Shown: positions 1-64,000 of the stretch, piece after piece | How positions within the stretch are numbered: the first letter of the stretch is position 1 | How the letters are laid out: every line of letters starts with the position of its first letter | Assembly: GCA_016198755.1 (NCBI GenBank) | Contig: JACQIB010000001.1 | Span: 96,001 to 160,000 of the forward strand | DNA: 64,000 nucleotides | Direction: 5' to 3' | DNA from: Candidatus Aenigmatarchaeota archaeon | GTDB taxonomy: Archaea > Aenigmatarchaeota > Aenigmatarchaeia > Aenigmatarchaeales > JACQIB01 | Made by a program: the position numbers and the translations under genes | Notes under the pieces: generated by a model | Told to the model about the DNA's origin: nothing | The model's database searches: none | The model's input: the letters and a program-made list of their open reading frames with translations, nothing else

Positions 1-88
1 CTGCAACAGCAGTTTTCAGTTCCTTTTCATAAACCATAGCTTACTTTATATCCATTCCTTTATAAGTTTCCCCCTCAAAAAAGAAAGT

Positions 89-198
89 GCCTGAGTGGCT
101 CAGCCTAGTTAGAGCGCCAGACTCATATCATTATGAGTTTCGAGCGAAAGCTGTGAGATATCTGGAGGTCGTGAGTGCGAATCTCACCTCAGGCACCA
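89..198 (+). tRNA. tRNA-Met(CAT), elongator type, 32-nt intron at 37/38 (128-159)
   Basis: Acceptor GCCTGAG/CTCAGGC + ACCA; anticodon arm CCAGA-CTCATA|A-TCTGG; strict BHB (CTCA/TGAG, inner helix CA/TG). Confidence 0.93.
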
Positions 199-249
199 CT
201 TTCCAAAATAAAACAAACATTTATTAAGTCCGGAAACAGGATTTTTATT

Positions 250-1125
250 ATGAACTCTTCAAAGGTTTTTACAACCCTTGTATTTTTAATATCGCTTTCA
301 GTTTTCTCTGCTTCCGCGCTAGCTCTTAACATAACAGTTTCCTCCAGTTCACACAAGGTTTTCATGGGCGACACAGTAACAATATCTGGAAAAATATTCA
401 CTGATGAAGGCGCCACTGGAATTTTTGAGTACAGGGCAGCTGTAGTTGGGCCCAAGAGAGTTATAGTTTGCGATAGCAACAAGACAACAACTTTTGCTGA
501 TGGAACTTTTTCATTAGTTTGTAAATTGCCCACAGCCGAGGAAGCTGTTGCACTAGGAATACCGGCTGCTTCAACCCGTTCTGTCATTCCCTATATCGCA
601 GGAGTTGCTGTTAAGGACACAGGAAAGAACGAAACAGTAAAAAAGCATACAAAAGCTATTCTTGCTGTAAATAAGGATAGATTCTCAAAACAGCTGGACA
701 CAATGATAAGGCACATGGACCAGTATATAGCACATATGAACACTGTTTCCCAAAAATGCACAGATATAGCTGAAAGGGCAGAGCGATTTGGCTTAGTAAA
801 TATAAGCGAAGGGTGTTTAAGGATACAGGAAAGGACAAGTATAATTACAGGGAACATGACAGCAATAGAAAATCAGGCAAAGCAGCTAAAAGATAATTTA
901 AATGCCACTGACTTCCCTGGTTTCGTGGACTCTTTGGAAGGAATGAAAGGTTATATGGGAAATTTAACGAGTGAGATGAAAGGGTTTGGTGGTATGATGA
1001 TGAAAGTGAGATGGGAAGGGTTGAAGGAAATAAAGAAGTCTGTTGATGATATAAGGAAAGATATAGAAAAGAAGAGAGGAAATATACGGGGTATGAAAGA
1101 TATTGCAAGGGGTATGATGAAATGA
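250..1125 (+). CDS. Secreted hypothetical protein with C-terminal coiled coil
   Basis: ORF 175-1125; likely start MNSSKVF followed by a signal-peptide-like hydrophobic stretch. Confidence 0.7.
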   Translation: MNSSKVFTTLVFLISLSVFSASALALNITVSSSSHKVFMGDTVTISGKIFTDEGATGIFEYRAAVVGPKRVIVCDSNKTTTFADGTFSLVCKLPTAEEAVALGIPAASTRSVIPYIAGVAVKDTGKNETVKKHTKAILAVNKDRFSKQLDTMIRHMDQYIAHMNTVSQKCTDIAERAERFGLVNISEGCLRIQERTSIITGNMTAIENQAKQLKDNLNATDFPGFVDSLEGMKGYMGNLTSEMKGFGGMMMKVRWEGLKEIKKSVDDIRKDIEKKRGNIRGMKDIARGMMK

Positions 1126-1340
1126 GTGCAACTTTCAGGTTAATAGCATTATTTTCAGCACTTTCACTTGTTGTAATAGCTGGCTGTACTTCCCAATCAG
1201 GTGGAACTACAACCACAACCACACCTAGTTTTGAAACAGGAAGTGCTGATGCAGCAGCTTCAGATTTGAGTTCTTCTGCGGGTTCTGTTATTGATGACTC
1301 AACACCAACTACAGACCAAACAGTGCCTGATTTGACATAA
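1122..1340 (+). CDS. Small Thr/Ser-rich lipoprotein-like protein
   Basis: Hydrophobic N-terminus with lipobox-like IAGC; ATGA overlap with upstream stop. Confidence 0.7.
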   Translation: MSATFRLIALFSALSLVVIAGCTSQSGGTTTTTTPSFETGSADAAASDLSSSAGSVIDDSTPTTDQTVPDLT

Positions 1341-1342
1341 TT

Positions 1343-2038
1343 TTACTTCCAATATCCACTGGTCTTCGGAGATTTTTTCAGAACCTTTATCCTTATAGCA
1401 TTTGCAATATAGAACTCTAATGCTGTTTTTGCAAACCCCTGTTGGTACCTGCGGGAGGAAACAGGCATGCACATTTTTGGCAGAAACTTTATTTTTCCAA
1501 GTTTCCTTAATCTTGTTCCAAGCTCAAAATCTTCTAGTATATTAACATTTTCATCAAACCCACCAACAGCTTTCAAAGCTGTGCGCAGCACAGCAAGGTT
1601 TCCTGTACATAAGCAGGGGTAGCGCAATTTAGCAGAAACCCTGAGAAAATAATGTCCCCATATCTTCAGGTTTAATTTTGCTCTCTTTCCCCCATCATAC
1701 GGAACCAAAGGACCAAAAACAGCTATATTCTTTCCAATCCCTCCGAGTATTGTTTCCACCCAGTCCCTATATGGTATTGTATCAGCATCACAAAATGCAA
1801 TTATTTTCCCCCCAGCACTTTTCCAGCCCAGATTCCTTGCCTCAGAAATACCTTTTCCATGGTCTAAAAAAACCTTGTCAGCAAGCTTTTCTGCAATTTT
1901 AAAAGTCTTGTCCTTCGAGTGTCCGTCCACAACAATAATTTCAGGTTTTATTGTCTGTTTTCTTAATGCTTCCAGACACTTTCCAATATACTTTTCCTCA
2001 TTCTTTGAGCAGACAATAACCGAAACCAGCATAACCAT
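1343..2038 (-). CDS. Glycosyltransferase family 2
   Basis: VSVIV..NEEKYI, VVDGHSKD, FCDAD, GGFDE..ED motifs; start estimated. Confidence 0.9.
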   Translation of the reverse strand: MVMLVSVIVCSKNEEKYIGKCLEALRKQTIKPEIIVVDGHSKDKTFKIAEKLADKVFLDHGKGISEARNLGWKSAGGKIIAFCDADTIPYRDWVETILGGIGKNIAVFGPLVPYDGGKRAKLNLKIWGHYFLRVSAKLRYPCLCTGNLAVLRTALKAVGGFDENVNILEDFELGTRLRKLGKIKFLPKMCMPVSSRRYQQGFAKTALEFYIANAIRIKVLKKSPKTSGYWK

Positions 2039-2084
2039 ACTTATTTGCCCCCCTTTTTTAAAGCTGCAGAACATACTGAAATAT

Positions 2085-2161
2085 GCCTCGGTGGCTCAGC
2101 TCGGTAGAGCGGCGCACTTGTAATGCGCAAGTCGGGGGTTCAAATCCCTCCCGAGGCTCCA
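2085..2161 (+). tRNA. tRNA-Thr(TGT), no intron
   Basis: Cloverleaf GCCTCGG/CCGAGGC, anticodon loop CTTGTAA, encoded CCA. Confidence 0.95.
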
Positions 2162-2246
2162 TTCCCTCTCCACGTTAAAATATAACAGTGTTATATTATT
2201 GGTTCTGCAAAACCTTTAAAAGTTAGTTTAACATAACAATTCTCCT

Positions 2247-3317
2247 ATGGAACTGCCATTGGTTACAGTTGTAATCCCAGCAAGGAACGAGGAAAAAACA
2301 ATAGGCAACTGTTTAAAGAGTATACTGGAAGCAGACTATCCGAAAGAAAAGATGGAAGTTATAGTAGCAGTAGACGGCTGCACAGACAAAACAGAAGAAA
2401 TTGTGCGTTCTTTCAAAAATGTGAATGTGGTTGCTGGAGAGCCCAAAACTTCAAAAGCAGCAGCCCTGAATTCAGCCTGGCCCTCTGCAAAGGGTGAAAT
2501 AGTTGCAATTTTTGATTCTGATTGCATCGTAACAAAAGATTGTATAAGAGAAGCTGTAAAGCACTTTTCCAACCCAGATATAAATGCCGTTTCCGGCCCA
2601 AGCCTTTCCTACAATGAAAGAGGCAGCCTGATGTCAAAAGCCCTTTCCCTAGAAACAACTTTCATCTCCTATTATGAGTATTTCCTGAACAAGCATGGTG
2701 CTGACATAATTACAGCAGGAAATAACATGTTTTTCAGGAAAAGTATTCTAAAGGAAGTTGGTGGCTTTGACGAGGAGGTTATAGTAGAGGACCTTGCAAT
2801 ATCCATAGCAATAAAGCGCAAATCCCCTAAAAAACAGTGCAGCATTTTCGAGCCCAAATCTGTTGTGTACCATGAGGAACCTCCAAATTTCAATTCTTTT
2901 ATCCGCCAGCGCAGGCGCTGGACACGTGGAGCAGTACAGGCCCACAATAAATATGAGAAATCTGCCTCAATGAAATCCTTCCTGTCAGATGCGATGCACG
3001 GAACCTATTTCTATTTTCCTCCATTTACCTTCATTATAACAGCTTTAACAGCCCTTTTCCTCTATCTCTCCCTTCCCCTCCTCTACCTCTCCCCCCTCTA
3101 TATGCTTTTTATTTTTGTTTCGGCTCTCTTTATTCAGAGCCTCCGTTTTTTCAAACAATCCCTAACAAACATAGCTTACTTCCCAATATGGTTTTTCCTT
3201 AGCAACTTACAGGCTCTGTTAATACCCCTTTCAATTTTAGAAGAGTTAATGGGCAAGCAGAGCATATGGTACAGGCCAGATAGGGCAGGCCTCTCAACTC
3301 CCTTACCAACTATTTAA
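2247..3317 (+). CDS. Processive GT2 glycosyltransferase with C-terminal TM helices
   Basis: D,D,D and QRRRW motifs (DSD, VED, RQRRRW). Confidence 0.9.
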   Translation: MELPLVTVVIPARNEEKTIGNCLKSILEADYPKEKMEVIVAVDGCTDKTEEIVRSFKNVNVVAGEPKTSKAAALNSAWPSAKGEIVAIFDSDCIVTKDCIREAVKHFSNPDINAVSGPSLSYNERGSLMSKALSLETTFISYYEYFLNKHGADIITAGNNMFFRKSILKEVGGFDEEVIVEDLAISIAIKRKSPKKQCSIFEPKSVVYHEEPPNFNSFIRQRRRWTRGAVQAHNKYEKSASMKSFLSDAMHGTYFYFPPFTFIITALTALFLYLSLPLLYLSPLYMLFIFVSALFIQSLRFFKQSLTNIAYFPIWFFLSNLQALLIPLSILEELMGKQSIWYRPDRAGLSTPLPTI

Positions 3318-3341
3318 ACCTCCCAACCAATTCTTATTTAC

Positions 3342-3559
3342 GGGGTCGTGGTCTAGCCTGGTATGACAGCAGTCTCCAAGTCAGAACCTTGACGGTTCCG
3401 ACACCTCCCCAAACTTGGAGAGTCGAGCAAAAGCGATGAGATAACTGCCTGCGGGTGTTCAAAGCGCAAGAAGGGGAGACCCCTTCTTACCGCCCTATTA
3501 ACCCCCTTGGTTAGCGGTAAGGGAAAGTTCTCCCCGTGAGAATCACCCCGACCCCACCA
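3342..3559 (+). tRNA. tRNA-Trp(CCA) with introns at 37/38 (3380-3442, 63 nt) and 59/60 (3464-3542, 79 nt)
   Basis: Removing both gives a normal cloverleaf with T-arm GGGTG-TTCAAAT-CACCC; BHB-like motifs at both junctions. Confidence 0.9.
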
Positions 3560-4250
3560 CTCCCTCCTTACCAAAAACAATCTCTATATCTCCTTTGGCT
3601 CTTTCAGCTTCCAAAAGGCTATTAAACAAAGTCCTACACCTGTTCCCTGTATTGTTCAATAAACCCAACTCTAGTAAAGAATCTCCCATCTTTTCTGGAT
3701 CCAGAGCCTGCTTCAAACTGGTTCCCCCAAGTTTAGCATCTACTGCTAACATGCCGTGTACCGTTTCTCCCCTTCTCTCCACAGGTTCTCCATATTTTTT
3801 GTATAGTATATCAAAAACCTTTCCTCCGGTCATGCTCAAAGAAGCATACCAAGCACCTGTTTCCAAGACAACTTCGCTGAAATCTATAAGTTCTTTCCAA
3901 TCTTGCCGCGGACTTATCTTGTTCGCATCAAGCAGTTTACAAGTCAAAATCCAAAAATGTGGGGAGTTCAACAGCTGTATGTAGTGGGCTACCTCATGCG
4001 CTGCAGTGCCCCTCCATACTTCAGGATCCAAATCAAAAGTTATACCCTCAACTCGTAACGCCTTATAATCAGTTCTTGCAGAAAATCTAACCCCTCCCCC
4101 TGGCTCCCCATCAACTCCATACGCAGCCATATCAGCTCTCACAAGATTCCTATCAATATACCTAGGCTCAGGAGCATTCTGTCTTCTACAGTATTCTTTC
4201 ATCCTTTCCCAAGACTCCCTTAAAACCTGTTGCGGAGTTTCTTTTTCCAT
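3543..4250 (-). CDS. Hypothetical protein with HEXXH zinc-metallopeptidase-like motif
   Basis: 235-aa ORF containing AAHEVAH. Confidence 0.6.
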   Translation of the reverse strand: MEKETPQQVLRESWERMKEYCRRQNAPEPRYIDRNLVRADMAAYGVDGEPGGGVRFSARTDYKALRVEGITFDLDPEVWRGTAAHEVAHYIQLLNSPHFWILTCKLLDANKISPRQDWKELIDFSEVVLETGAWYASLSMTGGKVFDILYKKYGEPVERRGETVHGMLAVDAKLGGTSLKQALDPEKMGDSLLELGLLNNTGNRCRTLFNSLLEAERAKGDIEIVFGKEGVVGSG

Positions 4251-4302
4251 ACCAATTCCTTTAATACAAATCTTTAAATTCTCATACTTTCCAACCTCTA
4301 CA

Positions 4303-4476
4303 ATGCCAATTAATAAACTGGATTATGGGGTTGCTTTCGGGCTTACTATGGGTGCAGCAGGCGGCTTTCTATGGTCAGGCTTATCCATGAACATTATTAA
4401 CATTTTTATAGGCGCTGCAATAGGTGCAGTTGCAGGAATTGTTCTGGTCCAGTTAACCTCGTCCAAGAAGCTTTGA
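4303..4476 (+). CDS. Small glycine-zipper membrane protein (57 aa; not in ORF track)
   Basis: MPINKLDYGVAFGLTMGAAGG...IGAAIGAVAGIVLV; fills an intergenic gap after TATA-like TTTAAA. Confidence 0.6.
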   Translation: MPINKLDYGVAFGLTMGAAGGFLWSGLSMNIINIFIGAAIGAVAGIVLVQLTSSKKL

Positions 4477-5073
4477 ATGATGCGTTCTTATCAAAGGCAA
4501 TGCCACTTCTAATGCCCATATTCTCTCCTGTGCCTCAGAAACAGTTTGCCTTGGTAGATTATTTGCGCTTCTAACAGATTCTTCCACACCCTCTCTCGTA
4601 TCCTTATTCAAGATTACGTTCCCTACATATCTTACTCCCATATCTGCTCTCTCGAGAGCTACCAGTCTCTCTACATCCAGGGACTCTCTGTATTCTGTAA
4701 ATATACAAGCATGTAACTCCACACCACTACCATTTGGTTTTAAATAAATGCCCATAAGATTTCTACTCCCCCCAGCATTTCCATCAAATGTATCCCCCAT
4801 AACACTCTTTCGCAGCGGACCCAAATCTTCATGTACAGCTATATCACTTCTCCCATTCCCACCAAACTGCCCACGCACGAGGGGGCTTAATGACAAGGGA
4901 TAAACATAACAGGGAGAACCGCCCCCATTGGTTGTATACAGTACTCTGGCAACCCCCTCATTATCTATAGTTCTAGGGTCAACACCAATTAGGTCCAAAC
5001 AGACTTTGCCTCTGACCGCTCCGTTTCCCATATTAAAGCCACAGAATGAAAACGATTTAAAGGCATCACCCAT
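4453..5073 (-). CDS. Hypothetical protein
   Basis: 206-aa ORF (true start may be ~5031); no recognised motif. Confidence 0.55.
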   Translation of the reverse strand: MGDAFKSFSFCGFNMGNGAVRGKVCLDLIGVDPRTIDNEGVARVLYTTNGGGSPCYVYPLSLSPLVRGQFGGNGRSDIAVHEDLGPLRKSVMGDTFDGNAGGSRNLMGIYLKPNGSGVELHACIFTEYRESLDVERLVALERADMGVRYVGNVILNKDTREGVEESVRSANNLPRQTVSEAQERIWALEVALPLIRTHHSKLLGRG

Positions 5074-5084
5074 TATAGTTTATT

Positions 5085-5564
5085 ATGAAAACTGATTTGG
5101 TAGAAATAGAAACCCCAAAAGACTGCAACTGTATTTTGCTGACTTCCCACTTTATAAAAACAGTGGAGGATTTATACGAAACCCTTGTGCAGGCAGTTCC
5201 AGGAATAAAATTTGGTCTGGCTTTCTGCGAAGCCTCTGGAAAATGTTTAATTAGAAAGGCAGGAACAGACACAGAGCTTGTTTCCGCAGCTGTGCGTGCA
5301 GCAGAGAAACTTTCAGCTGGGCATTCTGCTATAATTTTCCTAAAATCATACCCAGTTAATGTTCTAAATGCTATAAAGCAGGTTTCAGAAGTTTGCACAA
5401 TCCATGCTGCAACAGCAAATGCTCTGAGAATTGTGATTGCTGACGATGGGAAAGGAAGAGGAATTCTGGGAGTTATTGATGGGGAGAAACCCAAAGGAAC
5501 AGAGAACGAAGCAGATGAAAAAGACAGGAAAGACTTCTTAAGGAAAATAGGATACAAGCTCTAG
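5085..5564 (+). CDS. Adenosine-specific kinase family protein (DUF355-like)
   Basis: SHFIKTVEDLYE, FGLAFCEASG, GRGILGVIDG motifs. Confidence 0.85.
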   Translation: MKTDLVEIETPKDCNCILLTSHFIKTVEDLYETLVQAVPGIKFGLAFCEASGKCLIRKAGTDTELVSAAVRAAEKLSAGHSAIIFLKSYPVNVLNAIKQVSEVCTIHAATANALRIVIADDGKGRGILGVIDGEKPKGTENEADEKDRKDFLRKIGYKL

Positions 5565-5594
5565 GTTTTTAAAAGCTCCCTGCCAATTAAAACA

Positions 5595-5717
5595 GCGCCG
5601 ATAGTCTAGTGGTAGGACCTCAGCCTTCCAAGCAGAAACCTCAGTGAGTTTCTGCACATCCGGCAATCCCGGTGTAGAAAGCTGATGACCAGGGTTCAAA
5701 TCCCTGTCGGCGCACCA
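5595..5717 (+). tRNA. tRNA-Gly(TCC) with 49-nt intron at 37/38 (5631-5679)
   Basis: GCGCCGA/TCGGCGC acceptor, TCAGC/GCTGA anticodon stem; intron folds into two hairpins. Confidence 0.92.
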
Positions 5718-5740
5718 GTTTTATTATTTAGAATTAACAA

Positions 5741-6610
5741 TTAATAAATGTGTTTAGCAAGTTCTGCTTTCAAACAGTTATCAGGATCTTCCGCGCCTTT
5801 ATTTTCTAACATTTGTATAAGAAAGGAATTATACTGACCACGATGGTTTATACGAATATCCATTCCTTTCGAATGTTCGAAATCATTAATTTTAACTACA
5901 ACTTCTCCCGGTACATTATGTTTATGACCCCAACCTGTATGATCTAATCCACCTTGACAGAAACCTCCCTCGTTAGGAACAAAAGACAATATATTTCCTT
6001 CTTTTTGTGGAACATTAACAGGCGGCGGAGATTCAACAGGTGCTGGTATTTCAATGGGGTGCTGTTCTGGAAGCTGTGGTAGATATTCAGCATGTTGAAC
6101 AACACCACCAGTATTTAGATGCACCGCGCTCTGGGCTCCATTTCCTCCTGTTATCAAATCATGAACATAGGAAGGCAAATCTGCAACATTCCAATGGCCA
6201 CCAAATATTCCTCTAAGAACGTAAATTCCGCCTACAAAGGCAAGTGGCATAATAGCTACTTTCAAAGCCCCACGTCTCCTGCTCCTATTAACTGTGGCTA
6301 CTTCAACTTCAACAGGTTTCCAGAGCTCCTTTTCCATAGCAGCGTACCTTTTATCCAGAGGCCTTAGATTATCAGGTTCAATGCCAACATTGGGTAGCCC
6401 ACAAACCTTAACAGGAGCTGGCAAATCTTCGATAGAATCCTCTTCAAATTCTCTAACTTTTCTATACCTTACTGTTGGAGACCTTAATCCCAACTTTTGC
6501 TCCATCTCTACATATCTCTTTTCCAGCTCTTTTACAGCTGTATTCACGGCAACCCCAGTTTTCGGGTCTACATCCCATACAGATGGTATGCCACCATTAT
6601 CCATATACAA
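5741..6610 (-). CDS. Membrane-anchored hypothetical protein
   Basis: 289-aa ORF with one TM segment, Pro-rich linker and a short internal repeat (LEKRYVEME / LDKRYAAME). Confidence 0.6.
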   Translation of the reverse strand: MYMDNGGIPSVWDVDPKTGVAVNTAVKELEKRYVEMEQKLGLRSPTVRYRKVREFEEDSIEDLPAPVKVCGLPNVGIEPDNLRPLDKRYAAMEKELWKPVEVEVATVNRSRRRGALKVAIMPLAFVGGIYVLRGIFGGHWNVADLPSYVHDLITGGNGAQSAVHLNTGGVVQHAEYLPQLPEQHPIEIPAPVESPPPVNVPQKEGNILSFVPNEGGFCQGGLDHTGWGHKHNVPGEVVVKINDFEHSKGMDIRINHRGQYNSFLIQMLENKGAEDPDNCLKAELAKHIY

Positions 6611-6665
6611 ACTATGAAAACAAACCTTTATAAGGTATACTCATTTTGTTCGGAAAGAACTAAAT

Positions 6666-6968
6666 TCAATCCTTAAACACATCTCCAAAGCACTTGCAGA
6701 AATATTCTTTTGTGTATTTGGCGGTTTTGTGCCCTTCTGGAGTCAGGGAATATACAATTATTTTACCTTTCTTCTCCCCCTTAATGAGTCCATTTTTCTT
6801 CAGTTCTTTCAAAGCAGGATAAAGAGTACCGGCTTTTGGTTTTATTCCCCTTCTTTTTTCAAGTTCCGCTGCAATTTCTTCCCCATACATTGGCTTCTTT
6901 GAAAGTAGGAACAGTATCAAAAAAGAGAGCATACCCCTCATATCACAGCCAAATTTTTCTATATACAT
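6666..6968 (-). CDS. PadR-family transcriptional regulator
   Basis: ILFLLSKKPMYGEEI, GTLYPALKEL, YSLTPEG. Confidence 0.9.
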   Translation of the reverse strand: MYIEKFGCDMRGMLSFLILFLLSKKPMYGEEIAAELEKRRGIKPKAGTLYPALKELKKNGLIKGEKKGKIIVYSLTPEGHKTAKYTKEYFCKCFGDVFKD

Positions 6969-6974
6969 ACAACG

Positions 6975-7043
6975 TATAGGTTATCCTATATATTTAAATA
7001 CAGGGGAAGCATATATAGGATATCCAATATTGGACAACCTATA
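6975..7043. promoter_or_regulatory. Three palindromic operator-like sites TATWGG-N4-CCWATA around a symmetric TATA box
   Basis: Sites at 6975-6990, 7014-7029, 7028-7043; TATTTAAATA at 6991-7000; adjacent to padR start. Confidence 0.65.
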
Positions 7044-7140
7044 ATGGAGGTGATGTGAATGATAAATGGCCCATGTTGCTAAAAACCTGAGTAGTTGCAG
7101 TGGGCAGTGTTTTAAAGAGCTGCCCACGCACTATTTCTAT

Positions 7141-7440
7141 ATGTCAAAATACTTCCGCAAGAAAAAAAGTCTGGAAAGGGAAACCCGTATAGCCAAAGAA
7201 AGGGTGGCTATATTGAAAGAAAGGATTGAAAGGGAACCTGAAAGTGCATTTGCAAAATCCTATACAAAAACCCTGCTGAAAATATCAAAAAAATACAGAA
7301 TCAGGCTTCCAGCAGGTTTTTTGAGCAGACTCTGCAGGGATTGTAATAATTACAGGGTTCTTGGAAAAACAGCCAAAATAAGGATTTTTAAGGGAAAACG
7401 CATAGTGATATGTAATTGTGGGAGAAAGGAGAAAGCTTAA
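7141..7440 (+). CDS. rnp4: RNase P protein Rpp21
   Basis: IAKERV, CRDC...C.CG zinc ribbon; precedes rps19e. Confidence 0.8.
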   Translation: MSKYFRKKKSLERETRIAKERVAILKERIEREPESAFAKSYTKTLLKISKKYRIRLPAGFLSRLCRDCNNYRVLGKTAKIRIFKGKRIVICNCGRKEKA

Positions 7441-7472
7441 AAACCTTCTACCCATAGTAAAGGGGGATTATT

Positions 7473-7895
7473 ATGACTCAGATAATGGCATTGGAGCCTG
7501 GAAAACTTTTAGGAGCTGTAAAGGAAGAGCTGAAAAAGAGAGGAGAAATAAAGCCTCACCCAGCCTCTATATTTACAAAAGCAGGGGTTTCAAATGAAAG
7601 ACCTCCAACTCAGCCAGATTTTTGGTTTATACGCTCAGCAGCACTTTTAAGGAAACTCTACATTGCTGATGGTCCGGTTGGTGTGGAAAGATTGCGCACA
7701 GCTTTTGGAGGAAGGAAAAGGATGGGACATGCAGGTGCACACCACAGGAAATCCGGAGGAAAATATATCAGATTGATGCTGCAGCAGCTGGAAGCAGCAG
7801 GCTTTGTTGCAAAAACAGAAAAGCCAAAAAAAGGGAGGATTTTAACTCCTGCTGGAAGGAAGTTCCTTGATGGAGTTGCAAAGGGGCTGAAGTAA
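7473..7895 (+). CDS. rps19e: 30S ribosomal protein S19e
   Basis: ERPPTQPDFWFIRSAALLRK, LQQLEAAG, GRILTPAG. Confidence 0.95.
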   Translation: MTQIMALEPGKLLGAVKEELKKRGEIKPHPASIFTKAGVSNERPPTQPDFWFIRSAALLRKLYIADGPVGVERLRTAFGGRKRMGHAGAHHRKSGGKYIRLMLQQLEAAGFVAKTEKPKKGRILTPAGRKFLDGVAKGLK

Positions 7896-8153
7896 ATGGG
7901 AGAAGATGCAATGCAGGCAGCCCAGATGGAGGCTGCAAAAAAAGTAATAATATCAAAGATACTGGACAAGGCAGCAGCAGAAAGGTTGGGAAGAGTAAGG
8001 CTTGCAAATGCAATGCTTGCCTCCCAATTGGAACTATACCTGATACAACTTTATCAATCAGGGCAGATGAAGGAAACAATAGATGATGAAAAGTTAAAGC
8101 AGATACTGGGGCTTTTAACAGAAACAAAAAAGACAAGGATAATGAGAAGATAA
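7896..8153 (+). CDS. PDCD5-like DNA-binding protein
   Basis: ILDKAAAERLGRVRLA, LIQLYQSG; conserved position after rps19e. Confidence 0.9.
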   Translation: MGEDAMQAAQMEAAKKVIISKILDKAAAERLGRVRLANAMLASQLELYLIQLYQSGQMKETIDDEKLKQILGLLTETKKTRIMRR

Positions 8154-8155
8154 AA

Positions 8156-8323
8156 ATGGGAGCAATACAACACAAAGCAAAGAAGCTGAGAATGATAGCT
8201 GCTGCTAAGAGAAAAGGAGCCCCCCGCTGGGCAGATCTTAAAAAATACAATAAAAGGGCACGCTCCCGCAGGATAAGAGTTTATGAAACAAAACACTGGA
8301 GAAGGGGAAGGCTGAAGTTATAA
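8156..8323 (+). CDS. rpl39e: 50S ribosomal protein L39e (55 aa; not in ORF track)
   Basis: KKLRM...APRWA...HWRRGRLKL; syntenic before rpl31e. Confidence 0.85.
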   Translation: MGAIQHKAKKLRMIAAAKRKGAPRWADLKKYNKRARSRRIRVYETKHWRRGRLKL

Positions 8324-8333
8324 AGTGATAAAA

Positions 8334-8840
8334 ATGGCAGAAGAAAAGAAGGAAGAGAAGATTTTCACAATACCTCTGCGCAAAGCCTATGAGACGGCTA
8401 GAACAAGGAGAACAGCGAAAGCCTCAAGGCTTGTAAGAGAGTTCCTTGAAAAACATTTGAAAGTTGAAGATGTAAAGATAGGGCCTTCAATAAATCATTC
8501 TCTCTGGTCACGCGGAATCCAAAAACCCCCTCACTCTATTCGTGTACATGTACTGAAAGAGGACAAGACTGTTTATGCAGAGCTTCTCGGGATTGAAATA
8601 AAGAAGCCTTCTTTAAAGGAAAAGGAGGAAAAAGAAAAGAAAAAGGCTGAGAAAGAGAAGAAAATCAAGGAAGACAGGAAAGAGAGAAAGAAGATGACAA
8701 TTCAGGAGGAAATTAAGAATGAGTCTGGTGCAGCTCCAGTTTCTACAGAAGCTATAGCAAAGGAAGAGGCAAAGGTTGAAGCTGGAATAGAAAAGCTGGA
8801 AAAAGAGCAAAAGTCTGCAGAAAGGGAAAGCCCAAAGTGA
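8334..8840 (+). CDS. rpl31e: 50S ribosomal protein L31e with long charged C-terminal extension
   Basis: IFTIPLR, LWSRGIQKPPHSIRV. Confidence 0.92.
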   Translation: MAEEKKEEKIFTIPLRKAYETARTRRTAKASRLVREFLEKHLKVEDVKIGPSINHSLWSRGIQKPPHSIRVHVLKEDKTVYAELLGIEIKKPSLKEKEEKEKKKAEKEKKIKEDRKERKKMTIQEEIKNESGAAPVSTEAIAKEEAKVEAGIEKLEKEQKSAERESPK

Positions 8841-9505
8841 GCTCCATGCCTTTCAAATTTCCGCGAATGAACTTTTCAGGAGACCATAATTTAGGTTTGT
8901 ATGGCTTTGCAACAGAATCCTATTGTTTACTCGGATTTTCAGATGCAGCAAAACCAGTCTCTTCAGCCCTTAAAGTTCCTGTTATAACTTCCACACTTTT
9001 TGGCACAGAGTTATGCGGTGTTTTTGCTGCAGGCAATGATAATGGCATTATTTTAACTCCAATGATTGAGAAGGAGGAGATAGCCAGCTTAAAAACCTCC
9101 CTAAAAAACCTAAACGTTCTTATTTTAGACACAAAATATACAGCAATAGGAAACCTTATTCTAACAAACAATAAAGGCTGTATTATTTCCCCCCTTCTCT
9201 CCCAGCACAGGAAAGAGATAGAAGAGTGTTTGGGGGTTCCAGTTGAATCAGGAAAAATAGGCGGGTTTGAAACAGTTGGCTCAGCAGCCTTAACAACAGA
9301 AAAAGGCTGTTTAACAACAAATACAGCTACTGAAGAAGAGCTGAAATGGATAGAATCTGTTTTAAAGGTAAAAACAGACCTTGGAACAGTTAGCCGCGGC
9401 AGCCCATTTATCCACTCAGCCCTTATAGTAAACAGTTTAGCAGCAATTTGTTCAGAGTCCTGTACAGGTCCTGAATTAGGAAGGATAGGTGAAGTCTTTG
9501 AGTAA
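8837..9505 (+). CDS. eif6: Translation initiation factor aIF6
   Basis: GNLILTNNKG, GTVSRGSPF, TGPELGRI; start may be 8846. Confidence 0.92.
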   Translation: MSSMPFKFPRMNFSGDHNLGLYGFATESYCLLGFSDAAKPVSSALKVPVITSTLFGTELCGVFAAGNDNGIILTPMIEKEEIASLKTSLKNLNVLILDTKYTAIGNLILTNNKGCIISPLLSQHRKEIEECLGVPVESGKIGGFETVGSAALTTEKGCLTTNTATEEELKWIESVLKVKTDLGTVSRGSPFIHSALIVNSLAAICSESCTGPELGRIGEVFE

Positions 9506-9536
9506 GCTTATAAACTTGAAAGAGAAAGTAGTGAAA

Positions 9537-9962
9537 ATGCCAGATAAGAAATCATCTGAAGAGGATATGAACAGAAAGGTTATGCAGGCCCAAATTCTCC
9601 AAGCCAATTTACAAATGCTTAGGGAACGTGCACAGAAGATTGTTGAGCATTATCAGGAACTAGATAATACAAAAAGAGCTCTTGAAGATCTTGGAAAAAC
9701 AAAAAATTCTGAGGCGCTGGTTCCGGTTGGCTCAGGTTCCTATGTTAAAGGGTCGGTTTCTGACACAAGCAAGGTTATTGTAAGCATTGGTGCAAATATA
9801 GCAGTTAAAAAATCAGGTGCAGATGCTGTAAAGCTTATGGAAGAAAGGATGGACGAGGCACAAAGAATTCTCGGGGAGATAGTTGAGCAGGAACAGTCCC
9901 TTGCAGCTCAGCTACAAAGGCTGCAGCCAGAGCTGCAGGATATGGCTTCCCAGGGCAACTAG
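9537..9962 (+). CDS. pfdA: Prefoldin alpha subunit
   Basis: LVPVGSGSYVKG, VIVSIGA hairpins between coiled coils. Confidence 0.92.
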   Translation: MPDKKSSEEDMNRKVMQAQILQANLQMLRERAQKIVEHYQELDNTKRALEDLGKTKNSEALVPVGSGSYVKGSVSDTSKVIVSIGANIAVKKSGADAVKLMEERMDEAQRILGEIVEQEQSLAAQLQRLQPELQDMASQGN

Positions 9963-10040
9963 TTAGATAACCATTTATGAAAAAGCAGAAGGCTGCTTGA
10001 ACAACCCAGATTTAAGAATGTTCCCTTCCATACCTAAAAG

Positions 10041-11393
10041 ATGTTCAGTTTCCTAAAAAAGAAGCTAAAGGAGGGTGTTGAGAAACTCTCTTCTGCCCTA
10101 TCTAGCAAGCCTGATGCAGAGGAAAAGCCTGCAGAACCTATACCAGTTCCTTTAGAACACTCCGTTTTACAGGAGCCTTTCCCAGAGCCAGAAAAGGAAG
10201 AAGTTTCAGTTTCTCCAGAACATCTGAAAACAGTTGATGAAAAGAAAGAAGAAGCAGTTCCCGTACCTTTGCAAGAAGAAAGAAAACCTGCAGAGGCTGT
10301 TGAAGAACTAAAAGAAAAAGAAGAGGGCCCTGTTCCTACAATTCCAGAAGAAACTCCCCTCCCAGAGAAACCCGAGGAAGAACTTCCAAAACCTGTTAAA
10401 CCTATAGAGGAAAAGACAGAACCGGAAATACTGAAAAAAGAAATTAAACTAGAAAAGAAAATCCTGCGCGAGGAAAAGAAAATAGAAACAGAGCTGCAAA
10501 GTGGAAAAGAGAAAAAAACAGGTTTTCTTGAGAAGCTGAAAAAGGCAGTAAAGGAAAAGGAGATAGAAGAGCAGGATATTACGCCTATATTAATAGAGCT
10601 GGAGACAGACCTGCTGGAAAGTGATGTTGCTTTAGAGGTTACGGAAAAGATTGTTTCCAGCCTGAAAAAAGACCTTTTAGGCAAAAGCATAAAGCGCTCC
10701 GAGGATTTAGAAGCTCTGATAAAGAAAAGCCTAAAGAAAAGCATTCTGGAAGTTCTTTCTGTCCCGTCAATCAGCATAGAACAATTGGCAAAGCAAAAGA
10801 AACCTCTAAAGATAGTGTTTTTGGGCTTTAACGGTGCTGGGAAAACCACATCCATTGCAAGGCTGGCTCACTACCTGAAAAACAAAGGCTTTTCCACAAT
10901 ACTGGCTGCAGCAGACACATGGAGAGCAGCCAGTATAGAACAGTTAGAGGAACATGCTGCGCGGCTTGAAGTTCCAATTGTTAAGCACAAATACCAGTCA
11001 GACCCTGCAGCAGTTATTTTCGATACAATTAAAGCAGCAGAAAGCAGGGGAATAGACATTGTGCTTGCAGATACAGCTGGCCGCTCTCAAGCAAACACAA
11101 ACCTTATGGACGAACTGAAGAAAATAATCCGTGTAAACAAGCCGGATTTGAAGATTTTGGTTATAGATGCTCTCACAGGAAACGATTCTGTGGAACAGGC
11201 AAAGCTTTTCAATGAGGCAGTTGGAGTTGATGGAATTATAGTTACAAAGGCAGATGTGTACGAGAAAGGCGGGGCTTTGCTCTCAGCAGTCCACTCAATA
11301 AAGAAACCAATCCTGTTTATAGGCGTTGGCCAAGAGTACGGAGACTTTAAGCCCTTTGTTGCTGAAGAAGTTGTGGAAAGCCTTCTTTCATAA
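10041..11393 (+). CDS. ftsY: SRP receptor FtsY
   Basis: Acidic N-terminus; GFNGAGKTT, DTWRAAS, DTAGR, TKAD. Confidence 0.96.
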   Translation: MFSFLKKKLKEGVEKLSSALSSKPDAEEKPAEPIPVPLEHSVLQEPFPEPEKEEVSVSPEHLKTVDEKKEEAVPVPLQEERKPAEAVEELKEKEEGPVPTIPEETPLPEKPEEELPKPVKPIEEKTEPEILKKEIKLEKKILREEKKIETELQSGKEKKTGFLEKLKKAVKEKEIEEQDITPILIELETDLLESDVALEVTEKIVSSLKKDLLGKSIKRSEDLEALIKKSLKKSILEVLSVPSISIEQLAKQKKPLKIVFLGFNGAGKTTSIARLAHYLKNKGFSTILAAADTWRAASIEQLEEHAARLEVPIVKHKYQSDPAAVIFDTIKAAESRGIDIVLADTAGRSQANTNLMDELKKIIRVNKPDLKILVIDALTGNDSVEQAKLFNEAVGVDGIIVTKADVYEKGGALLSAVHSIKKPILFIGVGQEYGDFKPFVAEEVVESLLS

Positions 11394-11425
11394 TTGTTTT
11401 TATTCTCCCTCACCCAACAACCCCT

Positions 11426-11971
11426 ATGAAAAAGCCCTATTCAATTATTGTAGGCAGATTCCAGCCTTTTCATTTAGGCCATTTGCAGGCTGTTCTATTA
11501 GCTAGTAAAAAGTACAGGAAAGTGGGTATAGGAATTTTCCATCCTTCCTTTGGAAAGCCAAATAAAACCAAAGTTTTCATGCCTCATGCTTTTGACAAGG
11601 AATGTAATCCATTCCCCTATTCTTTAGTAAAGAAAATAGTTTTCGCAGCTCTAAAGGAAGCAAAAATCCACAATTTTGTGCTGTTCAAGTTTTACCCTAC
11701 AATGGTCTATCCATTCTCAAAATTCAAGCAAAACCTGCCATTTCCCTTAAAGAACTCAGAGTTTTTTATAGCCAAAAAGGGGGGCTCAAACAAAGTTATG
11801 AAAAGAATACTGGAAGCAGGTGGAACCTACAGAACCCACAGTATTTTTAAAACAGGCTCCCGCACGATAAACGGTACAGAAATCCGCAGGCTTTATTTCT
11901 CCAATAATAAAAAGTGGGAAAAGCAGGTTCCGCCAGCAGTAAGGAAAATATTGCTTAACTGGAGAAAATAA
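11426..11971 (+). CDS. Cytidyltransferase/NMN adenylyltransferase-like protein
   Basis: GRFQPFHLGH, NPF, INGTEIR. Confidence 0.8.
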   Translation: MKKPYSIIVGRFQPFHLGHLQAVLLASKKYRKVGIGIFHPSFGKPNKTKVFMPHAFDKECNPFPYSLVKKIVFAALKEAKIHNFVLFKFYPTMVYPFSKFKQNLPFPLKNSEFFIAKKGGSNKVMKRILEAGGTYRTHSIFKTGSRTINGTEIRRLYFSNNKKWEKQVPPAVRKILLNWRK

Positions 11972-11974
11972 CTA

Positions 11975-12976
11975 CTATTTACCCAAAATCCCTTTATAGA
12001 ACTTTATTGTTTCTCTCAGTCCATCTTCCAGCTTAACTTTTGGACTATATCCCAATGTCTTTGCCTTTGTAAGATCAGGCTTCCTTCTGAGCGGATCATC
12101 CTTTGGCAGTTCCTTAAAAACAATATTTGATTCAGTTCCGGTCAATTCCGTTACAATATTCGCAAGCTCCAGAACACTCATTTCATTATCATTCCCAACA
12201 TTCACTATCATCCCTTTTGTTCCTTCTCTGAACAATAGCAAAAGCATGCCTGCAACAGTATCTGTAACATAGCAGAAAGATCGTGTTTGTTTTCCTGTTC
12301 CATAAACAGTTAAAGGCTCCCCAACGAGAGCTTGGCATACAAAGTTTGGAACAACCCTTCCATACTGCCCATATCTTTTCATTTTTGGACCATAAGTATT
12401 GAAAATTCTTACGATTCTCCCATCCACCTTCCTATTTTGAATAAACGCCCTTACCAAAACCTCCCCAACTCTCTTAGACTCATCATAGCAAGCTCTCGGC
12501 CCAAGAACACTCACATTCCCATTATACTCCTCCTTCAGCGGAAGTGCCTCAGCAGGAGGGTTCCCATAAACCTCACTCGTGCTTGCAAACAGGAACTTCG
12601 CACCCGTTTTTTCTGCTAATTCCAGCATATTTCTGGTTCCCAGAATGTTAGCATCCATTATCTCTATAGGGTGTTCTATGAAAGCAGTAGGATCAGCCAT
12701 GCTTGCTAAATGTAAAATAAAATCAAACTTCCCTTCAGGCTTTGAGTTTTCTGCTCTTTCATTCAAAACCTCAACCCTGCTGTCCTTAGAAATGTTATCT
12801 ACATTTCCTGTTGAAAGATTATCTATAACAACTATTCTTCCAGCCCCCATTTTTAGCAAACAATCAACCAAATGTGAGCCTATAAACCCAGCTCCTCCAG
12901 TAACGAGGAACATTCTTCCTTTTACTTCTCCCAAAAATGGTTCAAGCTCTTTCGGAACATTTTCAAAGCTAATCAT
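11975..12976 (-). CDS. UDP-glucuronate decarboxylase-like NAD-dependent epimerase/dehydratase
   Basis: TGGAGFIGSH, ASTSEVYG, YDESKR, RIFNTYGP. Confidence 0.92.
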   Translation of the reverse strand: MISFENVPKELEPFLGEVKGRMFLVTGGAGFIGSHLVDCLLKMGAGRIVVIDNLSTGNVDNISKDSRVEVLNERAENSKPEGKFDFILHLASMADPTAFIEHPIEIMDANILGTRNMLELAEKTGAKFLFASTSEVYGNPPAEALPLKEEYNGNVSVLGPRACYDESKRVGEVLVRAFIQNRKVDGRIVRIFNTYGPKMKRYGQYGRVVPNFVCQALVGEPLTVYGTGKQTRSFCYVTDTVAGMLLLLFREGTKGMIVNVGNDNEMSVLELANIVTELTGTESNIVFKELPKDDPLRRKPDLTKAKTLGYSPKVKLEDGLRETIKFYKGILGK

Positions 12977-13059
12977 ACCTAAACTAAAGAAAGCAAGCTT
13001 TTAAAGCATTTCGGAACCGCATAGCAGCCCTTATAAACCCTTGCTTACTAATTCTCAGA

Positions 13060-14385
13060 ATGCTAGAAAAACTTGGAAAGGGGCTGCGCTCAGCCTTGGA
13101 TAAGGTTACAAAAGCAGGCTATGTTGATTCTGCTGTTATTGAAAGCTTGGCAGAGGAGATAAGGAAAACCCTTATATCAGGTGATGTGGATGTTGCTTTG
13201 GCTGGTAAATTAGCTGAGGCAATAAAACAACGGGCTGGAAAAGAAAAGCCGCCTGCAGGGCTTTCAGCGCGCGAGCATGTTATAAGGATTGTTTATGAGG
13301 AACTTGTAAAGTTTGTTGGAAAAAAGCCTGATATAAATTTGAAACCAAGAAAACTGCTGGTTGTGGGATTGTTCGGATCCGGAAAAACCACCTCACTTGG
13401 AAAATTAGCAAAGTTCTATCAAAAGAAGGGACTAAAAGTTGGACTAATCGGCTGTGATGTGCACAGGCCAGCTGCAATGGATCAGATACAGCAGGTTGCA
13501 AAGCAGTGTGCAGTTCCTGTCTATGCCCCGAAAGGACAGAAAGATCCGTTGGCTATAGTAAAAACAGGTATAGAACAGTTAAGCCCGCGTGCAGATTTGC
13601 TTTTATTTGACAGTTCAGGGCGTTCTTCTCTTGATAAAGAACTGGCTGAAGAATTAAAAACCCTTGCAAAAGATATTGAGCCTGATGAAGTTCTTTTGGT
13701 TATACCAGCAGACTTGGGGCAGGCAGCTAGGGAACAGGCTGAAGGCTTTTCTAAACTGGTAGGTATAACAGGGGTGTTTATAACAAAAATGGATGGAACA
13801 GCAAAGGCAGGAGGAGCATTAACAGCCTGCTCTGTTTCCGGAGCTCCTGTAAAGTTTATTGGTATAGGGGAAAAGCTGGAAGCTATAGAGGTTTTCGATC
13901 CTGAAAACTTTGTTTCACGTTTGTTGGGTTTTCCAGATCTGAAAACTTTGCTGGAAAAGGCAAAAGAAGCAATACCGCAGGAAAAGGCAAAAGAACTTAC
14001 AGAAAGATTAATGGAAGGGAAATTCACCCTTGATGATTTTTATGAGCAGATTAAGGCTGTTGGAAAGATGGGGGGTCTTGGAGATATGCTTGGTTCAGCT
14101 ATGCCTGTACCTAAAGGAGTTGATTTGGACCAGCAGGAGAAAAAAATGAAAAAATGGGGATTTGCAATCCAGTCTATGACAAAAAAAGAAAGGGCAGAAC
14201 CCAATCTATTGAACGAAAGCAGGATAAGGAGGATTAGCAAAGGTTCAGGTATATCAGAGTCGCAGATAAAAGAAATGTTAAAGGCTTATGATCAGGCGCG
14301 CAAAGTCTCTAAATTAATCTCAGCAGGTGGGATGAAAAGGGGAATGCTTGCACAGATTGCAAAAAGGTTTAAGGGGATTGCGTGA
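13060..14385 (+). CDS. srp54: Signal recognition particle protein SRP54
   Basis: GSGKTT, DVHRPAA, TKMDGTAKAGGAL, M domain. Confidence 0.96.
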   Translation: MLEKLGKGLRSALDKVTKAGYVDSAVIESLAEEIRKTLISGDVDVALAGKLAEAIKQRAGKEKPPAGLSAREHVIRIVYEELVKFVGKKPDINLKPRKLLVVGLFGSGKTTSLGKLAKFYQKKGLKVGLIGCDVHRPAAMDQIQQVAKQCAVPVYAPKGQKDPLAIVKTGIEQLSPRADLLLFDSSGRSSLDKELAEELKTLAKDIEPDEVLLVIPADLGQAAREQAEGFSKLVGITGVFITKMDGTAKAGGALTACSVSGAPVKFIGIGEKLEAIEVFDPENFVSRLLGFPDLKTLLEKAKEAIPQEKAKELTERLMEGKFTLDDFYEQIKAVGKMGGLGDMLGSAMPVPKGVDLDQQEKKMKKWGFAIQSMTKKERAEPNLLNESRIRRISKGSGISESQIKEMLKAYDQARKVSKLISAGGMKRGMLAQIAKRFKGIA

Positions 14386-14966
14386 GAACCTTTATTTTAT
14401 GGTCGCATGCACGGACAGATTCCAACTTTAATATAGAGGATCTTCCAAGCTCAGGCTCGCGCATGGATATAGTCTGCCGCTCAATAATCTCAGCTCTCTG
14501 GGTTTCCTATACAATAAGGAAAGACTCTGAAATATATGTGGTTTTGAACGGTTCTCCAGACCCACCCAAAACCCTGCTTTTCAGGGCAGCAGAACTGAAA
14601 AAAGTAACAAATGATGAGCGCTCAATAGCTATTTGGATAAAGAAAGTTTTATCTTCTCCAGCTACAAAAGAACTTAAGCAGATAAAAGATGGAATTTATT
14701 TATCCTCAGACAGCTTCCAGTCCCTGTTAAAAAAACTAAAAGGCAGACCAGTCTATGTTTTTCATGAAACAGGAACTCCAATACAGCAGGCTAAACTGGA
14801 AAAAGATGCTGTTTTTGTTTTCGGTGATCACAAGGGAATACCTGAAAAAGAGGAGAAATTTGCACTCCGTTCAGGTTCCAGAGTTTCCATTGGTTCCGAG
14901 TCCTATCTTACAAGTTCTGTTATATCTGTTGTTCACTGGATTTTAGATTCTTCCGGTGTGGTATAA
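14382..14966 (+). CDS. trmY: tRNA pseudouridine-54 N1-methyltransferase (SPOUT)
   Basis: DLPSSGSRMDIVCR, DERS, FVFGDHKG. Confidence 0.88.
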   Translation: MRTFILWSHARTDSNFNIEDLPSSGSRMDIVCRSIISALWVSYTIRKDSEIYVVLNGSPDPPKTLLFRAAELKKVTNDERSIAIWIKKVLSSPATKELKQIKDGIYLSSDSFQSLLKKLKGRPVYVFHETGTPIQQAKLEKDAVFVFGDHKGIPEKEEKFALRSGSRVSIGSESYLTSSVISVVHWILDSSGVV

Positions 14967-14969
14967 TAA

Positions 14970-15467
14970 TTATTGTGCTTCTATCTCAATAATATTATCT
15001 AAAATGGTTCTTACAGCTCCTCCAGCTTCAGAACTGCCGCCTATTATTTTTACATTCAATTTTCTATTAATAACAACAGGAGTGAATTTTGTATCAAATC
15101 TGCGATCTATAGGTATTCTAAATCCATGACCCATGCGCCTTTCAAGCTCTGTACCAGCCAATTTCTGTAAAGTACTATAATTATATTCCCCGTCAGTCAA
15201 ACCAAGAACAACTTTATATTGTGGCGTTTCTGGCCTAACACCACGTTGCATAGAGGTTTCTTTTATTAGAGTTGCTTCCATTCCAGGATATCCATACAAT
15301 CTTCCAACAACAGCGCACCCCTCATAAACAATGCGGCCACGGACATCGTAAACAACAGCTACCCTGTTAGGATAAGTAATAGTATCAAATGCCTTCCAAA
15401 ATACTCTAACTCCATTTTGTGTAGCCAAAAATTGTTGTGATGGATCTTCTACTGTTCTAACTGTCAT
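14970..15467 (-). CDS. Hypothetical protein
   Basis: 165-aa ORF filling the gap; no motif. Confidence 0.55.
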   Translation of the reverse strand: MTVRTVEDPSQQFLATQNGVRVFWKAFDTITYPNRVAVVYDVRGRIVYEGCAVVGRLYGYPGMEATLIKETSMQRGVRPETPQYKVVLGLTDGEYNYSTLQKLAGTELERRMGHGFRIPIDRRFDTKFTPVVINRKLNVKIIGGSSEAGGAVRTILDNIIEIEAQ

Positions 15468-15521
15468 GTATTCTATGGCAATAGAGAACGATTTAAATAG
15501 ATTTCTTTCCCTCTTTTCTGT

Positions 15522-16196
15522 ATGACAAAGACTCTATTCAGTTGGGACTTAAACGGTACTCTATTTGCAGAGCCAGCTACCCTGAACACAGCTGCTCTGC
15601 AGGCTGTAATGGATAATCATGGAATAAAACGGGCTGTTGCTGGCTGGGAAACAGTTTCCGGTGGTTGGGATAGGATAGGCATACTTGCTCCTGAGCTTGG
15701 TTATAATAAAGAAGTTGTTATGGAATTTCAGGCACATAGGGAAAGGCTTCTAAAGCTCCCAGAATACAGGCCAGCTCCATTTGCAGGCACAAAGGAAGCT
15801 CTCAGGAGAGTAAAGGAGAATAGAGATGACAATATTCTTGTATCTACAGTAATAGGTAAGGATATTTATGATATTCTTAATCAGGATCCGGAAATAAGAA
15901 GCAGAATAGACGCTGTTTACAGCGCAGGTGATGAGCTGTTTAAGGACCACCCAGGGAGAGATCCCCTGACTTTTTCAACACTGCTCCCAGAATACAAAGC
16001 TAGGCTCATAGATGGACACTTCAGGAAAGGGCAGTATGGAAGGGTTGTTTTGGCTGGAAATAAGAACAGGGACTTTGCTTTAGGAGTAGAGTTTGGTGTT
16101 CCAACAACAACCTTCCTTATAAGAGCTCAGGGAAAAGCAGACTTTATTGTGCAGGATCCGTTGGATGTAGTGAAAACAGTTTATGCCTCAGCTTAA
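15522..16196 (+). CDS. HAD-superfamily hydrolase-like protein
   Basis: WDLNGTL motif I variant, GNKNRD motif IV variant. Confidence 0.7.
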   Translation: MTKTLFSWDLNGTLFAEPATLNTAALQAVMDNHGIKRAVAGWETVSGGWDRIGILAPELGYNKEVVMEFQAHRERLLKLPEYRPAPFAGTKEALRRVKENRDDNILVSTVIGKDIYDILNQDPEIRSRIDAVYSAGDELFKDHPGRDPLTFSTLLPEYKARLIDGHFRKGQYGRVVLAGNKNRDFALGVEFGVPTTTFLIRAQGKADFIVQDPLDVVKTVYASA

Positions 16197-16198
16197 TC

Positions 16199-16648
16199 TC
16201 ATTCATTCTTTGGGGGTTTAATTTTCCTTATTTCATATGTTCCGCGATGTCTATCAGCCCTCAGTTTATCAGACAAACCTACGAACGACGAGTCATATGC
16301 AATAACACGTTCCTCCTCTCCCACTTTTGCCACAGCAACATAGTTCCCTCCAAACCTTCCCTGCAAATACTCGAAATTCAAACTTCCATCAGGATTGTTC
16401 ATTGGTTTTTCTTCCTTTTTTGCAGTTGGTAGCGTAGGATTAGGAACTTGTGGAGGGTTTACAAAACCTCCCGTAGTTGTATCCTTTATCTTATAATCAT
16501 TCTGTCCAAGTCCGCGCGTTGTTAGTCCTTTTACTACATCATCCAGAATATCTCCCCCCAAAATAGGTTTATCTGTATTTGTTCTGAAAGCAATATACCT
16601 AGGTTCATTTACCATGTTACTGTTTCCCATAGCAAAACTTAAATACAT
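16199..16648 (-). CDS. Hypothetical protein
   Basis: 149-aa ORF; start uncertain. Confidence 0.5.
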   Translation of the reverse strand: MYLSFAMGNSNMVNEPRYIAFRTNTDKPILGGDILDDVVKGLTTRGLGQNDYKIKDTTTGGFVNPPQVPNPTLPTAKKEEKPMNNPDGSLNFEYLQGRFGGNYVAVAKVGEEERVIAYDSSFVGLSDKLRADRHRGTYEIRKIKPPKNE

Positions 16649-16698
16649 GCCTATAGAGAACAGTCAGACTTTTATACAGCAATAGATAAACCTAGCCT

Positions 16699-17940
16699 AT
16701 GCTTGAATTAGCAAGGAAGATTCTGCAGCAGTCAGTCTGTTTAAACTGTTTAGGCAGGCAGTTTTCACAGCTTCTGTCAGGTTTTACAAACAGGGAGCGC
16801 GGAACCTTTATTCTCTCTGCTATTGCTCTTGGAATAGATTCCGGTAAGGTTACTATAGATGGGTTGGCTCCGGAAAACTTTCTGGGCTTCCGCTTCCGCC
16901 ATAACAAGGATTTCAATTCTCTTGTGGAAAAAGCAGAAGAAAAGGAATGTTCCCTCTGTTTTGGGTTTTTTGAGAATATAGGTAAATTCTCAGGCAGGGT
17001 TGCAACGCGTTTGAAAGGCATTGATTTTCAGACATTTTTGGTTGGAACACAGCTTTCTGAAAACCTTTTGCAAGCAGAGGAAAGGCTTTGGGAAAAAACA
17101 GGAATAGATTACTGCGAACCCTTAAGAGCTGAAATAAACAGGGAAGTTGGAAAACAGATAGAAAAAATTATAGGAAAGCACGCAGACCTGAAAAAGCCTG
17201 ATATTTCAATTCTGCTTGATCTCCAGAATAACAGGATAAAACTCCAGACAAATCCATTCTTCCTTTTCGGTTATTACAAGAAACTAAAGCGCGGTTTCCC
17301 GCAGTGTAAATGGGGCACACCCAGAAAATACAAAACCTCAGTTGAAGAGGAGATAGGAAGGCCGTTGTTAAAACTTACAAATGGAGGAGACCACAAGTTT
17401 CATGCAGCTGGAAGAGAGGATATTGATGCGCGCTGTTTAGACTGGAGAGCATTTGTTGTTGAAATAGACAGGCCAAAATTAAGGGAAATTGACTTAAAAA
17501 AACTGGAAAAACAGATAAAAAAGGGCAAAAGGGTTTTGGTAAGCGGCCTAAGACATTCTGATATGGAAATAGTTAGAAAAATAAAGAAAGCAGCACCAGA
17601 TAAAACCTACAGAGCTCTTGTACAATTAGACATACCTGTAGGAAAGAAAGAGCTGAAAAATATGAACAAGCTTTTGGGAAAAATAGAGCAGAGAACACCT
17701 GAAAGGGTTTTACACAGGAGAGCTGATTTGCTCCGCAGCAGGGAAGTGAAATCCCTGAAATGGAAACTAAAGGGTAAAAAATCTATGGAACTTGTTGTAA
17801 AGGGAAGTGCAGGCCTATATATCAAAGAACTTATTTCCGGTGATAACGGCAGAACTGTCCCTTCAGTTTCTGAACTTTTGGGCTGCAGCGCAAAGTGCAA
17901 AGAATTGGATGTTGTTAAAATAGAGAAAATCAAGCTATAG
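16699..17940 (+). CDS. pus10: tRNA pseudouridine 54/55 synthase Pus10
   Basis: CLNCLGRQF, FHAAGREDIDAR, QRTPERVLHRRAD, GLYIKELISGD. Confidence 0.96.
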   Translation: MLELARKILQQSVCLNCLGRQFSQLLSGFTNRERGTFILSAIALGIDSGKVTIDGLAPENFLGFRFRHNKDFNSLVEKAEEKECSLCFGFFENIGKFSGRVATRLKGIDFQTFLVGTQLSENLLQAEERLWEKTGIDYCEPLRAEINREVGKQIEKIIGKHADLKKPDISILLDLQNNRIKLQTNPFFLFGYYKKLKRGFPQCKWGTPRKYKTSVEEEIGRPLLKLTNGGDHKFHAAGREDIDARCLDWRAFVVEIDRPKLREIDLKKLEKQIKKGKRVLVSGLRHSDMEIVRKIKKAAPDKTYRALVQLDIPVGKKELKNMNKLLGKIEQRTPERVLHRRADLLRSREVKSLKWKLKGKKSMELVVKGSAGLYIKELISGDNGRTVPSVSELLGCSAKCKELDVVKIEKIKL

Positions 17941-18463
17941 GTTTTACTTCCAGCGCCTCCATTAAAGAGTCCACATCAGCTTTTGTCTGCTCTTCCGTAT
18001 AGTTATTGTCTATCCCAAAATCAGGATCTATGGAATCTATAAGTTTCTCTGAAGGAGCATTGTCTATTGCCTCAAAGGTTTTGAAATCTATACCATCCCT
18101 TTTAGAAACCCTCTCAAACCTTGTTTTTGCGTTGCAGTCAATATAGATTATTTTCGCTCCCTTAGCTTTCAGAGCCTCAGCCTCTTCAATACTCCTGATA
18201 CCATTAAAAACAGCCCTTTCCTTCGCTCTTTCAAGAGCCCTCTTAGCTAGAACATCTCCCCCAAACCGTTTCCTCATTTCCTCCCCCATAGCCTGTAAAT
18301 TCTCCCTATTTTTATCCTTTCCCTCTCTCTCCAATTCCTCTCTTATAATATCGCTGAATCTTATAACCACAAACCCATACTTTTCTTTCAGATAGATGGC
18401 TACAGCATCTTTACCGCATCCTATCCTTCCAACAAGACCAACGAATACTGTTTCTTTTATCAT
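17930..18463 (-). CDS. Dephospho-CoA/nucleotide kinase-like P-loop protein
   Basis: GRIGCGKD P-loop, RENLQ, GIRS.EE. Confidence 0.8.
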   Translation of the reverse strand: MIKETVFVGLVGRIGCGKDAVAIYLKEKYGFVVIRFSDIIREELEREGKDKNRENLQAMGEEMRKRFGGDVLAKRALERAKERAVFNGIRSIEEAEALKAKGAKIIYIDCNAKTRFERVSKRDGIDFKTFEAIDNAPSEKLIDSIDPDFGIDNNYTEEQTKADVDSLMEALEVKPIA

Positions 18464-18516
18464 CCCAAAGAATAATAGGAGAAGGTTTATAAGCCTTCCC
18501 AACAATTTACTTGCCT

Positions 18517-18795
18517 ATGGTATCAAAGTCACATGGACCGCAGCATAAGACAAGGGAGAAGTTTAGGAACCCAGCGAAATTAAGGGTCACAGACTACATC
18601 AAAAGTCTTAAATCAGGTGATGTAGTAGCTCTGGTTGTAAACAGCTCCTCACAGAAAGGCAGACCTTTCCGCAGGTTTCATGGTTTAACAGGAAAAGTTT
18701 TGAGGGCACAGGGCCGCTCTTTTGTTGTAGAAGTCTATGACGGGGATATGCGCAAGCAGGTAATAGCCCGCCCAGAGCACATCAAAAAGCTCTAA
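18517..18795 (+). CDS. rpl21e: 50S ribosomal protein L21e
   Basis: KGRPFRRFHGLTGKV, RPEHIK. Confidence 0.95.
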   Translation: MVSKSHGPQHKTREKFRNPAKLRVTDYIKSLKSGDVVALVVNSSSQKGRPFRRFHGLTGKVLRAQGRSFVVEVYDGDMRKQVIARPEHIKKL

Positions 18796-18839
18796 AATCA
18801 ATCTTTTAATCCTTTTCTTTACTACAATCCTCGGTTAAA

Positions 18840-19538
18840 ATGTCAACATATGAGCTATTAGTAGATAAGAAACCTGTAAGTGCTGCACTTCCGGCTACAA
18901 TGATGAAAATTGAAAATATTTCCCTTCAAGTGTCGCCAAAAGAAAAATGGGATGAAGATGAGCAGAGAAAATTTGAAGATGTAAGTATTTCTGTATTTGA
19001 ACTCAGTGTTTCTGATAGCCCACAACCTCCTGCTTTTATAAGAAGCAGGGAACAGCTGGCAAGAAGGGTTGCTTCTATTGGACCAGAGGGAGTTGATATG
19101 GGAGAATTAACAGGCCTAATTCACGAAGGAAAAAAGGAATTTTCCACAGCACCGAATGAAAATAAGGTTTATGATATGTTTGTTATGGGTAAGTCCAGAA
19201 GCGGCATAAGAAATCGTGTGGGCTTTATGAGATGGTCAAAAGAAAGTTATGGAAATTCTCCCCTGTTAAATGTTGAGGAAGCCAAATACCTTGTTCTGGA
19301 AAGCCTTGGAATTGAACAAAAAAGTGTTAGTGGTGTGCGTGCACAAGTAGGCATTGCAAGAATGCGCTACCCAAATGGTGTTGTTTTCCCTGGAATATGT
19401 TTTGCATACGATAACAATAGGCATAGTGGACTTTCTTTATTTAGTTATTCTCTGCTTAATGCCAATTGCCTATTAGACGGCAGAATAGCGCATAGTTCTA
19501 GACATATGCTACCCTCTCCTCCACAATTGGCAGCATAG
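18840..19538 (+). CDS. Hypothetical protein
   Basis: 232-aa ORF; no motif. Confidence 0.55.
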   Translation: MSTYELLVDKKPVSAALPATMMKIENISLQVSPKEKWDEDEQRKFEDVSISVFELSVSDSPQPPAFIRSREQLARRVASIGPEGVDMGELTGLIHEGKKEFSTAPNENKVYDMFVMGKSRSGIRNRVGFMRWSKESYGNSPLLNVEEAKYLVLESLGIEQKSVSGVRAQVGIARMRYPNGVVFPGICFAYDNNRHSGLSLFSYSLLNANCLLDGRIAHSSRHMLPSPPQLAA

Positions 19539-19576
19539 GAGTCCATTTAAATTCTCTTTTTCCCTATTCTAGCAAC

Positions 19577-19740
19577 GCGGGGGTGGCCCAGCTAGGTCAA
19601 AGGCGCTAGGTTGAGGGCCTAGTCGGTTAGTCCGTACGTGAGTTGCGCGCAGCGCACACGAATTCAAAGGAGGAGAAACTACGTATCTCCTTCCAACCTC
19701 TCCCTTTGAGAGTGGACTGAAAATCTCACCCCCCGCACCA
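19577..19740 (+). tRNA. tRNA-Leu(GAG) with introns at 53/54 (19643-19662) and 59/60 (19669-19723)
   Basis: Removing both gives GTGAG-TTCAAAT-CTCAC; long variable arm; BHB central helices CGTG/CACG and TTCA/TGAA. Confidence 0.92.
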
Positions 19741-19796
19741 TCTGCTGGCAAAACAAAAGTTGTGGCTTTAAAAGGTTTTGTTTTCAATGCAACACT

Positions 19797-20336
19797 ATGG
19801 CACCCAAGAAACTTGTACAAGTTCATATAGGACTCCATAAACCCCGTCAATATAAAGAGTATAGAGTGTTTTACATACCAAACCCTCTAAGCGATTTTAG
19901 CATGGGCGGTTGTTATGCCCCCGCTTCTACAATTGAAGAGTTTGAAGACACTGTAGTGAGAGGTACACCTGCACTTATATCTGATGTGCGCCCTCCGTTT
20001 ATAGCAAGCTTTGCCTATTCCCTTATACATGATAGTGACGTGGCTGTGACAGCATACCCTCATTTAGTTATAAGAGAAGTTTTTGGAAAGGGCTCTTATC
20101 CCCACTGGAGAGGGTTGGGTGATAGGCTGGGGGGAAGGACGAGTATCTTAAAGCTTTCAGAAAAAACAGGTGCTGGTGTTCCACAAAGACCAGGAGTTTT
20201 AACAGAAAGAGATGTAAAGATAGATTATATGGAGCCAGATCAACCTCAGCAGCCTATAAATCCAAATGAGTGGGAAATGGTTCCAGTTAGCGGGAATATG
20301 GTGGAGTTCAGGCCACGCAGGCTGGGCCCGCAGTAA
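19797..20336 (+). CDS. Hypothetical protein
   Basis: 179-aa ORF; no motif. Confidence 0.55.
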   Translation: MAPKKLVQVHIGLHKPRQYKEYRVFYIPNPLSDFSMGGCYAPASTIEEFEDTVVRGTPALISDVRPPFIASFAYSLIHDSDVAVTAYPHLVIREVFGKGSYPHWRGLGDRLGGRTSILKLSEKTGAGVPQRPGVLTERDVKIDYMEPDQPQQPINPNEWEMVPVSGNMVEFRPRRLGPQ

Positions 20337-20428
20337 TCATTCTGCAAAGCAAGTCCAACAGGTTTATAAGGGCACATTATTAAACAAAAATAGATAACTT
20401 TATATATACTTGTGCCCATACAATAAAT

Positions 20429-21370
20429 ATGGTTTACTTAGAAAATATCGAAAGGGGAGGCAAGACCTATTACTATATTACTAAGAATATTAGAGTCGGT
20501 GATAAAAAATGGAAGAAAATAAGAAAGTATATAGGCAATAAGCCTCCCTCAAAGGAACAGACAAAAAAAGCGGTTGGAGAGATTGAAAAAGAGGCGTTAA
20601 AAAAAGGCTTCATGAAGCCGGCTTCTAAATATGTTTATTTGAGCAACGAGGAAGCAGAGAAGCTGCAGGATTTGAAAGAGGTTTTTAACAAATGGTACGG
20701 AAAACTGAGTGCCATAGAGATAAAAAAATATGAAGATGACTTTGTTGTAAGATTTACGTATAACTCAAATGCTATTGAAGGAAACCGTTTAAGCCTTCGT
20801 GAAACAAGCATGATTTTAACAGAGAACATAATACCTGCTGGTGCCACTCCCAATGATTACAATGAAGCCATAAACTCAAAGGATTGTTACGAATTCATGA
20901 AAGTATATAGTGGAGAGTTTAATCAGAAATTTTTACTGAAAATCCACGAATTGCTTACAAAGAACACTAACTGCAAAATTATAGGCAATTATAGGGATCA
21001 TGAAGTCAGGATTTCCGGCTCTGACTGGGTTCCTCCTGCTCATGAAAAGATTAGAGAAGAGATGAGAAAAGTTTTCCAGTGGTACTATTTTGCCAGAAAG
21101 AAACTGCATCCTGCTGAATTGGGCGCTATTTTGCACAATAAATTAGTAAGAATCCACCCATTTGCTGATGGTAATGGCAGAACATCAAGAGTTATAATGA
21201 ACTGGATACTGATGAAGAATAAATTTCCAGTGTTTTATGTAGAACTACGAGATAAAATCAAATATTATGAAGCTGTTGAAGAAGGAGATAAAGGCAATGA
21301 CAAAGCAATAGTACATTATATTGCAAAAGTGCTGATGGAACAGTATACGTTTAAGTCAAATGGAAGATAG
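20429..21370 (+). CDS. Fic-family protein with inhibitory motif
   Basis: HPFADGNGRTSR active site; upstream SNAIEGN motif. Confidence 0.93.
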   Translation: MVYLENIERGGKTYYYITKNIRVGDKKWKKIRKYIGNKPPSKEQTKKAVGEIEKEALKKGFMKPASKYVYLSNEEAEKLQDLKEVFNKWYGKLSAIEIKKYEDDFVVRFTYNSNAIEGNRLSLRETSMILTENIIPAGATPNDYNEAINSKDCYEFMKVYSGEFNQKFLLKIHELLTKNTNCKIIGNYRDHEVRISGSDWVPPAHEKIREEMRKVFQWYYFARKKLHPAELGAILHNKLVRIHPFADGNGRTSRVIMNWILMKNKFPVFYVELRDKIKYYEAVEEGDKGNDKAIVHYIAKVLMEQYTFKSNGR

Positions 21371-21572
21371 TTCAGCGAGAAAAATGAAATCACCCACAAA
21401 AATACGGCATTATAGAATCAGGCCGCGCAGAAAGGCATAGAGACCATATGGGTTTATAAAGGCTGCTTTCCCAGTATAGGGAAGTGAGGTAGAGAGTAGT
21501 TTTGATTTCTATATGAGTTTCAAATATAACATACTTCTCGAATGAGAAAATTTAAAATAGGGGGTGAAAATA

Positions 21573-21719
21573 ATGCCATTCAATCGCGACTTTGGTCCAA
21601 GGGAAATGCACAAAGCAGTTTGTTCAGAGTGCAAGAAGGATACTGAGGTTCCTTTCAAGCCATCTGGTGACAGACCTGTTTATTGCAAGGATTGTTTCCA
21701 GAAGCACAAGAAATTCTAA
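21573..21719 (+). CDS. CxxC-x17-CxxC zinc-binding protein (48 aa; not in ORF track)
   Basis: MHKAVCSECKKDTEVPFKPSGDRPVYCKDCF; GGGGTGA RBS. Confidence 0.88.
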   Translation: MPFNRDFGPREMHKAVCSECKKDTEVPFKPSGDRPVYCKDCFQKHKKF

Positions 21720-21819
21720 TTCCACATCAGGAGTTTGAATTTAACAATCCATTTTCATGGGCTTTAGTTTTTATATGCCCAGCCAATTAATTAATATTAA
21801 GCAAAGTAATCATATTATT

Positions 21820-22815
21820 ATGATTAACATTGATTTTTTGCCAGATTCACCCAAAATACCCTTCAAAAATTACCTTGAAGATATACAGATAAAAAGAAAG
21901 CGTGGGAGTGATTCTATAAGATTTTATAATGTAAGAGATTATTTTTTAAATCTTATAAATAAGAGCGGAATAAAAAGAAGAAAAATATACGAAATGCTAG
22001 ATGTAAATAGGACTACATTCAATAATTGGATAGGTAAATCTAAAAAAGATGTCGGCATACCTATACAATATGCTCTAACATTGCTACAAATGTTTGGTAT
22101 GGGAAAGGATGATATATTATTTAAAAATGTTAATATTTACTACGGTTGTACAAATTCTAATAAATATAAATTGCCAACGGATATGACGCCTAAGCTAGCC
22201 TATCTAATAGGACAAATAATGGGTGACGGCCACTTATCAAATCCAAAAGATCTTATATCAAACGGATCTTTATATAATGCAGAGATAAGAATTACGAAGG
22301 GTGAAATAAAACAACTCAGATTGTTGACATCTATATTTTATGATATTTTTCATTATAAACCACCTATTTTCAGGGAAAAATCGTTTTATAGACTTGTAGC
22401 GCGATCAAAAGTTATTCACAGATTTTTGCATATCGTATGCGCCATACCAAGCGGTAATAAGAAAAACAAAACCTATATACCAGATATGATAATTAAAAAA
22501 GATGATTTTATAAAATGTTTTATTGGAGGATTTTTTGATTCTGATGGTTGCATAGTAGTTAAAAATAAAAATATTCGTGTGATTTCAATGAAACAGCATA
22601 ATATAAAAATCCTTCTCGATATCAAACATCAGCTTAAAAAATTTGGTATAAATATATCTGGCATATACAAAGATAGAGGAGTAAGAAACGGAACATCTAC
22701 ACTAAATTATGTTCTCAACATAGGTAGAGATGAAGAAAAACAAAAGTTTATAAAGATCATACCGTCTCTAAAGGTTATGGAGGTGTCGCGATTATATGGA
22801 AAATTTAGCATCTAA
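21820..22815 (+). CDS. Free-standing double-motif LAGLIDADG homing endonuclease with N-terminal HTH
   Basis: LAYLIGQIMGDG and FIGGFFDSDG motifs; HTH-like IYEMLDVNRTTFNNW; visibly AT-rich; ORF opens at 21757. Confidence 0.85.
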   Translation: MINIDFLPDSPKIPFKNYLEDIQIKRKRGSDSIRFYNVRDYFLNLINKSGIKRRKIYEMLDVNRTTFNNWIGKSKKDVGIPIQYALTLLQMFGMGKDDILFKNVNIYYGCTNSNKYKLPTDMTPKLAYLIGQIMGDGHLSNPKDLISNGSLYNAEIRITKGEIKQLRLLTSIFYDIFHYKPPIFREKSFYRLVARSKVIHRFLHIVCAIPSGNKKNKTYIPDMIIKKDDFIKCFIGGFFDSDGCIVVKNKNIRVISMKQHNIKILLDIKHQLKKFGINISGIYKDRGVRNGTSTLNYVLNIGRDEEKQKFIKIIPSLKVMEVSRLYGKFSI

Positions 22816-23507
22816 AGGTATACACATAGCTATCATCCCGGACGGAAAATAAGGCCGGAAACCGGAGATGGGCTGAGAAAAGGGGGAAGCCCCGCTGGTG
22901 GGGCCATATACATGGGGCAAAGAAGCTGGAAGATGTATCTTCATGGTGTGCAGATCACCCTGAAATAAAAACAGTTTCAGTTTATGCGCTTTCAACTGAA
23001 AATCTTGGCAGGGACTCCGCAGAATTGAATAAGCTTTGGACAATCTATAAAGATGAGTTTGGAAAACTGATGAAAGATAAAAGTACAAAGAAAAACCAGC
23101 TTCGGGTAAATATAGTAGGAAACACAAATGCATGGAGAGCTGATGTAAAACAGGCTGCAAAGGATGTAATGAACACAACAAAGCAGTATACTAACAGGGT
23201 TTTAAACATAATGCTTGCCTATGGCAGCAAGTTCGAGATTGTAGAGGCAGCCCGTTCAACCTTTAATAAAGGGGTTAAAATAGTGCCTTCCGTGGAAAAG
23301 CTTTTCAATCAATTCCTTTTGATTCCAGAGCCAGTTGATTTGGTTATAAGAACAGGAGGGCAGAGAAGGCTTTCCAACTTTTTGCTATGGCAGGCTGCTT
23401 ATGCAGAACTTTACTTTACAGATACTCTCTGGCCAGATTTATCAAGGAAAGAGTTTGAAAAAATCCTGCGCTGGTATACTGGCCAGAAGAAAAAGTTCGG
23501 CCTCTAA
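22796..23507 (+). CDS. uppS: cis-prenyltransferase UppS interrupted by a 13-nt putative intron (22848-22860)
   Basis: GGAGGTG RBS; removing 13 nt yields HIAIIPDGNRRWA..GH..YALSTEN..VDLVIRTGG.RLSNFLLWQAAYAE (232 aa). Confidence 0.88.
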
Positions 23508-25066
23508 ATTCCTCTCAGTTTCTCTGCAATTTTATCTTTTCCTAATGCAAGTATAAGTGTTGAGAGCTTTGGTCCGGCTTCCTTTCCTGTTATTGACATG
23601 TAAGCTGAGCGGAAAAACTCCCTCGGGTTTCCGCTTTCTTTAGAAAGCTCAAAAATCCTGTTTTGTAATTTTTCTTCAGTCCAGTCTTTCCCAAGTTCTG
23701 AGGCAAGCTTCTGTAGAAAAGCTTTTTGGTTCTCAGGAACAGAAGCAACTTCAACCTCCCCACCCGTATCTTTAATCCATTCTATAACCCTTCCAATTCT
23801 CTCTTCCAGAACTTTTTTATTTCCTCCTATATGTCCGGTTTTTTCCATTTCTTTCCAGACAACCGAAAACTCTGGAACAGGTCTCGCAATATTTATTATA
23901 GTGCTGTATTGTACAATAGGCTGGAATTTTTTCGGGGGTTTTAGGAAGTGGATAAATTCAAACAGCCTGCGTGCATGGGCTAAATCAGTTTTGTTTTCAA
24001 TTAATTTTTTCCCAAAATATATGCCTGCAAGCTCGTCTACCTCTTCCTCATAAGCAGGTATAGCATCCAGATCTATTACCCTGCTCTTTCCAAGTTTTTT
24101 CAGATAAACAAGCTTCATACTCTCTGGGCTTGCATACTTTAACCATAGCTGTGGTGTGAAAACATTTCCGGAACTCTTTGAAATCTTCTCTCCTCCCCTC
24201 TCAGTAAATAATTCATAGAAAGAATGTACTGGAGGTTCCCACTGCAAAATTTCCTTGCAAATAGCATCATTTACTCTTACAGAATCTGATATATCCTTCC
24301 CATAAGCCTCATAATTTATTTTCAGAGCCCTCCAGCGTGCTGCAAAATCCACTTTCCATGCCAGCTTCCCTTCCCTTATCCCTTCAGTTCCCTCAAATCC
24401 ACACCCCTTTACTAAAATCTTTTTTCCTGTTCCGGAATTTTTACCTTCATATTCAACATCACACTTGTAAGTTACTTTTTTACCATCAAATGAAACTGCG
24501 CGCGTTGTGCAGACATTTCCGCATTGCGAACAGATAGGAAGGAATGGCAATTGTAACTCAAACTTTTCCTGTCCGGTTAATTTTTTTATTATTTCCCCCG
24601 CCATTTTCCAGTTTTTAAGTATATCCACAATTTCTTTATCCAAAGTTCCTTTAGCGTACTCTTTATCAGCACTGCGGAAAACAAAATCAATTCCAAGTTT
24701 TTCATAAGCATCCATTAACAGCGAGCTCATATGCTCAGCATAGCTTTTATGGCAGCCAAATGGATCCGGTATATGTGAAACAGGTATTCCAATTTCTTTC
24801 TCGAGTATATCAGGGAAGCCCGAAGGTACTTTTCTCAATCCATCCCTGTCATCTGAAAAAGCAATGAATTCAGACTTTGCACCCCTTTCCTTAAGTGCCA
24901 AGTGTACAACAAAACTTCTGACACCATCCCCAACAGAGCCTATATGCGGAATGCCAGAGGCTCCTATACCCATCTCTGTTCTGTAAGACTTTACTCTCTT
25001 TAACTTCTCTTCCTTCTCAATTATTTCTTCTGCAGCTTTATCAGCCCAAAATATGTTATCTCCCAT
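23504..25066 (-). CDS. lysS: Class I lysyl-tRNA synthetase
   Basis: SGIPHIGS, DGLRKVP, KLAWKVDF, KISKSSGN. Confidence 0.95.
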   Translation of the reverse strand: MGDNIFWADKAAEEIIEKEEKLKRVKSYRTEMGIGASGIPHIGSVGDGVRSFVVHLALKERGAKSEFIAFSDDRDGLRKVPSGFPDILEKEIGIPVSHIPDPFGCHKSYAEHMSSLLMDAYEKLGIDFVFRSADKEYAKGTLDKEIVDILKNWKMAGEIIKKLTGQEKFELQLPFLPICSQCGNVCTTRAVSFDGKKVTYKCDVEYEGKNSGTGKKILVKGCGFEGTEGIREGKLAWKVDFAARWRALKINYEAYGKDISDSVRVNDAICKEILQWEPPVHSFYELFTERGGEKISKSSGNVFTPQLWLKYASPESMKLVYLKKLGKSRVIDLDAIPAYEEEVDELAGIYFGKKLIENKTDLAHARRLFEFIHFLKPPKKFQPIVQYSTIINIARPVPEFSVVWKEMEKTGHIGGNKKVLEERIGRVIEWIKDTGGEVEVASVPENQKAFLQKLASELGKDWTEEKLQNRIFELSKESGNPREFFRSAYMSITGKEAGPKLSTLILALGKDKIAEKLRGI

Positions 25067-25134
25067 ACTATTTCTCTTGGGAATTTACATATAAAAAGCG
25101 CAGCTTTAAAAGCTCTTTACAACAAGATAGCAGA

Positions 25135-26352
25135 ATGATAGACGTTTATACAATATCTGTTATTTTATTTTTCGCTTTGCTTGCAGTTGTTATTTACATA
25201 AAGAGGAAGAACGTGGATACAAAGTTTGTTCTCAAGGTCCTGCCTTACTTTATGTGGAGAACTAAGAGGTTCAGGGACAGGGTTGATCAGATAGCTCAGG
25301 CAGCTCCAAGATTCTGGAAAGTTTTTTATTCAGCTGGGGCAGTTGTCGCAGTTGTTTTAATGGTTTTTGGGTTTTTCATGATATTAAACTCAAACTATCT
25401 GGTTTTCTCAGGCAAAATTACACAGCCAGCCCTCCAAATACTTCTTCCAACCCCCTCCACATCAGTCTCAACAGGCCCCGGATTTATTCTAATACCATTC
25501 TGGTTCTGGATAATTGCAATAGGTACAATATTAATCCCGCACGAGCTTTCCCATGGAATTGCAGCGAGAGCTGAAAAGATCCCCCTCAAATCAGTGGGCT
25601 TGCTCCTTTTCTTAATTTTTCCGGGTGCTTTCGTTGAGCCAGATGAGGCAAAATTAAAGCGTGCAAAGCTCTCAACTAGACTCAGGGTTTTTGCTGCAGG
25701 TTCTTTCACAAATATACTTACTTTTTCTATTATTCTGCTTATAGGAACATTTTTCTTGTTTCCATCAGCTGCTCATGGAGGCACTGTTATAACATCTGTT
25801 TTCCCTGGATCACCGGCTGATAACTCTGGTTTGAAAACCGGAGATACAATAGAAAAGTTTGATGGAAAGGATGCAAAAGTATCTTTCTTTGACTATTCAA
25901 TGTCATATCTCCTATTAATGAAAAATGGAACATCAGAAGGGCAGCTTCAGAGACTTGGAGGTTTACAAACTATTTCAGCACTTTCAAAGCACAAGCCAGG
26001 GGAGACGCTGAATATAGTTGTCAACGGGCAGGAAAAACAAGTTGTCCTTGGGGAAAACACAGAGCTGAAAGGATTCCCGTATATTGGCATATCAACTGAG
26101 CTGAAAACAGAAAATAAAGCTGCCTTCGAAGTTGTTCTTCCCATACTGGCTTTAGTAGCGCTATTAAACCTGTTCGTAGGCATAGTAAATATTTTACCTC
26201 TCTATCCTTTGGATGGTGGATTGTTCTTCCAAGCTCTGGCACAAAAATTCCTACCCAAGCGCTCAGAGGAAATTGTAAAAGGATTGTCCTATGTTATTTT
26301 GTTCCTGATAATAGCCTCAGTTGTGGGCCCCTATATCTTTGCAGCAGCCTAA
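25135..26352 (+). CDS. Site-2 (M50) membrane metalloprotease with PDZ domain
   Basis: HELSH, GAFVEPD, NILPLYPLDGG. Confidence 0.93.
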   Translation: MIDVYTISVILFFALLAVVIYIKRKNVDTKFVLKVLPYFMWRTKRFRDRVDQIAQAAPRFWKVFYSAGAVVAVVLMVFGFFMILNSNYLVFSGKITQPALQILLPTPSTSVSTGPGFILIPFWFWIIAIGTILIPHELSHGIAARAEKIPLKSVGLLLFLIFPGAFVEPDEAKLKRAKLSTRLRVFAAGSFTNILTFSIILLIGTFFLFPSAAHGGTVITSVFPGSPADNSGLKTGDTIEKFDGKDAKVSFFDYSMSYLLLMKNGTSEGQLQRLGGLQTISALSKHKPGETLNIVVNGQEKQVVLGENTELKGFPYIGISTELKTENKAAFEVVLPILALVALLNLFVGIVNILPLYPLDGGLFFQALAQKFLPKRSEEIVKGLSYVILFLIIASVVGPYIFAAA

Positions 26353-26747
26353 AGAACGCGCAAAGAGCGCAGCTCAGAGTTTCTTGACAGAATTTCATTC
26401 AGAACTTTAATGTTAGTCCCGCTCTTTCCTATAACAGCACCCTTATCCTTCTCCCCAACTCTCACTTCAACTTCCTCCCCGTTAATTCTGATTTGCTTTG
26501 CCTGCGGTATAAGGTTTTTAACAAATTGCTTCTGGTCTTCAGCCCATTCAAAAATCCTTATATTAGTTTTCAGCATAGTTTGAGCAGCTTTTATTGTTTT
26601 TCCCCCTTTACCTATAGCTTGCCCAGTTTTTCCCGGATTAACAACAAAGTATATCATATCGTTCTTTATACAGTCCCTTACATCAGCTTTTGTAATGGCT
26701 TCAAAAGTATTTATGAGCTGTATTATATCATTGTCAAACTCTCTCAT
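26349..26747 (-). CDS. nusA: Archaeal NusA
   Basis: Two KH motifs AIGKGG and VIGKSG; syntenic after rpl30e. Confidence 0.92.
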   Translation of the reverse strand: MREFDNDIIQLINTFEAITKADVRDCIKNDMIYFVVNPGKTGQAIGKGGKTIKAAQTMLKTNIRIFEWAEDQKQFVKNLIPQAKQIRINGEEVEVRVGEKDKGAVIGKSGTNIKVLNEILSRNSELRSLRVL

Positions 26748-27028
26748 GCTCTTCCCTTCTTCTCTGGAACAAGTATACCAATAGCTGCAATTGGGAAAGG
26801 CTTACCGCAAAAAACCCCCAATCCCTTCCCAGTGTCAGAAAATGTTTCTACTGGTACAGCTCCAGCCCCTGATTCTATTTTTCCCCTCAGTTCAGCTGGG
26901 CAGTTCTTTGCAAGTACAACACTCTTTAATTTTCCTGCTTTCAAAAGCTTTACAACTCTGCGCGAACCCAAAATTATACTTTTGGTTGCCAGTGCATCCT
27001 TTATATCAACTTCACTCATTTTAACCAA
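26744..27028 (-). CDS. rpl30e: 50S ribosomal protein L30e
   Basis: ILGSRRV, LAKNCP, LGVFCGKPF. Confidence 0.93.
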   Translation of the reverse strand: MVKMSEVDIKDALATKSIILGSRRVVKLLKAGKLKSVVLAKNCPAELRGKIESGAGAVPVETFSDTGKGLGVFCGKPFPIAAIGILVPEKKGRA

Positions 27029-27050
27029 CCAATTTACTATACTTATAGGC

Positions 27051-27242
27051 TTAAATCCTTTTTAAAACCGTTGCAGAGACAGTGTAAAAAATAGGAGCTA
27101 GAAGCAATGATGATAATACAGACTCGCTGAGAGGAGAGGGAGAGACAGCTGAAGTGGCTGTGTAAATTCCAATAAAGAACAAAACCTCTATGGAAACAAA
27201 GAGCAGAACATTCTTCAAGTTAGGCCTAAGATAGTCTCTCAT
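27051..27242 (-). CDS. Small membrane protein within the RNAP operon
   Basis: 63-aa two-TM ORF exactly filling the rpoA''-rpl30e gap. Confidence 0.5.
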   Translation of the reverse strand: MRDYLRPNLKNVLLFVSIEVLFFIGIYTATSAVSPSPLSESVLSSLLLAPIFYTVSATVLKRI

Positions 27243-27245
27243 TTT

Positions 27246-28400
27246 TTATTCCTTCTTTTTCAGCGGAGGCTTAAAGACAATATCAAACATTCCTGTACCT
27301 GCAGGTACAACTTGGTTTATCATAACATTCTCCACAATACTCTCCAGAGTGTCTATCTCGTTGTAAACAGAAGCTTTTGTAAGGTGTTTCATTGTCTCTT
27401 CGAAGTTTGCCCTAGCTAAAACAGACCCCTTTGTTCCTGCAATTCCATACCTTCCAACGGCTTTTATAGTTCCCCCAGCAGTCATCACATCAGCTACAAG
27501 CAATACATGCCTTACATCCACATCTTCCAGTCCCTGTTCTTTCAGCGTAAGCAAAACCTCATTTACAATCGAAGCGCGCGCAGCTTCTATTCCAAGAACC
27601 TTTGCAACTTCATGTATATTGTTTGTCAGTGTCCTTGCAGAGTCTATTCCGTCCAGTTCCAGTATTTTTGCAAGGTTGCTTCCAAGCGTGTTTATAATCC
27701 ATCCTTCATCCTTCTGGTTTATAACAACATTCTCAATGCTTTTTACACCATGTACATGGGAATCTAAAAATTTGCTCCTTAGTTTTTGCAACTCTTTAAC
27801 AGTTGCATCATCTTTGGGTTTTATTGTAACTTTGTTCCCGCGCTGGTGCAAAACATAATTTTTGAAATCCAGTTTCAGTTGTTCTACCATTTCCTCCTCC
27901 TTTATCTTATGTTTCCTCATCAATTTCTCATCAAGAACAACTTCTACCTGCATGTTACCCAAATCCACGAATGAAGAGGTTGCTATATTTCCCAGCTTAA
28001 CTTCAGTAATGCTTTCTGCAATTTCCATAGCCTTTTCCCTTGTGTTATATGAAGGCTTTAAGTAAATTGTCATTGCAGGCGTAGAAGGCGCACGGCGTGC
28101 ATCAAAAATCTCAACCAATCTTGGAAGTCCAAGAGTAACCTGTATCTGCATTGCTCCTGCCATGTGGTAAGTTCTCATGGTCATTTGAGTTGAAGGTTCA
28201 GAAAGGCTCTGTGCTGCAATAACTCCAAATGCCTCTCCAGCTTCAAATTTGCTTTTAACATAAAGATCTGCAATTTTTATTATAGCTTTCTTTTTCTGCC
28301 CCTCTGTAAGGTCAGACTTTTTCAAAGCTTCTTTTGATTTTTCAAAAAGTTTTTCAGGCAAAAGTTCTTTCAATTGTTCAAGTGTTTCTACTTCTCCCAT
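27246..28400 (-). CDS. rpoA2: RNA polymerase subunit A'' (Rpo1C)
   Basis: AAQSLSEPSTQMTMRTYH, LGLPRL, SVLARANFE. Confidence 0.97.
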   Translation of the reverse strand: MGEVETLEQLKELLPEKLFEKSKEALKKSDLTEGQKKKAIIKIADLYVKSKFEAGEAFGVIAAQSLSEPSTQMTMRTYHMAGAMQIQVTLGLPRLVEIFDARRAPSTPAMTIYLKPSYNTREKAMEIAESITEVKLGNIATSSFVDLGNMQVEVVLDEKLMRKHKIKEEEMVEQLKLDFKNYVLHQRGNKVTIKPKDDATVKELQKLRSKFLDSHVHGVKSIENVVINQKDEGWIINTLGSNLAKILELDGIDSARTLTNNIHEVAKVLGIEAARASIVNEVLLTLKEQGLEDVDVRHVLLVADVMTAGGTIKAVGRYGIAGTKGSVLARANFEETMKHLTKASVYNEIDTLESIVENVMINQVVPAGTGMFDIVFKPPLKKKE

Positions 28401-30872
28401 TTATTTCACGCTCCTTATGATAGAGTTTACATCAATAGTTCCCCAATCAGATTTGTGCGGATCAATAAAGTCTTCCCCGGGCACAAACTGTATTATTATC
28501 TTGTTGTTGTCCCTCACAGTTCCATCATACTCTATTTTCAAGTCCTGCAAAGCATTCATCAGCCTTCTTTCCAGATAACCTGAATGCCTTGTCCTAAGTG
28601 ATTTATCCATGAGTCCTTCTCTTCCACTTAAAACATCAAAGAAAAATTCAACCGGAGTCAGTCCGGACTTAAATGAATTTGAAACAAATCCATGAGCCAA
28701 CGGTGTTAAATCACCAACTAAAAAGTGAGACAGAGTTCTGCCGCGGAAACCGCGCTGTATTCTCTCTCCTAGAACTCTTTCCTGCCCTACACATCCAATC
28801 AGCTGTGTCATGTGAGTTATGGAACCTCGCGCACCGCTTCTGGCCATGATTATGGCTCCGTTAAATCCTAATCCAGCTGAAACAATAGAACCTATATTGT
28901 CAGTTACCTTTACAAGCAGCTTTATCATGTTAGCTTCAAAGCTCTCTTTCATTGTTCTTCCTGGTAGAAGTTCTATATTTCCCTTTGCATAAGTTTCTAT
29001 AAGTTCATTTGAAGTTCTGTCCCCGTGCTCAAGCTCAAGTTTTATTTTCTTCTTTGATTCATCTGAAATATCCACATCATCCAGACCAACTGTAAATCCA
29101 ACTTTCTCAAACCATTTAATCCCCAGCAAAGAAACCCTGTCAATAAATATGTGTGCAGCCTCATCCCCAAACTCTCTCTGTATCCTGTCTATAATCTTCC
29201 CAGCTTCCCTTCCTATGGCATTTTTGTCTATTACCCCCTTTTTCAAAACTCCATTCTCTATAACAACAAAACTATCATGCTTGCATGTTTCAGCAGTGCA
29301 TTTTTCACATCCAGGTTTCATTGACTTAATCTTAAAGCTCATGTTAAGTCCCTTTGGAAGAATATGGCTGAAAAGTTCCTTTCCAGTGAATGTTTTCTTT
29401 TCAGGCAGATCAGGCTCAACTCCAATCTCAGCTAAAATTCTGAAAGCATCCTCCCTGTTCATTTCAGTTCCTTCCATTGTAAGTGTGTAGTTGCCTGAAA
29501 CGTGATCATGCTCACATCCAATGATAGGCCCTCCAAACCTTGGTGATCTTATATGTTTTGATGCATCCATCAGCATCATTGCCTCAGCTCTGGCTTCTTC
29601 AGTCTGTAAAACGTGCAGATTCATTTCATCTCCATCGAAGTCTGCGTTATATGGAGGAGTAACAGCAAGATTCATTGTGAATGTTCTCCATGGCGTTACT
29701 CTTACTCTGTGGGCCATTATAGACATCCTGTGCAGAGATGGCTGGCGGTTGAAAAGAACAACATCCCCATTCTGCAAATGTCTCTCTATGCTATAACCAA
29801 TACCAACTTCCTTCAGTATTTCCTCTTTATTTTCATCTGTTATTTTCCTTCTCTTCCCATCTGGCCTTACTATATAGTTTGCAGAAGGCCACCTAGGTGA
29901 AATTTGTATAACTTTCTTTATCTCTTCTATGTTATTTGGTGTAACAGCAACAGGTATTGTAAGCTCTTTTGCAATAACAAGCGGAACCCCAACTTCGTTT
30001 ATGCTTATATACGGATCAGGACTGATAACAGTTCTTGCAGAATAATTAACTCTCTTTCCTGCTAGGTTCTGTCTGAACCTTCCTTCTTTTGATCTTAATC
30101 TGTCAGCCAATGTTTTAAGCGGCCTTCCGGAGCGGTGGCGTGCAGCTGGTATGCCTGCCAGCTCATTATCAAAGTAAGTTGCAGTGTGATATTGCAGAAG
30201 TTCCCATAAATCCTCTATTATGAAATCCGGAGCTCCAATCTCGATATTTTCCCTAAGCCTGTGGTTAATCCTTATAATGTCCACTAATTTATGTGTTAAA
30301 TCATCTTCAGACCTCTCACCTGTTTCAAGAGTTATTGAAGGCCTTGTTATTACGGGAGGTATAGGGAATATTGTAAGTATAAGCCATTCTGGCCTTCCGC
30401 CCAAAAAGTTAAAGTTAGGCAAATCTTCCTGCGGTATTCTCTCAAATCTTTCCCTTATCTGAAGAGGCGTGAGTATTTTCTCCCCCTCATTATAACTGTA
30501 GGGTTTTTCAAATTTAACATCCTTCTGTTCTGCCCCGCAGTAAGAGCATTTCTTAGCAGTTCCAATATGCCTGCTGCAGCTTCCGCATATACTTTTTAAA
30601 ATTTTATGAACCAGTTTAGCATAAAGAACATGGATAATGGGCCTTACCAATTCTATGTTTCCAAAGTGACCATAGCACTGCCCTATAGTCTGATTGCAAG
30701 TTCTACATCTCAATCCAGGATCTATAACTCCTAGTCTAGGATCCATTACGCCCCCTTCCATTGGGAAACCATCATTATCATATAGCTCAGCTTTCACTAT
30801 TTCCACAACTGAGAGTTTCTTTACCATCTGCGGTGAAAGCAGCTTGAATTCTATTTTGTTTATCATGCTCAT
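28401..30872 (-). CDS. rpoA1: RNA polymerase subunit A' (Rpo1N)
   Basis: YNADFDGDEMN catalytic motif. Confidence 0.98.
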   Translation of the reverse strand: MSMINKIEFKLLSPQMVKKLSVVEIVKAELYDNDGFPMEGGVMDPRLGVIDPGLRCRTCNQTIGQCYGHFGNIELVRPIIHVLYAKLVHKILKSICGSCSRHIGTAKKCSYCGAEQKDVKFEKPYSYNEGEKILTPLQIRERFERIPQEDLPNFNFLGGRPEWLILTIFPIPPVITRPSITLETGERSEDDLTHKLVDIIRINHRLRENIEIGAPDFIIEDLWELLQYHTATYFDNELAGIPAARHRSGRPLKTLADRLRSKEGRFRQNLAGKRVNYSARTVISPDPYISINEVGVPLVIAKELTIPVAVTPNNIEEIKKVIQISPRWPSANYIVRPDGKRRKITDENKEEILKEVGIGYSIERHLQNGDVVLFNRQPSLHRMSIMAHRVRVTPWRTFTMNLAVTPPYNADFDGDEMNLHVLQTEEARAEAMMLMDASKHIRSPRFGGPIIGCEHDHVSGNYTLTMEGTEMNREDAFRILAEIGVEPDLPEKKTFTGKELFSHILPKGLNMSFKIKSMKPGCEKCTAETCKHDSFVVIENGVLKKGVIDKNAIGREAGKIIDRIQREFGDEAAHIFIDRVSLLGIKWFEKVGFTVGLDDVDISDESKKKIKLELEHGDRTSNELIETYAKGNIELLPGRTMKESFEANMIKLLVKVTDNIGSIVSAGLGFNGAIIMARSGARGSITHMTQLIGCVGQERVLGERIQRGFRGRTLSHFLVGDLTPLAHGFVSNSFKSGLTPVEFFFDVLSGREGLMDKSLRTRHSGYLERRLMNALQDLKIEYDGTVRDNNKIIIQFVPGEDFIDPHKSDWGTIDVNSIIRSVK

Positions 30873-30873
30873 T

Positions 30874-33800
30874 TTATTCCCCTACATCCAGCTTTGGATA
30901 TATTATCATTGATTTTAGTTCATCCAAGAGCAGCTTGAAAGCATAACTCATATCCACATTAACAACTTCATTATCCTTGCACATCGGACAGGTGTATATT
31001 GATGTGGCTTTGTCAAATACAGCTGTCACTCCGCATTTTTTGCAAATAGGAACACTCACTTTATCCGAATCAAACCTTTCCTTCAGGGTTAAAACAGCAC
31101 CGTGTGCAATAAGGCAGTCTTTTTCCATTTCCCCCAGCCTCAACCCTCCTTCTTTTGCCTTTCCTTCAGTTGGCTGCCTTGTTAAAAGTGTAACAGGACC
31201 GCGTGAACGTGCCTGTAATTTGTTTGCAACCATGTGGTCAAGTTTCTGGTAAAAGTTCACACCAACAAAAATCTCAACTTCATACTTTTCCCCAGTCATA
31301 CCATTATACATAGTTTCCTTTCCATCACTTCTGAACCCTAAATTCAAAAGCATGTCTCTTATGCTTTTTTCTGTTGGAGAGGAAAATGGTGTAGCATCTA
31401 TTTTACCTCCGTTCAATGCGGCTGTCTTTCCTGAAAGCATTTCCAGCAGCTGTCCAACTGTTTGTCTGGAAGGTATAGAGTGCGGGTTGAAAATAACATC
31501 AGGAACATATCCTGAAGCTGTGAACGGCATATCCTCCTCATTAGCCAATAGTCCAACAATTGATTTTTGTCCGTGCCTGCTTGCAAACTTGTCACCAACC
31601 TCAGGAACCCTAAGATCCCTTACACAAATTTTCAAAAGCTTATTTCCGTTTATTGTTTCAGTTGCAAAAACTCTGTCCACAACTCCCCTCTCAGACGGTC
31701 TCATTGTTATTGAGCTTTCTCTCATGTTTGCAATCCCGCCCATAAGCTCGTTCGCACTCAAGAATCTCATTGGAGAAATTTTACCCATTATAACATCCCC
31801 GCCGAAAACAGGTTCTTCAGGAGCTAAAACTCCATCCTCATTCAATTTTGCATATTCTTCCTCTGCTTTGTACCCTCTTACATCCTTCTCAGGCACACCA
31901 ATCTTATCCTCCTGTCCTCCCCAGTATCTCCTCTCCTCACCAGTGTAAATTCTGTAAAATACAGACCTGAACAACCCCCTCTCTATGGAAGATTTGTTCA
32001 TTACAATAGCATCTTCCATGTTATACCCATGGTAGTTCATGACAGCAATTATTACATTGTTTCCTGAAGGATGTGAAGTCAATCCTGCAATCTTAAGGGT
32101 GTCAGTGTCTACAAGAGGAAGCTGTGGATAAATAAGAACATTGGATTTTGTATCAGTGCGTAAAAAGAAATTGGATTGATATAGTCCAATGGCTTGCCCT
32201 ACCATTTTAGCTCCGAAGTTTACTCTGTCTCCTCTGTTGTGGTGGGCAAATGGAAGCAGGCTTGCAGACAATCCTAAAAGCAAAAGCGGCGCAAGTTCCA
32301 AGTGCGTTGTCTTTTCCTGTATATCCTTCTCGTACATTGCAACAAAAGCATTATCCTCCTCATCAGCATCTAAAAATTCTACAAACCCTGCTTTCACAAG
32401 ATCCTTCCATTTCATTTCCTTCCCTAACTTATTGATGTGCTCTTCAGTCAGCCTGCTCTTGCCATTTTCAACAACAGCTAGCGGCCTCCTAACTCTCCCG
32501 GAATCCATGTTTATCCTTATTTCCCCCTGTTCCTTTACATATCCAACATTCAGTTCCTGTGGTATTATGTCCCCCCTCCTTCTCTTTATCATCTCAGCTA
32601 TTATCTCAGGCTTCTGGAAACCAACAGGATTACCATCCAAAATAACCATTGCCTCCCCTTCAGATTTCTCGGGATTTACTTTCAGCCATTTCAGTATTTT
32701 TTCTTTCTCTACATCAGAACCGCGCTTTGTAACTTCAGCCATTAAAGCCAAGTGCTTTCTAAGACCTATCGTTGGTCCTTCAGGTGTTTCAGCAGGACAA
32801 AACCTTCCATAGTTTGTTGGATGCAGTTCCCTTGCCTCAAAATGTTCCTGTGTGCTTGTTAATGGAGAAAGAACCATTCTTAAGTGGGATAGTGTTTTGA
32901 TATAGTTGGATCTGTCTAGTCTTTGTGAAACTCCTGTCCTACCTCCTGTCCATGCTCCTGTAGCCATTGCAGATATAAGCTGGTTTGAAACAACATTGGA
33001 CTCCACAACAGTTTGTATTGGCGGAAGTTTCCCTCTTTTAGCCATTTTTTGGTAGTTGTACTTTACTCTTGTTATAAGCCCCCATCTTCCGACCAATATT
33101 GATCTGAACAAAACTTCCAGCAAATCCCCTGCCATCCTGACCCTCTTGTTTGCATAGTGGTCTATGTCATCCTCATCCACTGTACCATTTGAAAGCCCTA
33201 TAATTTTCCTGATAACAAGGCAGAGATAATTTGCTTTTATCTTTCTGCTTTTTGAATCCTGCCCTAAATGAGGGAAAAGATATCTGTCCAGAATCTGTTC
33301 AATCCTTTCTTTCTGGCTCTCTTTCTGCACAACTTTCATATGATTAGCCATAAACTCTATGGCATCTTTTTGTGTTTTAACATCAGTTTCGTACAAATTC
33401 CCATAAAATTCCTCAGAAACTTTCTCCCCTCCTCCCACAGCTTCTACAATTTCCTTATCACTTTCCAAACCAAGTGCCTTAAGCAGTGCAATAACAGGCA
33501 GCCTCCTTATGTTTGCAAAGGAAATAGAAATAGAACCATCATTTTTCCTTTCTATAGCATGCCTCTGAACATATCCCCCTCTTTCAGAGTTTACTCTTGC
33601 AATCTCAGTATAGTTTCCTATATCCTGCTTCTGTACAATAATCCTGTTGGATGCTATCTCTTCTATCAAAATCAAAACTCTTTCTGTCCCGTTGATAACA
33701 AAATATCCGCCTGGATCCAAAGGATCTTCTCCTGCAGCTTCCAGTTGATCAGTTTTCATTTTACCCAGCGGACAGAATTTTGATTTTAACATTATTGGAA

Positions 33801-34143
33801 GAGATCCAACCTGCACATTAACTGTCTCCTGCTCAACCTTATTCACAACAGGAGTCATTTCCACATAAACCGGTGCAGCATAAGTAAGATCCCTTAACCT
33901 TGCCTCCAGCGGCATTATTTTCCTTACAGTTCCGTCAGCCTCAGAAACGCTTGGTTCCCCAATGCTAACAGCCCCAAACTTTATTTTCAGCTCCCCAATC
34001 TCAGGCACTTCCGGAACTATTTCCCCTATATCATCCACTATTTTCTGCAGCCTGTTATCCACAAAATCATTAAAACTCTCTATCTGGAACCTTACAAATC
34101 CCACCTCATTCGCAAAAGAATTGAGAATAGGTTTTAGTTCCAT
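30874..34143 (-). CDS. rpoB: RNA polymerase subunit B (unsplit Rpo2)
   Basis: GDKFASRHGQK, GGLRLGEME, C-terminal zinc ribbon. Confidence 0.98.
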   Translation of the reverse strand: MELKPILNSFANEVGFVRFQIESFNDFVDNRLQKIVDDIGEIVPEVPEIGELKIKFGAVSIGEPSVSEADGTVRKIMPLEARLRDLTYAAPVYVEMTPVVNKVEQETVNVQVGSLPIMLKSKFCPLGKMKTDQLEAAGEDPLDPGGYFVINGTERVLILIEEIASNRIIVQKQDIGNYTEIARVNSERGGYVQRHAIERKNDGSISISFANIRRLPVIALLKALGLESDKEIVEAVGGGEKVSEEFYGNLYETDVKTQKDAIEFMANHMKVVQKESQKERIEQILDRYLFPHLGQDSKSRKIKANYLCLVIRKIIGLSNGTVDEDDIDHYANKRVRMAGDLLEVLFRSILVGRWGLITRVKYNYQKMAKRGKLPPIQTVVESNVVSNQLISAMATGAWTGGRTGVSQRLDRSNYIKTLSHLRMVLSPLTSTQEHFEARELHPTNYGRFCPAETPEGPTIGLRKHLALMAEVTKRGSDVEKEKILKWLKVNPEKSEGEAMVILDGNPVGFQKPEIIAEMIKRRRGDIIPQELNVGYVKEQGEIRINMDSGRVRRPLAVVENGKSRLTEEHINKLGKEMKWKDLVKAGFVEFLDADEEDNAFVAMYEKDIQEKTTHLELAPLLLLGLSASLLPFAHHNRGDRVNFGAKMVGQAIGLYQSNFFLRTDTKSNVLIYPQLPLVDTDTLKIAGLTSHPSGNNVIIAVMNYHGYNMEDAIVMNKSSIERGLFRSVFYRIYTGEERRYWGGQEDKIGVPEKDVRGYKAEEEYAKLNEDGVLAPEEPVFGGDVIMGKISPMRFLSANELMGGIANMRESSITMRPSERGVVDRVFATETINGNKLLKICVRDLRVPEVGDKFASRHGQKSIVGLLANEEDMPFTASGYVPDVIFNPHSIPSRQTVGQLLEMLSGKTAALNGGKIDATPFSSPTEKSIRDMLLNLGFRSDGKETMYNGMTGEKYEVEIFVGVNFYQKLDHMVANKLQARSRGPVTLLTRQPTEGKAKEGGLRLGEMEKDCLIAHGAVLTLKERFDSDKVSVPICKKCGVTAVFDKATSIYTCPMCKDNEVVNVDMSYAFKLLLDELKSMIIYPKLDVGE

Positions 34144-34406
34144 TATTCATCAGCCTCCTTAATAACAATCCTAAAGTATTCAGAAGTTCCCGCGGTGTGG
34201 CTGCTTCTGATAACTTTCAATACATCCCCAACCTTTGCCCCAATAGATTTTACAACCGGATCCGTTGAATCAATCTTTGGAAGCTGCTGCGGAATAATAT
34301 TATATTTATCCATTAAAACCTTTTTTTCAGCTTCACCCAAAATAGTATGCTCTGGAACTAAGCGATGTTTCAGAATATCAAATGTTTTTTCCTCTTCCTT
34401 TTTCAT
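34143..34406 (-). CDS. rpoH: RNA polymerase subunit H (Rpo5)
   Basis: HRLVPEH, LPKI..TDP, R.S.TAG. Confidence 0.96.
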   Translation of the reverse strand: MKKEEEKTFDILKHRLVPEHTILGEAEKKVLMDKYNIIPQQLPKIDSTDPVVKSIGAKVGDVLKVIRSSHTAGTSEYFRIVIKEADE

Positions 34407-34420
34407 GGGGGCACCTGTTG

Positions 34421-34462
34421 ACAGAGCCAGCCAATCCCGAAGGATTATCAGGGCTAGCTTGT
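34421..34462 (-). promoter_or_regulatory. Structured 5' leader hairpin with cUUCGg tetraloop
   Basis: ACA-AGCUAGCC-[CUGAU]-AAUCC-UUCG-GGAUU-GGCUGGCU-C-UGU just upstream of the rpoH RBS. Confidence 0.55.
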
Positions 34463-34532
34463 AATTTTGGTTAAAACCTTCTTTCTTTTCCTCTACCTAA
34501 CCTTATAAAGCTTTCGGTTTTGCTTCATTCTC

Positions 34533-34838
34533 CTACTTTACCCCTTCCAGAACCAGACCCTTCCTAAACCCTCCCCTTTCACCCAGTTTTTTCAGCCTTA
34601 TCCTCTCAATCTCCCCCATATCAAATCCCCTGAACTCGCAGATAGCATTTACAACTTCCAGAATATCAGCAACTTCCTCTTTACTTTCATTTGCAGAAAA
34701 TTCCATAACCTCCCCTTCCAGCTTTTCTTTCAGTTTATCCCAATATTCCTTCCCTTCCACTATTTTAAAAACAGGTTCCTTTCCAGCCCTTTTCATTATC
34801 TCAGGCATATTGTCCCTAACTAGTTTTCCGAGCCTCAT
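34533..34838 (-). CDS. MazG-like nucleoside triphosphate pyrophosphohydrolase
   Basis: KLVRD..PEI, EEVADILEV, ERGGF. Confidence 0.88.
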   Translation of the reverse strand: MRLGKLVRDNMPEIMKRAGKEPVFKIVEGKEYWDKLKEKLEGEVMEFSANESKEEVADILEVVNAICEFRGFDMGEIERIRLKKLGERGGFRKGLVLEGVK

Positions 34839-34885
34839 TCAACTCCATTCTATCCATACCTACTTAAAGAAAACGGTTTCAGAAT

Positions 34886-35275
34886 CTAAGAAGCACTAAA
34901 AAAGCCCTTGTTTTTAACTACCTTTTTCTGCATATCCTTTCTAATCTTTTCCCCGGCTTCCTTTAATTTATCTCCCTCAGTATCATTTCCTCTAGCAGAC
35001 GTCTGCAAATCCCATGCAGCTTTCTCTACACCAGAATATCCATCCAAAAGTACTTCTTTTGTCTTTCCAACAGCACCTCTATATCCTAATACAACCCCTT
35101 TTGTAAGCTCGTCCTTCCACCTGAACAGAGCATATGTTAAAACAAGCACAGGTGCCAGAATAAACGGGTGGTAAAACGGAAGTCTAAAAAAAGAGCCCGC
35201 ATGTTCTATGGCAAGAGTTGCAGCAATATCCATGCCAGCAGCCACCTGTACAGAAGTTTTTGAATTTACATACAT
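34886..35275 (-). CDS. Hypothetical membrane protein
   Basis: 129-aa ORF with TM segment. Confidence 0.5.
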   Translation of the reverse strand: MYVNSKTSVQVAAGMDIAATLAIEHAGSFFRLPFYHPFILAPVLVLTYALFRWKDELTKGVVLGYRGAVGKTKEVLLDGYSGVEKAAWDLQTSARGNDTEGDKLKEAGEKIRKDMQKKVVKNKGFFSAS

Positions 35276-35366
35276 ACTACACTTTTAACATGGCTTACTT
35301 ATAAGGTTTTTTGCACTCCAACATATAGGTATTTAAAACTTGCCTTTCATCCCTATATTGGTAAAA

Positions 35367-35834
35367 ATGCCAGTATACAACAGAGCACGCTTTAAGGTTA
35401 GCGATAAAGAAGTTGTTCCAGCCAGAGTTAGGCATGTTGATTTAGGTAGATATCAATTCGATGTGGTGCTCCCTGGGGGAGTATATGGAGGCCATGTTAT
35501 GGTTCTGCAACCAGATGGGGACAGAAAAGACCAAGCAGTTGGGCGCAGATACTATCACAGGGATGTTGTCATAACTTTAGATCCTACACAGTATAGGCCA
35601 CCAGTTCCTTCTGGAGATCCATTACATCCTTCAAGTGGAACTCCTGTAAGGGTTTCAAGAGACCATGGAATAATAAAGCAGGGTACCAGGAGAATAGGCT
35701 GGGTAGCTAATCCAGATTCTCTGCCACATATTTTAGAAGCTTTGGATCAAATACCAGACGAAAAACCTCCGCTTGGGACAGCTAAAACAATTTTAGGAAA
35801 AGTAGTTGGAAGGCGCATAACTCCTACATTCTAA
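35367..35834 (+). CDS. Hypothetical protein
   Basis: ORF 35340-35834, likely ATG at 35367. Confidence 0.5.
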   Translation: MPVYNRARFKVSDKEVVPARVRHVDLGRYQFDVVLPGGVYGGHVMVLQPDGDRKDQAVGRRYYHRDVVITLDPTQYRPPVPSGDPLHPSSGTPVRVSRDHGIIKQGTRRIGWVANPDSLPHILEALDQIPDEKPPLGTAKTILGKVVGRRITPTF

Positions 35835-35881
35835 CTGCTCTAATAGCAGCTTTTTATATCTGCAACACAAAAGGGAAAGGC

Positions 35882-37135
35882 ATGTCTTACAAAGTAAAAG
35901 ATATTGGACTGGCAGAGCAGGGTAAATTAAAAATAGAATGGGCAGAGCAGCAGATGCCAGTTCTAATGAGCATAAGGAAGGACTTTGAAAAAGCACAGCC
36001 CTTCAAGGGAGTAACAGTTGCAGCCTGTTTGCATGTTACTAAAGAGACAGCAGTTCTTGTGCGTACTCTAAAAGCAGGCGGTGCTATAGTTGGGTTGTCA
36101 GCTTCCAATCCTCTATCCACACAGGATGATGTTGCAGCTGCTTTAGCTTCAGAGGGGATAACTGTTTTTGCATGGAAAGGGCAGAACAATGATGAGTATT
36201 ATTGGGGACTTAACCAGCTTCTGGAATTAAAGCCTAACATAACTTTAGATGATGGCGCAGATGTTATTTCCACTATCCACTCTAAAAGAACAGATTTGCT
36301 GAAGAATGTTTTCGCTGGACAGGAAGAAACAACTACTGGAGTAATAAGGCTGAAAGCTATGGCTGCTGACGGAGCCTTAAAGTATCCTATAATAGCTGTT
36401 AATGATACCCCAACAAAGCACATGTTCGACAACTATTACGGTACAGGCCAATCCACAATAGATGGTATACTTAGGGCAACAAACATAATGCTTGCTGGAA
36501 AGACAGTTGTTGTATGCGGGTATGGCTACTGCAGTGCTGGTATTGCACTGCGCTCAGATGGTATGGGAGCAAATGTTGTAATAACAGAAGTTGATCCATT
36601 AAAAGCACTGAAAGCTGCAATGGACGGTTACAGAGTTATGCCTTTGAAAGAGGCTTCAAAAATAGGCGATATTTTCATAACAGCCACAGGTGACAAGAAT
36701 ATTCTGCGCGCAGAACATTTCCAGCTAATGAAAAGCGGGGCAATTTTAGCAAACTCAGGGCACTTTAATGTGGAAATAAGCATTCCAGATCTGGAATCCC
36801 TTTCAAAAGAAAGGAAAAAAATAAATGAAAATACTGAAGAATTTACTCTGAAAACAGGAAACAAACTTTACTTTTTAGCTGAAGGTAGATTGGTAAATTT
36901 AGCAGCAGCAGAAGGCCACCCTTCAGCGGTTATGGATATGAGCTTTGCAGACCAGGCTTTAGTTTGTGAGTGGCTTGTTAAAAACTATAAAACCCTTACT
37001 CCTGTTGTACATGATGTTCCAAAAGAGATTGACGAGAAAGTAGCTAGGCTAAAACTAAAGAGCATGGGCGTGGAAATAGATTCTTTAACAGATGAACAGA
37101 AACATTATTTAGGAAGCTGGCAGGAAGGGACTTAA
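35882..37135 (+). CDS. ahcY: S-adenosylhomocysteine hydrolase
   Basis: CLHVTKET, NPLSTQD, EETTTG, GRLVNL..AEGHP. Confidence 0.97.
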   Translation: MSYKVKDIGLAEQGKLKIEWAEQQMPVLMSIRKDFEKAQPFKGVTVAACLHVTKETAVLVRTLKAGGAIVGLSASNPLSTQDDVAAALASEGITVFAWKGQNNDEYYWGLNQLLELKPNITLDDGADVISTIHSKRTDLLKNVFAGQEETTTGVIRLKAMAADGALKYPIIAVNDTPTKHMFDNYYGTGQSTIDGILRATNIMLAGKTVVVCGYGYCSAGIALRSDGMGANVVITEVDPLKALKAAMDGYRVMPLKEASKIGDIFITATGDKNILRAEHFQLMKSGAILANSGHFNVEISIPDLESLSKERKKINENTEEFTLKTGNKLYFLAEGRLVNLAAAEGHPSAVMDMSFADQALVCEWLVKNYKTLTPVVHDVPKEIDEKVARLKLKSMGVEIDSLTDEQKHYLGSWQEGT

Positions 37136-37209
37136 ACGGAACCCCCCCAAACTATTAATCACTTTATAGTAGTGATAGCTTTATATATCGCGAAAACCTA
37201 TTGTTTGTT

Positions 37210-38457
37210 ATGGCAGAACAGGAAACTGGATGGTTCGACCTGTCCATAGAGCAGAGGTTTTCTACCCTTATTTCTGCATTAGGAAATGATCTAAGAAATG
37301 TTATGGTAGCACATGTTCTGCCCAGACAGGCATTCAAAGATAGGAGACAAATAGCTGCAGATTTTTCGAGCTTCGTAGACGCATCAGACAAAAGGCTGAA
37401 AATGCCAATTCCAACTTCTATAGAATCCCACCTTAACAATGTTTTGGTTCCATTATGGGCAGAGGAAAGTCCTGATGGAGGCAGCTGGAGACTTACACAA
37501 GCAGGTTACAGGATAGCAGCACCAGCCGCTGCGCATGCAATAGCTACATCTGTAGAGCTAGGCACAATGAACTCTATTTTAGGCTTTACAAAAAAGGGCG
37601 GTTTTACAACATCCCCATACAAAAGGGCAATAATATTGGAGAATCTATACGAAACAACAGGAGGTGATGGAAAGCATATTTCTATAAGCGAAAGCGATTT
37701 GCAGCGCAGAATAGGATTTAGAAATTCTTCTCTATCCAAGCACCTTCCAGCCCTAAAGGATGCTGGAATGGTAAAGTACGATTCTGTTTCAGCTGAGGAT
37801 ATGGGAGCGCAACTATACAAGTGGAAAGAGGGCAGACCAGAAGATGTGCCACCGCTGCCAAAATTTGCAATAACCTTGGATGTGGCCAGAGCTCTCAAAA
37901 ACTCTAAGGATCCGATGGACTATAAATCCATTGCCTCTATGTTAGGAATACCTCCAACAAGAGTTTCAACTGTACTGAATTATCTTTCAGAGAATGGTTA
38001 TGTAGAAAGTGTAAGCGGTTTTGTAAGGGGAAAGAAAATGTCAGTGGTTAAAATTTCTGACAATGGAGTAGCTTTGATAGATAGGTTTATAGAACCTTTG
38101 AGAGCTACTTCTGTCACCAGACATCCTTCAAAAGAACTTAGAGATTCATCAGACATTTATGGAGGTCGCAGGACACTTGCTGTCGAGCATAACACAGCAG
38201 TTATGGTAGCTTATCAGAGCGAGCTAACTAGAGGAGAGACAAACAGGCATTCACAGGTTATTGGTATGCTCGGGGAAAAGCCTATGAGAATAGTTGATAT
38301 AGAAGAGGTTATTGGTGTTCCTCCAGCCAGATATTTGAGGGACTTAGTTGCTGGTGGCTATGTTCAAAAGAGGAGAGGTTGCCCATCAGACCCTGGAAAA
38401 GGACATGGAGTTTGGTACAGCCGCACATCAAGGCCATTTTCCAGCCCAGCACTTTAA
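37210..38457 (+). CDS. Multi-winged-HTH DNA-binding protein
   Basis: Repeated HTH-like segments (LSKHLPALKDAGMV, VSTVLNYLSENGYV, YLRDLVAGGYV). Confidence 0.65.
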   Translation: MAEQETGWFDLSIEQRFSTLISALGNDLRNVMVAHVLPRQAFKDRRQIAADFSSFVDASDKRLKMPIPTSIESHLNNVLVPLWAEESPDGGSWRLTQAGYRIAAPAAAHAIATSVELGTMNSILGFTKKGGFTTSPYKRAIILENLYETTGGDGKHISISESDLQRRIGFRNSSLSKHLPALKDAGMVKYDSVSAEDMGAQLYKWKEGRPEDVPPLPKFAITLDVARALKNSKDPMDYKSIASMLGIPPTRVSTVLNYLSENGYVESVSGFVRGKKMSVVKISDNGVALIDRFIEPLRATSVTRHPSKELRDSSDIYGGRRTLAVEHNTAVMVAYQSELTRGETNRHSQVIGMLGEKPMRIVDIEEVIGVPPARYLRDLVAGGYVQKRRGCPSDPGKGHGVWYSRTSRPFSSPAL

Positions 38458-38460
38458 TTA

Positions 38461-38907
38461 TTATTTCCCTTCCAGAGTTTTAGGCCCAAAGGGGTAAGGA
38501 AGCAGATCTTTTATTGTTGCAATCAAAACCCTGTCCTTCCTTGTGTTTGAAGAGATAACCTCAACCCCCCCTCCCGCAAACTCAAACAAAATCTGTCTAC
38601 ACTCCCCGCAGGGACCGCAAACATCCTTTGTATCATGATTATCTCCCTTTGCAATAACAGCCATAGATTTGAACTTTTTGTGTCCCATAGAAACAGCTTT
38701 TGCAATAGCAGCCACCTCAGCATGCACAACATGGTATACAGCATTCTCCACATTCGTTGCCCCAACAATTTCTCCACTTTCAGTAAGAACAGCGGCTCCA
38801 ACTGAAAACCCAGAATATGGACTATATGAGTTTTCCATAACCTTCTCAGCAGCATCCAAGAGCATTTTTTGTTCTTTGTTAAGTTTAGTATAGTTTGTTT
38901 CAATCAT
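38461..38907 (-). CDS. cdd: Cytidine deaminase
   Basis: SYSPYSGFSVGAA, HAE, PCGECRQ. Confidence 0.94.
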   Translation of the reverse strand: MIETNYTKLNKEQKMLLDAAEKVMENSYSPYSGFSVGAAVLTESGEIVGATNVENAVYHVVHAEVAAIAKAVSMGHKKFKSMAVIAKGDNHDTKDVCGPCGECRQILFEFAGGGVEVISSNTRKDRVLIATIKDLLPYPFGPKTLEGK

Positions 38908-39054
38908 AAAAGAACTCTGAAAATCAAGGATATAAATCTATTTGCCAAGCCAATATGCAAACTCCCCCCTTTCTCTGCATAACAAAACCTTCCTGTTTCG
39001 TATTATCAGTCTCTGTGCATATGAGCTATTTTAATATGACTATTTACACTCCAA

Positions 39055-40365
39055 CTATCCAATAGGGGTTGTTGTGAAGAAATTTACTGTGTACGTTTTC
39101 CCATTTAGGCTAATGGACTGCATACCCCTGAAATTTTCCTTGTTAAAATCTATTGAAATATTTGCAGAGAAAAACCTTTTGACTTTTGAAGAACCGTCCC
39201 AAACAAGGCTGTCCCTGACTCCCTGATCAACTTCGTACGTGCCGGAAATTGTAAAATCATTGTTCTCTATTATCTCCCCCGCATAAAGCCACTTTCCCCC
39301 CTCAAAATTCAGCTCCCCAGTAAACCCGCGCGGGTCGAATTCTACCATTGTAGAATTTACAAAATTTACTTTGCTGTTTTCAAATGGAAACAGCCAAATG
39401 CCATCCGAGTCTTTAATTGTAACATTGCTGTTCCTCAGGAACAGCCCCCACTCATTGTAAACATTTACATTTTCAATATGCACACTTCCGAAATCCAGAT
39501 TTGTATATGTTTCACTCTTCAATCCCTCGAATTGCGTTGTTTTGTTTTTTATTTCCTGGAAAACAAACTTGTTAAGGTTGGAATTTTTTACTGTCACTTT
39601 TGAGGTCTCGTCTGCAAATACGCTCCAACCACGCTCATACGGCCCTTTTTTCTTTGGAGGGAGTATTTTTGAATTTTCGATTGTAATTCCCAATACAGAA
39701 AAGTTATCAATATTTCCGGTCTTTAGGTTTTCAATTGTTCCAGCTTCCCCAGGCCCATAAAAAAGGCCTATAGAACCCACTTCAGAATCCTTTATAGAAC
39801 CTTTAACTTGACAGCAAACCTGCAAAATTCCAAAAGCCCCATCCTCTTCAGCTATATCATAGCTAGAATGCAGGCGCGAGCCATTTTTTATTACAAATTC
39901 TACCCCGTTAACTAGGTTCATAACATTGTAAAATGTAGAATTATCAATTAAAATTGAAGAGGTATCGTATGCAGTAAGGTATAGGTTTGCAGGGTCATCA
40001 ATTGGAGGCACAAGCCTGCTATTTATAATTTCCAGTGTGGAGTTTCCATGCATTAAAATTTCAGCCCGCGGCCCCTGCTTTTTTACTATAACATTACTGT
40101 TTCCAATTGTCAGTTTGGCATTGTCAAACAGTTCAATATTACCTATCTGAACATAGTTAGGCTTGTTTTCTATAACCATCTCCTGATTGCCAGAGAGACT
40201 TATTTTTCCCTCATGTGTTTCCAATTGGGTTGTAGAAGTTTCAATCTGGGTTGTAGTGACTTCCGCTTGGGATGTGTTGCTTTCCCCCTGAGATGTTTGC
40301 CCTGTGCATCCGGCAGCAAAAACAGCCAAACCCAGCAGCAAAAATAGCAAAACCAGTTTTTTCAT
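39055..40365 (-). CDS. Surface lipoprotein with beta-helix-like repeats
   Basis: MKK signal, AAGC lipobox, Thr-rich linker, repeated I.NS motifs. Confidence 0.7.
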   Translation of the reverse strand: MKKLVLLFLLLGLAVFAAGCTGQTSQGESNTSQAEVTTTQIETSTTQLETHEGKISLSGNQEMVIENKPNYVQIGNIELFDNAKLTIGNSNVIVKKQGPRAEILMHGNSTLEIINSRLVPPIDDPANLYLTAYDTSSILIDNSTFYNVMNLVNGVEFVIKNGSRLHSSYDIAEEDGAFGILQVCCQVKGSIKDSEVGSIGLFYGPGEAGTIENLKTGNIDNFSVLGITIENSKILPPKKKGPYERGWSVFADETSKVTVKNSNLNKFVFQEIKNKTTQFEGLKSETYTNLDFGSVHIENVNVYNEWGLFLRNSNVTIKDSDGIWLFPFENSKVNFVNSTMVEFDPRGFTGELNFEGGKWLYAGEIIENNDFTISGTYEVDQGVRDSLVWDGSSKVKRFFSANISIDFNKENFRGMQSISLNGKTYTVNFFTTTPIG

Positions 40366-40395
40366 GGTTCCTATAACCTTTGGCAGCATAAAAAT

Positions 40396-40640
40396 TGGTG
40401 GGCCCGGAGGGAGTTTCGAACCTCAAGGGAGAGGTTGAAAGGAGATACGTAGTTTCTCCTTCTTCGAACCCTCGACTCTCGGGTCTGAAGAGTGCTGCTC
40501 TCGCAGTATTTCTTCCTGTCATCGCCTGAGCTATGAAGACCCAGGCTGCACATGCTTTTATCTGGTGCGGGCATATTCTGCAACACTTCTGCGTGCCGCA
40601 GATAAAAGCCCGATACTCTACCAGACTGAGTTACGGGCCC
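40396..40640 (-). tRNA. tRNA-Lys(TTT) with two tandem introns at 37/38 (40510-40602, 40485-40509) and one at 59/60 (40413-40462)
   Basis: Exons give GGGCCCG acceptor, TCGGG-CTTTTAA-CCCGA, GAGGG-TTCGAAT-CCCTC, ACCA; three BHB-like motifs. Confidence 0.88.
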
Positions 40641-40717
40641 AGATAACAGAAATTGGTAAAGAAGCTTATAAAGGCTTTATATTCAGCCTCTGCAAAGAAT
40701 ATTTGAGGTGTTAGTTA

Positions 40718-40924
40718 ATGCCAACAAAAACAATGTCTAAAACTTCAGGTGGAACCTGTAATGGATGCGGCTGCGGCTGCCCTCACCACAGATGGGCAAT
40801 GAGCATAGCCCTTATAGTAGCAGGTGCTGTTTACGTGTATACAGCTAACTGGGGCTATACATTAGCTGCCTTAGGTATTTTGGGCCTGCTAAGCGGGTTC
40901 TGCAAGTGTTGTGGCCACAAGTAA
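40718..40924 (+). CDS. Small Cys/His-rich membrane protein
   Basis: GAGGTG RBS; CNGCGCGCPHH, two TMs, CKCCGH. Confidence 0.7.
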   Translation: MPTKTMSKTSGGTCNGCGCGCPHHRWAMSIALIVAGAVYVYTANWGYTLAALGILGLLSGFCKCCGHK

Positions 40925-40977
40925 ATTTTTATATTTTCTTTATTTTTCTTCTCCCTAGCTTTGGCTACAGAATAAAA

Positions 40978-41053
40978 TGGCGCTCGGGGTGGGATTTGAA
41001 CCCACGTTAGTGACTCGACAGGCCACTATACTAGACCACTATACGACCCGAGC
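40978..41053 (-). tRNA. tRNA-Asp(GTC), no intron
   Basis: GCTCGGG/CCCGAGC acceptor, loop CTGTCGA, G73 + CCA. Confidence 0.93.
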
Positions 41054-41137
41054 CCAGAAAACTATTGAACCCTATGCTTTAATAGCTTTACTGGGACGGC
41101 ATGAGAAAAAATAAAAAGATGGTCACGGTGTTTTCAA

Positions 41138-41623
41138 TCAAATTAATTTGAACCTTTTCCTTAAGGTTTCTATATCTTCATTTCCTAAGTTTTTGATTAT
41201 AAGTTTTAATTGTATAACAAAATTCTCAGCTTTCGATACCATATCGTGCGCGGAGTCTTTTATAACACCGACATTCTTTTTGGAAGAAACATAATACTGT
41301 TTATCTATTCTTTCATCTTTTGCAAATGATATTGTTTTGAACAGGTCCGGTCTATTGAACAATTTTTGCAATAGTAAAATAGATCCTGAATGATTTTCGC
41401 ATTTTATTCCTATTTTGAACAGTAGTGCTGTTAAAGAGTTGTACATAGCATAATACGACATTGAAATGGAGTTTTCATAGAGGTCATTATTTAGCAAAAG
41501 CGTGGCTGATTTTATGCAAGCTTCAGATTTTTCCAAATAAGATGAACATATTTCTTCTGAGGGGTTTACAAGTTCCAGTGCTTTGCTGGCTTTAAGCTTG
41601 CTGAAAAAATCTTGTTTTTCCAT
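41138..41623 (-). CDS. HEPN-domain protein (putative toxin)
   Basis: SYYAMYNSLTALL..G..CENH, RIDKQY; coupled to MNT. Confidence 0.85.
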   Translation of the reverse strand: MEKQDFFSKLKASKALELVNPSEEICSSYLEKSEACIKSATLLLNNDLYENSISMSYYAMYNSLTALLFKIGIKCENHSGSILLLQKLFNRPDLFKTISFAKDERIDKQYYVSSKKNVGVIKDSAHDMVSKAENFVIQLKLIIKNLGNEDIETLRKRFKLI

Positions 41624-42152
41624 AAAAATCCTCCACACCTCTTAATATTATATGGTTTTTTATTATCTCTTTTATAAGATTTGAATCCAAATCAAAGTCG
41701 CCAATTTTCACCTTTATTTTTGAATTTGTAAACTCTATAGAATCCTTTACTTTTTTATTTTTCGTTTCTACGTATATATCTATATCACTTTCATTCTTTG
41801 CTGCAAATTTTGCATAGCTGCCAAATAAGATTATAAGATTCTCTTGGCATTCCTTCAGTAGGCCCTCTATTATAATACCCAATTCAGGATACAACTTTAC
41901 TAATTTTATTAAATTGTATCTTTCTGCATTAAAGACATACGTTTGGGCTTCTAAATTCTTCTTTAGATAAAAAACCTTGTTTTTACCTTCTTTCTTATAG
42001 TCTAAAACACAGCACTTTACTAAATTGTTTAATTTCCTCTCTACCGTTGAGTGAGATACCTTCAATTCCTTTGCAATGCCCCTCAAGTGCATTCTCCCGC
42101 CTATAAGGCGGAGTATTATTTCGTATTCCATATTGTACCATTTTTGATACAT
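41592..42152 (-). CDS. HTH-MNT nucleotidyltransferase (putative antitoxin)
   Basis: N-terminal HTH; LFGSYAK...SDIDI; start uncertain (42161/42152/42132). Confidence 0.88.
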   Translation of the reverse strand: MYQKWYNMEYEIILRLIGGRMHLRGIAKELKVSHSTVERKLNNLVKCCVLDYKKEGKNKVFYLKKNLEAQTYVFNAERYNLIKLVKLYPELGIIIEGLLKECQENLIILFGSYAKFAAKNESDIDIYVETKNKKVKDSIEFTNSKIKVKIGDFDLDSNLIKEIIKNHIILRGVEDFYGKTRFFQQA

Positions 42153-42215
42153 ATGTATCATTATTGGTACAATACTATATAAAGCTTATGTTTGTCAAAT
42201 TAAAAGTTAAAAAGA

Positions 42216-42332
42216 TGGTCACAGCGTCTTTCGCTTCCCACGTTTTCCGCAGTACAACGAAAATCCCTGGCGCGATTCACTACCGTGTTCGGAATGGGAA
42301 CGGGTCTTGCCGCGCCGGTTTGACCGTGACCA
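42216..42332 (-). rRNA. rrf: 5S rRNA (unlinked)
   Basis: Terminal helix TGGTCAC/GTGACCA; CCCGTTCCCATTCCGAACACGG signature; ~117 nt. Confidence 0.93.
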
Positions 42333-42438
42333 GTATTTCCTACACCCCCAAAGTATAAAAGCCTTAGCTTTTCCGACTTTGCCGCTAAAGATATGCTTTT
42401 ATAGATTGCTGTCCAATAGAGAGCAGTGAGAAAAATGG

Positions 42439-42651
42439 GTGGCCTACAAAAGTTCGGAAGAAAGAATATTGAACTTGCTTAGCTCCAGCCCCCGCTCCAT
42501 TTCTGAACTGATTTCTTTAACAGGTGTTCCGGAAAGGACTTTGCGCTTCCATATTTCTGCACTCCGCTCCCGAAGAATGGTTTGTGAGGGTTTTTCTGTT
42601 TCTGACAGAAGAAGGAAAATACTTTATTCAGGAGGTGCGAAAAATGGGTGA
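42439..42651 (+). CDS. Small winged-HTH regulator
   Basis: SISELISLTGVPERTLRFHISAL, DRRRK.Y. Confidence 0.7.
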   Translation: MAYKSSEERILNLLSSSPRSISELISLTGVPERTLRFHISALRSRRMVCEGFSVSDRRRKILYSGGAKNG

Positions 42652-43778
42652 GGAACGGAAGTTCTAGAACAGGAACATATACTGGTGGCCCAGAGCTATT
42701 TTACAGCTTTGTTTCAGAACATGGATTTGACTATATTAAAAGGGAGGTTGAGCCTTTCATGCCAACATTTCCACACTGGATTGGCGTTGGTCCCTCAAGG
42801 AGAAAAATTGATGCTGTAACACCCTACAGGGATGACATGGAAAGGAACAGAAGAATAAAACCTTCTTCTGAAATAACACCTTTTTCTGTTAGTAGACAGG
42901 CTGCGAGGATATTGATTAATAGAATAGATGGAAAAATGGAAATGTACCCGCCTGCTGAAAGGATATGTGATATAAGGATTCCTGTGGAGGAGACAGAGTT
43001 TACAGTCGGTGTTGCAGATGCGCTCTCAGAAGCCGGCTATATTATAGAGGCAATAAATCCCAATCTCTATACAATAAACGGGAAAAACTATACTGTAAAT
43101 GATTTCGGTAAAACATCGAGGTGTAGGCTTGCCGTATTCCCACAGCGCCAAAGGTTTTTGGCTCGTGTTTTTGAAGATGTTATATGGAACCCGCAGGTAA
43201 GGCCCTTTTCCTTGCCTGCCCTAAGGGAAAGAATTGTCTCCCTTTCAGATTATGAAATACGCAGGGCTAGGATAGAAGATAGCGAAGGCATAGTATCTCT
43301 CTTGGAGCGGACATTTCCAGTATATGAGACATGCAATCTAAGGGAAACTATGCCAAGAATGATTGCTGATACAAGCCCTATAGCCCCTGTTGTTTATGCT
43401 GCTGTCCGCAAATCAGACAATTCTGTTGTTGCTACCTGCACTAATGAGCGCAATCCCTTCCATTTTGCAGAGCTTACAGATGTAGCTTCTGATGCAAACG
43501 GCCTAGGCACAACAATATGCTACCTTTCCCTAGTGGCTGCAAGGGAATTGTATGGTGTTAGAAATTACTGGTCAGATGATGTGTCCCATCCTTCCATGAA
43601 CAGAGTTTCAAAACAGCTCGGCGCTGTTTTCTCTGGCATCCACCCCGTCCAAGTCAAAATAACAACCCGCCAGTTCCAAACAGACCCAAACCCAGTATAC
43701 AGGCTCACAGAAACCCCTCGGGCTATGGATTTATTTGTCTGGACTGGTTCAACAGACTTTGAGAGAGTGTTGGTATGA
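42648..43778 (+). CDS. GNAT acetyltransferase, C-terminal half resembling beta-lysine N-acetyltransferase (AblB/YodP)
   Basis: IRRARIED..TFPVY, AELTDVA, MNRV..LG..FSG, FVW. Confidence 0.6.
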   Translation: MRNGSSRTGTYTGGPELFYSFVSEHGFDYIKREVEPFMPTFPHWIGVGPSRRKIDAVTPYRDDMERNRRIKPSSEITPFSVSRQAARILINRIDGKMEMYPPAERICDIRIPVEETEFTVGVADALSEAGYIIEAINPNLYTINGKNYTVNDFGKTSRCRLAVFPQRQRFLARVFEDVIWNPQVRPFSLPALRERIVSLSDYEIRRARIEDSEGIVSLLERTFPVYETCNLRETMPRMIADTSPIAPVVYAAVRKSDNSVVATCTNERNPFHFAELTDVASDANGLGTTICYLSLVAARELYGVRNYWSDDVSHPSMNRVSKQLGAVFSGIHPVQVKITTRQFQTDPNPVYRLTETPRAMDLFVWTGSTDFERVLV

Positions 43779-44443
43779 ACCTGACAGAAATACTGAAAAG
43801 AAATAGAGAGCAAATAGGCAGGATTTTTAATTTACAAAATGCCCAAAAGTTCTTTATCTTTGATTTTTCAGCTTCCAACAAAGAACTGCAAACAATGGAT
43901 ATGGAAAATGCTCTACAGGCTGATCAGTATGTGAAAAATATTTTAAGGGAAAATTCAGCGGATGTTGGTATAGGGAAATACGCTGAAGACAGGGTTATTT
44001 ACAAACACTCCCCGCTCTTTGGAACAGCTCGCACAATACACTTGGGAATAGATATTTTCCTGCCTGCTGGAACAAAAGTTTTTTCACCTCTCCCAGCCAC
44101 AGTACACAGTTTCCAGAACAATAGAGGTATAGGAGACTATGGACCTACAATAATATTGCAGCATGATCTAGAAGGAATTTTATTTTTCACACTCTATGGC
44201 CATTTAAGCCTCGAATCTTTGGAAGGAAAAACAGTGGGGCAGAAAATAGCGCAGGGGGAAATTATAGGAAAGATAGGAACTCTGGATATAAACGGTAACT
44301 GGCCAGAACATGTGCACTTCCAGATAATTGCAGATATGCTTGGAAAGAAAGGGGACTTTCCCGGAGTATGTTCAAGGCAGGACAGAGAATTTTACTTAAA
44401 TAATTGTCCAGATCCGAACCTTATTTTGAAGCTGCAGATTTGA
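43775..44443 (+). CDS. M23-family metallopeptidase
   Basis: HLGIDIF (HxxxD), TLYGHL, HVHFQ (HxH). Confidence 0.9.
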   Translation: MNLTEILKRNREQIGRIFNLQNAQKFFIFDFSASNKELQTMDMENALQADQYVKNILRENSADVGIGKYAEDRVIYKHSPLFGTARTIHLGIDIFLPAGTKVFSPLPATVHSFQNNRGIGDYGPTIILQHDLEGILFFTLYGHLSLESLEGKTVGQKIAQGEIIGKIGTLDINGNWPEHVHFQIIADMLGKKGDFPGVCSRQDREFYLNNCPDPNLILKLQI

Positions 44444-44449
44444 ACAAAG

Positions 44450-44622
44450 TGGTCCCGCGGGGGAGATTTTCACCCACCCATAGGGAGAGGGTGGAGGGAG
44501 ATACGCAGTTTCTCCTCCTTTGAACTCCCAGCCTCTCGATTTCTTTTTGAACGCAGACTAATCTGCTGTTACTAATACGTAACCAGCTACAGTCGAGCGC
44601 TCCACCGTTGAGCTACCGCGGG
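44450..44622 (-). tRNA. tRNA-Tyr(GTA) with introns at 37/38 (44541-44586) and 59/60 (44467-44518)
   Basis: C1-G72 acceptor CCCGCGG/CCGCGGG; spliced T-arm GGGAG-TTCAAAT-CTCCC. Confidence 0.92.
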
Positions 44623-44702
44623 TTAACTAAGAATTACACAGCAGGGGTTTAAATCTTATGCAGTGCAGCAATACCTTTGCAATTTTATTTAGAAAATCTG
44701 GT

Positions 44703-46076
44703 TTACTCCTCAACATCCACTTTCAGCTTCAGAGACTCCGGGCTTTGAGGATAAGGCATATCCACAGAGTTTGATCTCCTGACTATAGAAGAGCTGCCGC
44801 GCGTTCCTTTGACAACAGCAGAAGCAAGGCTTTCCTTTCTGCTGGCTCTTATTGTATAGTGCAAAACCCTTTCCTCCCCCCTTCTCAGGGTTCCAATCCT
44901 CCATAACAGTTCAGTTCCTTCCCCAATCTTGCGCACAACAGGTTTTGCAGTTTCAAATCCCTGCAGGCTCAAGAACCCATGTGGAACAACATCTCTTACA
45001 ACAGTCCCATCCACTGGTCCTCCTTTGTTTAGAATATGAACTGTAACAGAATAATCATCTCCTTCTTTCCTTCTAACACTCTTGCTTACAACCAAAGCTG
45101 TCATTTGCAGATATCCTAATCCAGCTAAAGCAAGAGCCCCAGCCCCAGCAAGTGGAACAGGCCAGTAAAATTGTGAATACTTTAATTCTGTTGACTGCCC
45201 TGGCTGGAGAGTTGCAAACCAGGTCCAGTCAGCTCCCTTTTGGTCAGGCTCTGGTCCAGAATAGCTTGCCCACCAGTTTCCTGTTGGAATATCGTTTATA
45301 GCAGCATTATCAGGTGCATTACCAGTGTTAGTTGCTCTCAATATTACCTCTGCCCCAAACAGGCTTGGAGTTACAATTTTCTCAACCTTTACATTCTTTT
45401 TCACTGGAACTGTTATTGTTTTCTCAACTGTTCCTAACAAAAGCCTGTTCCCGTATAGCTCTCCCTTTACATTATAATCCCCGGGTTTATACTCATTTAC
45501 AAAAGAAGATCCGGAAAATACTAAACTCTCTCCCCTGAGCAAATCGCTCTGCCCAATCTCAACCTTATTATCCCCCACAGTCAAAAACATAACAACATCC
45601 CTTATATTGGAAGTTCCGATATTCTCAGCTTCCATATTCAAAATAACTTCTCCTGAACACTCTGTGCAGCTAACAGAGGAACTTTTCAAAACTGCAACAG
45701 TTCTCCTCTGTAAAACATCCAGTAAAAATGTCTTTTCCTCACTTTCTTTTGTTGCCACATTCTCAACCTTTATAGCATACCTGTAGGAAAAGGCTTTTGT
45801 ATCTTCAGGTGGGGAAAAGTAGAACTTTATTGTAGCGCTTTTACTCCCGTCAATGAAAACATTTGCAGCTTCCTGTGAAATCCACTGTGCAGGAAATGCA
45901 GAAACAGAAAACCATGCTCCATCCCCGTTATTTGTTATTGTCAGTTCATGAACAGCTACATCCCCTGCGAAAATTTGATCTAATCCTGGGAATGAAGTTG
46001 TAAAATCAGAGGCTAATACAGGGTAAGCTGAAAAGAAAAGTGCAAAAACCGCTGCAATTGACAATTTCTTGAACAT
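44703..46076 (-). CDS. Cell-surface protein with Ig-like domains and internal TM
   Basis: Signal peptide; repeated N.G strands; VRDVVP..LLWRIG.L..GEER.L.Y. Confidence 0.75.
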   Translation of the reverse strand: MFKKLSIAAVFALFFSAYPVLASDFTTSFPGLDQIFAGDVAVHELTITNNGDGAWFSVSAFPAQWISQEAANVFIDGSKSATIKFYFSPPEDTKAFSYRYAIKVENVATKESEEKTFLLDVLQRRTVAVLKSSSVSCTECSGEVILNMEAENIGTSNIRDVVMFLTVGDNKVEIGQSDLLRGESLVFSGSSFVNEYKPGDYNVKGELYGNRLLLGTVEKTITVPVKKNVKVEKIVTPSLFGAEVILRATNTGNAPDNAAINDIPTGNWWASYSGPEPDQKGADWTWFATLQPGQSTELKYSQFYWPVPLAGAGALALAGLGYLQMTALVVSKSVRRKEGDDYSVTVHILNKGGPVDGTVVRDVVPHGFLSLQGFETAKPVVRKIGEGTELLWRIGTLRRGEERVLHYTIRASRKESLASAVVKGTRGSSSIVRRSNSVDMPYPQSPESLKLKVDVEE

Positions 46077-46114
46077 AATTACCAGCTGCTAATTGTTAGC
46101 GTAAGCTTATAAAT

Positions 46115-46576
46115 TTACTGCTTCCTTCTGGTTGCAAAATAAGCTATTACAAGCACTGCAATAACAAGCCCTATACCTCCCAAAACCAGCAAAAACATGC
46201 CTTGGAAAGCTTTTAGCAGGTCTTTTAGCCCGAAAACATTCCCAGGTATATCTGTCCCAGTACCCATGAATACAGTTGATAAAAAGTAAAACACTCCAAC
46301 TCCAATTTCCAGCACTAAAAGCGTGTAAATTGCGGATTTTATACCTTCTCCTCCACTTGTAGCAGGAGCTGTAGTTTGGGTTTCAGTAGTGGGTACATGA
46401 TCCAGGCAGAAAACCCCTTTATCAGTAACCCTTACACACTGTGTGCACACAGCTTTCCTGCAAACCTGACACTGCCATTCAACAGGGTTTTTCCCGCAGC
46501 GTTCGCACAAAGCTGTAGTTTGTGTACCAGGTACAATAGCTGTTTCAGCCTCCCCAACCATAACCATTCTATGCAA
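46115..46576 (-). CDS. B-box-like zinc-finger membrane protein
   Basis: CERC..CQVC..CTQC..CLDH plus two TMs. Confidence 0.7.
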   Translation of the reverse strand: MHRMVMVGEAETAIVPGTQTTALCERCGKNPVEWQCQVCRKAVCTQCVRVTDKGVFCLDHVPTTETQTTAPATSGGEGIKSAIYTLLVLEIGVGVFYFLSTVFMGTGTDIPGNVFGLKDLLKAFQGMFLLVLGGIGLVIAVLVIAYFATRRKQ

Positions 46577-46619
46577 CCCAAGTATAAAAGTTTATAAGTG
46601 TGTTAACATGATTTTATGT

Positions 46620-47312
46620 ATGAGAAATCTGTTTATTGGCGCGATTTTTATATCACTCTTGGTTGCCGGCTGTACAGCACAAACTGATGGAGGAACAGGA
46701 ACCACCCTTCCAGTCCAAACAACAATATCTGTTCCAGTAACAAATCTGGCTTCTATAACACTGGAAAAGATAAATGACAAACCAATTACTTTTAAAATAG
46801 AAAGCTCTGATAAGGATGTTTCAGCAAAGCAGTTCTATCCAGAAGTAAAGCAGGTTGCTTCAGCAGCTTTGCCTGGTTATTGCCTTGTTCGTGCTGCAGT
46901 TTTAGGTACAGCTCCAGATCCTGTATCAGGCAAGCTTACAGGAAAGGAAAGTTTATGGGACTATAGGTTTAATTCTGCTTCCCAGAAGAAATCCTATTTG
47001 ATAAGAATAGATAGATGGGTAAAGTATGATAGCACAAATATATTGGCAAAGCCTGTTTTCAACGCATACAATCTTACATTAATAGAATTCCCAGGATATA
47101 ATAATGCAGACTGTATGGATCTTGATAAGTATACAGACAGCACAACAGCAGCAGAAAAGTTCAGTTCATCCAAAGCATACAAGCCAGATACCTATGTTAT
47201 TGCAGCAGCCTTTGAGGATGGAAATAATAAGTGGATATTTGCTCCAAAAGGGAGCAATAACTTCGGGACTCAGTTTGTGGTAGACGGCCTCACAGGAGAA
47301 TTGAAACCCTAA
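46620..47312 (+). CDS. Lipoprotein-like secreted protein
   Basis: LLVAGC lipobox-like motif. Confidence 0.65.
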   Translation: MRNLFIGAIFISLLVAGCTAQTDGGTGTTLPVQTTISVPVTNLASITLEKINDKPITFKIESSDKDVSAKQFYPEVKQVASAALPGYCLVRAAVLGTAPDPVSGKLTGKESLWDYRFNSASQKKSYLIRIDRWVKYDSTNILAKPVFNAYNLTLIEFPGYNNADCMDLDKYTDSTTAAEKFSSSKAYKPDTYVIAAAFEDGNNKWIFAPKGSNNFGTQFVVDGLTGELKP

Positions 47313-47322
47313 ATTCTTTAAT

Positions 47323-47649
47323 TTAGTTCACACAAACCATACCAGTTACTGCCCCGTCTATAACTATATTATGGCAGCCAACAGCAGGTTTAAACCCATA
47401 GCAAGTTCCAGTTTTATAAACAGGACCAGTTTTAAGTTTACCAGCTTCTGTATCAGACAATTCAGTAACACAGTAGCTTTCGCACTGGCTTGAGTCAGAG
47501 CATACTTTTCCTGCATCTGATGCAGGCAGAACACCCCTGAAGTTTGGGTTAAAAGACGAGAAATATTTAGATCCCCCTTCCATAGCAAAGCCAACGCCCA
47601 ACAATATTATAACCAAAGCTACCACAGCATACAGTATTCTATCTCTCAT
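47323..47649 (-). CDS. Small Cys-rich membrane-anchored protein
   Basis: N-terminal TM; DAGKVCSDSSQCESYC. Confidence 0.65.
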   Translation of the reverse strand: MRDRILYAVVALVIILLGVGFAMEGGSKYFSSFNPNFRGVLPASDAGKVCSDSSQCESYCVTELSDTEAGKLKTGPVYKTGTCYGFKPAVGCHNIVIDGAVTGMVCVN

Positions 47650-47694
47650 ATAATATACATATAGTTTTTACAATATAAATTCCACTGTATAAAA

Positions 47695-49920
47695 TCACAC
47701 TTTCATTTTGGACAATCTAAGAGAATTTGTGACAACAGAAACAGAGCTCAAAGCCATTGCAGCGCTTGCAACTATAGGATTCAAAAGCATGTATTTTCCA
47801 AGTACAGGCTCAAGGAAACCAAGGGAAACAGCTCCGCTAAGGAAGTATAAAGCTCCTGCAGCAATAGGAATTCCCAGAACATTGTAAATAAAGGCCCAGA
47901 ACAGATTCTGGCGTATAATTCCCATTGTTTTCCTGCTCAGGTTAAGTGCAGTATATACTCCGTTCAGATCCCCCGAAACAAGTGTTATATCAGAAGATTC
48001 TATTGCAACATCTGTCCCAGTCCCAATTGCAATACCCAGATCTGCAGCAGCCAAAGCAGGCGCATCATTTATTCCGTCCCCAACCATTGCAACCTTCTTT
48101 CCCTCCTTCTGTAACCCCCTTACTCTCTTTTCCTTATCCTGCGGCAGAACCCTTGAAAAAACCCTTTCAATACCAACTTTCTTTGCTATAGCAGCAGCTG
48201 TTTCAGGCGCATCCCCAGTAACCATTATAACCTCCTTTCCCAGTTCCCTTAATTTCTTTATTGCTTCCACTGAACTATCTTTTATTGTATCAGCAAACCC
48301 TATTATCCCAACAACTTTCCCATCAACTGAAACAAGGGAAACGCTCTTCCCTTCTTTCTGCAGTACACCAGCTTCTTTAGGTATTTTCCTGAAGTAGAGT
48401 TCACTTCCCACAACAACTTTCCTTCCTTTTACAGTTCCAATAACAGCCTTCCCAGGAACAGCTTTGAACCCTGAGACAGCCAAAGACTTTGCTTTCATTT
48501 CTTTCGCTTTTTTAACAACAGCCTTTGCCAGCGGATGTTCGCTTTCACTCTCCAGTGCAGCAGCATAAGCTATTATTTCCTTTTCTTCCATTCCAACTGA
48601 TATAATATCTGTAACAGCAGGCTCGCCCTTTGTTATTGTTCCAGTCTTATCCAGCAGCACAACATTTATTTTTCCTGCAGTTTCCAAAACTTCAGCACTT
48701 TTTATTAAAATCCCCTTCTCAGCCCCTCTTCCAGTTCCTGTAATTATAGCTGTTGGAGTTGCCAGTCCCATTGCACATGGACATGCAATTATTAGCACAG
48801 CAATCATTGCTGTTAGGGCTACAGTAAAGTTTCCAACAAAAACCATCCATGCCCCAAAGGAAACTATAGCAATCAAAATAACTATAGGCACAAATACAGC
48901 AGCTACCCTGTCCACAAGGTTCTGTATAGGCGCTTTAGAGCTCTGCGCCTCTTCCACTAATTTTATTATCTGTGCTAATGCAGTTTCAGCTCCTATTTTT
49001 TCAGCCTCTATTTTCAAGCTCCCTGATTTATTTATTGTCCCTCCTATAACCTTTCCATTTTTCTCTTTATCCACAGGCAGACTTTCACCTGTTATCATGC
49101 TCTCATCCACAGCTGAAAACCCGCTCAGAACAATACCATCAGTTGGTATTTTCTCCCCAGGCTTTACCAAAACTATATCCCCCTTCTTCACATCCTCTAT
49201 CCTGACCTCAACAATTTTGTTTCCCTTAACCAAGTGGGCTGTTTTTGCCTGCAGTCCAATAAGTTTCTGCAAAGCTTCCGATGTCCTGCCTTTTGCCCTT
49301 GCTTCCAAGAATCTTCCAACCAAAATCAGTGTTATTATGGCAGCTGAAGTATCAAAATAAGTTCCTGTTCCCAATCCGGAGCTTTTAAAAAATTCAGGCA
49401 AAAAAGTTACAGCTAGGCTGTAAAAATAGGCAGCACTTGTTCCCACAGCTATCAGTGTGTTCATATCAGCTGTCCTGTGCTGAAGAGAAAGTAAAAAACC
49501 TTTATAGAACCTTAAACCAGACCAGAACTGCACAGGAGTAGCCAAAGCAAGAAGTATATAGTTTAAAATCCCTTCAGGCAATATCATAAAAACAGAAAAT
49601 AAAACAATCGGTAGTGTTAGAGCAGATGAAACAATAACAAGTTTCTTTGTTTCTTCAATTGCTGCTTTCCTTCTCTCCTTTTCCTCATTCAGGCTTATTT
49701 CTTCCTTGATAACATCATACCCTATATCCTCTATAGCTTCTGCGATTTTGCCCAGAGAAGTCTTCCCGCTCTCATATTCTATGGCAGCTTTTTCAGTAGC
49801 CAAATTAACAGAAACAGAACTTACCCCATTTACCCCCTTAACAGCCTTCTCAACCTTTGCAATACAGGAGGCACATTCTAGCCCTTTCACTGTTATTATA
49901 GCCTTTTCTTTTCCCAACAA
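47695..49920 (-). CDS. copA: Copper-translocating P1B ATPase
   Basis: CASC HMA, CPC, DKTGT, SEHP, GDGINDAP, YN..P. Confidence 0.96.
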   Translation of the reverse strand: MLGKEKAIITVKGLECASCIAKVEKAVKGVNGVSSVSVNLATEKAAIEYESGKTSLGKIAEAIEDIGYDVIKEEISLNEEKERRKAAIEETKKLVIVSSALTLPIVLFSVFMILPEGILNYILLALATPVQFWSGLRFYKGFLLSLQHRTADMNTLIAVGTSAAYFYSLAVTFLPEFFKSSGLGTGTYFDTSAAIITLILVGRFLEARAKGRTSEALQKLIGLQAKTAHLVKGNKIVEVRIEDVKKGDIVLVKPGEKIPTDGIVLSGFSAVDESMITGESLPVDKEKNGKVIGGTINKSGSLKIEAEKIGAETALAQIIKLVEEAQSSKAPIQNLVDRVAAVFVPIVILIAIVSFGAWMVFVGNFTVALTAMIAVLIIACPCAMGLATPTAIITGTGRGAEKGILIKSAEVLETAGKINVVLLDKTGTITKGEPAVTDIISVGMEEKEIIAYAAALESESEHPLAKAVVKKAKEMKAKSLAVSGFKAVPGKAVIGTVKGRKVVVGSELYFRKIPKEAGVLQKEGKSVSLVSVDGKVVGIIGFADTIKDSSVEAIKKLRELGKEVIMVTGDAPETAAAIAKKVGIERVFSRVLPQDKEKRVRGLQKEGKKVAMVGDGINDAPALAAADLGIAIGTGTDVAIESSDITLVSGDLNGVYTALNLSRKTMGIIRQNLFWAFIYNVLGIPIAAGALYFLSGAVSLGFLEPVLGKYMLLNPIVASAAMALSSVSVVTNSLRLSKMKV

Positions 49921-49926
49921 AACCCC

Positions 49927-50127
49927 CTACAAAACCTTGTATCCGCTTTTTTCTATCGTTTTCCTTGCATTTTCATCTGTTCCTTCAACTTCAAGTTTGG
50001 CTTTCCCGCCCTTAAAACTGACCTCAGCAGATTTTATTCCCGTAGTCCTTAAAAGGGCTTTAGTAAGGGTTTTTGCGCATCCCTCGCAGTGCATACCTCC
50101 TATCTTCAGCTCTATTTTGTTTGACAT
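49927..50127 (-). CDS. copZ: HMA copper chaperone
   Basis: GMHCEGC motif; upstream of copA. Confidence 0.9.
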   Translation of the reverse strand: MSNKIELKIGGMHCEGCAKTLTKALLRTTGIKSAEVSFKGGKAKLEVEGTDENARKTIEKSGYKVL

Positions 50128-50182
50128 GTCTAAATTTAGATATATCTAACTATTTAAATATATCCTATAATGAATATATTGA

Positions 50183-50569
50183 ATGAAACTTGTAAGTATA
50201 CTCAAGCTACAGCTGCTTTTACAGTTAAGAGAGGGTAAAAAATACGGCTATGAGTTAATGAAGGGAAGCGAGGTTTTGCTCGGGAAAAAAATAAGCCCAA
50301 GCCAAATATATCCGTTTCTTGCAGAACTGCAAAAATCCAGACTGATTAAAATAGTAAAAAGGAGCGCACGCGATAAAAAACTCTATTCTTTAACAGAAAA
50401 AGGAAAAATATTCTCAGAAAATACTCTCCAACGATTGGACAGCATGTTTGCCCTTGCCAACAGGGACAGGATTAAAAAATGCGCACACTGCGGGTGTTTT
50501 GTTTATGGAAAATCATTTACAAAATCCGGAAAGCACTTTTGCTGCGGTTCCTGCGCCAATAATTTTTAG
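50183..50569 (+). CDS. PadR regulator with C-terminal TRASH-like Cys domain
   Basis: YGYELM..SQIYPFL..YSLTEKG; CAHCGC...FCCGSC. Confidence 0.85.
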   Translation: MKLVSILKLQLLLQLREGKKYGYELMKGSEVLLGKKISPSQIYPFLAELQKSRLIKIVKRSARDKKLYSLTEKGKIFSENTLQRLDSMFALANRDRIKKCAHCGCFVYGKSFTKSGKHFCCGSCANNF

Positions 50570-51753
50570 TGTATTTCTCCCCAGCCAATTAATTTCCAGC
50601 CCTCTCCCGTAAATCTTGAGAAAACAGCCCTGCTACCCGCAGAACAGACTGGCAGCTTGAGTTCAAATTCTATATTACCCTTTTTAATAGTTTTCACAAC
50701 ACCAACAGTTCTGGCAGCCCCAATGCTTATCATAACCTGCTCCCCCAACTTAATAGGTTCTATCTTCCCTATTGGTGAGAACTTTATAGTTAGTTTTTCT
50801 ATAACAGCTGGCATTTTTCCGGAAATCCCAGCCACAGAACCTGCAAGGCTGTCAGCTTTTGTAAGCGAAGGATCCAGTTCTGTTAACACTCCCAAAAGCC
50901 CCCCAGGCCCAGCTTCCTCTATATCTTTCCCAGCCTTCTGCAGCCCAACAATCTTGCTTACAATCGGAACATACTGCCCTTTTATTTTTATTCCAGGCCT
51001 TATCTCAATCTTTTCTCCAACCTTCAAAAATCCCTGTAACAATGCACCGCCAACAACACCACCTTTCAGGTCTTTTATTTTTGATCCTGGTTTGTTAACA
51101 TCAAAAGACCTTACAACAAGCATCTGTGTATCAAGTTTATTGTTCCTGTCAGGAGTTGGTATAATTTCCTCAATAGCTTCTATCAATTCCGGTATACCAA
51201 CCTTCATCTGTGCACTCACTGGTATTATGGGAGCATTCTCAGCCACAGAACCTTTCAAAAACTCCTTTATTTCCTTATAGCTTTGAATTGCTCTCTCTTC
51301 TGAAACCAAATCTACTTTGCTCTGTACAACAACAATTTTTTTCTGTCCAATTAAATTCAAAACATTCAAATGTTCAGCAGTCTGAGGTTGCGGGCATTTC
51401 TCGTTTGCAGCAATTAAAAACAAGACCCCGTCCATTAGCGAAGCAGCTGAAAGAACAGTAGCCATTAAAGTTTCATGCCCAGGTGCATCCACGAAAGAAA
51501 TAGTCCTCTCCGGTTCACACTCTTTCCCATGCTGCAAACATTTAGCATGTGTTGTAAAATGCCCATCACACTTGTAAATTGTAGCATCCGCATACCCCAA
51601 CTTTATAGTAATCCCTCTTTTCAATTCCTCCGAGTGCTGTGCAGGCCATTTTCCTGTTAAAGCTTCCACAAGAGTAGATTTTCCATGGTCCACATGCCCC
51701 AGCGTTCCTATATTTACCTCAGGTATAAGCCTTTTATCCACTTCCTTTCCCAT
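50566..51753 (-). CDS. eif2g: Translation initiation factor aIF2 gamma
   Basis: GHVDHGKS, RGITIKLGYA, DAPGHE, PQPQTAEH. Confidence 0.97.
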   Translation of the reverse strand: MGKEVDKRLIPEVNIGTLGHVDHGKSTLVEALTGKWPAQHSEELKRGITIKLGYADATIYKCDGHFTTHAKCLQHGKECEPERTISFVDAPGHETLMATVLSAASLMDGVLFLIAANEKCPQPQTAEHLNVLNLIGQKKIVVVQSKVDLVSEERAIQSYKEIKEFLKGSVAENAPIIPVSAQMKVGIPELIEAIEEIIPTPDRNNKLDTQMLVVRSFDVNKPGSKIKDLKGGVVGGALLQGFLKVGEKIEIRPGIKIKGQYVPIVSKIVGLQKAGKDIEEAGPGGLLGVLTELDPSLTKADSLAGSVAGISGKMPAVIEKLTIKFSPIGKIEPIKLGEQVMISIGAARTVGVVKTIKKGNIEFELKLPVCSAGSRAVFSRFTGEGWKLIGWGEIH

Positions 51754-51842
51754 GCGCACCAATAGGGGGGAGAGGCTTAAAAACCTTTTCCGCACGCACA
51801 TCTTTCATAAGGTATTTATCCTTTCCTTCCTAGAGATTTTAC

Positions 51843-53183
51843 ATGGTTAATACATTGATTGTTGGAGCCCAGTGGGGAGATGAGGGAAAGGGAAAGTTTG
51901 TAGATGCACTCGCAGATGGACATAGAGTTGTTGCAAGGTATAACGGAGGTGATAATGCTGGTCACACTGTTGTTTATGGAGGAAAAAGATACGCTGTGCA
52001 TGCAATCCCCTCAGGAATTTTCCATAAAGATATAATGAATGTTATGGGAAGGGGAATGGTTGTAAGCCCGCGCAGGTTGGTTGCAGAAATGAAGCAGCTA
52101 CAGCAGGCAGGGATAGAAGTAAGCAAAGACAATTTAATGATAGACTATGGAATACACTTGATACTTCCATATCATGTTGCGCTGGATAGCGCGGGAAGCG
52201 GGAATATAGGAACAACTGGAAAGGGTATTGGGCCAGCTTATGCTGACAAGGCAAACAGGATTGGTGTAAGGCTGGCAGACCTGAAAAAACCCAGAGAACT
52301 AAAGGAAAGGGTAGAAAGGAATGTTAAGCTTCATAATAACACAATTGATTCCAACACACCTGTATTCGATGAAGACCGGCACGTTGATTCTCATGATATA
52401 CTGAAAGAGCTGGAGGAAGAGGGTGCTGCTCTGCTAGAATATGCTGGTGATGTTGGAGAATTCCTAGATGGGAAGGATAGTATACTTGTTGAAGGTGCAC
52501 AGGGAGTGCTTTTGGATATAGATAACGGAACCTATCCTTTTGTTACAAGTTCCAGTATTGTAGGAGTTGATGGTGGTTTAGGCTGTCATATTCCAATAGA
52601 GCGCAGGATAGGGGTTGTAAAATTAACCCAGAGCAGGGTTGGGAATGGCCCTTTCCCAACAGAGTTGGGAACACAGGATGATTTGAAACCTGAGAGAAAG
52701 GTTGATGGAAAAGAGAGGGAAGAGCTTTTGAGAGCGCTCAGGGAAGGAATAAACGATGGCACAGCAACTCCCTATGAAACAGGAAGGTACCTGAGAGTTA
52801 AAGGCGGGGAATATGGAACAACCACTGGCAGGCCAAGGAGGATGGGCTGGCCAGATATACCTCTAATTAGGTATGCAAGGAGAGTAGCAGGCTTAACAGA
52901 GCTGGCTGTTACAAAGCTGGATATATTAACGGGATTAAAAACTGTTGAGCTATGTACTGATTATAAAAAACCAGTGTTTGTTCCAACAGATCTTGGGAAC
53001 GCAGAACCTGAATATGCAAGCCGCCCAGGTTGGGAAGGGGGTATAACAGAAGCAGTTGACTGGGAAGATTTGCCTGAAACAGCCTGCAACTTCTTAAGAA
53101 CTATAGAATATTTAGCTGGTCTTGAAATCGGATTGCTTTCCACAGGTCCTGACAGAAACCAATTGATAGATACAGAAGCATAG
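51843..53183 (+). CDS. purA: Adenylosuccinate synthetase
   Basis: GAQWGDEGKGK, NAGHT, GIGPAY.DK, GTTTGRPRR. Confidence 0.96.
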   Translation: MVNTLIVGAQWGDEGKGKFVDALADGHRVVARYNGGDNAGHTVVYGGKRYAVHAIPSGIFHKDIMNVMGRGMVVSPRRLVAEMKQLQQAGIEVSKDNLMIDYGIHLILPYHVALDSAGSGNIGTTGKGIGPAYADKANRIGVRLADLKKPRELKERVERNVKLHNNTIDSNTPVFDEDRHVDSHDILKELEEEGAALLEYAGDVGEFLDGKDSILVEGAQGVLLDIDNGTYPFVTSSSIVGVDGGLGCHIPIERRIGVVKLTQSRVGNGPFPTELGTQDDLKPERKVDGKEREELLRALREGINDGTATPYETGRYLRVKGGEYGTTTGRPRRMGWPDIPLIRYARRVAGLTELAVTKLDILTGLKTVELCTDYKKPVFVPTDLGNAEPEYASRPGWEGGITEAVDWEDLPETACNFLRTIEYLAGLEIGLLSTGPDRNQLIDTEA

Positions 53184-53184
53184 C

Positions 53185-53964
53185 TCACTCATACTTCTGG
53201 AAAAATCCAGTTCTTAGAGAATGTCTCATTTGTGCCTTAAGTACAATCCAGAAAATTCCAATGTAAATTAAATCTGCAATGTAGAATTTTGCAATCATTA
53301 CCCAGTCATAAGCTCCATGTATGAAAGCTCCTCTCAATCCTTCCAGACCATAAGTTGGCGGCAGCCCATAGGAAACAAACTGCAAAACAGGTGGCAGGAC
53401 AGAAACAGGGAAAAACACCCCCGACAATAAAATTAATGCATCAGCCACAGACCAGATTAAAACCTCAGCGTTTACTCCGTATCTCAAAATTGCAGATGAA
53501 ATTATTATGCCTATGCCCATACCAAACAGGCTCAAGCCAAAGAAAACAGCAAAAAGATAGAGCAGGTTTATTGAAAAGAGATTAAACCCAAAAACAAAAA
53601 AGGCTATTGTAGATGTAATTGCAATCATTGCAGCAGATCTGAATAATCCAAACAGCCAGTTTCCTATAATAAGCTGCCACTCAGGAATCGGAAGCATTCT
53701 GAGTTTTTTCAGGCTCCTGTGCCATATATCCCTCACAAATGTATAGGAGGTATCCACATGGGAAGTAAACATATAGCTCCAGGCAATGCTGCCTGTTACA
53801 AGTATAACAAGCCCTTCTTTGCTCTGGATAAAAGTTGCAAAGAAAGCCAGAGAAGACATTATAATAACAGGCCAGAAAATAATGGAAAAAACCTCTACAC
53901 CAGTCCTTTTAAGGTAAACAAAATTCCTTAACATTAAGGCCTTAAAAACAGTTAATGCGCTCAT
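53185..53964 (-). CDS. ABC-2 type permease
   Basis: Six TMs; SGVFFPVSVLP..P.TY..EGLR. Confidence 0.88.
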   Translation of the reverse strand: MSALTVFKALMLRNFVYLKRTGVEVFSIIFWPVIIMSSLAFFATFIQSKEGLVILVTGSIAWSYMFTSHVDTSYTFVRDIWHRSLKKLRMLPIPEWQLIIGNWLFGLFRSAAMIAITSTIAFFVFGFNLFSINLLYLFAVFFGLSLFGMGIGIIISSAILRYGVNAEVLIWSVADALILLSGVFFPVSVLPPVLQFVSYGLPPTYGLEGLRGAFIHGAYDWVMIAKFYIADLIYIGIFWIVLKAQMRHSLRTGFFQKYE

Positions 53965-54677
53965 TCCAGCCCCTCCCTTGCCAGTTTTATGAAAGCCTTT
54001 TCAAGTGTTTTGCTTTTTGTCTTTCTCAAAAGTTTTTTAGGTGTGTCTATTGCAATAATCCTCCCTTTGTCTATGAACGCAACCCTGTCACAAATCTCCT
54101 CTGCCTCATACATGTTATGTGTAGTGATTAAAACAGCAGAGCATTTGCTTTTTAGCTTTTTGATGTATTTTCTGACAACAACTGCAATTTGCGGATCCAG
54201 CCCAATTGTTGGCTCGTCCAGCAAAACAACTTCCGGCCTGTGCTGTAAGGCTATAATCAATCCTAATCTCTGCAGCATTCCACTCGAGTAATCCTCAATA
54301 AGCGTGTCCAGCTTATTTTCCATCTGGAACTCTTTCGCAAGCTTAAAATCAGGTTTTACACCATAACAGTCTGCATAAAATTTCATATGTTCCCTTCCTG
54401 TTAGCTTTGGCAGGAATCTTGCATACCCACCGCTCAGTCCAATAATTTTTCTCAGCTCCAGAGAGTCTTTTGCAGGATCCAATCCCATAACCCTTGCTTC
54501 CCCCTTTTCAGGCAGCAAAAGTGTAGAAAGAATATTTACAAGTGTTGTTTTCCCAGCCCCATTAGGTCCAAGCAAACCAAAAATCTCCCCCTTTCCAACT
54601 GTAAAAGAAACATTAGATAGTGCTCTAACTCCCCCAGCAAATACTTTCTCAAGTCCATTCACAACTATAGGTTCCAT
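53961..54677 (-). CDS. ABC transporter ATP-binding protein
   Basis: GPNGAGKTT, YSSGM, LLDEPT. Confidence 0.94.
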   Translation of the reverse strand: MEPIVVNGLEKVFAGGVRALSNVSFTVGKGEIFGLLGPNGAGKTTLVNILSTLLLPEKGEARVMGLDPAKDSLELRKIIGLSGGYARFLPKLTGREHMKFYADCYGVKPDFKLAKEFQMENKLDTLIEDYSSGMLQRLGLIIALQHRPEVVLLDEPTIGLDPQIAVVVRKYIKKLKSKCSAVLITTHNMYEAEEICDRVAFIDKGRIIAIDTPKKLLRKTKSKTLEKAFIKLAREGLE

Positions 54678-54714
54678 ATCGCACTTTATCTATTGCGCAG
54701 AACTTAAACCTTTC

Positions 54715-55122
54715 TCAGGCCTTCTTCTCTTCTGTTCCCTCAGCCTTTTGCTTTGGTGGGATACCCAGAATAGTTGGAATATCCCCATCCCCCTCAACAA
54801 CTTTACAATTAACTTGTCCTGTGCGGTCAGAAATAGTATTCCCAACAATATTTTTCCTTTTCCTCTGCCCCTCTTTCTTTGGAATAAACCCTGGTGGTCC
54901 AGATAGCAAAATTCTTTTCCTCCCAGGCCCATCCACCTCAGCTCTCATAGGAAACCCTTCCTTATCGCTCCCTCCAGTTATCTGTAGAACAAATCCCCCT
55001 AATCCAATCAAAGAACCCTCAATTTTCTCCCCAATCTTTCTTCCAATAAGTGTCGGCACATCCTTTTCTATCTGCCAGCTCTTCTTTGTTTTTGGTTCGT
55101 TTATTACAATTCTCAATGCCAT
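54715..55122 (-). CDS. rps6e: 30S ribosomal protein S6e
   Basis: ITGGSDKEGFPMR, GQRKRK; GAGGTG RBS. Confidence 0.95.
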   Translation of the reverse strand: MALRIVINEPKTKKSWQIEKDVPTLIGRKIGEKIEGSLIGLGGFVLQITGGSDKEGFPMRAEVDGPGRKRILLSGPPGFIPKKEGQRKRKNIVGNTISDRTGQVNCKVVEGDGDIPTILGIPPKQKAEGTEEKKA

Positions 55123-55230
55123 TATTTCCACCTCAGTTCTGCTGGAAAACCAGCTCACTACCGAGTGCTTACTCTATTGCTCAGAGCCTATTTAAGTCTT
55201 TCCTACACACGTTTGGTAACTGGTTATTTG

Positions 55231-55635
55231 TCATAAGTTTTTATTTAATAGTGTCCTTAGTTTTTCAATAATATCCTTAATATCTTTCTCTCTTCTGATT
55301 AAAAAATGTTCTTCTGCAAAAAACCCCTCGTAAGTAATCCTATTTCTAATAACACGAAGCATATCTATCAAATCGAGCTCGCTCCTTTTGAAATGGGTTT
55401 TATAGTTATTGCCCAAATATTCGACTAGCTTTTTGTGGCTCAGTGTTTTGAAGCCATCTATAAGCAATAGAGCTGTAATAAGCTCTTTAATAATTTCATA
55501 ATATCCCTCCAGAACTAAAGATGTGAACCGTTTCCTATCAATAGTTTTCAAATTCTCTTCGCGTGCTGCAGCCATTGCTATTATGCTTTTAGCTCGTTCT
55601 ATGTCTGGAGAAACCTTAACAATATCATTTTCCAT
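55231..55635 (-). CDS. HEPN-like protein (putative toxin)
   Basis: YYEIIKELITALL..GFK..SH, RNRITY; coupled to MNT. Confidence 0.78.
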   Translation of the reverse strand: MENDIVKVSPDIERAKSIIAMAAAREENLKTIDRKRFTSLVLEGYYEIIKELITALLLIDGFKTLSHKKLVEYLGNNYKTHFKRSELDLIDMLRVIRNRITYEGFFAEEHFLIRREKDIKDIIEKLRTLLNKNL

Positions 55636-56174
55636 TAAAACACCTTAAGATAACCGTGTAATACAATGCCATTTATAATGTTATTCCTGAGTTCTTTACT
55701 GAGCCTATTAAAGTTTTCTTCCCATATGATATTTATCTGCTTGTCAAGGTATTTTTCAAACTTTGCTATATCTAGCTGTTTTTCCTTTGCAACCATAAAT
55801 AAATCTATATCACTTTCCTTCACGTCTTCCCCCCTAGAAAATGAACCGAAAAGAACGATGGCATCTGGCATGCAGTTTCTATCCAAAAAATCTATAAGAC
55901 CAGATTCCTTTATGCTAAGTATGTTGTCCATCTTTTTAAGAAATAAAAAGTCTGTACTGGAGCGATTAGGCCAATATACAGGGTACTTGTATATACTGTG
56001 CTCGGATTTTATTATAAGACCTTCATTTGCCAGTTCATTCAAATACTTTGCAACAGATTTTGGAGTTATTTTTACAATCCTGCCTATTTGCCTGAGCTGA
56101 AACCCAGTCCCTGCAGGGTTAGGGTCGTTAAAAAACACACGCAATATTTTATATCTGTTGTCTTTATACAACAT
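55635..56174 (-). CDS. HTH-MNT nucleotidyltransferase (putative antitoxin)
   Basis: N-terminal HTH; LFGSFSRGED..SDIDL. Confidence 0.9.
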   Translation of the reverse strand: MLYKDNRYKILRVFFNDPNPAGTGFQLRQIGRIVKITPKSVAKYLNELANEGLIIKSEHSIYKYPVYWPNRSSTDFLFLKKMDNILSIKESGLIDFLDRNCMPDAIVLFGSFSRGEDVKESDIDLFMVAKEKQLDIAKFEKYLDKQINIIWEENFNRLSKELRNNIINGIVLHGYLKVF

Positions 56175-56257
56175 ATGTTGTAATATTACAACTACTGTAT
56201 ATAAATTACTACTATTCTATAAAACATATATTACACTATATAAGTATGATGAGGATT

Positions 56258-57973
56258 TTAGTGACTGAGTATTCTCCTTGCCAGCTCAGCTTCCGGTCTC
56301 TCAAGTTCTTCCAGAATATTCAAATCCTGCACAGAAACTTTAGTAGCCAGTTCATCCCCCTCTCTAATGTTTCTTCCAACAACTCCCCCTTCAATAGAAA
56401 CAGCAACTCTCTTCCCTTTCTCAGCGGAATCCAAATGTTTTCCTTCATCCTGCAAATCCTTCACACTTCCTATCTCCTTATCCCCCTTTATCAGCCCTGC
56501 TCCTGATCTCAGCTCCCCCTCCAAAACTTCTACTCCAACAACAGCAGGATCACTCTGCCTGAAAACAAATCCTGGCAGAATTTTTATTAACGCAGGCAAT
56601 GTTATATTGGAAAGCTTCTCTTCCATCTCTTTCTTTTTCTCTTCCCCTTTCCACAAATCATACTGCTCAAACAGCCTGTAAATAATATCACTGTTTATTA
56701 TTTTCACTCCAGTTCTCTCAGCTTCAGCAGCAATATCCTTTGAAACAGGTACATTAAAGCAGAACACAACTCTTTTGTACCTATCCTGTACACTCTGCAA
56801 AGCAATCAAATCCTTTTTAGCTGGCCCGCCAACCTCAGCTTTCTGCATATCAATTCCCCTCTCCTGTAAAAGCTTTACAAGTGCTTCTATTCCCCCGAGA
56901 GTATCAGCCCTTACTATAATTCCTTCCCTAGAAGTCTCAAACTCTATTTCCTGTACTTCAGCTTCCAGCTCCCGCTTAACTTCCTCAATTCCCTTTTCCT
57001 CCCTTACAGCCCTCAAAGAGCTCCCAGCAATAACATTCTCAAGCCCAGGAGCAGCAATTTTAACTGCAACAGCAGCAGAAACCTCCTCTAAATTTTCAAA
57101 TTCCTTCTCAGTTCTTATCTCTTTTAATGGCTTTGGCTTTAGCAAAGCTCTGACTTTTGCCACAGTAATTTCTTTTCCCCCAACCACAATCCAGTCCCCC
57201 TTTCTCAAAATTCCATCATACAAAACCACATCTATTGTTGTCCCCAACCCTGGATAGTCCCTAACTTCCAAAACAGAACCCTTCCCAACTTCCCCCGCAA
57301 CCTCGAGATTTTGTTTCAAAAACTGCTGTGTAATCCCAACAAGCGCAGCTAACAATTCAGGTATTCCCTCTCCCGTTATTCCAGAGCATGGAACAATAGC
57401 AACCTGCTTTTTAAAATCAGTAATTCTGTCTATCCTTTCAGAATCAAATCCTTTCTCAGAGAGCTGCCCAACAAGCTTGTAAACATTCCTGTCCAGCTCT
57501 TCCTTAACAAATTCAGGCTGTTTTTTCAGACTTTCAGTAAAAAAGTTTCCTTCATTCTGAATCCAGCCGTTTATTTTATCCAGCTTTGTTGCAGCAACAA
57601 TAAAGGGAGTTTTAAACTGTTTCAAAATTTCTATACTTTCTTTCGTTTGTTCCTGCACCCCTTGCAAAAGATCTATAACAAGTATAGCCAAATCAGCAAT
57701 AGCTCCCCCCCTCTTTCTCATCCCAATAAAAGCAGCATGTCCAGGAGTGTCTAACAGCAAAAGCCCTGGTATTTCAACTTCTGTTTTTCCAAGCAAAGGT
57801 CCTGTAATCCTTTTTATTGTTTCCAGCGGTAGTTCAGAAGCACCTGCAGCCTGCGTTATTGCTCCAGCTTCTTTGGCTGCTATAGCAGTTCCCCTAAGCT
57901 TATCTGCTAAAGTGGTTTTCCCATGGTCCACATGCCCTACTATTACAACTATAGGTTGCCTTATCCTTGGCAT
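56258..57973 (-). CDS. infB: Translation initiation factor aIF5B (IF2)
   Basis: IRQPIV..GHVDHGKT, DTPGH, FRQSDPA. Confidence 0.97.
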   Translation of the reverse strand: MPRIRQPIVVIVGHVDHGKTTLADKLRGTAIAAKEAGAITQAAGASELPLETIKRITGPLLGKTEVEIPGLLLLDTPGHAAFIGMRKRGGAIADLAILVIDLLQGVQEQTKESIEILKQFKTPFIVAATKLDKINGWIQNEGNFFTESLKKQPEFVKEELDRNVYKLVGQLSEKGFDSERIDRITDFKKQVAIVPCSGITGEGIPELLAALVGITQQFLKQNLEVAGEVGKGSVLEVRDYPGLGTTIDVVLYDGILRKGDWIVVGGKEITVAKVRALLKPKPLKEIRTEKEFENLEEVSAAVAVKIAAPGLENVIAGSSLRAVREEKGIEEVKRELEAEVQEIEFETSREGIIVRADTLGGIEALVKLLQERGIDMQKAEVGGPAKKDLIALQSVQDRYKRVVFCFNVPVSKDIAAEAERTGVKIINSDIIYRLFEQYDLWKGEEKKKEMEEKLSNITLPALIKILPGFVFRQSDPAVVGVEVLEGELRSGAGLIKGDKEIGSVKDLQDEGKHLDSAEKGKRVAVSIEGGVVGRNIREGDELATKVSVQDLNILEELERPEAELARRILSH

Positions 57974-58021
57974 TTTTCTCACGCACAGAAAGGCTTTGGG
58001 TTTACTGTTTATAAACAAGCA

Positions 58022-58492
58022 CTAGAGAGCCCGTATCCAGCTCTCTTCAGGCACAAATACATCTTCTCTATATACAATTTTTGCAGTAAAGAGCTTGTTT
58101 TCCAGAACAAAGGGAAGAAACCATTTATCCCCGCCATTCAGGTTTAACTCCAACAACTTCCCATTATCAATCCATTCCAGTTCCCCTTCTTTGCTATTTT
58201 CAATTAGTTGCCCTTCAAACTTTTCAGCAGAGAAAACAAAAACAATCCAACTCTCCCCAGCTTTACTGACATTAAAAGGGAAGCTTATAACTCCAACCAG
58301 TTTCGGTTTAGTTATTTTTAATCCAGACTCCTCAAAAACCTCGCGCACAGCACACTCCTCCGGCGTTTCCCCTTCATCTATCTTTCCTCCAAGTCCGTTC
58401 CACTTCCCCTTATGCATTCCACCTTCCTTCTTTACATTAACCATAAGGGTCTTTCCTTCGCTTTGCACATAACAGAGAGTTGCAACCTTCAT
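58022..58492 (-). CDS. Nudix hydrolase (8-oxo-dGTPase-like)
   Basis: GGKIDEGETPEECAVREVFEESG Nudix box. Confidence 0.92.
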   Translation of the reverse strand: MKVATLCYVQSEGKTLMVNVKKEGGMHKGKWNGLGGKIDEGETPEECAVREVFEESGLKITKPKLVGVISFPFNVSKAGESWIVFVFSAEKFEGQLIENSKEGELEWIDNGKLLELNLNGGDKWFLPFVLENKLFTAKIVYREDVFVPEESWIRAL

Positions 58493-58522
58493 AGAAACAA
58501 TTAACCTGAGGTAGAATAAATA

Positions 58523-58699
58523 TTATGCTTTCGTTTTCCCTTTAGAAGTAACCCACTTTACATGAGCAGGATCCCTTCCAAGATTAGAATTGTTCTCGCA
58601 CTTGCTCTTGCAGAAATAGAAAATCTTCCCATCTCCGCGCACAAACATTTTTCCTGTTCCAACAGAAAGCTCATCCCTGCAGAAAGAACATTTTGCCAT
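58523..58699 (-). CDS. rpl24e: 50S ribosomal protein L24e (58 aa; not in ORF track)
   Basis: MAKCSFC..GTGKMFV..DG..FCKSKC..LGRDP..VKW. Confidence 0.93.
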   Translation of the reverse strand: MAKCSFCRDELSVGTGKMFVRGDGKIFYFCKSKCENNSNLGRDPAHVKWVTSKGKTKA

Positions 58700-58700
58700 A

Positions 58701-58916
58701 TTAACGCATCTCCATTGTTCCAGCGCTTTCCATTTCAGTTTCTCTTAACATTAGCATATCTCCAACCCTTACAGGCCCAACCACATTCCTTACAAGAACC
58801 TTTCCAGCATCCCTGCCCCCAAGAACTTTACACCTAACTTGTGTAACTCCCTTTATTCCGGATCTTCCTAGAACCTGCACAACTTCTGCTGGCGTAGACT
58901 CCTGTGTGGCTGCCAT
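58701..58916 (-). CDS. rps28e: 30S ribosomal protein S28e
   Basis: [16 protein letters not shown]. Confidence 0.95.
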
Positions 58917-58922
58917 TTAATA

Positions 58923-59255
58923 TCACTTTGCAGATTTTGCTATATCCTCAACTTCTTTCCTTGCTTCTCCTGTTTCAAGAATTGCAACTGCTGCAGTTGG
59001 CACATTTATGCCTACAGCCCTGCCCAAATCCTGCTTGCTTGAAACCTGCACCAAAGGTATTTTCTTTTCAGAACAAAGCGGAGGCAAATGCATTACAACT
59101 TCTTTTGGGTTAACATCCTCTGCAATAACAATAAGCTTTGCAGCTCCTCTTTCCACTTGTTTTGTAGCTTCATTTGTTCCTATTCTTACTTTTCCAGTAT
59201 TCTTGGCTATCTCCACAGCCTGTAAAATCCTGCTCTCCATTTGTTTGTCAGCCAT
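58923..59255 (-). CDS. rpl7ae: 50S ribosomal protein L7Ae
   Basis: GTNEATK.VERG, IAEDV.P.EVV.HLP.LC. Confidence 0.96.
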
Positions 59256-59331
59256 TCAAATCACCTCAACCTTTCATAGGTTCATTTTTCAGAAACTCAG
59301 TCAGCAAAGTATTTAAAGCTACTATATGTCC

Positions 59332-60987
59332 TCACTTGTGGGCAAAATAAAACACTAACGGTTTTGTTGAATCAACCCTGCAGAATCCTATTCTCTCAAA
59401 CTGCAGCGTTTCCCCAGCTTTAATCTTTCCCACAGCAGGCTCAGCCAGCCCATTCAAAACAGCCCCAGTATCCATTACAAGCTTTGCTTTCACAGCCTTC
59501 TCAGGAACCCAGTGTATTTTAGGTATATCCTTTACAGGCTTTCCAGTATACTTTGCTTCCTTATCCAGAACAAAATTTGCAAAGTGCATTAGCCTCACTT
59601 CCTTCCCTCTGTTTGCAATAAAATCAATTTTGTCCACAAAAACCTTTTTACTCACGGGGATTTTTCTCATTTTCCTTTTTCCTGGATAAAGAGGAGCAGA
59701 AACTGTTCTGGTTGGTATTTTACTCAGGGTTATTTGGATAGGTTCTGCAACAAAAAAATACCTATTTGAGTTCTTGTCTATATGTTTCCTGTTTTCAGAG
59801 TTTATAATATTCCAGTCAAAAGTTGCAGATCCCGGCCTTAATCCAACTCTCTGAGCCAGATAAAAGAAAGTTTCTTTTACATATCCCCTCTTCTTCAAAG
59901 CTTTTATTGTAACCAATCTTGGATCATCCCAGCCGGAAACCTTCCCCTCTTCTATAAGCTTTCTAATTTCCCTCCCCTGTGTAATAGCCCCCTCAACACC
60001 AAATCTTCCATACTGCATAACAAACTGCTTATTGAAACCCAACAGTTCTTTTAGCTTGTTCTGCAGTTCAATTCTCATTTCCCCGAATTCAGCACTTCTA
60101 AGAATATGCGTAATTCCACAAAGTTCATCCTCTACAACATTCTGGAAATCATAGAGAGGCCAGACCTTAAACTTTTTGCCAAGCTTGAAATGTGGTGTTA
60201 AACATACTCTGAATATTACAGGATCTCTTAATGTTTGATTATCTGCTTTCATATCCAGTTTAAGCCTGAGAACAGCACCTTCCTCCCCAAACCCTCCTTT
60301 TAACATTTTTTTCCAAAGTTCCATGCTATAAGTTCTTACCCTGCACTCACACTCCTCTCCTTTATGTCTCATATCCTTAATTTTTTCCCTCGCGCATGTA
60401 CAAACATAAGCATTCTCATTCTCTATTAGCTTTTCAGCAAAAGAATACATTTTCTCTAAATCATTGCTAGAGAAAACAATTTTATCAGGTTTTATTTCCA
60501 AAAACCCCAAAATATCCTCCTTAAAAGCATCCACATATTCCTGATTTGATTTTTCCGGATTTGTATCTTCAAATCTAAGAATACATTTCCCTTTGTATTT
60601 CTTGGCATAAAGATAATTTATCAGAAAGCTGATAGCATGCCCTATATGCGTATATTTGCTGGGCTCCGGAGGTATTCTTGTAACAACCTTCCCCATTTTC
60701 GCCCCTTCCAATTCAGGCAATCCCTTCCTCTCCTTCTTTTCAACAGCAGCAGGCTCGCCAATTTTCTTCAGTTCTTTTCCCTGCTTTTCCAAGCCCCACT
60801 CATTTACATCCTTTACAATATCAGAAACCAATTTTCCAATACCAGCCATGTTTTCCTTCAGCTCAGGCTTGGCAGCAATAATTTTCCCTATAACAGCCCC
60901 AGCATTAGCCTTTCCCCCATACTGCAGAGCATTAGCTAAAGCAAACTGCAGAATTAGCTTTTCCAGCCCTTTATCTACTGATACCAT
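59332..60987 (-). CDS. gltX: Glutamyl-tRNA synthetase (archaeal type)
   Basis: RIPPEPS..HIGH, LRFEDTNP, GWDDPRL, QFERIGF. Confidence 0.95.
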   Translation of the reverse strand: MVSVDKGLEKLILQFALANALQYGGKANAGAVIGKIIAAKPELKENMAGIGKLVSDIVKDVNEWGLEKQGKELKKIGEPAAVEKKERKGLPELEGAKMGKVVTRIPPEPSKYTHIGHAISFLINYLYAKKYKGKCILRFEDTNPEKSNQEYVDAFKEDILGFLEIKPDKIVFSSNDLEKMYSFAEKLIENENAYVCTCAREKIKDMRHKGEECECRVRTYSMELWKKMLKGGFGEEGAVLRLKLDMKADNQTLRDPVIFRVCLTPHFKLGKKFKVWPLYDFQNVVEDELCGITHILRSAEFGEMRIELQNKLKELLGFNKQFVMQYGRFGVEGAITQGREIRKLIEEGKVSGWDDPRLVTIKALKKRGYVKETFFYLAQRVGLRPGSATFDWNIINSENRKHIDKNSNRYFFVAEPIQITLSKIPTRTVSAPLYPGKRKMRKIPVSKKVFVDKIDFIANRGKEVRLMHFANFVLDKEAKYTGKPVKDIPKIHWVPEKAVKAKLVMDTGAVLNGLAEPAVGKIKAGETLQFERIGFCRVDSTKPLVFYFAHK

Positions 60988-61021
60988 AAAGAACTATTCC
61001 TTCCCATGTTTAAAAATTAGA

Positions 61022-61678
61022 CTACTTCCTGCGTGGGCCGCCGCGTCCCCTGGATTTCTTTATTTTCTCCTTCTCCATCCTTTCTAGCTTCTCTTCTTTG
61101 CTTTCCTCAGTCATTTCGAAATCCTCAGCTTTTGCAGTAAATTCCTCATCAGTCTTTATTGTTCCCCTTTCCTTCAGAATCTCTTTTGCAAGAGCCCAGT
61201 AAATCATTGCTAGACTCTTCCTTCCCTTGTTATTACAGGGTATAACAAAATCAATATAAGAAGTTTCATTAAAGGTATCGCAGAGGGCAATTATAGGTAT
61301 CCTCATTTTTACAGCCTCTTTTAGTGCCTGCTTGTCAACCATAGGGTCTGTAAGCAAAATAACATTCGGCTCATAATAGTTTTTGAATGAAGGATTTGTG
61401 ATTGTTCCTGGAAGAAACCTTCCTATAGAAGCTTTCCCGCCAATCATTTCTGCAAATTTTACAGCAGGCTTCTGCCCAGGTCCCTTTCTGGAAACAATAA
61501 GTATATTGTTTAGCCTGCTAAGGAACTTTGCAGCAGTATTTACTCTCTCTTCTATAAGGGAAACATTCAAAACAGCCAGTCCATCAGATCTTATCTTATA
61601 GATAAACCTTTCCATATCTTTTGCTCTTTGTTTCATCCCAATATGGACTCCTGCAGACAGGAAATTCTCATTAGCCAT
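61022..61678 (-). CDS. rps2: 30S ribosomal protein S2
   Basis: AGVHIG, GRFLPGTITNP, IPCNNKG. Confidence 0.96.
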   Translation of the reverse strand: MANENFLSAGVHIGMKQRAKDMERFIYKIRSDGLAVLNVSLIEERVNTAAKFLSRLNNILIVSRKGPGQKPAVKFAEMIGGKASIGRFLPGTITNPSFKNYYEPNVILLTDPMVDKQALKEAVKMRIPIIALCDTFNETSYIDFVIPCNNKGRKSLAMIYWALAKEILKERGTIKTDEEFTAKAEDFEMTEESKEEKLERMEKEKIKKSRGRGGPRRK

Positions 61679-61722
61679 GTCCCAGAGTTCTGTAACAGAA
61701 GTATTTAAATCCTACCGCAGAC

Positions 61723-62964
61723 TCAAACCCATCCTCTTAATTTCATTGCTTCTGCAACACGCTTAATTGCCACAGCATAGGCTCCCATTCTCATATCCAC
61801 AGAATGCTCGCGTGCAGCTTTCAGTGAGCTCTCAAAAGCTGTTGTTATAATCTTATCCAACTTTTCAAAAACCTCTTCCTTTGTCCAGTAATATCCATAC
61901 AGGTTCTGCACCCATTCAAAGTAGGAAACTGTAACCCCTCCCGCATTGCACAAAAAGTCAGGTATAACAAAAACCTTATTCCCGAACAAAATCTCATCAG
62001 CTTCCGGAGTTGTGGGTCCGTTAGCAGCCTCAGCAATTATTTTCGCCTTTATTTTTCCAGCATTCTCCCCTGTTATCTGATTTTCTAAAGCAGCAGGAAC
62101 TAAAATATCCAGTTCCAGTTCAAGCAGTTCAGAATTGGAAATTTCCTTTGCACCAGCAAATCCCAGAACAGTTCCATATTGTTCCTTGTGCTTTGCCAAA
62201 TCCTTTGCAGCCAGCCCATTCTCATTATAAATGCCCCCGCGCGAATCAGAAACAGCAACAATACTTGCCCCCATCTCTGAAAGCTTTGTAGCCACAAAAG
62301 AACCAGCATTTCCAAATCCCTGAACAGCAACTTTAGCTCCTCTAAGTTCAATCCCAAGAACTTTAACAGCCTCCCTTATAGTATAGACAACTCCCTGTGC
62401 AGTAGCATCCTCCCTTCCAGCGCTTCCCCCCAAAGCCAAGGGCTTTCCAGTTATAACACCCGGAGCAGCCCCCCCAACTATTTTCTCATACTCATCCAGC
62501 ATCCATGCCATTATCTGCGGTGTAGTGTAAACATCAGGAGCTGGCACATCCTTATCCGGTCCAATAAACTGTGCAATAGCTCTTATGTATCCCCTGCTTA
62601 TTCTTTCCAATTCAGTTGAAGAAAGCTCTTTTGGGTTGCAGATAACACCCCCCTTCCCCCCTCCGTATGGTATGTTTGCAACAGCACACTTCCAAGTCAT
62701 CCAAGCAGCCAGTGCTTTAACAGTATCCAGAGTCTCAGCAGGATGAAATCTTATCCCCCCTTTACAAGGTCCCCTAGCATTGTTATACTGCACTCTAAAT
62801 CCATTGAAAATCCTTGTTTCCCCAGAATCCATTTTAACAGGAAAATGAACATCTATTATTCTCATTGGTTCCCGTAAAATAGAATGTACAGCAGGTTCCA
62901 GCCCAATAATTTTAGCAGCTTTTTCCAGCTGTTTCTGCGCATTCTCAAAAGGATTTTCTCCCAT
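61723..62964 (-). CDS. gdhA: Glutamate dehydrogenase
   Basis: [31 protein letters not shown]. Confidence 0.96.
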
Positions 62965-62998
62965 ATTGAACAATAGAACTATCCAGTATATAAAAACT

Positions 62999-63820
62999 TC
63001 AGTATGGCAGCTCAGCCCACTTTACCTTTTCCCCAATCTCAAGTGCAATATCCAAAAGCCTGTTAAACTTTATAATCCCCTCCTTCTTTCCTAAAGATCC
63101 TTTAAACAATGCAGCTCCAACACCTACAGCAAAATCAGCTGAAAAACTATCCAGCGAATCAGCAGAATCAGCAACTATAATACCCTTCCCAGATTCCTTT
63201 ATTTTTATAACAGCTTCCAAAGCCTTTGTCACACTACTAAAATCAGATAACTGAATAACAGAACCCCTTTCCAGTACAAAAGTTCCGAAAGCTTTTTTAG
63301 CTCCTTCCAGAAGATCTCCTTCCCCATCCACTCCAATAGAACAGTTGTTATCACTGGCTATCTGAGACAAAATCTCAAAAACCTTCAAATCATCCTTTGG
63401 ATTTTTAGGTATTTCCATAAACCTTCTGTATGCTGTATTGCAGGTTTTCAAAGCCTCGTTCATACCGCCAGCGAATTTTGGAAAAACAAAAAATTCCTTT
63501 ATACCATCTTTCTTTTCAAGCACAACAACAGCAGGCATAGGAAGATTATTTACAGTTCCCTGTGAAAAAAGCCTCCAAAGCTTTGTTCTAGCCTGTGCTT
63601 TTGCAAGGCATTGTGTCACTGCCAGGGAAACTTCTTTTGGGAGTGAAGAAACTTCCTGTTCAAATCCTTTAAAATCAGGCTCTTTTCCAACAATCCATTC
63701 CAAATTTTCAACAGCAGCTTCCCCTGAAACAGAGCTGGAAAATTCCCTGCCACCCGAAGTCAGGAAAACTTCTGTTCTCCCGTTTGCAGAGCGCATCCAG
63801 GCTTTTTCTATAATAGGCAT
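62999..63820 (-). CDS. Degenerate enolase-like protein
   Basis: [25 protein letters not shown] remnants; enolase position after rpoK; 273 aa. Confidence 0.7.
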
Positions 63821-63846
63821 AAGAAAAATATGGAAAGATAAAACTC

Positions 63847-64000
63847 TTATAGCTGCATCCTTGGAGGCATTTTCTTTTTAACTGTCATAGGCAAAACCCC
63901 AGAATCCAGTTCCATTTCAGCAAGCCTTATAGGATCTTCTGTATTTCCCTTTACAAGCGGTGGAGCTCCGGCAGCTATCTGAAGAGCCCTTGCCCCTATT
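63847..64000 (-). CDS. rpoK: RNA polymerase subunit K (Rpo6), 5'-truncated by window edge
   Basis: IGARALQIAAGAP...LPMTV. Confidence 0.9.
   Translation of the reverse strand, partial: IGARALQIAAGAPPLVKGNTEDPIRLAEMELDSGVLPMTVKKKMPPRMQL

Follow-up and report, generated by a model that had tools for sequence, protein, structure and literature searches.

A dispersed hairpin module in a family of apparently copied tRNA T-loop introns of an Aenigmatarchaeota genome

Near-identical introns in tRNAs of different isotypes have been described in Thermoproteales (Fujishima et al. 2010; PMC4090602, bioRxiv 10.64898/2026.10.13.758758). In PMC4090602 the mechanism of archaeal tRNA intron transposition is stated to be unknown, and a preprint on Asgard archaea (bioRxiv 10.64898/2026.10.13.758758) presents intron arrival as the central open problem. 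The same preprint describes shared intron families as occurring almost only in Thermoproteales and as nearly absent from Asgard archaea. For ARMAN-2, a member of the DPANN, PMC3239211 describes introns at position 59/60 with a relaxed motif, one of which was cut in vitro by the organism's own endonuclease, as well as paired introns at 53/54 and 59/60 of tRNA-Pro(GGG). A further account from 2012 (PMC3293823) describes a 1.8-kb recombinase-encoding element, together with population differences in intron content at one tRNA locus. According to these descriptions, both tRNA introns that are copied and swapped (Thermoproteales) and introns at 59/60 (ARMAN-2) are already known.

The stretch of DNA analysed here (the window, 64 kb) corresponds to C5:96001-160000 of an Aenigmatarchaeota genome (G000; 0.89 Mb in 6 contigs, 40% G+C, 89% complete). 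An earlier note on this window had described homologous inserts at T-loop position 59/60 of the unrelated Leu, Lys and Tyr tRNAs, sharing a core of 37 nt. Both observations were confirmed. The coordinates were right, and ARAGORN recovered all three tRNAs after excision (Table 1). The core in its IUPAC form matched exactly three times in the window, with the identities that had been claimed (Leu vs Lys, 35/37; Leu vs Tyr, 34/37), and zero times in 100 dinucleotide shuffles of the window with up to 3 mismatches permitted. Each core match starts one base after TTCRAA, and YGAA comes 12-17 nt beyond the core. On the 3' side of YGAA, the three genes follow the same order: two bases, T, the 5-nt T-stem complement, the 7-nt acceptor strand, the discriminator and CCA. 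The boundaries of the inserts are accordingly the same in all three, namely TTCRAA (54-59) on the 5' side and T60, followed by the 3' strand of the T stem, on the 3' side. The 20-nt second insert of the tRNA-Leu(GAG) gene lies between the T-stem 5' strand GTGAG (19638-19642) and T54, with a boundary ambiguity of at most 2 nt; in the Leu(GAG) orthologs of the relatives G001 and G003 the T arm is uninterrupted.

Without modification, the Leu, Lys and Tyr genes were missed by both ARAGORN and the Rfam tRNA model. Throughout the genome, ARAGORN found 1 of the 23 genes with a T-loop insert when they were left uncut, and 20 of the 23 after the inserts had been excised by coordinates. For the inserts that share the core (hereafter family A), excision at A59/T60 restores, in 7/7 host genes, a 5-bp stem capped by the 7-nt loop TTCRAAT. 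In practical terms, standard tRNA finders overlook most of these genes.

Table 1. Coordinates of the features discussed in the text. Positions are those of the window unless a contig (C1, C3, C5) is named.
Feature	Coordinates	Strand	Basis and remarks
tRNA-Leu(GAG) gene	19577..19741	+	encoded CCA; T arm interrupted twice; ARAGORN after excision of both inserts gives tRNA-Leu(gag), 1-89
Second Leu insert, 20 nt, unrelated	19643..19662	+	position 53/54; read directly from the sequence
Family-A intron (predicted), tRNA-Leu 59/60, 55 nt	19669..19723	+	covariance model R1 score 87.2 bits
Core match, Leu	19669..19705	+	exact match to the 37-nt IUPAC core
Hairpin 1, Leu	19670..19692	+	purine-rich 5' strand, CUACG-region loop, pyrimidine 3' strand; MFE, alifold, pair counts (20 copies)
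Hairpin 2, Leu	19693..19715	+	5' strand and loop are the module's conserved pyrimidine tail; MFE folds
TGAA, then 3-nt bulge AAT, Leu	19718..19724	+	TGAA pairs with T54-A57 (19663-19666); MFE fold
tRNA-Lys(UUU) gene, 245 nt incl. CCA	40396..40640	-	scanner; also a 118-nt anticodon-loop insert; ARAGORN after 59/60 excision gives tRNA-Lys(ttt), i(39,118)
Family-A intron (predicted), tRNA-Lys 59/60, 50 nt	40413..40462	-	central helix TTCG:CGAA, bulge ACT; MFE equals centroid, z = -2.8
Core match, Lys	40426..40462	-	exact match to the 37-nt IUPAC core
tRNA-Tyr(GUA) gene	44450..44622	-	scanner; also a 46-nt canonical intron; ARAGORN after 59/60 excision gives tRNA-Tyr(gta), i(35,46)
Family-A intron (predicted), tRNA-Tyr 59/60, 52 nt	44467..44518	-	sequence reading and fold
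Core match, Tyr	44482..44518	-	exact match to the 37-nt IUPAC core
Eighth family-A copy	C3:234069-234106	-	bare core
tRNA_int_endo (PF01974), two adjacent matches	C1:37787-38576		EndA paralogs
RtcB, one match	C5:42797-45628		

The fold into two hairpins that had been proposed for the inserts is present in their MFE structures. Overall, 8/9 copies exhibited a common MFE plan, in which the T stem is followed by a 3-nt bulge, a 4-bp helix and a three-way junction with two hairpins. The 4-bp central helix is formed by exon U54-U55-C56-R57 with YGAA at the 3' end of the intron, the bulge in the 3' strand reads AAU (ACU in Lys), and hairpin 1 begins at, or adjoins, the first intron base. The plan recurred in 11/17 copies of a later extraction, in which 4 of the 17 were extracted incomplete. 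The z-scores of the three window inserts against shuffles were modest (-1.6, -2.8 and -2.3). Among 20 copies from several genomes, 98.9% of the pair cells were standard in an alignment that was fitted to the covariance model and so favours its pairing. The covariation score of these copies was reached by 0/500 column shuffles, and with slid partners pairing came to 36-57%. The exon base R57 and its intron partner (column pair 4:58) formed AU in 14 copies and GC in 5, and were unpaired in 1. In hairpin 1, two outer pairs have A-U in place of G-C, one in 5 copies and the other in 3; the two differences between Leu and Lys, which had been called compensatory, are indeed one such G-C to A-U pair in the outer stem (alifold columns 8:31). 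In hairpin 2, the 3' strands vary among copies while complementarity is retained.

The predicted 3' cut sits in a proper 3-nt bulge (in Leu, between A19723 and T19724), and the predicted 5' cut (A59|G) falls in the loop of the three-way junction. Because of this position of the 5' site, the inserts depart from the strict hBHBh' motif of two 3-nt bulges and a 4-bp helix, and they conform to the relaxed form with one proper bulge (HBh'/hBH). When both T-arm inserts of Leu were kept, the central helix was absent from the MFE structure. The earlier note had argued that the conserved structure exceeds what splicing needs. This argument proved weak, since the hairpins and the 4-bp helix make a three-way junction that replaces the inner helix of the BHB motif, and since the same plan is found in three unrelated intron families at 59/60. 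The covariance model suggested at that time was built (R1), and no curated Rfam family matched: the whole window gave zero Rfam matches at the gathering score, and the interval 19560-19760 only a chance-level match (E = 2.8). A box C/D guide RNA is borne by the tRNA-Trp intron of Haloferax. For family A, a box C/D candidate (RUGAUGA plus CUGA) was rejected, with CTGA near the 3' end in 5/7 copies and TGATGA in none.

Searching the whole genome for the core, as had been suggested, yielded 8 family-A copies, which show 0-4 substitutions in 38 nt and are more than are visible in the window. The count agreed across a fuzzy search, a pattern search and covariance model R1, which was built from nine copies. 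Seven of the eight copies are located at 59/60, in tRNAs for Val, Gly, Ser(CGA), Leu(GAG), Tyr, Lys(UUU) and Arg(CCU). ARAGORN confirmed the isotypes of the Leu, Tyr, Lys, Ser and Arg hosts; those of Val and Gly, whose family-A introns are identical, are manual readings of genes that keep further odd introns and for which ARAGORN gave other anticodons. The eighth copy starts 1 nt past the stop codon of an Rpb3/RpoD-type gene (rpo3) and precedes the promoter of a multi-intron tRNA-Leu. In the relatives G001 and G002 the order of the genes at rpo3 is conserved, and this copy is missing. All eight copies are in sense relative to the host or the preceding gene.

Family A is one of several kinds of insert at this position. 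We counted 38 tRNA genes in G000 (37 by a scanner, plus Leu(GAG)), of which 23 carry a T-loop insert and 15 do not; the gene count is a lower bound, as the scanner accepted only genes with a paired acceptor, a T stem, TTCRA and a genomically encoded CCA. According to how the inserts start, seven genes belong to family A (GGAGGAGAAAC...), seven to family B (GCTCAGGGGGAAGTTTCCCCC...), five to family C (GCAAATCCCTTTTCCGAAAAGG...) and three to family D or a D-like group (GCGCAAGAAGGGGAG...), and one gene carries a mini-intron of 12 nt. The sequences of families A-D are unrelated to one another, and the two-hairpin plan and the end ...YGAAAA|T are common to all. The 12-nt mini-intron lies in the tRNA-Leu next to the eighth family-A copy; a link between the two was considered and rejected, as the ends of the mini-intron resemble family D rather than A.

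We compared these sites with those of relatives and of metagenome contigs. Within the GTDB family, the relatives of G000 are only distantly related to it: five full-length Rpo3 matches show 47-59% identity. Family A was present in 0/4 of their Tyr orthologs and 0/4 of their Leu(GAG) orthologs. The 59/60 site of Tyr is empty in G001 and G003 and holds an unrelated insert in G006, and the gene of G002 is interrupted at 53/54 instead; that of Leu(GAG) is likewise empty in G001 and G003 and holds unrelated inserts in G002 and G004. The native T stems are intact in the relatives, and therefore the insertions were base-exact. Among metagenome contigs chosen by the core variant of G000 itself, two (L106 and L107) have family A where the corresponding genes of G000, matched by exons and downstream flank, have family B. 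Two others, matching by exon sequence, have family A where the G000 gene has family D (L127) or family C (L160), and a partial gene with family A on a fifth (L109) matches a family-D gene of G000 by T stem and acceptor only. Similarly, a tRNA of G017 read as Gly(GCC) carries family A, and its counterpart in G000 carries family D. As judged from these sequence comparisons, family A consists of introns copied and swapped between tRNA genes, in a pattern like that of the transposition in Thermoproteales.

The core itself extends beyond these introns. At the RNA level it corresponds to a module of ~40 nt, made of the extended hairpin AGA-GGAGAAAC-UAC-GUUUCUCC-C-UCU plus the tail A-CCCUCUUCC-UUU; in DNA it appears as a conserved block of ~40 nt with sharp ends, AGA-GGAGAAAC-TAC-GTTTCTCC-CTCT-A-CCCTCTTCC-TTT. 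The exact pattern of hairpin and tail matched 37 times in public genomes, on 35 stretches, and on 60 stretches in metagenomes. By title, the 35 stretches comprise 11 Aenigmatarchaeota, 13 labelled 'archaeon', 5 Methanocellales, 4 Thermococci, 1 Norongarragalinales and 1 Chloroflexota, with the caveat that the MAG titles Thermococci, Methanocellales and Chloroflexota are possibly wrong or mis-binned. The Rpo3 of MAGs titled Thermococci or Methanocellales is 37-39% identical to that of G000, a figure that does not settle the phylum. The viral contigs of IMG/VR, where the earlier note had proposed to look for the core, gave 0 module matches with two patterns.

The hairpin portion of 19 nt occurs 1-15 times per genome in genomes of 0.8-1.4 Mb, and once in a MAG of 6.3 Mb. 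Its sequence is the same in genomes that share no more than 35-59% Rpo3 identity with G000, some of them in the range of 35-45%, although conservation figures of this kind are biased upward because they come from exact-pattern searches. Such identity across divergent hosts possibly reflects horizontal spread or, equally, a sequence-specific host factor and hence a function. Diverged variants found with R1 keep the hairpin by paired changes, for example AGAGAAAC...GTTTCTCT in G027. Within the order, the family was patchy: 10/42 genomes had a hit and 32/42 had none.

Heuristic sorting of the module copies in genomes and metagenomes distinguished 87 contexts. Nine of them are in sense at tRNA 59/60 and 12 in sense at other tRNA positions; of these 12, read by hand at their junctions, 7 come after purine 37 in the anticodon loops of Ala or Thr (37/38) and 4 after the GG of the D loop. 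Eight are antisense inside tRNA genes, including complete ones, and 3 abut an antisense T-loop fragment. Just upstream of ORFs, 14 are antisense and 5 are in sense, leaving 36 unclassified. In one Ser(CGA) gene, the antisense intron mirrors the layout of the sense introns, with the hairpin by the 3' side and the purine tail pairing with the first bases of the intron. In G047 and G048, the antisense hairpin lies 4 nt before the ATG of three ORFs, which all begin with MKG and then a hydrophobic stretch; one of them matches Pilin_N (the N-terminus of archaeal type IV pilins). The core is thus a dispersed hairpin module, found in 87 contexts, and it is not confined to TTCRAA^T, as it also occurs at 37/38, in D loops, in antisense in tRNA genes and beside protein genes. 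Of the earlier proposal of a mobile element that targets TTCRAA^T, the copied and mobile behaviour is retained, given the orthologs without the family and the swaps in near-identical genes, and the site specificity is lost.

Taken together, we consider it probable that the inserts are protein-spliced introns with a relaxed BHB motif, which are copied whole, swap with one another and are built on a selfish module copied as DNA. Two adjacent EndA paralogs and one RtcB are encoded in G000 (Table 1). The two EndA paralogs would cut both splice sites, and RtcB would join the exons and probably circularise the intron; for family A, splicing and circularisation are thus predictions from the genes and the folds. 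As the 5' cut falls within the junction loop, outside any 3-nt bulge closed by a continuous helix, cleavage would depend on an assumed broad specificity of EndA. On the exon side, any T stem plus UUCRAA would suffice, the intron supplying everything else. Since these needs are universal in tRNAs, such a cassette should be spliceable from any tRNA, and this portability is our favoured explanation for the inserts at 59/60 in 23/38 tRNA genes. By whole-intron copying, family A would have reached seven tRNAs of the lineage, where it appears to swap with three other families at 59/60. The core module would be a selfish building block without an RNA job of its own, and both its orientations, its occurrence outside tRNAs and its patchiness argue that it is copied at the DNA level.

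A further-reaching proposal, which we put forward tentatively and regard as somewhat doubtful, is that the module is a DNA-level mobile cassette and the vehicle of archaeal tRNA intron gain, either orientation of which makes a spliceable intron with a three-way junction. If this were true, the module would bring one ready hairpin and one strand of a second, and pairing with the end of the intron would take a few exon bases. The easiest place to land would then be 59/60 of the universal T loop, and the copies beside start or stop codons would represent landings of the element in the only other tolerated spots of a 0.9-Mb genome. We also looked for a mobilising agent and for the marks of one. 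A reverse transcriptase (PF00078) and a TnpB-type domain (PF07282) were absent from the 89%-complete G000, and no Y1 transposase (PF01797) was found in G000, G005 or G048, though each holds 3-8 module copies. PF01797 is present in G042 and G047, away from the module copies (nearest ~1.8 kb, G042 C75). By-eye inspection of the module contexts revealed no consistent terminal inverted repeats or target-site duplication. The AAA/TTCGAA repeats at the intron ends, considered as a target-site duplication, were explained by the central helix, from which they follow because TTCGAA is palindromic. Short, non-coding, hairpin-forming, multi-copy elements are familiar as MITEs, as REPs moved by RAYT and as the palindrome-associated elements of IS200/IS605. 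Measured against MITEs and REPs, the module has dispersed copies, both orientations and sharp ends, but shows no consistent inverted repeats or duplication by eye and no transposase in G000, G005 or G048. A split-tRNA reading of the orphan antisense module with a tRNA 3' fragment in G035 and G039 was rejected for now, there being one module copy per genome and no complementary partner. At locus L001, there is also an intact tRNA-Gly, 290 nt upstream, whose 3' end is the same as that of the orphan fragment.

The fixed hairpin could also be read as a portable RNA-processing signal, which marks a cut by EndA or another RNase at its base and serves both introns and mRNA ends; we consider this unlikely. 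Recognition by a protein would account for a fixed sequence in very divergent hosts, and at three tRNA positions the extended hairpin of the sense copies does have the 5' splice site at its base (...TTCRAA|, ...GCA|AGA, ...GTA|AGA, ...GGTA|AGA). In several antisense copies, the exon restarts 3-4 nt past the hairpin (TTA|GCAGG, TTA|TTCGAAT), and both the spacing before the ATG in the three G047/G048 genes, the Pilin_N match included, and the G000 copy just past the rpo3 stop codon would fit such a role. However, the distance from the antisense hairpin to the splice site is at least 8 nt in L061 and L046, and at the mRNA copies a bulge-helix motif would be incomplete, as no second helix was seen. 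Moreover, hits are limited to 10/42 genomes of the order, and unrelated intron families replace the module at the same site, which means that it is not needed for splicing there.

Less probable still is a functional excised RNA, which the earlier note had offered as its other option. Here the excised, probably circular intron would act as a small RNA, by pairing of a C/U-rich loop with ribosome-binding sites or as a protein sponge, and the tRNA genes would be its expression platform. Circular tRNA introns are known in archaea, hairpin 2 displays a conserved pyrimidine loop (UCUCCCUU), seven expressed copies would mean a high dose, and the core is conserved among divergent genomes. Nevertheless, the search for complementarity that had been proposed found no complement of at least 12 nt that stands out in the genome: counts of antisense 10-11-mers were near chance, with a single 12-mer. 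The zero Rfam matches and the 32/42 genomes of the order without any match also speak against this reading, antisense module copies inside introns would give a different RNA, close relatives have the family in different tRNAs, and other families can replace family A. We therefore hold a functional RNA to be quite improbable. Finally, an ancient 59/60 intron present in many tRNAs and homogenised per genome by gene conversion, without any transposition, is very improbable: it would account for the genome-specific core variants (GTATCTCC in 8/8 copies of G000, GTTTCTCC in 3 copies of G005) and for family A in Lys(UUU) of both these genomes, but not for the empty Tyr and Leu(GAG) sites with intact native T stems in G001 and G003, the four unrelated families at 59/60 or the one copy outside any tRNA, and flanks that share no more than TTCRAA at one end and 1-3 nt at the other are insufficient for ordinary conversion.

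The reading that we prefer, whole introns copied and swapped on the basis of a module copied as DNA, places this lineage beside several described systems. As in the descriptions of Thermoproteales, near-identical introns occur in several isotypes, gain is lineage-specific and splicing would depend on a BHB motif. The differences from those descriptions are that the lineage here belongs to the DPANN (Aenigmatarchaeota), that four families are all at 59/60, and that family A is built on a module of ~40 nt which is also found in antisense and outside tRNA genes. With ARMAN-2, as described, the lineage shares the 59/60 position, the relaxed motif and the pair of introns at 53/54 and 59/60, here in Leu(GAG). 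The EndA of ARMAN-2 is of the three-unit epsilon2 type and its intron is short, whereas G000 has two adjacent EndA genes, and the ARMAN-2 description (PMC3239211) reports no intron families common to several tRNAs. The system described in PMC3293823 is similar in its variation of intron content and in the orphan tRNA fragments beside inserted DNA, seen here at L001, L002 and L121; its element has 1.8 kb and a recombinase, whereas the repeated unit here is ~40 nt and non-coding.

Set beside MITE, REP and IS200/IS605 repeats, the module is alike in occurring in both orientations, in being patchy between genomes and in occupying the few tolerated sites of a dense genome. It differs in having no definable terminal repeats or duplication, and in the missing Y1 transposase of G000, G005 and G048. 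This lineage represents a second, very active system for studying how archaeal tRNA introns arrive. Its empty, filled and swapped alleles, together with a defined sequence of 40 nt, are material for testing the mechanism, and the core of one family, being traceable outside introns, gives a handle on how the inserts spread.

Genome-wide tRNA gene counts for the Candidatus Aenigmatarchaeota genome under study (G000) differed strongly between methods. The Rfam tRNA model found only 16, whereas our scanner, a simple search whose count is a lower bound, found 38; ARAGORN reported 2 in the window alone. We therefore conclude that standard annotation overlooks the majority of tRNA genes in this genome. 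In the gene for the tRNA ligase RtcB, the profile matched at positions 1-50 and 48-426 within a single open frame, which implies that the gene is interrupted by an intein-sized insertion.

The hairpin module that forms the core of family A, the homologous introns at T-loop 59/60, also occurs outside tRNA genes. Directly downstream of the family-A copy adjoining rpo3, tRNA-Leu carries a 12-nt mini-intron at 59/60, the ends of which resemble those of family D, an unrelated family at the same site. The module seems to occupy the equivalent place, behind the same gene end, in the metagenome contig L116. In L068 and L056, the module precedes three genes that start with MKG followed by a hydrophobic segment, and one of them hits Pilin_N (E = 5e-6). 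Since a TATA-like box lies approximately 50 nt upstream of the module, the latter would be located within the 5' UTR.

Elsewhere, the module accompanies pieces of tRNA genes. In L001, L002, L018 and L019, its antisense copy directly adjoins an orphan tRNA 3' fragment. In L001, an intact tRNA-Gly(CCC) is located 290 nt upstream, and a 58-codon hydrophobic ORF is flanked by a direct repeat of the 24-nt tRNA 3' end, an arrangement resembling an integration scar or a tiny cassette. Neither tandem unit in L121 has a 5' exon ahead of its intron, and the first is placed after the stop codon of an ORF; the pair could be rearrangement debris or else the 3' parts of split tRNAs with the break at 59/60. 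The tRNA-Gly locus in L022 is a tRNA-like remnant, which keeps the acceptor strands and the 3' part of the T-loop, with the diverged hairpin in place of the D and anticodon arms.

Features discussed in the text (C3 and C5, contigs of G000; L numbers, genome or metagenome stretches holding the module; G036 and G039, other genomes)
Feature	Location	Strand	Remark
Sole non-tRNA family-A copy in G000, with tRNA-Leu locus	C3:233829-234106	-	Copy begins 1 nt past rpo3 stop codon
Antisense modules, three genes	L068 102-134 and 2773-2805; L056 2639-2671		Ends 4 nt ahead of ATG
RtcB open frame, 1010 aa	C5:42797-45628	+	Profile matched in two pieces
Antisense module and orphan tRNA 3' fragment	L001 1173-1560 (G039); likewise L002, L018, L019		Fragment begins at T54
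Two tandem units, each family-A intron + tRNA 3' exon (T60 to CCA)	L121, about 190-330	-	Metagenome contig, 1346 nt
tRNA-Gly locus with diverged hairpin copy	L022 (G036), about 950-1012		
tRNA-Leu(GAG) insert no. 2, 20 nt, GC-rich	window 19643-19662	+	T-stem 5' strand / T54 boundary
tRNA-Lys(UUU), 245 nt	window 40396-40640	-	59/60 intron; 118-nt anticodon-loop insert
tRNA gene, 218 nt	window 3342-3559 = C5:99342-99559	+	Family-D insert at 59/60 (79 nt); anticodon-loop insert (63 nt)

Some tRNA genes in the window are interrupted more than once. The anticodon-loop insert of tRNA-Lys(UUU), reported by ARAGORN as i(39,118), may comprise more than one intron. The 218-nt gene was called Trp(cca) by ARAGORN once the T-loop insert was cut out, and the motif CAGAACCTTRACGGTTCCG...CCTCCCCAA of its anticodon-loop insert recurs in the corresponding insert of one further tRNA gene at least, at C3:21851-21980. 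In tRNA-Leu(GAG), the 20-nt insert is unrelated to the other insert of the gene, and the two together leave the T arm in three pieces. The T arm of tRNA-Pro(GGG) in the DPANN archaeon ARMAN-2, with its described pair of introns at 53/54 and 59/60 (PMC3239211), is likewise split in three.

Follow-up and report, generated by a model that had tools for sequence, protein, structure and literature searches.

The window analysed here is a stretch of 64,000 nt from contig JACQIB010000001.1 of a Candidatus Aenigmatarchaeota archaeon (genome G000). It carries a gene of the LAGLIDADG homing-endonuclease type directly upstream of uppS, and the uppS reading frame is interrupted by 13 nt near its 5' end. 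Coordinates of these features are collected in Table 1. The nuclease gene is flanked by a zinc-ribbon gene (21564-21719) and by uppS, and lies in neither an intron nor an intein. The start codon of uppS (ATG, 22796) precedes the stop codon of the nuclease gene (TAA, 22813-22815), so that the two genes overlap by 20 nt, and the likely ribosome-binding site of uppS falls within the nuclease gene. The identical heptamer is found at the same position in a related genome, G005. With the intron start placed at 22848 by the BHB rule, the nuclease stop codon and the intron are 32 nt apart. The GC content of the nuclease gene is 28.9%, compared to 41.7% for uppS and 40.5% for the window. A first-pass annotation had described an AT-rich gene outside any intron or intein, overlapping uppS by 20 nt, containing the uppS ribosome-binding site and first codons and ending 32 bp before the intron, and all of these points were confirmed.

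Table 1. Features of the nuclease-uppS locus (positions are those of the window).
Feature	Position	Strand	Basis or remarks
Free-standing LAGLIDADG homing-endonuclease-type gene	21757..22815	+	ORF, 352 aa; four orthologues, each intact, 42-50% identical; alternative start ATG 21820 possible
N-terminal helical, HTH-like region (residues ~60-120)	21934..22116	+	weak: HTH_23 below cut-off; AF2 helices
First LAGLIDADG motif (..LIGQIMGDGHL, with D157)	22195..22236	+	read from sequence; G156-D157-G158-H159 invariant
Second LAGLIDADG motif (..FIGGFFDSDGCIVV, with D263)	22519..22560	+	read from sequence; F260-D261 and D263-G264 invariant
GGAGGTG, likely uppS ribosome-binding site, within the nuclease gene	22779..22785	+	10 nt before ATG
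uppS exon 1 (MENLASKGIHIAIIPDG plus first letter of Asn codon)	22796..22847	+	motif H-I-A-I-I-P-D-G as in intact relatives
BHB motif (predicted)	22838..22865	+	outer helix 22838-41/22862-65; central helix 22842-45/22855-58; bulges 22846-48, 22859-61
Predicted 13-nt BHB micro-intron, splitting the DG/N codons	22848..22860	+	removal restores ORF; BHB geometry; shuffle control
uppS exon 2 (cis-prenyltransferase)	22861..23507	+	Pfam Prenyltransf E 1.9e-41, distal part

Residues 252-335 of the nuclease match the Pfam family LAGLIDADG_3 (E 4.9e-12; 46.4 bits, cut-off 22.5), and its orthologues match the same family with values of 1e-15 to 1e-19. A profile of the window protein and four orthologues retrieved PI-PfuI (PDB 1dq3) with an E value of 5.6e-6 and both motifs covered, followed by I-Tsp061I (7e-4) and I-DmoI (0.017). 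The alignments to PI-PfuI and I-DmoI keep both motifs in register, the first with the first motif of either enzyme, and the second motif sits just upstream of the Pfam match. According to the available text of PMC3384342, a LAGLIDADG homing endonuclease needs a pair of LAGLIDADG helices with an acidic, metal-binding residue at the end of each. The acidic motif residues of the window protein, D157 and D263, are invariant in an alignment of five orthologues, and the product is a two-motif LAGLIDADG family protein with intact motifs, as had been proposed at first pass. The positions aligned to the basic residues K42/43 and K120 of I-DmoI are not basic on what is a weak alignment (E 0.017); R178 and K279 are invariant and lie nearby, and an alignment of this strength does not fix their equivalence to the I-DmoI residues.

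The N-terminal helix-turn-helix (HTH) domain that the same annotation had assigned is weakly indicated: the match to HTH_23 (E 0.052) is below the cut-off, the AF2 model places helices at residues 60-122 with pLDDT values of 67-87, and W91 and the block D98-P102 are invariant among the orthologues. Taken as a whole, the AF2 model has low confidence (mean pLDDT 60.5): parts of the first LAGLIDADG domain fall below 50, and the C-terminal domain is confident. The best Foldseek matches of this poor model are all LAGLIDADG enzymes, at TM scores of just 0.2-0.4. The first 21 residues are not common to the orthologues, so that translation may really begin at 21820 (ATG). All five orthologues keep an intact ORF despite identities of 42-59%, which points to selection on the nuclease reading frame.

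Excision of the 13 nt from uppS gives the sequence ..IIPDGNRRWA.. and a 232-aa ORF, and a single copy of the gene was found in the genome (one match). A direct repeat of 6 nt flanks the interruption, and because letters repeat there are seven equivalent placements of the intron (first base 22844-22850). The BHB motif is of a relaxed form, with three of four pairs in the central helix (one A.G), an outer helix of 4 bp, and a 6-nt loop in place of an inner helix. Its helices are present in the minimum free energy fold, with a z-score of only -1.18 when this region is taken alone. Another 14 genomes have uppS interrupted at the same site, and four more at a site lying 6 nt upstream of it, the lengths over these 19 loci ranging from 13 to 70 nt, some multiples of three and some not. 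All 19 conform to the BHB rule (4-bp helix, 3-nt bulges, cut after the second bulge base), and the central helix is fully paired at 13 of them and paired at three of four positions in the remaining 6. By comparison, 200 shuffles of the introns gave a mean of 0.99 fully paired loci (maximum 5). Compensatory changes are seen in the central helix across loci, such as ACGG/CCGT and ATGG/CCAT. The window's genome also encodes EndA, as two adjacent PF01974 genes (G000:C1:37787-38576), and RtcB (PF01139, 1e-141). By its geometry and the presence of the machinery genes, the interruption fits an archaeal BHB intron, predicted to be spliced by EndA.

The association between nuclease genes and uppS introns was examined at 70 uppS loci (19 interrupted, 51 intact) from related genomes, which are not independent of each other. 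These counts are among the matches listed for the class, which has 346 uppS matches in all, 196 of them beyond that list, and the available upstream sequence is shorter than 1 kb at six of the intact loci. A same-strand LAGLIDADG-type ORF lies directly upstream of uppS at ten loci (G000, G005, L052, G371/L054, G372/L055, G023, G034, G026, G271 and G272), nine of which have an interrupted uppS, versus 10 of the 60 loci read that are without such a neighbour. Among the 51 intact genes read, one (G034) has a LAGLIDADG-type gene before it. The window's own type of nuclease has an intron beside it in 5/5 cases, three of these loci having been found via the nuclease and not via uppS. Nuclease and intron were jointly present or absent in all three within-genus contrasts: both occur in G005 and neither in G001, both in G023 and neither in G040, and both in G026 and neither in G028, G029 or G035.

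About four LAGLIDADG-type lineages, unlinked or weakly linked by phmmer, occupy the same spot before uppS. The type 4 gene has a Pfam match (7.3e-14) and type 3 aligns across both motifs by hhalign (0.001), while type 2 is weak as a LAGLIDADG protein (HTH_3 plus motifs; hhalign 0.034). The exceptional locus in G034 has a type 2 gene before its intact uppS, and its site differs from the spliced site of G023 at about 7 of 22 positions. In the opposite direction, ten of the 19 interrupted genes (G269, G132, G133, G296, G408, G423, G426, G429, G399 and G389) have no nuclease neighbour, so the intron can occur independently of the nuclease, and in the second order a nuclease gene adjoins one of seven interrupted uppS genes. 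Coupling from nuclease to intron is strong and that from intron to nuclease weak (9/19). The co-occurrence proposed as a check at first pass holds in the former direction, in the adjacency counts and the within-genus contrasts, and is weak in the latter.

Possible co-conversion was looked for as a fall in nucleotide identity, in 60-nt windows, near the junction. The pair G371/G408, which shares the intron, revealed no drop there. In two of three independent pairs of nuclease-plus and nuclease-minus genomes, identity was down by 10-14 points over the first 120 nt. The IIPDG motif of L054 and L055 is native to their entire order, for which reason an import of the motif along with the nuclease gene was discarded.

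The distribution of the nuclease gene is patchy. Close orthologues were found in 2 of the 371 genomes of the class (G000 and G005 only), and a search of 60 relatives failed to find the gene in 59. A single-protein search of genome and metagenome contigs returned no relative, and a search with a two-sequence alignment did find relatives among the contigs, including the distant L056 and L057 (28% identity). In G408, the upstream purP-like gene abuts uppS, and in G371 the two are separated by an insertion of about 1.0 kb that holds the nuclease gene alone; the uppS genes of these genomes are 80% identical at the nucleotide level. The GC content of the nuclease gene is below that of its flanks at 4/4 loci. 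Between G000 and L054/L055, the nucleases share 46% and 42% identity and the UppS proteins 32% and 35%. The gene is free-standing: it lies in neither intron nor intein, and by comparison with close relatives it is inserted DNA. It behaves as a mobile insertion, with actual mobility a prediction from these comparisons.

Related genes are found beside other conserved genes. One paralogue, in G147 (LAGLIDADG_3, 1.6e-15), overlaps the aEF-2 gene: its reading frame enters exon 1 and ends within a 30-nt BHB intron of canonical form, which interrupts the codons of the P-loop. Another five paralogues extend over the 5' ends of tRNA genes bearing anticodon-loop insertions. The survey of free-standing LAGLIDADG genes that had been suggested at first pass thus gave support in these cases and not in others. 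Another free-standing HTH-LAGLIDADG gene of G000 abuts an uninterrupted tRNA-Ala gene, and no interruption was seen alongside the paralogues before the RFC-large gene, a DUF763-like gene and a PP-loop ATPase gene. Two LAGLIDADG genes of G000 (C3:224418 and C2:239448) had no RNA gene or obvious split neighbour, the protein families of the neighbours being outside this check.

We consider it fairly probable that the gene is a free-standing homing endonuclease that targets the intron-less uppS site, with the intron serving as immunity, a BHB/LAGLIDADG variant of collaborative homing. DNA cleavage, target position, immunity, splicing and mobility are what we infer in this scheme. The nuclease gene would have arrived by horizontal transfer and settled in the spacer immediately before uppS. 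Its recognition site would be, or would have been, the intron-less uppS sequence encoding ..IIPDGNRRW.., about 50 nt past the end of the nuclease gene. The 13-nt intron would split this target in its own genome and leave the chromosome uncut, while the two-subunit EndA would excise the intron from the mRNA and RtcB rejoin the exons, so that UppS would still be made. When an intron-less allele was met, it would be cut, and repair from the allele with nuclease and intron would copy both parts. Alleles with the intron alone would be immune; they may be what was left after loss of the nuclease gene, or they may be older. Collaborative homing was the reading proposed at first pass, and it is partly upheld: the nuclease-to-intron coupling, the mobile insertion and the repeat of the arrangement at aEF-2 speak for it, and the intron-only loci, G034 and the tRNA-Ala gene against it.

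Collaborative homing has been described in phages (PMC3984707 and PMC6083498, as far as their available text goes). As in those systems, a free-standing nuclease gene adjoins a gene with a short intron lacking an ORF, and the scheme proposed here follows theirs: the nuclease would be aimed at the place where the intron inserts, the intron would shield the allele that carries it, and both would spread jointly. The phage introns are self-splicing group I ribozymes and the nucleases EndoVII-like or HNH, whereas here the intron is a 13-nt BHB element, predicted to be protein-spliced, and the nuclease LAGLIDADG; cleavage and immunity, demonstrated there, are proposed here, and the setting is archaeal chromosomes instead of phages. 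Because the intron is a 13-nt BHB and not group I, we class the pair as a variant outside the phage systems that have been described. In the available part of PMC2790892, trans homing of phage T4 mobE/I-TevIII likewise involves a free-standing endonuclease that mobilises itself and neighbouring DNA including an intron, but the enzyme is HNH, the intron group I, the setting a phage, and the target relations are different.

Archaeal enzymes of the same family include I-DmoI and I-Tsp061I, from rRNA BHB introns, and PI-PfuI, from an intein. The intron-encoded ones share with the uppS locus the kind of intron and the splicing machinery. They differ in that the gene here is placed before the entire host gene and not within the intron, in that the intron is far too short to contain a nuclease gene, and in the protein-coding host and the extra N-terminal helical domain. 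A closer parallel for the intron itself is the pre-mRNA intron of crenarchaeal cbf5, for which the available text of PMC2738675 gives a short (16-44 bp, versus 13-70 nt here), ORF-less BHB intron in a protein-coding gene, with patchy gain and loss and cleavage by a multi-subunit EndA. That intron is in another gene and another phylum, its splicing has been demonstrated where ours is predicted, and no associated nuclease is reported in that text, which notes the intron as too short to encode one. A full-text literature search found no description of such a nuclease/BHB-intron pairing in archaea, in line with the statement at first pass that none was known.

The most serious alternative, which we judge rather unlikely, is that nuclease and intron are independent neighbours: a selfish nuclease, active or decaying, with its target elsewhere (in the spacer or at the uppS start, for instance), and a micro-intron that is one of many in an intron-rich lineage, each at the conserved 5' block of uppS for separate reasons. 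The introns without a nuclease at 10 of 19 loci (six of seven in the second order) fit this, as does the abundance of free-standing LAGLIDADG genes in these genomes, frequently next to uninterrupted genes. Against independence stand the interruption of nine of ten nuclease-adjacent uppS genes versus 10 of 60 others, the joint pattern in 3/3 within-genus contrasts, the same association in some four unrelated nuclease lineages, and its repetition at aEF-2.

Less probable again is a domesticated, non-cutting DNA- or RNA-binding protein, either a WhiA-like regulator of uppS or a splicing helper like the LAGLIDADG maturases of group I introns. The WhiA/DUF199 regulators likewise join a LAGLIDADG fold to an HTH domain (PMC3384342, available text), the ORF is intact in 5/5 orthologues, the gene overlaps the uppS start and contains its ribosome-binding site, and the G147 paralogue has a sub-threshold match to Pfam LAGLIDADG_WhiA. 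However, in the portion of PMC3384342 at hand the acidic and basic catalytic residues of WhiA are described as lost, whereas the acidic residues here are kept and invariant; the HTH of WhiA is C-terminal and here N-terminal; and WhiA is universal in its lineage, in contrast to a sporadic gene present in 2/371 genomes of the class. On these differences we did not assign the protein to the WhiA-like regulators. The gene is, moreover, an insertion of foreign composition, and most uppS genes, intron-bearing or not, have no such partner. A very improbable explanation is that the 13 nt represent an assembly error, a pseudogene lesion or a programmed frameshift site, with the nuclease gene incidental. 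The relaxed BHB with its imperfect central helix and missing inner helix, the z-score of -1.18 for the region alone and the flanking direct repeat could be read in this way, but 19 independent assemblies are interrupted at the same two sites by 13-70 nt, in multiples of three or not, and all obey the BHB cut rule with covariation; no other uppS copy was found in the genome, and EndA and RtcB are encoded.

The origin and spread of archaeal BHB introns still call for an explanation, most of all in the case of the rare introns of protein-coding genes. Introns of this kind possess neither ribozyme nor reverse-splicing activity themselves. A nuclease that lies outside a tiny intron, yet is genetically coupled to it, offers a concrete and testable mechanism for intron spread at the DNA level. 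To the protein-coding hosts of such introns, of which cbf5 is the only one with experimental support in the available text of PMC2738675, can be added two predicted ones, uppS (in 19 genomes) and aEF-2. If the favoured reading of the uppS locus is true, the assembly of mobile introns by collaborative homing would not be confined to phage group I introns, and would have arisen with another intron chemistry and another nuclease family in cellular archaea. A broader and more speculative idea, to which we lend tentative credence at most, is that free-standing HTH-LAGLIDADG genes placed 5' of conserved genes (uppS, aEF-2, tRNAs) may quite generally drive the gain and spread of BHB introns in DPANN archaea, each cutting the intron-less first conserved motif of its neighbour, with short EndA-spliced introns selected as immunity and carried along by co-conversion. 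Were this so, it would account for the record intron loads of these lineages in tRNA, rRNA and now mRNA, and would show the step preceding the origin of the intron-encoded archaeal endonucleases.

Directly 5' of uppS, the gene for a cis-prenyltransferase, lies an ORF specifying a 352 aa protein of the LAGLIDADG homing endonuclease type. Pfam LAGLIDADG_3 matches residues 252–335 (E = 4.9e-12, above the curated cut-off), and a five-sequence profile (the window protein and four orthologues) matches the PI-PfuI endonuclease domain over both LAGLIDADG motifs (E = 5.6e-6), with weaker matches to I-Tsp061I and I-DmoI. The acidic residues closing the two motifs, D157 and D263, are invariant (5/5 orthologues). 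A match to HTH_23 at residues 68–92 is sub-threshold. The AF2 model is mediocre (mean pLDDT 60.5), being confident for the C-terminal domain and a helical region (residues 60–122) but not for the first LAGLIDADG domain, and Foldseek matched it only to LAGLIDADG enzymes, with low TM scores. The GC content of the gene is 28.9%, compared with 41.7% for uppS and 40.5% for the window. Flanked by a zinc-ribbon gene and uppS, the gene is free-standing. The first-pass annotation had described an AT-rich gene for an HTH and two LAGLIDADG motifs with both acidic residues, outside any intron or intein, overlapping uppS by 20 nt, containing its ribosome-binding site and ending 32 bp before the intron; all of this is borne out, the HTH weakly, by the sub-threshold match and the modelled helices. 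Also upstream is a Fic-domain gene (PF02661, 3.1e-23); the small zinc-ribbon gene is of the treble-clef type (PF23477, 3.4e-21), and a PF23477 gene likewise precedes the nuclease gene in another genome, G026.

Coordinates of the features discussed (window positions unless a contig or locus is named)
Feature	Position	Strand	Basis or remark
Fic-domain gene	20429-21370		Pfam
Treble-clef zinc-finger (zinc-ribbon) gene	21564-21719		Pfam
Nuclease ORF, 352 aa	21757-22815	+	ORF call; stop codon 22813-22815
GGAGGTG, within nuclease gene	22779-22785		likely uppS ribosome-binding site
uppS start codon (ATG)	22796		20-nt overlap with nuclease gene
uppS micro-intron, 13 nt	22848-22860		seven equivalent placements
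RtcB gene of the window's genome	G000:C5:42797-45628		one 1010-aa open frame
Second HTH-LAGLIDADG gene of the window's genome, 341 aa	G000:C3 ~180836-181927 (L104 1763-2854)		free-standing
Split aEF-2 gene with nuclease paralogue (locus L097)	G147:C1, oriented 1468-3843	minus	intron at oriented 2595-2624

Exon 1 of uppS reads MENLASKGIHIAIIPDG, after which a stop is reached in that frame, and the remainder of uppS (Pfam Prenyltransf) lies in a different frame. Taking out 13 nt restores the motif ..IIPDGNRRWA.. and a 232 aa ORF. The RNA is predicted to fold into an outer helix of 4 bp and a central helix in which three pairs are joined by one A.G; there are two bulges of 3 nt, each predicted to be cut between its second and third bases. 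Lacking an inner helix, this is a relaxed form of the bulge-helix-bulge (BHB) motif. The window's genome (G000) carries two adjacent genes with the domain of the splicing endonuclease EndA, and a gene for the ligase RtcB, and a single copy of uppS was found. The match to RtcB (PF01139) falls into two parts separated by about 1.4 kb, the pattern expected for an intein-bearing RtcB. In the uppS of G005, a related genome (L014 / L002), ATC replaces the relatives' ATG at the MTDDV.. start and no in-frame ATG, GTG or TTG was found upstream of the motif; the ATC would be a near-cognate start or else erroneous.

Taken alone, the fold is not significant (z = -1.18); the case for an intron comes from comparison across genomes. 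With the exon 2 product of the window's uppS as query, matches were obtained in 56 of 61 genomes of relatives, and four of the 30 loci read were interrupted (G000, G005, G023 and G026). Wider scans used an intact UppS query and flagged matches that started late or held stops. Across the whole order, uppS was present in 41 of 42 genomes and the same four were flagged; across the class it was present in 314 of 371 (346 matches), with 10 flagged among the 150 matches listed. All ten proved interrupted on reading, the new ones being G269, G271, G272, G132, G133 and G296; uppS was intact in G317, G270 and G048. Three loci reached through their nuclease genes (L052, a metagenome contig; L054 in G371; L055 in G372) were all interrupted, as were seven of 30 loci read in the order of G371, for which 61 genomes were sampled (G371, G408, G423, G426, G429, G399 and G389). 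In all, 19 of 70 uppS loci, drawn from two orders and some further families, are interrupted, 15 at DG/N and four at LI/PDG, 6 nt upstream. Inserts are 13–70 nt long, include both multiples and non-multiples of three, and contain in-frame stops where translated. One cut rule is common to all 19, with the central helix fully paired in 13 loci and paired at three of four positions in six, including compensatory pairs between exon and intron (e.g. ACGG/CCGT, ATGG/CCAT). When the intron letters were shuffled 200 times, an average of 0.99 loci (never more than 5) paired fully and an average of 6.5 (never more than 14) paired at three of four positions. Judged by these comparisons, the uppS micro-intron is real. 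UppS proteins of the class fall into two groups, about 52–62% and 30–46% identical to that of the window, whose distribution is patchy down to the level of a single genus; two copies are present in some genomes (G020, G040, G016, G055).

LAGLIDADG-type ORFs immediately 5' of uppS and in the same orientation were sought by phmmer, comparing a panel of LAGLIDADG proteins with all ORFs of the loci, and by Pfam on 20 upstream ORFs. They were present at 10 loci, and at nine of these uppS is interrupted (G000, G005, L052, G371, G372, G023, G026, G271 and G272). Only one of 51 intact loci had such an ORF (G034), six of the intact loci being weak negatives, since under 1 kb of sequence is available on their 5' side. 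By either route, 10 of the 19 interrupted genes had no such ORF. The co-occurrence predicted earlier thus holds almost always from nuclease to intron but only weakly from intron to nuclease, a one-sided relation in which the intron is often found by itself. Contrasts within genera were joint in all three cases: G005 has both and G001 neither (UppS 73% identical); G023 both and G040 neither (85%); G026 both and G028, G029 and G035 neither (76–82%). The upstream proteins are of about four types, between which phmmer links are weak or absent: type 1, that of the window (five loci, 42–59% mutual identity); type 2 (G023, G034), with HTH_3 and LAGLIDADG-like motifs, a weak assignment (hhalign E = 0.034); type 3 (G026), with both motifs aligned (hhalign E = 0.001); and type 4 (G271, G272; Pfam LAGLIDADG_3, 7.3e-14). 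Types 1 and 3 accompany introns at DG/N, and types 2 and 4 introns at LI/PDG. The type 4 gene is a single 296 aa ORF in G272; in G271 it is broken into two (84 and 244 aa) and is probably in decay, the intron being retained. At L052, L044 (G271), L045 (G272) and L097 (G147), the nuclease ORF shares the reading frame of host exon 1 and stops inside the micro-intron, so the spliced RNA could encode a nuclease-host fusion; at L054 it passes through exon 1 out of frame, likewise ending inside the intron.

Several features mark the nuclease gene, as far as genome comparison can tell, as a mobile insertion. A purP-like neighbour (81% nucleotide identity) and uppS (80%) are common to G371 and G408, both uppS genes bearing introns of differing sequence; the purP-like gene abuts uppS in G408, while in G371 the two are separated by about 1.0 kb in which the nuclease gene is the sole gene. 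At all four loci compared, the GC content of the nuclease gene is below that of its flanks. The window nuclease is 46 and 42% identical to those of L054 and L055, compared with 32 and 35% for UppS, a difference that strictly vertical inheritance of the two together would not readily explain. When the 371 class genomes were searched with a profile, close orthologues of the nuclease occurred only in G000 and G005.

The next-best profile matches were full-length paralogues at other genes (E = 1e-26 to 1e-31). In G147, a paralogue (LAGLIDADG_3, 1.6e-15) continues in frame into exon 1 of the aEF-2 gene and stops inside a 30-nt intron with a canonical BHB (central helix 4/4 paired, inner helix 10 bp, outer helix 3 bp). 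This intron interrupts the codons of the GTP-binding P-loop, which we take to be the G1 motif of EF-2, and the ORF is continuous once it is removed; after uppS, aEF-2 is a second protein-coding gene to host a BHB intron. The 3' ends of five other free-standing paralogues (L096, L010, L095, L100 and L098) overlap tRNA genes at their 5' ends; these tRNA genes are 84–105 nt long and have anticodon-loop insertions of about 12–40 nt. At L102, a tRNA gene of 124 nt, also interrupted, is found upstream in divergent orientation. In the uppS, aEF-2 and tRNA cases alike, the neighbouring gene has a BHB intron in its first conserved stretch, within about 0–50 nt of the end of the nuclease gene, the proximity a free-standing homing gene would require for co-conversion with its cut site. 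Other LAGLIDADG genes adjoin interrupted genes at aEF-2 and five tRNAs, but no interruption was seen beside paralogues 5' of the genes for RFC-large (two genomes), a DUF763-like protein (two genomes) and a PP-loop ATPase. At L094 (G023) and L099 (G123), from different families, the paralogue lies between the RFC small- and large-subunit genes, neither seen interrupted. The tRNA-Ala(CGC) gene of G000, overlapped for 7 nt by that genome's second, distantly related HTH-LAGLIDADG gene, is uninterrupted and runs counter to any strict rule linking nuclease and intron.

We consider it probable that the gene encodes a homing endonuclease targeting intron-less uppS, with the micro-intron protecting its carrier. 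The target would be the uninterrupted ..IIPDGNRRW.. coding sequence, which a resident micro-intron would split; nuclease gene and intron would be gained and lost as a pair, and intron-only alleles may have become fixed and then lost the nuclease gene, or may carry an older intron of independent origin, exploited by the nuclease. The collaborative homing proposed in the first-pass annotation is partly supported: for it speak the coupling, the within-genus contrasts, the insertion character of the nuclease gene and the aEF-2 case; against it stand the introns without a nuclease, the intact uppS of G034 and the uninterrupted tRNA-Ala. That the two are independent neighbours is unlikely, coincidence being disfavoured by the strong one-sided association, its repetition by unrelated nuclease lineages and its recurrence at aEF-2. 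Still less probable is a domesticated, non-cutting protein of the WhiA kind, given the retained acidic residues, sporadic distribution and foreign composition, and a lesion other than an intron is very hard to credit.

Archaeal LAGLIDADG enzymes are known from within rRNA BHB introns and inteins. Full-text literature searches, outside which most subscription journals lie, found no link between a free-standing LAGLIDADG gene and a BHB intron, and no report of a uppS intron. According to PMC2738675, BHB splicing had been confirmed for a single protein-coding gene of archaea, cbf5, whose intron of 16–44 bp is too short for a nuclease ORF. Collaborative homing, as described in PMC3984707, couples group I introns of phages to free-standing nucleases. 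The logic here would be the same, but the intron chemistry, nuclease family and host domain differ, so that the arrangement would be a variant of collaborative homing and not a previously described system.

Follow-up and report, generated by a model that had tools for sequence, protein, structure and literature searches.

The uppS gene of this archaeon raises the question of whether it is dead, or whether a reading frame that is interrupted in the DNA is made whole in the RNA. The window, meaning the whole stretch of 64,000 nucleotides that was analysed, corresponds to positions C5:96001-160000 of a genome (G000) that counts 890,842 bp in 6 contigs and is 89% complete. As the sequence-only reading had claimed, and as can be read directly from the letters, uppS has a good ribosome-binding site and an ATG at 22796, and its unspliced frame 1 ends after 18 codons at a TAA (22850-22852). 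Downstream of position 22860 the frame is open up to the terminal TAA, and this second part by itself matches the Pfam profile PF01255 over positions 4-219 of 219 (E 8.8e-64, 215.5 bits), the residues that precede the match, up to Asp-Gly, coming from the first part. More precisely, the full catalytic motif Asp-Gly-Asn-Arg-Arg-Trp exists only once the 13 nt at 22848-22860 are removed, in which case 52 and 644 coding bases add up to 232 codons. The earlier claim that this deletion gives back the Pro-Asp-Gly-Asn-Arg-Arg-Trp motif and a protein of 232 aa was thereby reproduced. On the 3' side lies a convergent ORF of 520 aa, which we take to be class I lysyl-tRNA synthetase-like and which, by synteny, also neighbours uppS in five relatives (G001-G005). 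The features of the locus, together with those found in relatives and elsewhere in the genome, are collected in Table 1.

Table 1. Positions of the features discussed in the text; numbers without prefix are window positions, others are given on the contig or locus named
Feature	Position	Strand	Details
LAGLIDADG homing-endonuclease-like ORF, free-standing, 352 aa	21757..22815	+	LAGLIDADG_3, E 4.9e-12
Shine-Dalgarno-like GGAGGTG	22779..22785	+	10 nt 5' of the uppS ATG
uppS exon 1 (predicted)	22796..22847	+	17 codons and the first base of the Asn codon
Relaxed bulge-helix-loop (BHL) motif (predicted)	22834..22870	+	MFE fold, element table
Micro-intron (predicted), 13 nt	22848..22860	+	holds the in-frame TAA 22850-22852
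uppS exon 2 (predicted)	22861..23507	+	stop codon 23505-23507 included
Convergent ORF, 520 aa	23504..25066	-	context only; ORF list, synteny
EndA paralog pair	G000 C1:37748-38807 (locus L042 1462-2521)	-	profile matches
LAGLIDADG ortholog in G005	L097 2493-3449	-	sequence match
LAGLIDADG ORF	C1:67849-68493	-	abuts tRNA with predicted 13-nt intron
LAGLIDADG ORF	C3:180884-181861	+	outside the window; ends at a conserved RNA gene
LAGLIDADG ORF	C2:203162-203833	-	outside the window; ends at a conserved RNA gene
Fifth LAGLIDADG ORF	C2:239304-239831		neighbour not recognised
uppS inserts, site 1			G000 13, G005 23, G026 21, G046 21, G065 20, G106 20, G108 19, G117 20, G118 16, G123 33, G128 33, G135 26 nt
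uppS insert, second site	8 nt upstream of the G000 site		G023, 31 nt
uppS inserts, third site	between the Gly-Ala and Lys codons		G125 (L053) 32, G123/G128 (L086/L087) 29, G135 (L088) 52 nt

The answer that we favour, and in which we have good confidence, is that the 13 nt are a relaxed (BHL) intron of the bulge-helix-bulge (BHB) type in the uppS pre-mRNA. Such a micro-intron had been proposed from the letters of the window, and the proposal is now supported, strongly so where relatives are compared, by relatives, by covariation, by the EndA and RtcB genes, by selection and by 13-nt tRNA introns, each of which is considered below.

In G000 itself, the MFE fold of 22826-22878 (-16 kcal/mol) coincides with the fold that had been drawn for this RNA, namely an 8-bp exon-exon helix, a 3-nt bulge, a central helix with 3 of 4 pairs and a loop. 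The outer helix joins 22834-22841 to 22862-22870 with one bulged A, while the central helix is formed by three pairs between 22843-22845 and 22855-22857 and by an A.G mismatch (22842/22858). The 3' bulge counts 3 nt (22859-22861) and adjoins a 4-bp outer helix that extends to 8 bp, and the 5' cut site falls within a 9-nt loop (22846-22854). A cut after the second nucleotide of each bulge, the EndA rule on which the sequence-only reading relied, takes out exactly the 13 nt, as seen from the restored frame and motif; the second base of the 5' bulge is then the last of exon 1, and the predicted intron consists, in order, of 1 nt, 6 nt of loop, the 4 nt that form the central helix's 3' strand, and 2 nt.

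Taken alone, this fold is not beyond chance (z = -1.85, 6 of 200 shuffles folding as well); the weight of the intron reading comes from relatives. The G000 motif is the weakest of its family, and the strict hBHBh' motif, with two 3-nt bulges, a 4-bp helix between them and flanking helices, is absent from G000 and complete or nearly complete in G026, G065, G046, G023 and G123. The components of the relaxed motif (BHL / HBh'), which are a central helix, at least one canonical 3-nt bulge and an exon-exon helix, are all present in G000. In the 10 genomes tabulated, the outer-helix pairs that are contiguous from the central helix number 4 in G000, 3 in G123 and G128, and 1 in the other seven.

The distribution of uppS and of its inserts was followed at two levels. 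Within the order, a PF01255 copy is found in 41 of 42 genomes, G000 included, and the match starts late in three of them (G000, G026 and G023). Within the class, 319 of 371 genomes have a PF01255 match, and inserts were sought there by viewing 22 weak or split matches, by a pattern scan, by tblastn, which led to G005, and by a covariance model (R1). The pattern scan returned 21 matches versus 7 in its reversed-pattern control; nine of these lie within uppS, the 12 outside uppS were dropped, and the inserts of G000, G005 and G046 were overlooked. The covariance model gave 57-80 bits to intron-bearing sequences versus at most 35 bits to intron-less ones, added G046 and overlooked G005. In total, at least 17 inserts of 13-52 nt were recovered in at least 14 genomes, at three sites in uppS, and this census is a lower bound, since part of the 319 loci was inspected and the scans overlook divergent forms.

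The site occupied in G000 (site 1) holds inserts in at least 12 genomes from 4 families of the class. An alignment of uppS with that of relatives had been put forward as a check on the intron, and it brought out inserts of 16-33 nt in eleven genomes besides G000, at the same site and in identical codon phase. One of these genomes, G026, carries an in-frame insert with two stop codons exactly at the G000 site. The third site is located some 20 codons downstream of site 1, and as G123, G128 and G135 have inserts at both, their genes would each hold two introns. The intron of G000 itself appears to be a shortened member of this same-site intron family in the class. A split uppS match in a further genome (G173) was rejected as an intron: the gene, which is GC-rich, simply has its frame shifted by 1 nt.

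Archaeal EndA is described, in the available part of one source, as cutting between base 2 and base 3 of each bulge (PMC2738675). With this cut applied as a fixed rule, removal of each of the 17 inserts at the three sites leaves a restored frame with its conserved residues, and at site 1 Asp-Gly-Asn-Arg-Arg-Trp/Tyr is recovered in 12 of 12; the lengths of the inserts fall in all three classes modulo 3, and the rule still holds. All inserts share one layout: a stretch of four bases ahead of the 5' cut region has as its pairing partners four bases close to the insert's 3' end; on the 5' strand this stretch is followed by three unpaired bases, and on the 3' strand three more unpaired bases come after the central helix. 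At site 1, the 5' strand of the central helix is supplied by the Asp-Gly codons. Except in G000, all inserts contain an internal hairpin of 2-11 bp. Of 10 site-1 genomes that were folded, 8 have an MFE fold with both the central helix and a 5' bulge of 3 nt; the exceptions are G117 and G000, and for G000 the central helix is predicted and the 5' site stands in a loop.

In addition, the pairing partners change together. In an alignment of 9 distinct site-1 sequences (G128 being identical to G123, and G005 and G046 standing outside), 92.9% of the cells are paired versus 29-45% when the partners are slid by 1-3 columns, and 4 of 13 pairs have changed on both sides. The covariation score was reached by none of 500 shuffles, a figure that does not amount to a probability because the 9 sequences are related. 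The most telling of these pairs couples the Asp codon, at its synonymous third position, with a base of the intron, as C-G in 6 sequences and U-A in 3. In the family (f1) to which G000 and G005 belong, the outer helix covaries as well (CCGG/CCGG in G000, CCUG/CAGG in G005), and the A.G mismatch at the outer position of the central helix is common to the two genomes. In an intron-less relative known from a metagenome contig (L103), different Arg codons stand at the outer helix and are unable to pair.

As regards the enzymes, G000 has two EndA ORFs side by side, 172 and 177 aa long; each of them shows PF02778 as well as PF01974, N- and C-terminal domains being present in both. The best match of one subunit is 3iey_A (E 8.7e-29), which in the heterotetramer of N. 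equitans is the catalytic alpha subunit, and this N. equitans-like subunit has a similar loop insert. The roles of a Tyr, a His and a Lys residue in EndA we take to be catalytic: in the subunit that has the Tyr and the His, the residue aligned to the Lys, as placed by alignment to the N. equitans and M. jannaschii enzymes, is Ala; the partner subunit has another residue in place of the His. EndA of the (alpha-beta)2 and epsilon2 types is described as cleaving relaxed motifs in the accessible portions of two papers (PMC5829648, PMC4033280). The two-subunit layout and the likeness to N. equitans alpha point towards an EndA type that may accept relaxed motifs, and the Ala at the Lys position speaks against the intron reading. 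The ligase RtcB is also encoded in G000 (PF01139, E 1e-141). The RtcB match is split (profile positions 1-50 and 48-426) within a frame of 1010 aa at C5:42797-45628, upstream of the window, and the gene seems to carry an intein-sized insert in the RNA ligase. Elsewhere in the genome, LAGLIDADG is matched within three long frames (849, 861 and 1088 aa), which suggests further inteins; the first of these frames is read as SAM synthetase.

The tRNA genes of G000 offer a comparison within the same genome, since two of them have predicted introns of 13 nt with the 1+6+4+2 build encountered in uppS. The first is a tRNA-Met on C3, found by ARAGORN and scored at 47.5 bits by Infernal, whose predicted intron has a central-helix mismatch at the position that matches the mismatch in uppS; cmscan reported nothing at this locus, and the intron rests on ARAGORN and the Infernal score. 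The second lies on C1 (48.8 bits with Rfam), has 18 loop positions instead of 5 and is read as tRNA-Ala(GGC). Both introns would have to be spliced for the tRNAs to work. More generally, only 16 tRNA matches exceed the Rfam cut-off in 890 kb, many of them 83-127 nt long, which suggests a tRNA set that is heavily disrupted by introns or split, and ARAGORN lists 9-14 tRNA genes. G000 appears to depend heavily on the tRNA-splicing pathway. Examples of tRNA matches within the window are found at 89-198, 2085-2158 and 5595-5714. A scan of the whole G000 genome for frames joined by BHB motifs gave 907 hits at the correct cut versus 895-960 in 16 wrong-cut controls and is without power.

On these grounds, the following course of events is proposed. 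Base pairs would form between the Pro-Asp-Gly codons of exon 1 on one side and, on the other, the insert's 3' end together with the first codons of exon 2. This pairing would mimic the anticodon arm of an intron-bearing tRNA, with an outer helix, a central helix of four positions, a 3' bulge of 3 nt and, within a loop, the 5' site. The two-subunit EndA of G000 would cut after the second base of each bulge, and RtcB would ligate the uppS exons. Translation of the mature mRNA would yield a cis-prenyltransferase UppS of 232 aa with an intact Asp-Gly-Asn-Arg-Arg-Trp motif, whereas the unspliced mRNA would yield only a peptide of 18 residues. We infer that both cleavage and ligation take place on the uppS mRNA.

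The serious rival that remains accepts the intron family as real in the relatives and holds that the copy of G000 can no longer be spliced, uppS being a very recent pseudogene; we consider it unlikely. It draws on the fact that the G000 insert is the shortest of all, has no inner helix h' and has a mismatch in its central helix, and on the lack of a uppS match in 52 of the 371 class genomes (11 of the 98 high-quality ones), which indicates that loss of the gene is tolerated in some lineages. However, the relaxed BHL parts are all kept in G000, no other member of the family has so long an outer helix without interruption, and the two tRNA genes have predicted introns of like build. Besides, the 214 codons of exon 2 are free of stops, its Pfam score is like that of relatives (215 bits, relatives 211-275 bits), and its comparison with the intron-less uppS of L103, with which 202 of 216 residues (94%) are identical, gives a dN of 0.036 at a dS of 0.61, that is, a dN/dS of 0.059. 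Exon 2 is under strong purifying selection, and a pseudogene would, given this ratio, have to be very young. The sequence-only reading was to be given up if a second, intact uppS existed while this copy was under relaxed selection: PF01255 occurs once in this 89%-complete genome, and neither relaxed selection nor further disabling changes were found in uppS.

Far less probable is a translational bypass, in which ribosomes would take off at the GGA 22844-22846 and land on the GGA 22857-22859, skipping 13 nt. G000 does have the matching GGA 13 nt downstream, followed by an Asn codon, but the take-off codon is not adjacent to the stop, which comes one codon further, so that the combination known from T4 gene 60, matched codons and a stop right after take-off, is not found here. 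Moreover, the matched GGA codons occur in G000 only: G026 has no Gly codon before the resumed frame, and in G005 a hop from GGU to GGA would give Asp in place of the conserved Asn. The covarying helices and the inserts at the two other sites would also be left without explanation.

Least credible of all is that the CGGAA repeat gave rise to an error of assembly or sequencing, or else that a programmed ribosomal frameshift is at work: CGGAAA is present twice, 13 nt apart, at the insert, and 13 nt equal a +1 shift, but the Logan contigs of 4 of 4 DNA runs cover 22600-23100 at depths of 61, 61, 37 and 10 with 0 differences and 0 indels, and the in-frame inserts with stop codons of G026, G046 and G123 are beyond rescue by frameshifting. 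All four are groundwater metagenomes from a single study, and the window itself may derive from them; no RNA run was listed as containing the stretch. As the four run-level contig sets agree, the insert is no one-off assembly slip. DNA reads had been named as the means to confirm the 13 nt, and reads without them as a reason to abandon the intron: the insert is unchanged in the contigs of all four runs.

If the 13 nt are an intron, as we think probable, the ORF that precedes uppS deserves attention. This LAGLIDADG ORF of 352 aa, which shares its final 20 nt with the beginning of uppS, has two LAGLIDADG-like motifs in its translation. G005, which besides G000 is the one member of family f1 with an intron, has an ortholog with 49-50% identity and two internal stop codons upstream of its uppS, and both the endonuclease gene and the intron are absent from L103 and from the five intron-less members of f1 (G001, G002, G003, G004 and G006). 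The roughly 101 nt of L103 at this place correspond to about 1,071 nt in G000 (21781-22851). The remaining 12 intron-bearing genomes showed no close LAGLIDADG homolog next to uppS. Another stretch of the window, 20322-21417, is missing from the otherwise syntenic L103 and is a second recent insertion near uppS; it contains an ORF of 313 aa with a Fic motif (20429-21370).

In G000 as a whole, PF14528 is matched by 9 open frames, 5 of which are of free-standing size. Among the latter, four lie directly against a conserved gene at its 5' end, namely uppS, two tRNA genes and the 16S rRNA gene, the three beside RNA genes ending at that 5' end or within the gene. Two of the four genes so abutted carry predicted 13-nt introns (uppS and the C1 tRNA), the remaining ones being an intron-less tRNA on C3 and the 16S rRNA. 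In the class, 168 of the 371 genomes have relatives of the LAGLIDADG protein, both as free-standing ORFs and in frames of more than 1000 aa, and this homing-endonuclease load is unusually rich for genomes below 1 Mb.

The uppS tree, built from 66 sequences extracted by tblastn and biased in that it holds all intron-bearing loci and the intron-less ones already fetched, needs 9 intron gains or losses, of which well-supported branches make at least 7 unavoidable. Intron-less sisters stand at short distance from G000, G005, G026, G065, G117 and G023. This scattered presence of the intron fits either mobility or frequent exact loss.

It is possible, although we regard it as doubtful, that the micro-intron and the upstream LAGLIDADG gene form one mobile unit that spreads by homing. 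The endonuclease would then cut intron-less uppS within the codons of its invariant catalytic motif; a BHB intron of 13-23 nt would split this target and shield its carrier; and repair would copy the endonuclease gene and the intron jointly into new genomes. If true, this would account for the location of archaeal mRNA introns in the codons of catalytic motifs, for the intron-bearing and intron-less sisters across the uppS tree, and for the four out of five free-standing LAGLIDADG ORFs that abut conserved genes. A comparable arrangement is known from cyanophages, in which a free-standing endonuclease, F-CphI, and a group I intron of psbA that has no endonuclease of its own take part in collaborative homing. 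As in that system, an endonuclease gene lies beside a gene whose intron is too small to hold it, and intron and endonuclease are jointly present or absent in close relatives. Unlike the self-splicing phage intron, that of uppS would be of the protein-spliced BHB type and resides on an archaeal chromosome, and its endonuclease is putative.

Among known systems, the closest to uppS is cbf5, the gene of a pseudouridine synthase. A BHB intron in the cbf5 pre-mRNA of Crenarchaeota is said to have been described by Watanabe in 2002. In the part of a 2020 article that is available, the cbf5 intron is presented as the only other BHB intron reported besides that article's own case in a 5' UTR (PMC7714728), and other predicted mRNA introns in archaea are called unconfirmed in a partial text of an earlier one (Yokobori 2009, PMC2738675). 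Searches over the main texts of freely accessible articles brought up no report of an intron in uppS, nor of mRNA introns in archaea of the DPANN type. According to the same portion of PMC2738675, the crenarchaeal cbf5 intron is a short intron in a protein-coding gene, with a relaxed BHB motif, a cut between the second and third bulge residue, a location in the codons of a catalytic motif and a patchy pattern of gain and loss among relatives, in all of which the uppS inserts resemble it; its authors link it to hetero-oligomeric EndA (PMC2738675). The differences are that uppS is another gene, in a host of another superphylum-level lineage, called DPANN-like from its genome size and the similarity of its EndA, and that it has three insertion sites, up to two introns per gene, lengths down to 13 nt and, in one family, a free-standing LAGLIDADG gene beside the intron. 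Besides, splicing of cbf5 is confirmed by cDNA, whereas the uppS intron is predicted from sequence comparison.

Two other classes of substrate can be set beside uppS. The relaxed introns of pre-tRNAs (BHL, hBH, HBh'), as far as the available parts of two sources describe them, have the same motif geometry and follow the same cutting rule (PMC4033280, PMC5829648). Unlike these, the host RNA of uppS is an mRNA, which means that splicing must compete with translation starting 52 nt upstream. The BHB motif in the 5' UTR of Haloferax HVO_1309 is likewise, in the accessible text, an mRNA substrate of the splicing endonuclease, but its site is in an untranslated leader and the frame is uninterrupted (PMC7714728).

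Taken together, these comparisons make uppS, most likely, the second archaeal protein-coding gene family known with an endonuclease-spliced intron, after cbf5. Splicing of mRNA by the tRNA-type machinery would then be no crenarchaeal oddity, as it would also operate in a distant, uncultured lineage with small genomes. The uppS inserts would provide a natural series of substrates, from 13 to 52 nt, for the requirements of EndA, and the link to an endonuclease, if real, would offer a mechanism for the origin and the spread of such introns. Finally, gene callers will label uppS genes of this kind as truncated or as pseudogenes, so that the synthesis of the lipid carrier would be under-reported in the metabolic reconstructions of these archaea.

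Follow-up and report, generated by a model that had tools for sequence, protein, structure and literature searches.

Nested bulge-helix-bulge (BHB) introns whose removal depends on order have already been published (available text of PMC3978253 and PMC8450103), and both papers cite Sugahara 2007 and Tocchini-Valentini 2009 for order-dependent multi-intron pre-tRNAs of Crenarchaeota/Thermoproteales. Up to three introns per tRNA gene are stated in the available parts of PMC8450103 and PMC4033280. Relaxed variants of the motif (hBH, HBh′ and bulge-helix-loop) are described as substrates of (alpha-beta)2 and epsilon2 endonucleases in the accessible sections of PMC4033280, PMC3978253 and PMC5829648, the last of which also reports that complete tRNA sets are unpredictable for some DPANN genomes. 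In the euryarchaeal Haloferax volcanii, the intron of pre-tRNA-Trp is a box C/D guide, according to the text available from PMC4090602 and PMC11408192.

Here we compare with these systems a tRNA-Lys(UUU) gene found in a 64,000-nt stretch of a Candidatus Aenigmatarchaeota archaeon genome (GCA_016198755.1), hereafter the window, to which all coordinates refer unless a contig is named. We refer to this genome as G000 and to its contigs as C1–C6; G004, G010 and G017 are coded relatives, and L numbers denote fetched loci. An archaeal BHB intron located between tRNA bases 37 and 38 ends with a 4-mer, the pairing partner of loop bases 32–35, and two further bases. Membership was judged by a 4-bp helix (H), two 3-nt bulges on opposite strands, a cut after the second base of each bulge, and flanking helices.

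Results

Layout and detection of the tRNA-Lys(UUU) gene

The gene is encoded on the minus strand, with G1 at 40640, A37 at 40603 and A38 at 40484, and it finishes with A73 and CCA at 40396. A 118-nt insert (40602..40485) lies between A37 and A38, and the T loop is split by another 50 nt. When all intervening elements are taken out in silico, ARAGORN calls the product as a 77-base tRNA-Lys(ttt) cloverleaf with CCA. In its genomic form the gene is called neither by default ARAGORN nor by Rfam at the gathering score; an intron-tolerant ARAGORN run over the entire 0.89-Mb genome (6 contigs) returned 16 tRNA genes only and missed this one, and an Rfam search of 40380–40680 at E up to 10 gave 4 weak matches, every one far under its cut-off. 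It is the sole UUU-type lysine gene found in G000, an assembly that is 89% complete; the other match, at C5:94396, is a CUU gene.

Four BHB-type elements interrupt the gene (Table 1), one more than in the original prediction, which had counted three introns; the additional element is a strict 29-nt BHB inside the outer of the two introns at 37/38. Strict BHB geometry is found for the T-loop intron and for this nested element, and for the outer intron only once 25 nt have been removed. An alternative anticodon, UCA, obtained by joining the loop to CTTCAGA, was rejected, as that junction has no BHB support and the triplet is not conserved in relatives. Folding of the whole 243-nt precursor gives a structure that does not resemble a tRNA (−104.4 kcal/mol, z −6.5), and it was excluded as structural evidence.

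Table 1 Features of the tRNA-Lys(UUU) locus in window coordinates
Feature	Position	Strand	Details
tRNA-Lys(UUU) gene, encoded CCA	40396..40640	−	exons 40640-40603, 40484-40463 and 40412-40396; four intervening elements
Outer intron, 93 nt (64 nt minus nested element), position 37/38	40510..40602	−	H CTTT(32-35)/GAAG; h′ CTG/CAG; bulges TA|T and AA|A
Nested strict BHB, 29 nt, inside outer intron	40565..40593	−	H GCGG/CCGC; bulges CA|C and AC|C; h=10 bp; h′=3 (GCA/TGC)
Antisense stretch AGATAAAAGC	40554..40563	−	complementary to G31-U(intron 3) = GCTTTTATCT; masks anticodon loop
Kink-turn-like or C′/D′-like module (tentative)	40519..40553	−	spacer and TGCA (YTGA in most relatives), hairpin GCCTG...CAGGC, GATGA; from alignment
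GAAG strand common to both introns	40512..40515	−	partner of CTTT (outer BHB) or CTTC (inner motif), mutually exclusive
Inner intron, 25 nt, on outer intron's 3′ splice junction	40485..40509	−	H GAAG(40515-40512)/CTTC(40490-40487); bulges AA|A and AG|A; hairpin CTGC-GAGA-GCAG
T-loop intron, 50 nt, position 59/60	40413..40462	−	strict hBHBh′; H TTCG/CGAA; h = 5-bp T stem; cut after 178/228: H=4, h=5, h′=2

The query portion that spans the T-loop intron has 5 further matches in G000 at 81–94% identity (C6:104141, C1:55864, C1:69143, C5:115663 and C3:234069). Also in the window are two more tRNA genes with introns, both on the plus strand, at 89–195 (Rfam score of 55.1 bits over 107 nt) and 5595–5714 (58.9 bits over 120 nt), and, on the minus strand at 42216–42331, a 5S rRNA gene assigned by Rfam.

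Two introns stacked at one junction

The 118-nt insert has no BHB as a single intron, given that its CTTC forms 0/4 pairs with loop bases CTTT (32–35). The internal sequence CAG-GAAG-AA|A does fit the 5′ junction, as had been proposed: GAAG (40515–40512) pairs 4/4 with CTTT, and CAG (40518–40516) pairs with CTG, intron bases 2–4. Excising 40509..40485 yields the canonical hBHBh′ of a 93-nt intron, with A38 and the anticodon stem placed behind GAAG-AA, and the outer BHB can be enforced in folding once these 25 nt are removed. As long as 40485–40509 is present, the outer BHB has neither a 3′ bulge nor an h helix, and the inner H′ strand forms 0/4 pairs with CUUU; in a scan of all cut-site pairs of the 243-nt precursor, the outer intron appears as a cut after 38/131 with H=4 and h′=3 but with h=1 in the primary transcript. 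On these points the original prediction agrees with our analysis throughout.

The proposal that the last 25 nt form a motif of their own holds in part. GAAG/CTTC pairs 4/4 and ends two bases before the 3′ junction, but the motif is relaxed, not strict. Under the strict rule it has h=1 (contiguous) and h′=0 (not adjacent to H), with H at 4/4 and a 3′ bulge, AG|A, that adjoins the anticodon stem; this stem is the motif's outer helix at the 3′ cut and is reached over a three-way junction. The motif is of the relaxed bulge-helix-loop or internal-loop type, its 5′ cut falling in a loop or in a 3x2 internal loop. The predicted minimum free energy (MFE) structure of the primary anticodon arm contains both GAAG(A)/(T)CTTC and the hairpin of the inner intron.

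A full-length search allowing up to 4 errors located the 25-nt and 29-nt elements at this locus only, with no second copy in G000. A mobile family for these elements was considered and dropped: core searches (at most 3 errors in 18 or 23 nt) returned the locus and 6 chance-level matches to the 18-nt inner core.

The nested 29-nt element would be cut after precursor bases 47 and 76, and its 10-bp outer helix is the anticodon loop paired with the intron's antisense stretch. The motif is present in G004 and in G017 (where H is AGCG/CGCT) and absent from G010. The element may be read as an intron lodged within an intron; its removal is unnecessary for tRNA maturation.

Comparative survey of tRNA-Lys(UUU) genes

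We surveyed 41 related genomes and then 371 of the same class, and fetched 100 loci. Genes were recognized by a 5-nt stem followed by CTTTTA, an arbitrary insert, a single base and the complement of the stem, together with a variable-loop/T-stem pattern. Under this rule 30 of the 100 loci gave no tRNA-Lys(UUU), and one false row in L046 was dropped. Seven loci left out of the counts (L048, L071, L075, L086, L087, L098 and L103) are tRNA-Lys(UUU) by eye, some with extra introns, and all have the direct RAAG-NN|A ending of the single type.

Homologous introns were found in 70 related tRNA-Lys(UUU) genes. In 52 of them the insert ends with a direct 4/4 partner of CTTT (GAAG, AAAG or AGAG), and we refer to these as the single class. 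This register pairs in 52/52 genes and registers shifted by −4 to +2 pair in 17–34 of 52, although the zero shift holds by construction and the comparison shows only that no neighbouring register fits. The remaining 18 genes lack a 4/4 partner at the insert end: 5 pair 3/4 (relaxed single class), and the other 13, from 9 coded genera in 4 families, show no direct pairing and fit the stacked model in exact register. The model resolves 13/13 of these: CTTT finds its partner in an internal RRAG-NN, and the insert closes with six bases, a 4-mer able to pair with the same RRAG and then two more. The inner inserts measure 11, 11, 12, 12, 13, 13, 13, 14, 14, 25, 26, 30 and 41 nt and are dissimilar save for the last 6 bases; in those of 11–13 nt, the 5′ cut would fall in a 7–9-nt hairpin loop.

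The strand shared by the two introns differs between groups. In the ten stacked genes of G000's order, GAAG is accompanied by CTTC (8 genes) or CTTT (2 genes), whereas the three genes of family f38 have GGAG as the shared strand and CTCT or CTCC as its inner partner, never CTTC. As predicted pairings, GAAG/CTTY versus GGAG/CTCY is a compensatory change, that is, covariation across the family.

Stacked genes are distributed patchily, accounting for 2/6 genes in family f1, 2/2 in f5, 6/20 in f3 and 3/5 in f38, and for 0/37 in 14 other families. G004, the closest relative by match, has no inner intron. Endings are family-specific, f1 and f5 having AG|A and f3 having AA|A, and nearly identical mini-introns recur from one family to another. 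These two patterns suggest an old insert that would have been precisely lost many times. The 13 stacked genes are kin, and if the insert arose once they represent a single event kept by selection and not 13 independent tests.

Two further patterns of insertion were seen in this class. In four f40 genes (L063, L065, L066 and L069), the intron begins with an additional 24–32 nt that adjoin A37. No BHB was found for this segment, which is absent from L062 and may be a hairpin expansion or a 5′-side counterpart of the stacking. In other families, tRNA-Lys(UUU) genes are further interrupted, either in the D loop or within the anticodon stem on its 5′ strand (L048, L075, L086, L087 and L103; also L026 and L059).

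Related strains

DNA contigs of 4 runs were used for a comparison of strains, in which the gene is covered at ~90–97% identity by contigs from three other studies of groundwater or soil. The 25-nt insert is kept in three related strains, and GAAG, CTTC and the bulges are unchanged in all of them. A change at 40507 (strains X5, X7 and X10) converts an A-C mismatch of the inner hairpin to G-C, so that one pair is gained, and X5 is further altered at 40493, where an A-U pair of the same hairpin becomes G-U. In X5, both strands of the outer intron's hairpin have changed in a compensatory manner (C97>U with G115>A), and 21-nt indels between strains are confined to the interior of the nested 29-nt element. 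The original prediction pictured one intron inserted exactly at the 3′ splice site of another. The two do abut at a single 37/38 junction, but the insertion is neither private nor recent: the stacked architecture appears old, being conserved across the coded genera and kept by the related strains.

A joint at 40486>40607 in X7 and X10 (skipping 120 nt, with 'AC' between and a side of 24) was examined as a possible spliced or intron-less allele and rejected; it stems from an intronless tRNA of anticodon GTA, which is unrelated and derives from other organisms present in the sample.

Antisense stretch and box-like module of the outer intron

Across the class the intron follows a common plan: right behind A37 an antisense segment turns back, and a short spacer then leads to a YTGA-type box, beyond which come a covarying hairpin, a RATGA-type box, CAG and the RRAG strand. 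The antisense helix covaries on the intron side; at intron base 1, the pairs are U-A in 33 genes, A-U in 21, G-C in 8 and U-G in 3. The YUGA ... RAUGA pair surrounds the covarying hairpin in most relatives and is degenerate (TGTA, TTTA) in several genera. Based on this alignment, we tentatively assign the module at 40519..40553 to the K-turns.

Like the guide intron of pre-tRNA-Trp, the 37/38 intron described here places an antisense to the anticodon region beside a GA-type box pair. A guide of at least 9 nt, directly upstream of a D-type box and complementary to its target, is what such a system calls for, and the antisense stretch corresponds to this: its helix with the anticodon loop is contiguous over 6–11 bp in 69/70 genes and reaches at least 9 bp in 60/69. 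The genome also encodes fibrillarin, Nop5 and L7Ae (profile matches of 238.8, 147.9 and 99.9 bits, respectively). Unlike the guide intron of pre-tRNA-Trp, however, the Lys(UUU) intron has one box pair only, which in G000 is degenerate (TGCA ... GATGA). Rfam returned nothing above threshold for it, sR19 scoring 10.7 bits against a cut-off of 45. Applied by eye to the alignment, the fifth-nucleotide rule points to C32 in G000's order and to U34 elsewhere, the antisense-box spacing differing by ~2 nt, so that the target is not consistent. We describe the outer intron as kink-turn-like, and it is a candidate for guide function.

A tRNA-Lys(CUU) gene just upstream of the window (G000:C5 ~94398–94570) carries one 37/38 intron, 39 nt long and built on the same plan, with no stacked insert. 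Its antisense and its GGAG strand match its own CTCTTA loop, and a T-loop intron is also present.

Folding energies

The inner helix is present at 4/4 in the MFE structure of the primary arm in 11/13 stacked genes, and the outer half-motif conformer is costlier than the inner one in 13/13. In G000 the two lie 7.4 and 2.7 kcal/mol above the MFE, respectively, and the outer cost increases to 14.0 kcal/mol when h′ is enforced too. After removal of the 25 nt, the canonical BHB of G000 costs 9.1 kcal/mol, or 5.4 kcal/mol with the nested element out as well; both values fall within the range of single-intron genes (2.5–10.9 kcal/mol). Among the 65 genes folded, a set that excludes the 5 relaxed ones, none has the BHB conformer as its predicted MFE; the conformer lies 2.5–18.3 kcal/mol higher, because the antisense helix wins. 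The thermodynamic case for an order of splicing is therefore soft.

Discussion

Our preferred reading, to which we assign a probability of about 0.7, is that this is a functional tRNA-Lys(UUU) gene with a composite 118-nt insert, made up of an outer intron, old and conserved, a nested BHB and an inner intron that shares GAAG with the outer one, and that processing would proceed from the inner intron outwards. The genome encodes the enzymes that such a pathway would need: two EndA-domain frames of the splicing endonuclease (PF01974, 80.2 and 67.7 bits), adjacent on C1 at 37787–38053 and 38316–38576, and an RtcB ligase (PF01139, 469.8 bits). What was observed is the architecture with its conservation and covariation, the folding preference in silico and these enzyme genes; each cleavage, and the sequence in which the cleavages would occur, we infer. 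The primary transcript would keep CUUU paired within the antisense helix and GAAG tied up in its local hairpin with CUUC. The first target of the two-subunit endonuclease would be the inner motif, cleaved behind GAAGAA and behind CUUCAG, and the nested BHB would probably be cut at this stage as well. With CUUC removed, GAAG would be free to pair with CUUU and the canonical BHB could form, whereupon the 5′ site (A37|U) would be cut and RtcB would ligate A37 to A38.

The order of these steps would be forced as a matter of logic, since the strand that forms the exon-side helix of the inner intron belongs to the outer intron. Outer-first excision would leave the 25 nt in the loop with 0/4 pairs to CUUU and would thus be a dead end. 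This much of the ordered splicing originally proposed stands, whereas the religated intermediate that was thought to be required is unneeded: the two cuts of the inner intron already leave exactly the ends of the outer 3′ cut. These ends could be religated and recut, or reused directly as the outer 3′ cut, and a religated intermediate is therefore possible without being necessary.

The RtcB match is split within a single 1010-aa open frame outside the window (G000:C5:42797–45628), with Pfam positions 1–50 at 42797–42970 and 48–426 at 44414–45628; the pattern resembles that of an intein-type insertion into the gene for the tRNA ligase.

One may postulate instead that the 118 nt are released whole: the GAAG/CUUC conformer would expose the 3′ site to cutting and the CUUU/GAAG conformer the 5′ site, GAAGAA would never be followed by a cut, and neither a 25-nt nor a 93-nt RNA would arise. 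Both half-motifs exist, the two active sites of the archaeal endonuclease act independently on the two bulges, and the loop-side 5′ site of the inner motif is its weakest element, with h′=0 under the strict rule. We nevertheless consider release in one piece improbable, given that the GAAG/CUUC conformer presents both inner sites symmetrically across a 4-bp helix, and that the first inner base is A in 12/13 stacked genes even though the outer BHB does not need it. Moreover, bulge-helix-loop motifs are cut by broad-specificity enzymes, as described in the available text of PMC4033280 and PMC3978253.

Two other scenarios would dispense with the stacked architecture or with its function. The match between GAAG and CTTC could be incidental and the 3′ boundary set in some other way, for instance by measurement from the mature tRNA body, so that the 118 nt would be one unusual intron. 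For G000 alone, the calculated chance of such a 4-mer match at one register is ~1 in 64 with G-U pairs allowed; however, the motif recurs in 13/13 inserts that lack a BHB ending and direct pairing, with the compensatory change in f38, while the remainder of the insert varies freely from 11 to 41 nt. Recognition by a ruler is, in the available part of PMC11408192, a eukaryotic trait, and we regard a coincidental match as very improbable. The gene might also be decaying, the insertion having broken the intron and another tRNA now reading the lysine AAA codons. A second copy could be hidden in the unassembled portion of a genome that is 89% complete, yet no second UUU gene was found in G000, the exons are intact and form a perfect cloverleaf with CCA, and the design is kept in 9 genera and 3 related strains with changes that preserve structure. 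Decay thus seems scarcely credible, and we retain the reading of a functional gene with stacked introns.

One speculative and rather doubtful idea is that the stack is a selected timing device instead of tolerated junk, in which the small intron's hold on GAAG would keep the anticodon loop in the antisense/kink-turn module until the first visit of the endonuclease. The locked loop could then be modified or chaperoned, and splicing of the essential AAA-decoding tRNA would be licensed in two steps; as a corollary, inner excision would double as the outer 3′ cut, giving a three-cut pathway with no intermediate ligation. The placement of the insert exactly on a splice junction might also be a record of intron gain at a cleaved splice site, with stray RNA having been ligated there and then copied into DNA.

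The locus is of use in several further respects. Mechanistically, it would be a natural case of an intron that needs the sequence of another intron for its own removal, with the order of cutting built into the DNA. The comparative series, with inner inserts from 11 to 41 nt and two helix variants, provides ready substrates for the motif tolerance of the two-subunit DPANN endonuclease, and the patchy yet conserved distribution is a data set for the gain and precise loss of archaeal tRNA introns. For annotation, iterative intron removal that tests intron-internal strands would recover genes that are invisible to ARAGORN and Rfam.

Comparison with known systems

As in the nested pre-tRNAs of Crenarchaeota/Thermoproteales, a splicing endonuclease and a ligase would remove the introns described here, the removal being predicted in our case, and the BHB of the Lys(UUU) outer intron likewise could not form, by its predicted pairing, until another intron has been removed. 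In the literature compared, which concerned nested, stacked or twintron-type BHB introns and tRNA introns of Aenigmarchaeota/DPANN and covered Sugahara 2007 and Tocchini-Valentini 2009 through the papers that cite them, we found no two introns on one 37/38 junction and no account of the Lys(UUU) intron family. The inner intron resembles the relaxed BHB variants in having a 4-bp helix, one proper 3-nt bulge and its other cut in a loop, in a genome with two adjacent EndA-domain genes. Unlike those variants, the helix past its inner 3′ bulge is the anticodon stem, reached via a three-way junction and not as a continuous duplex, an arrangement for which no description was found in the literature compared.

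The Lys(UUU) gene also departs from the crenarchaeal cases in several respects. Its two stacked introns occupy the same phosphodiester position (37/38) and use a common helix strand, the genome is of the small DPANN type (by taxon label only), covariation extends across 9 coded genera, and a further BHB lies inside the outer intron. Judged by sequence comparison, the stacked feature is real and comparison-supported and its general principle is a known one; what is new in detail is that the two introns use a common strand, that its pairing covaries across the family and that a fourth BHB is nested in the outer intron.
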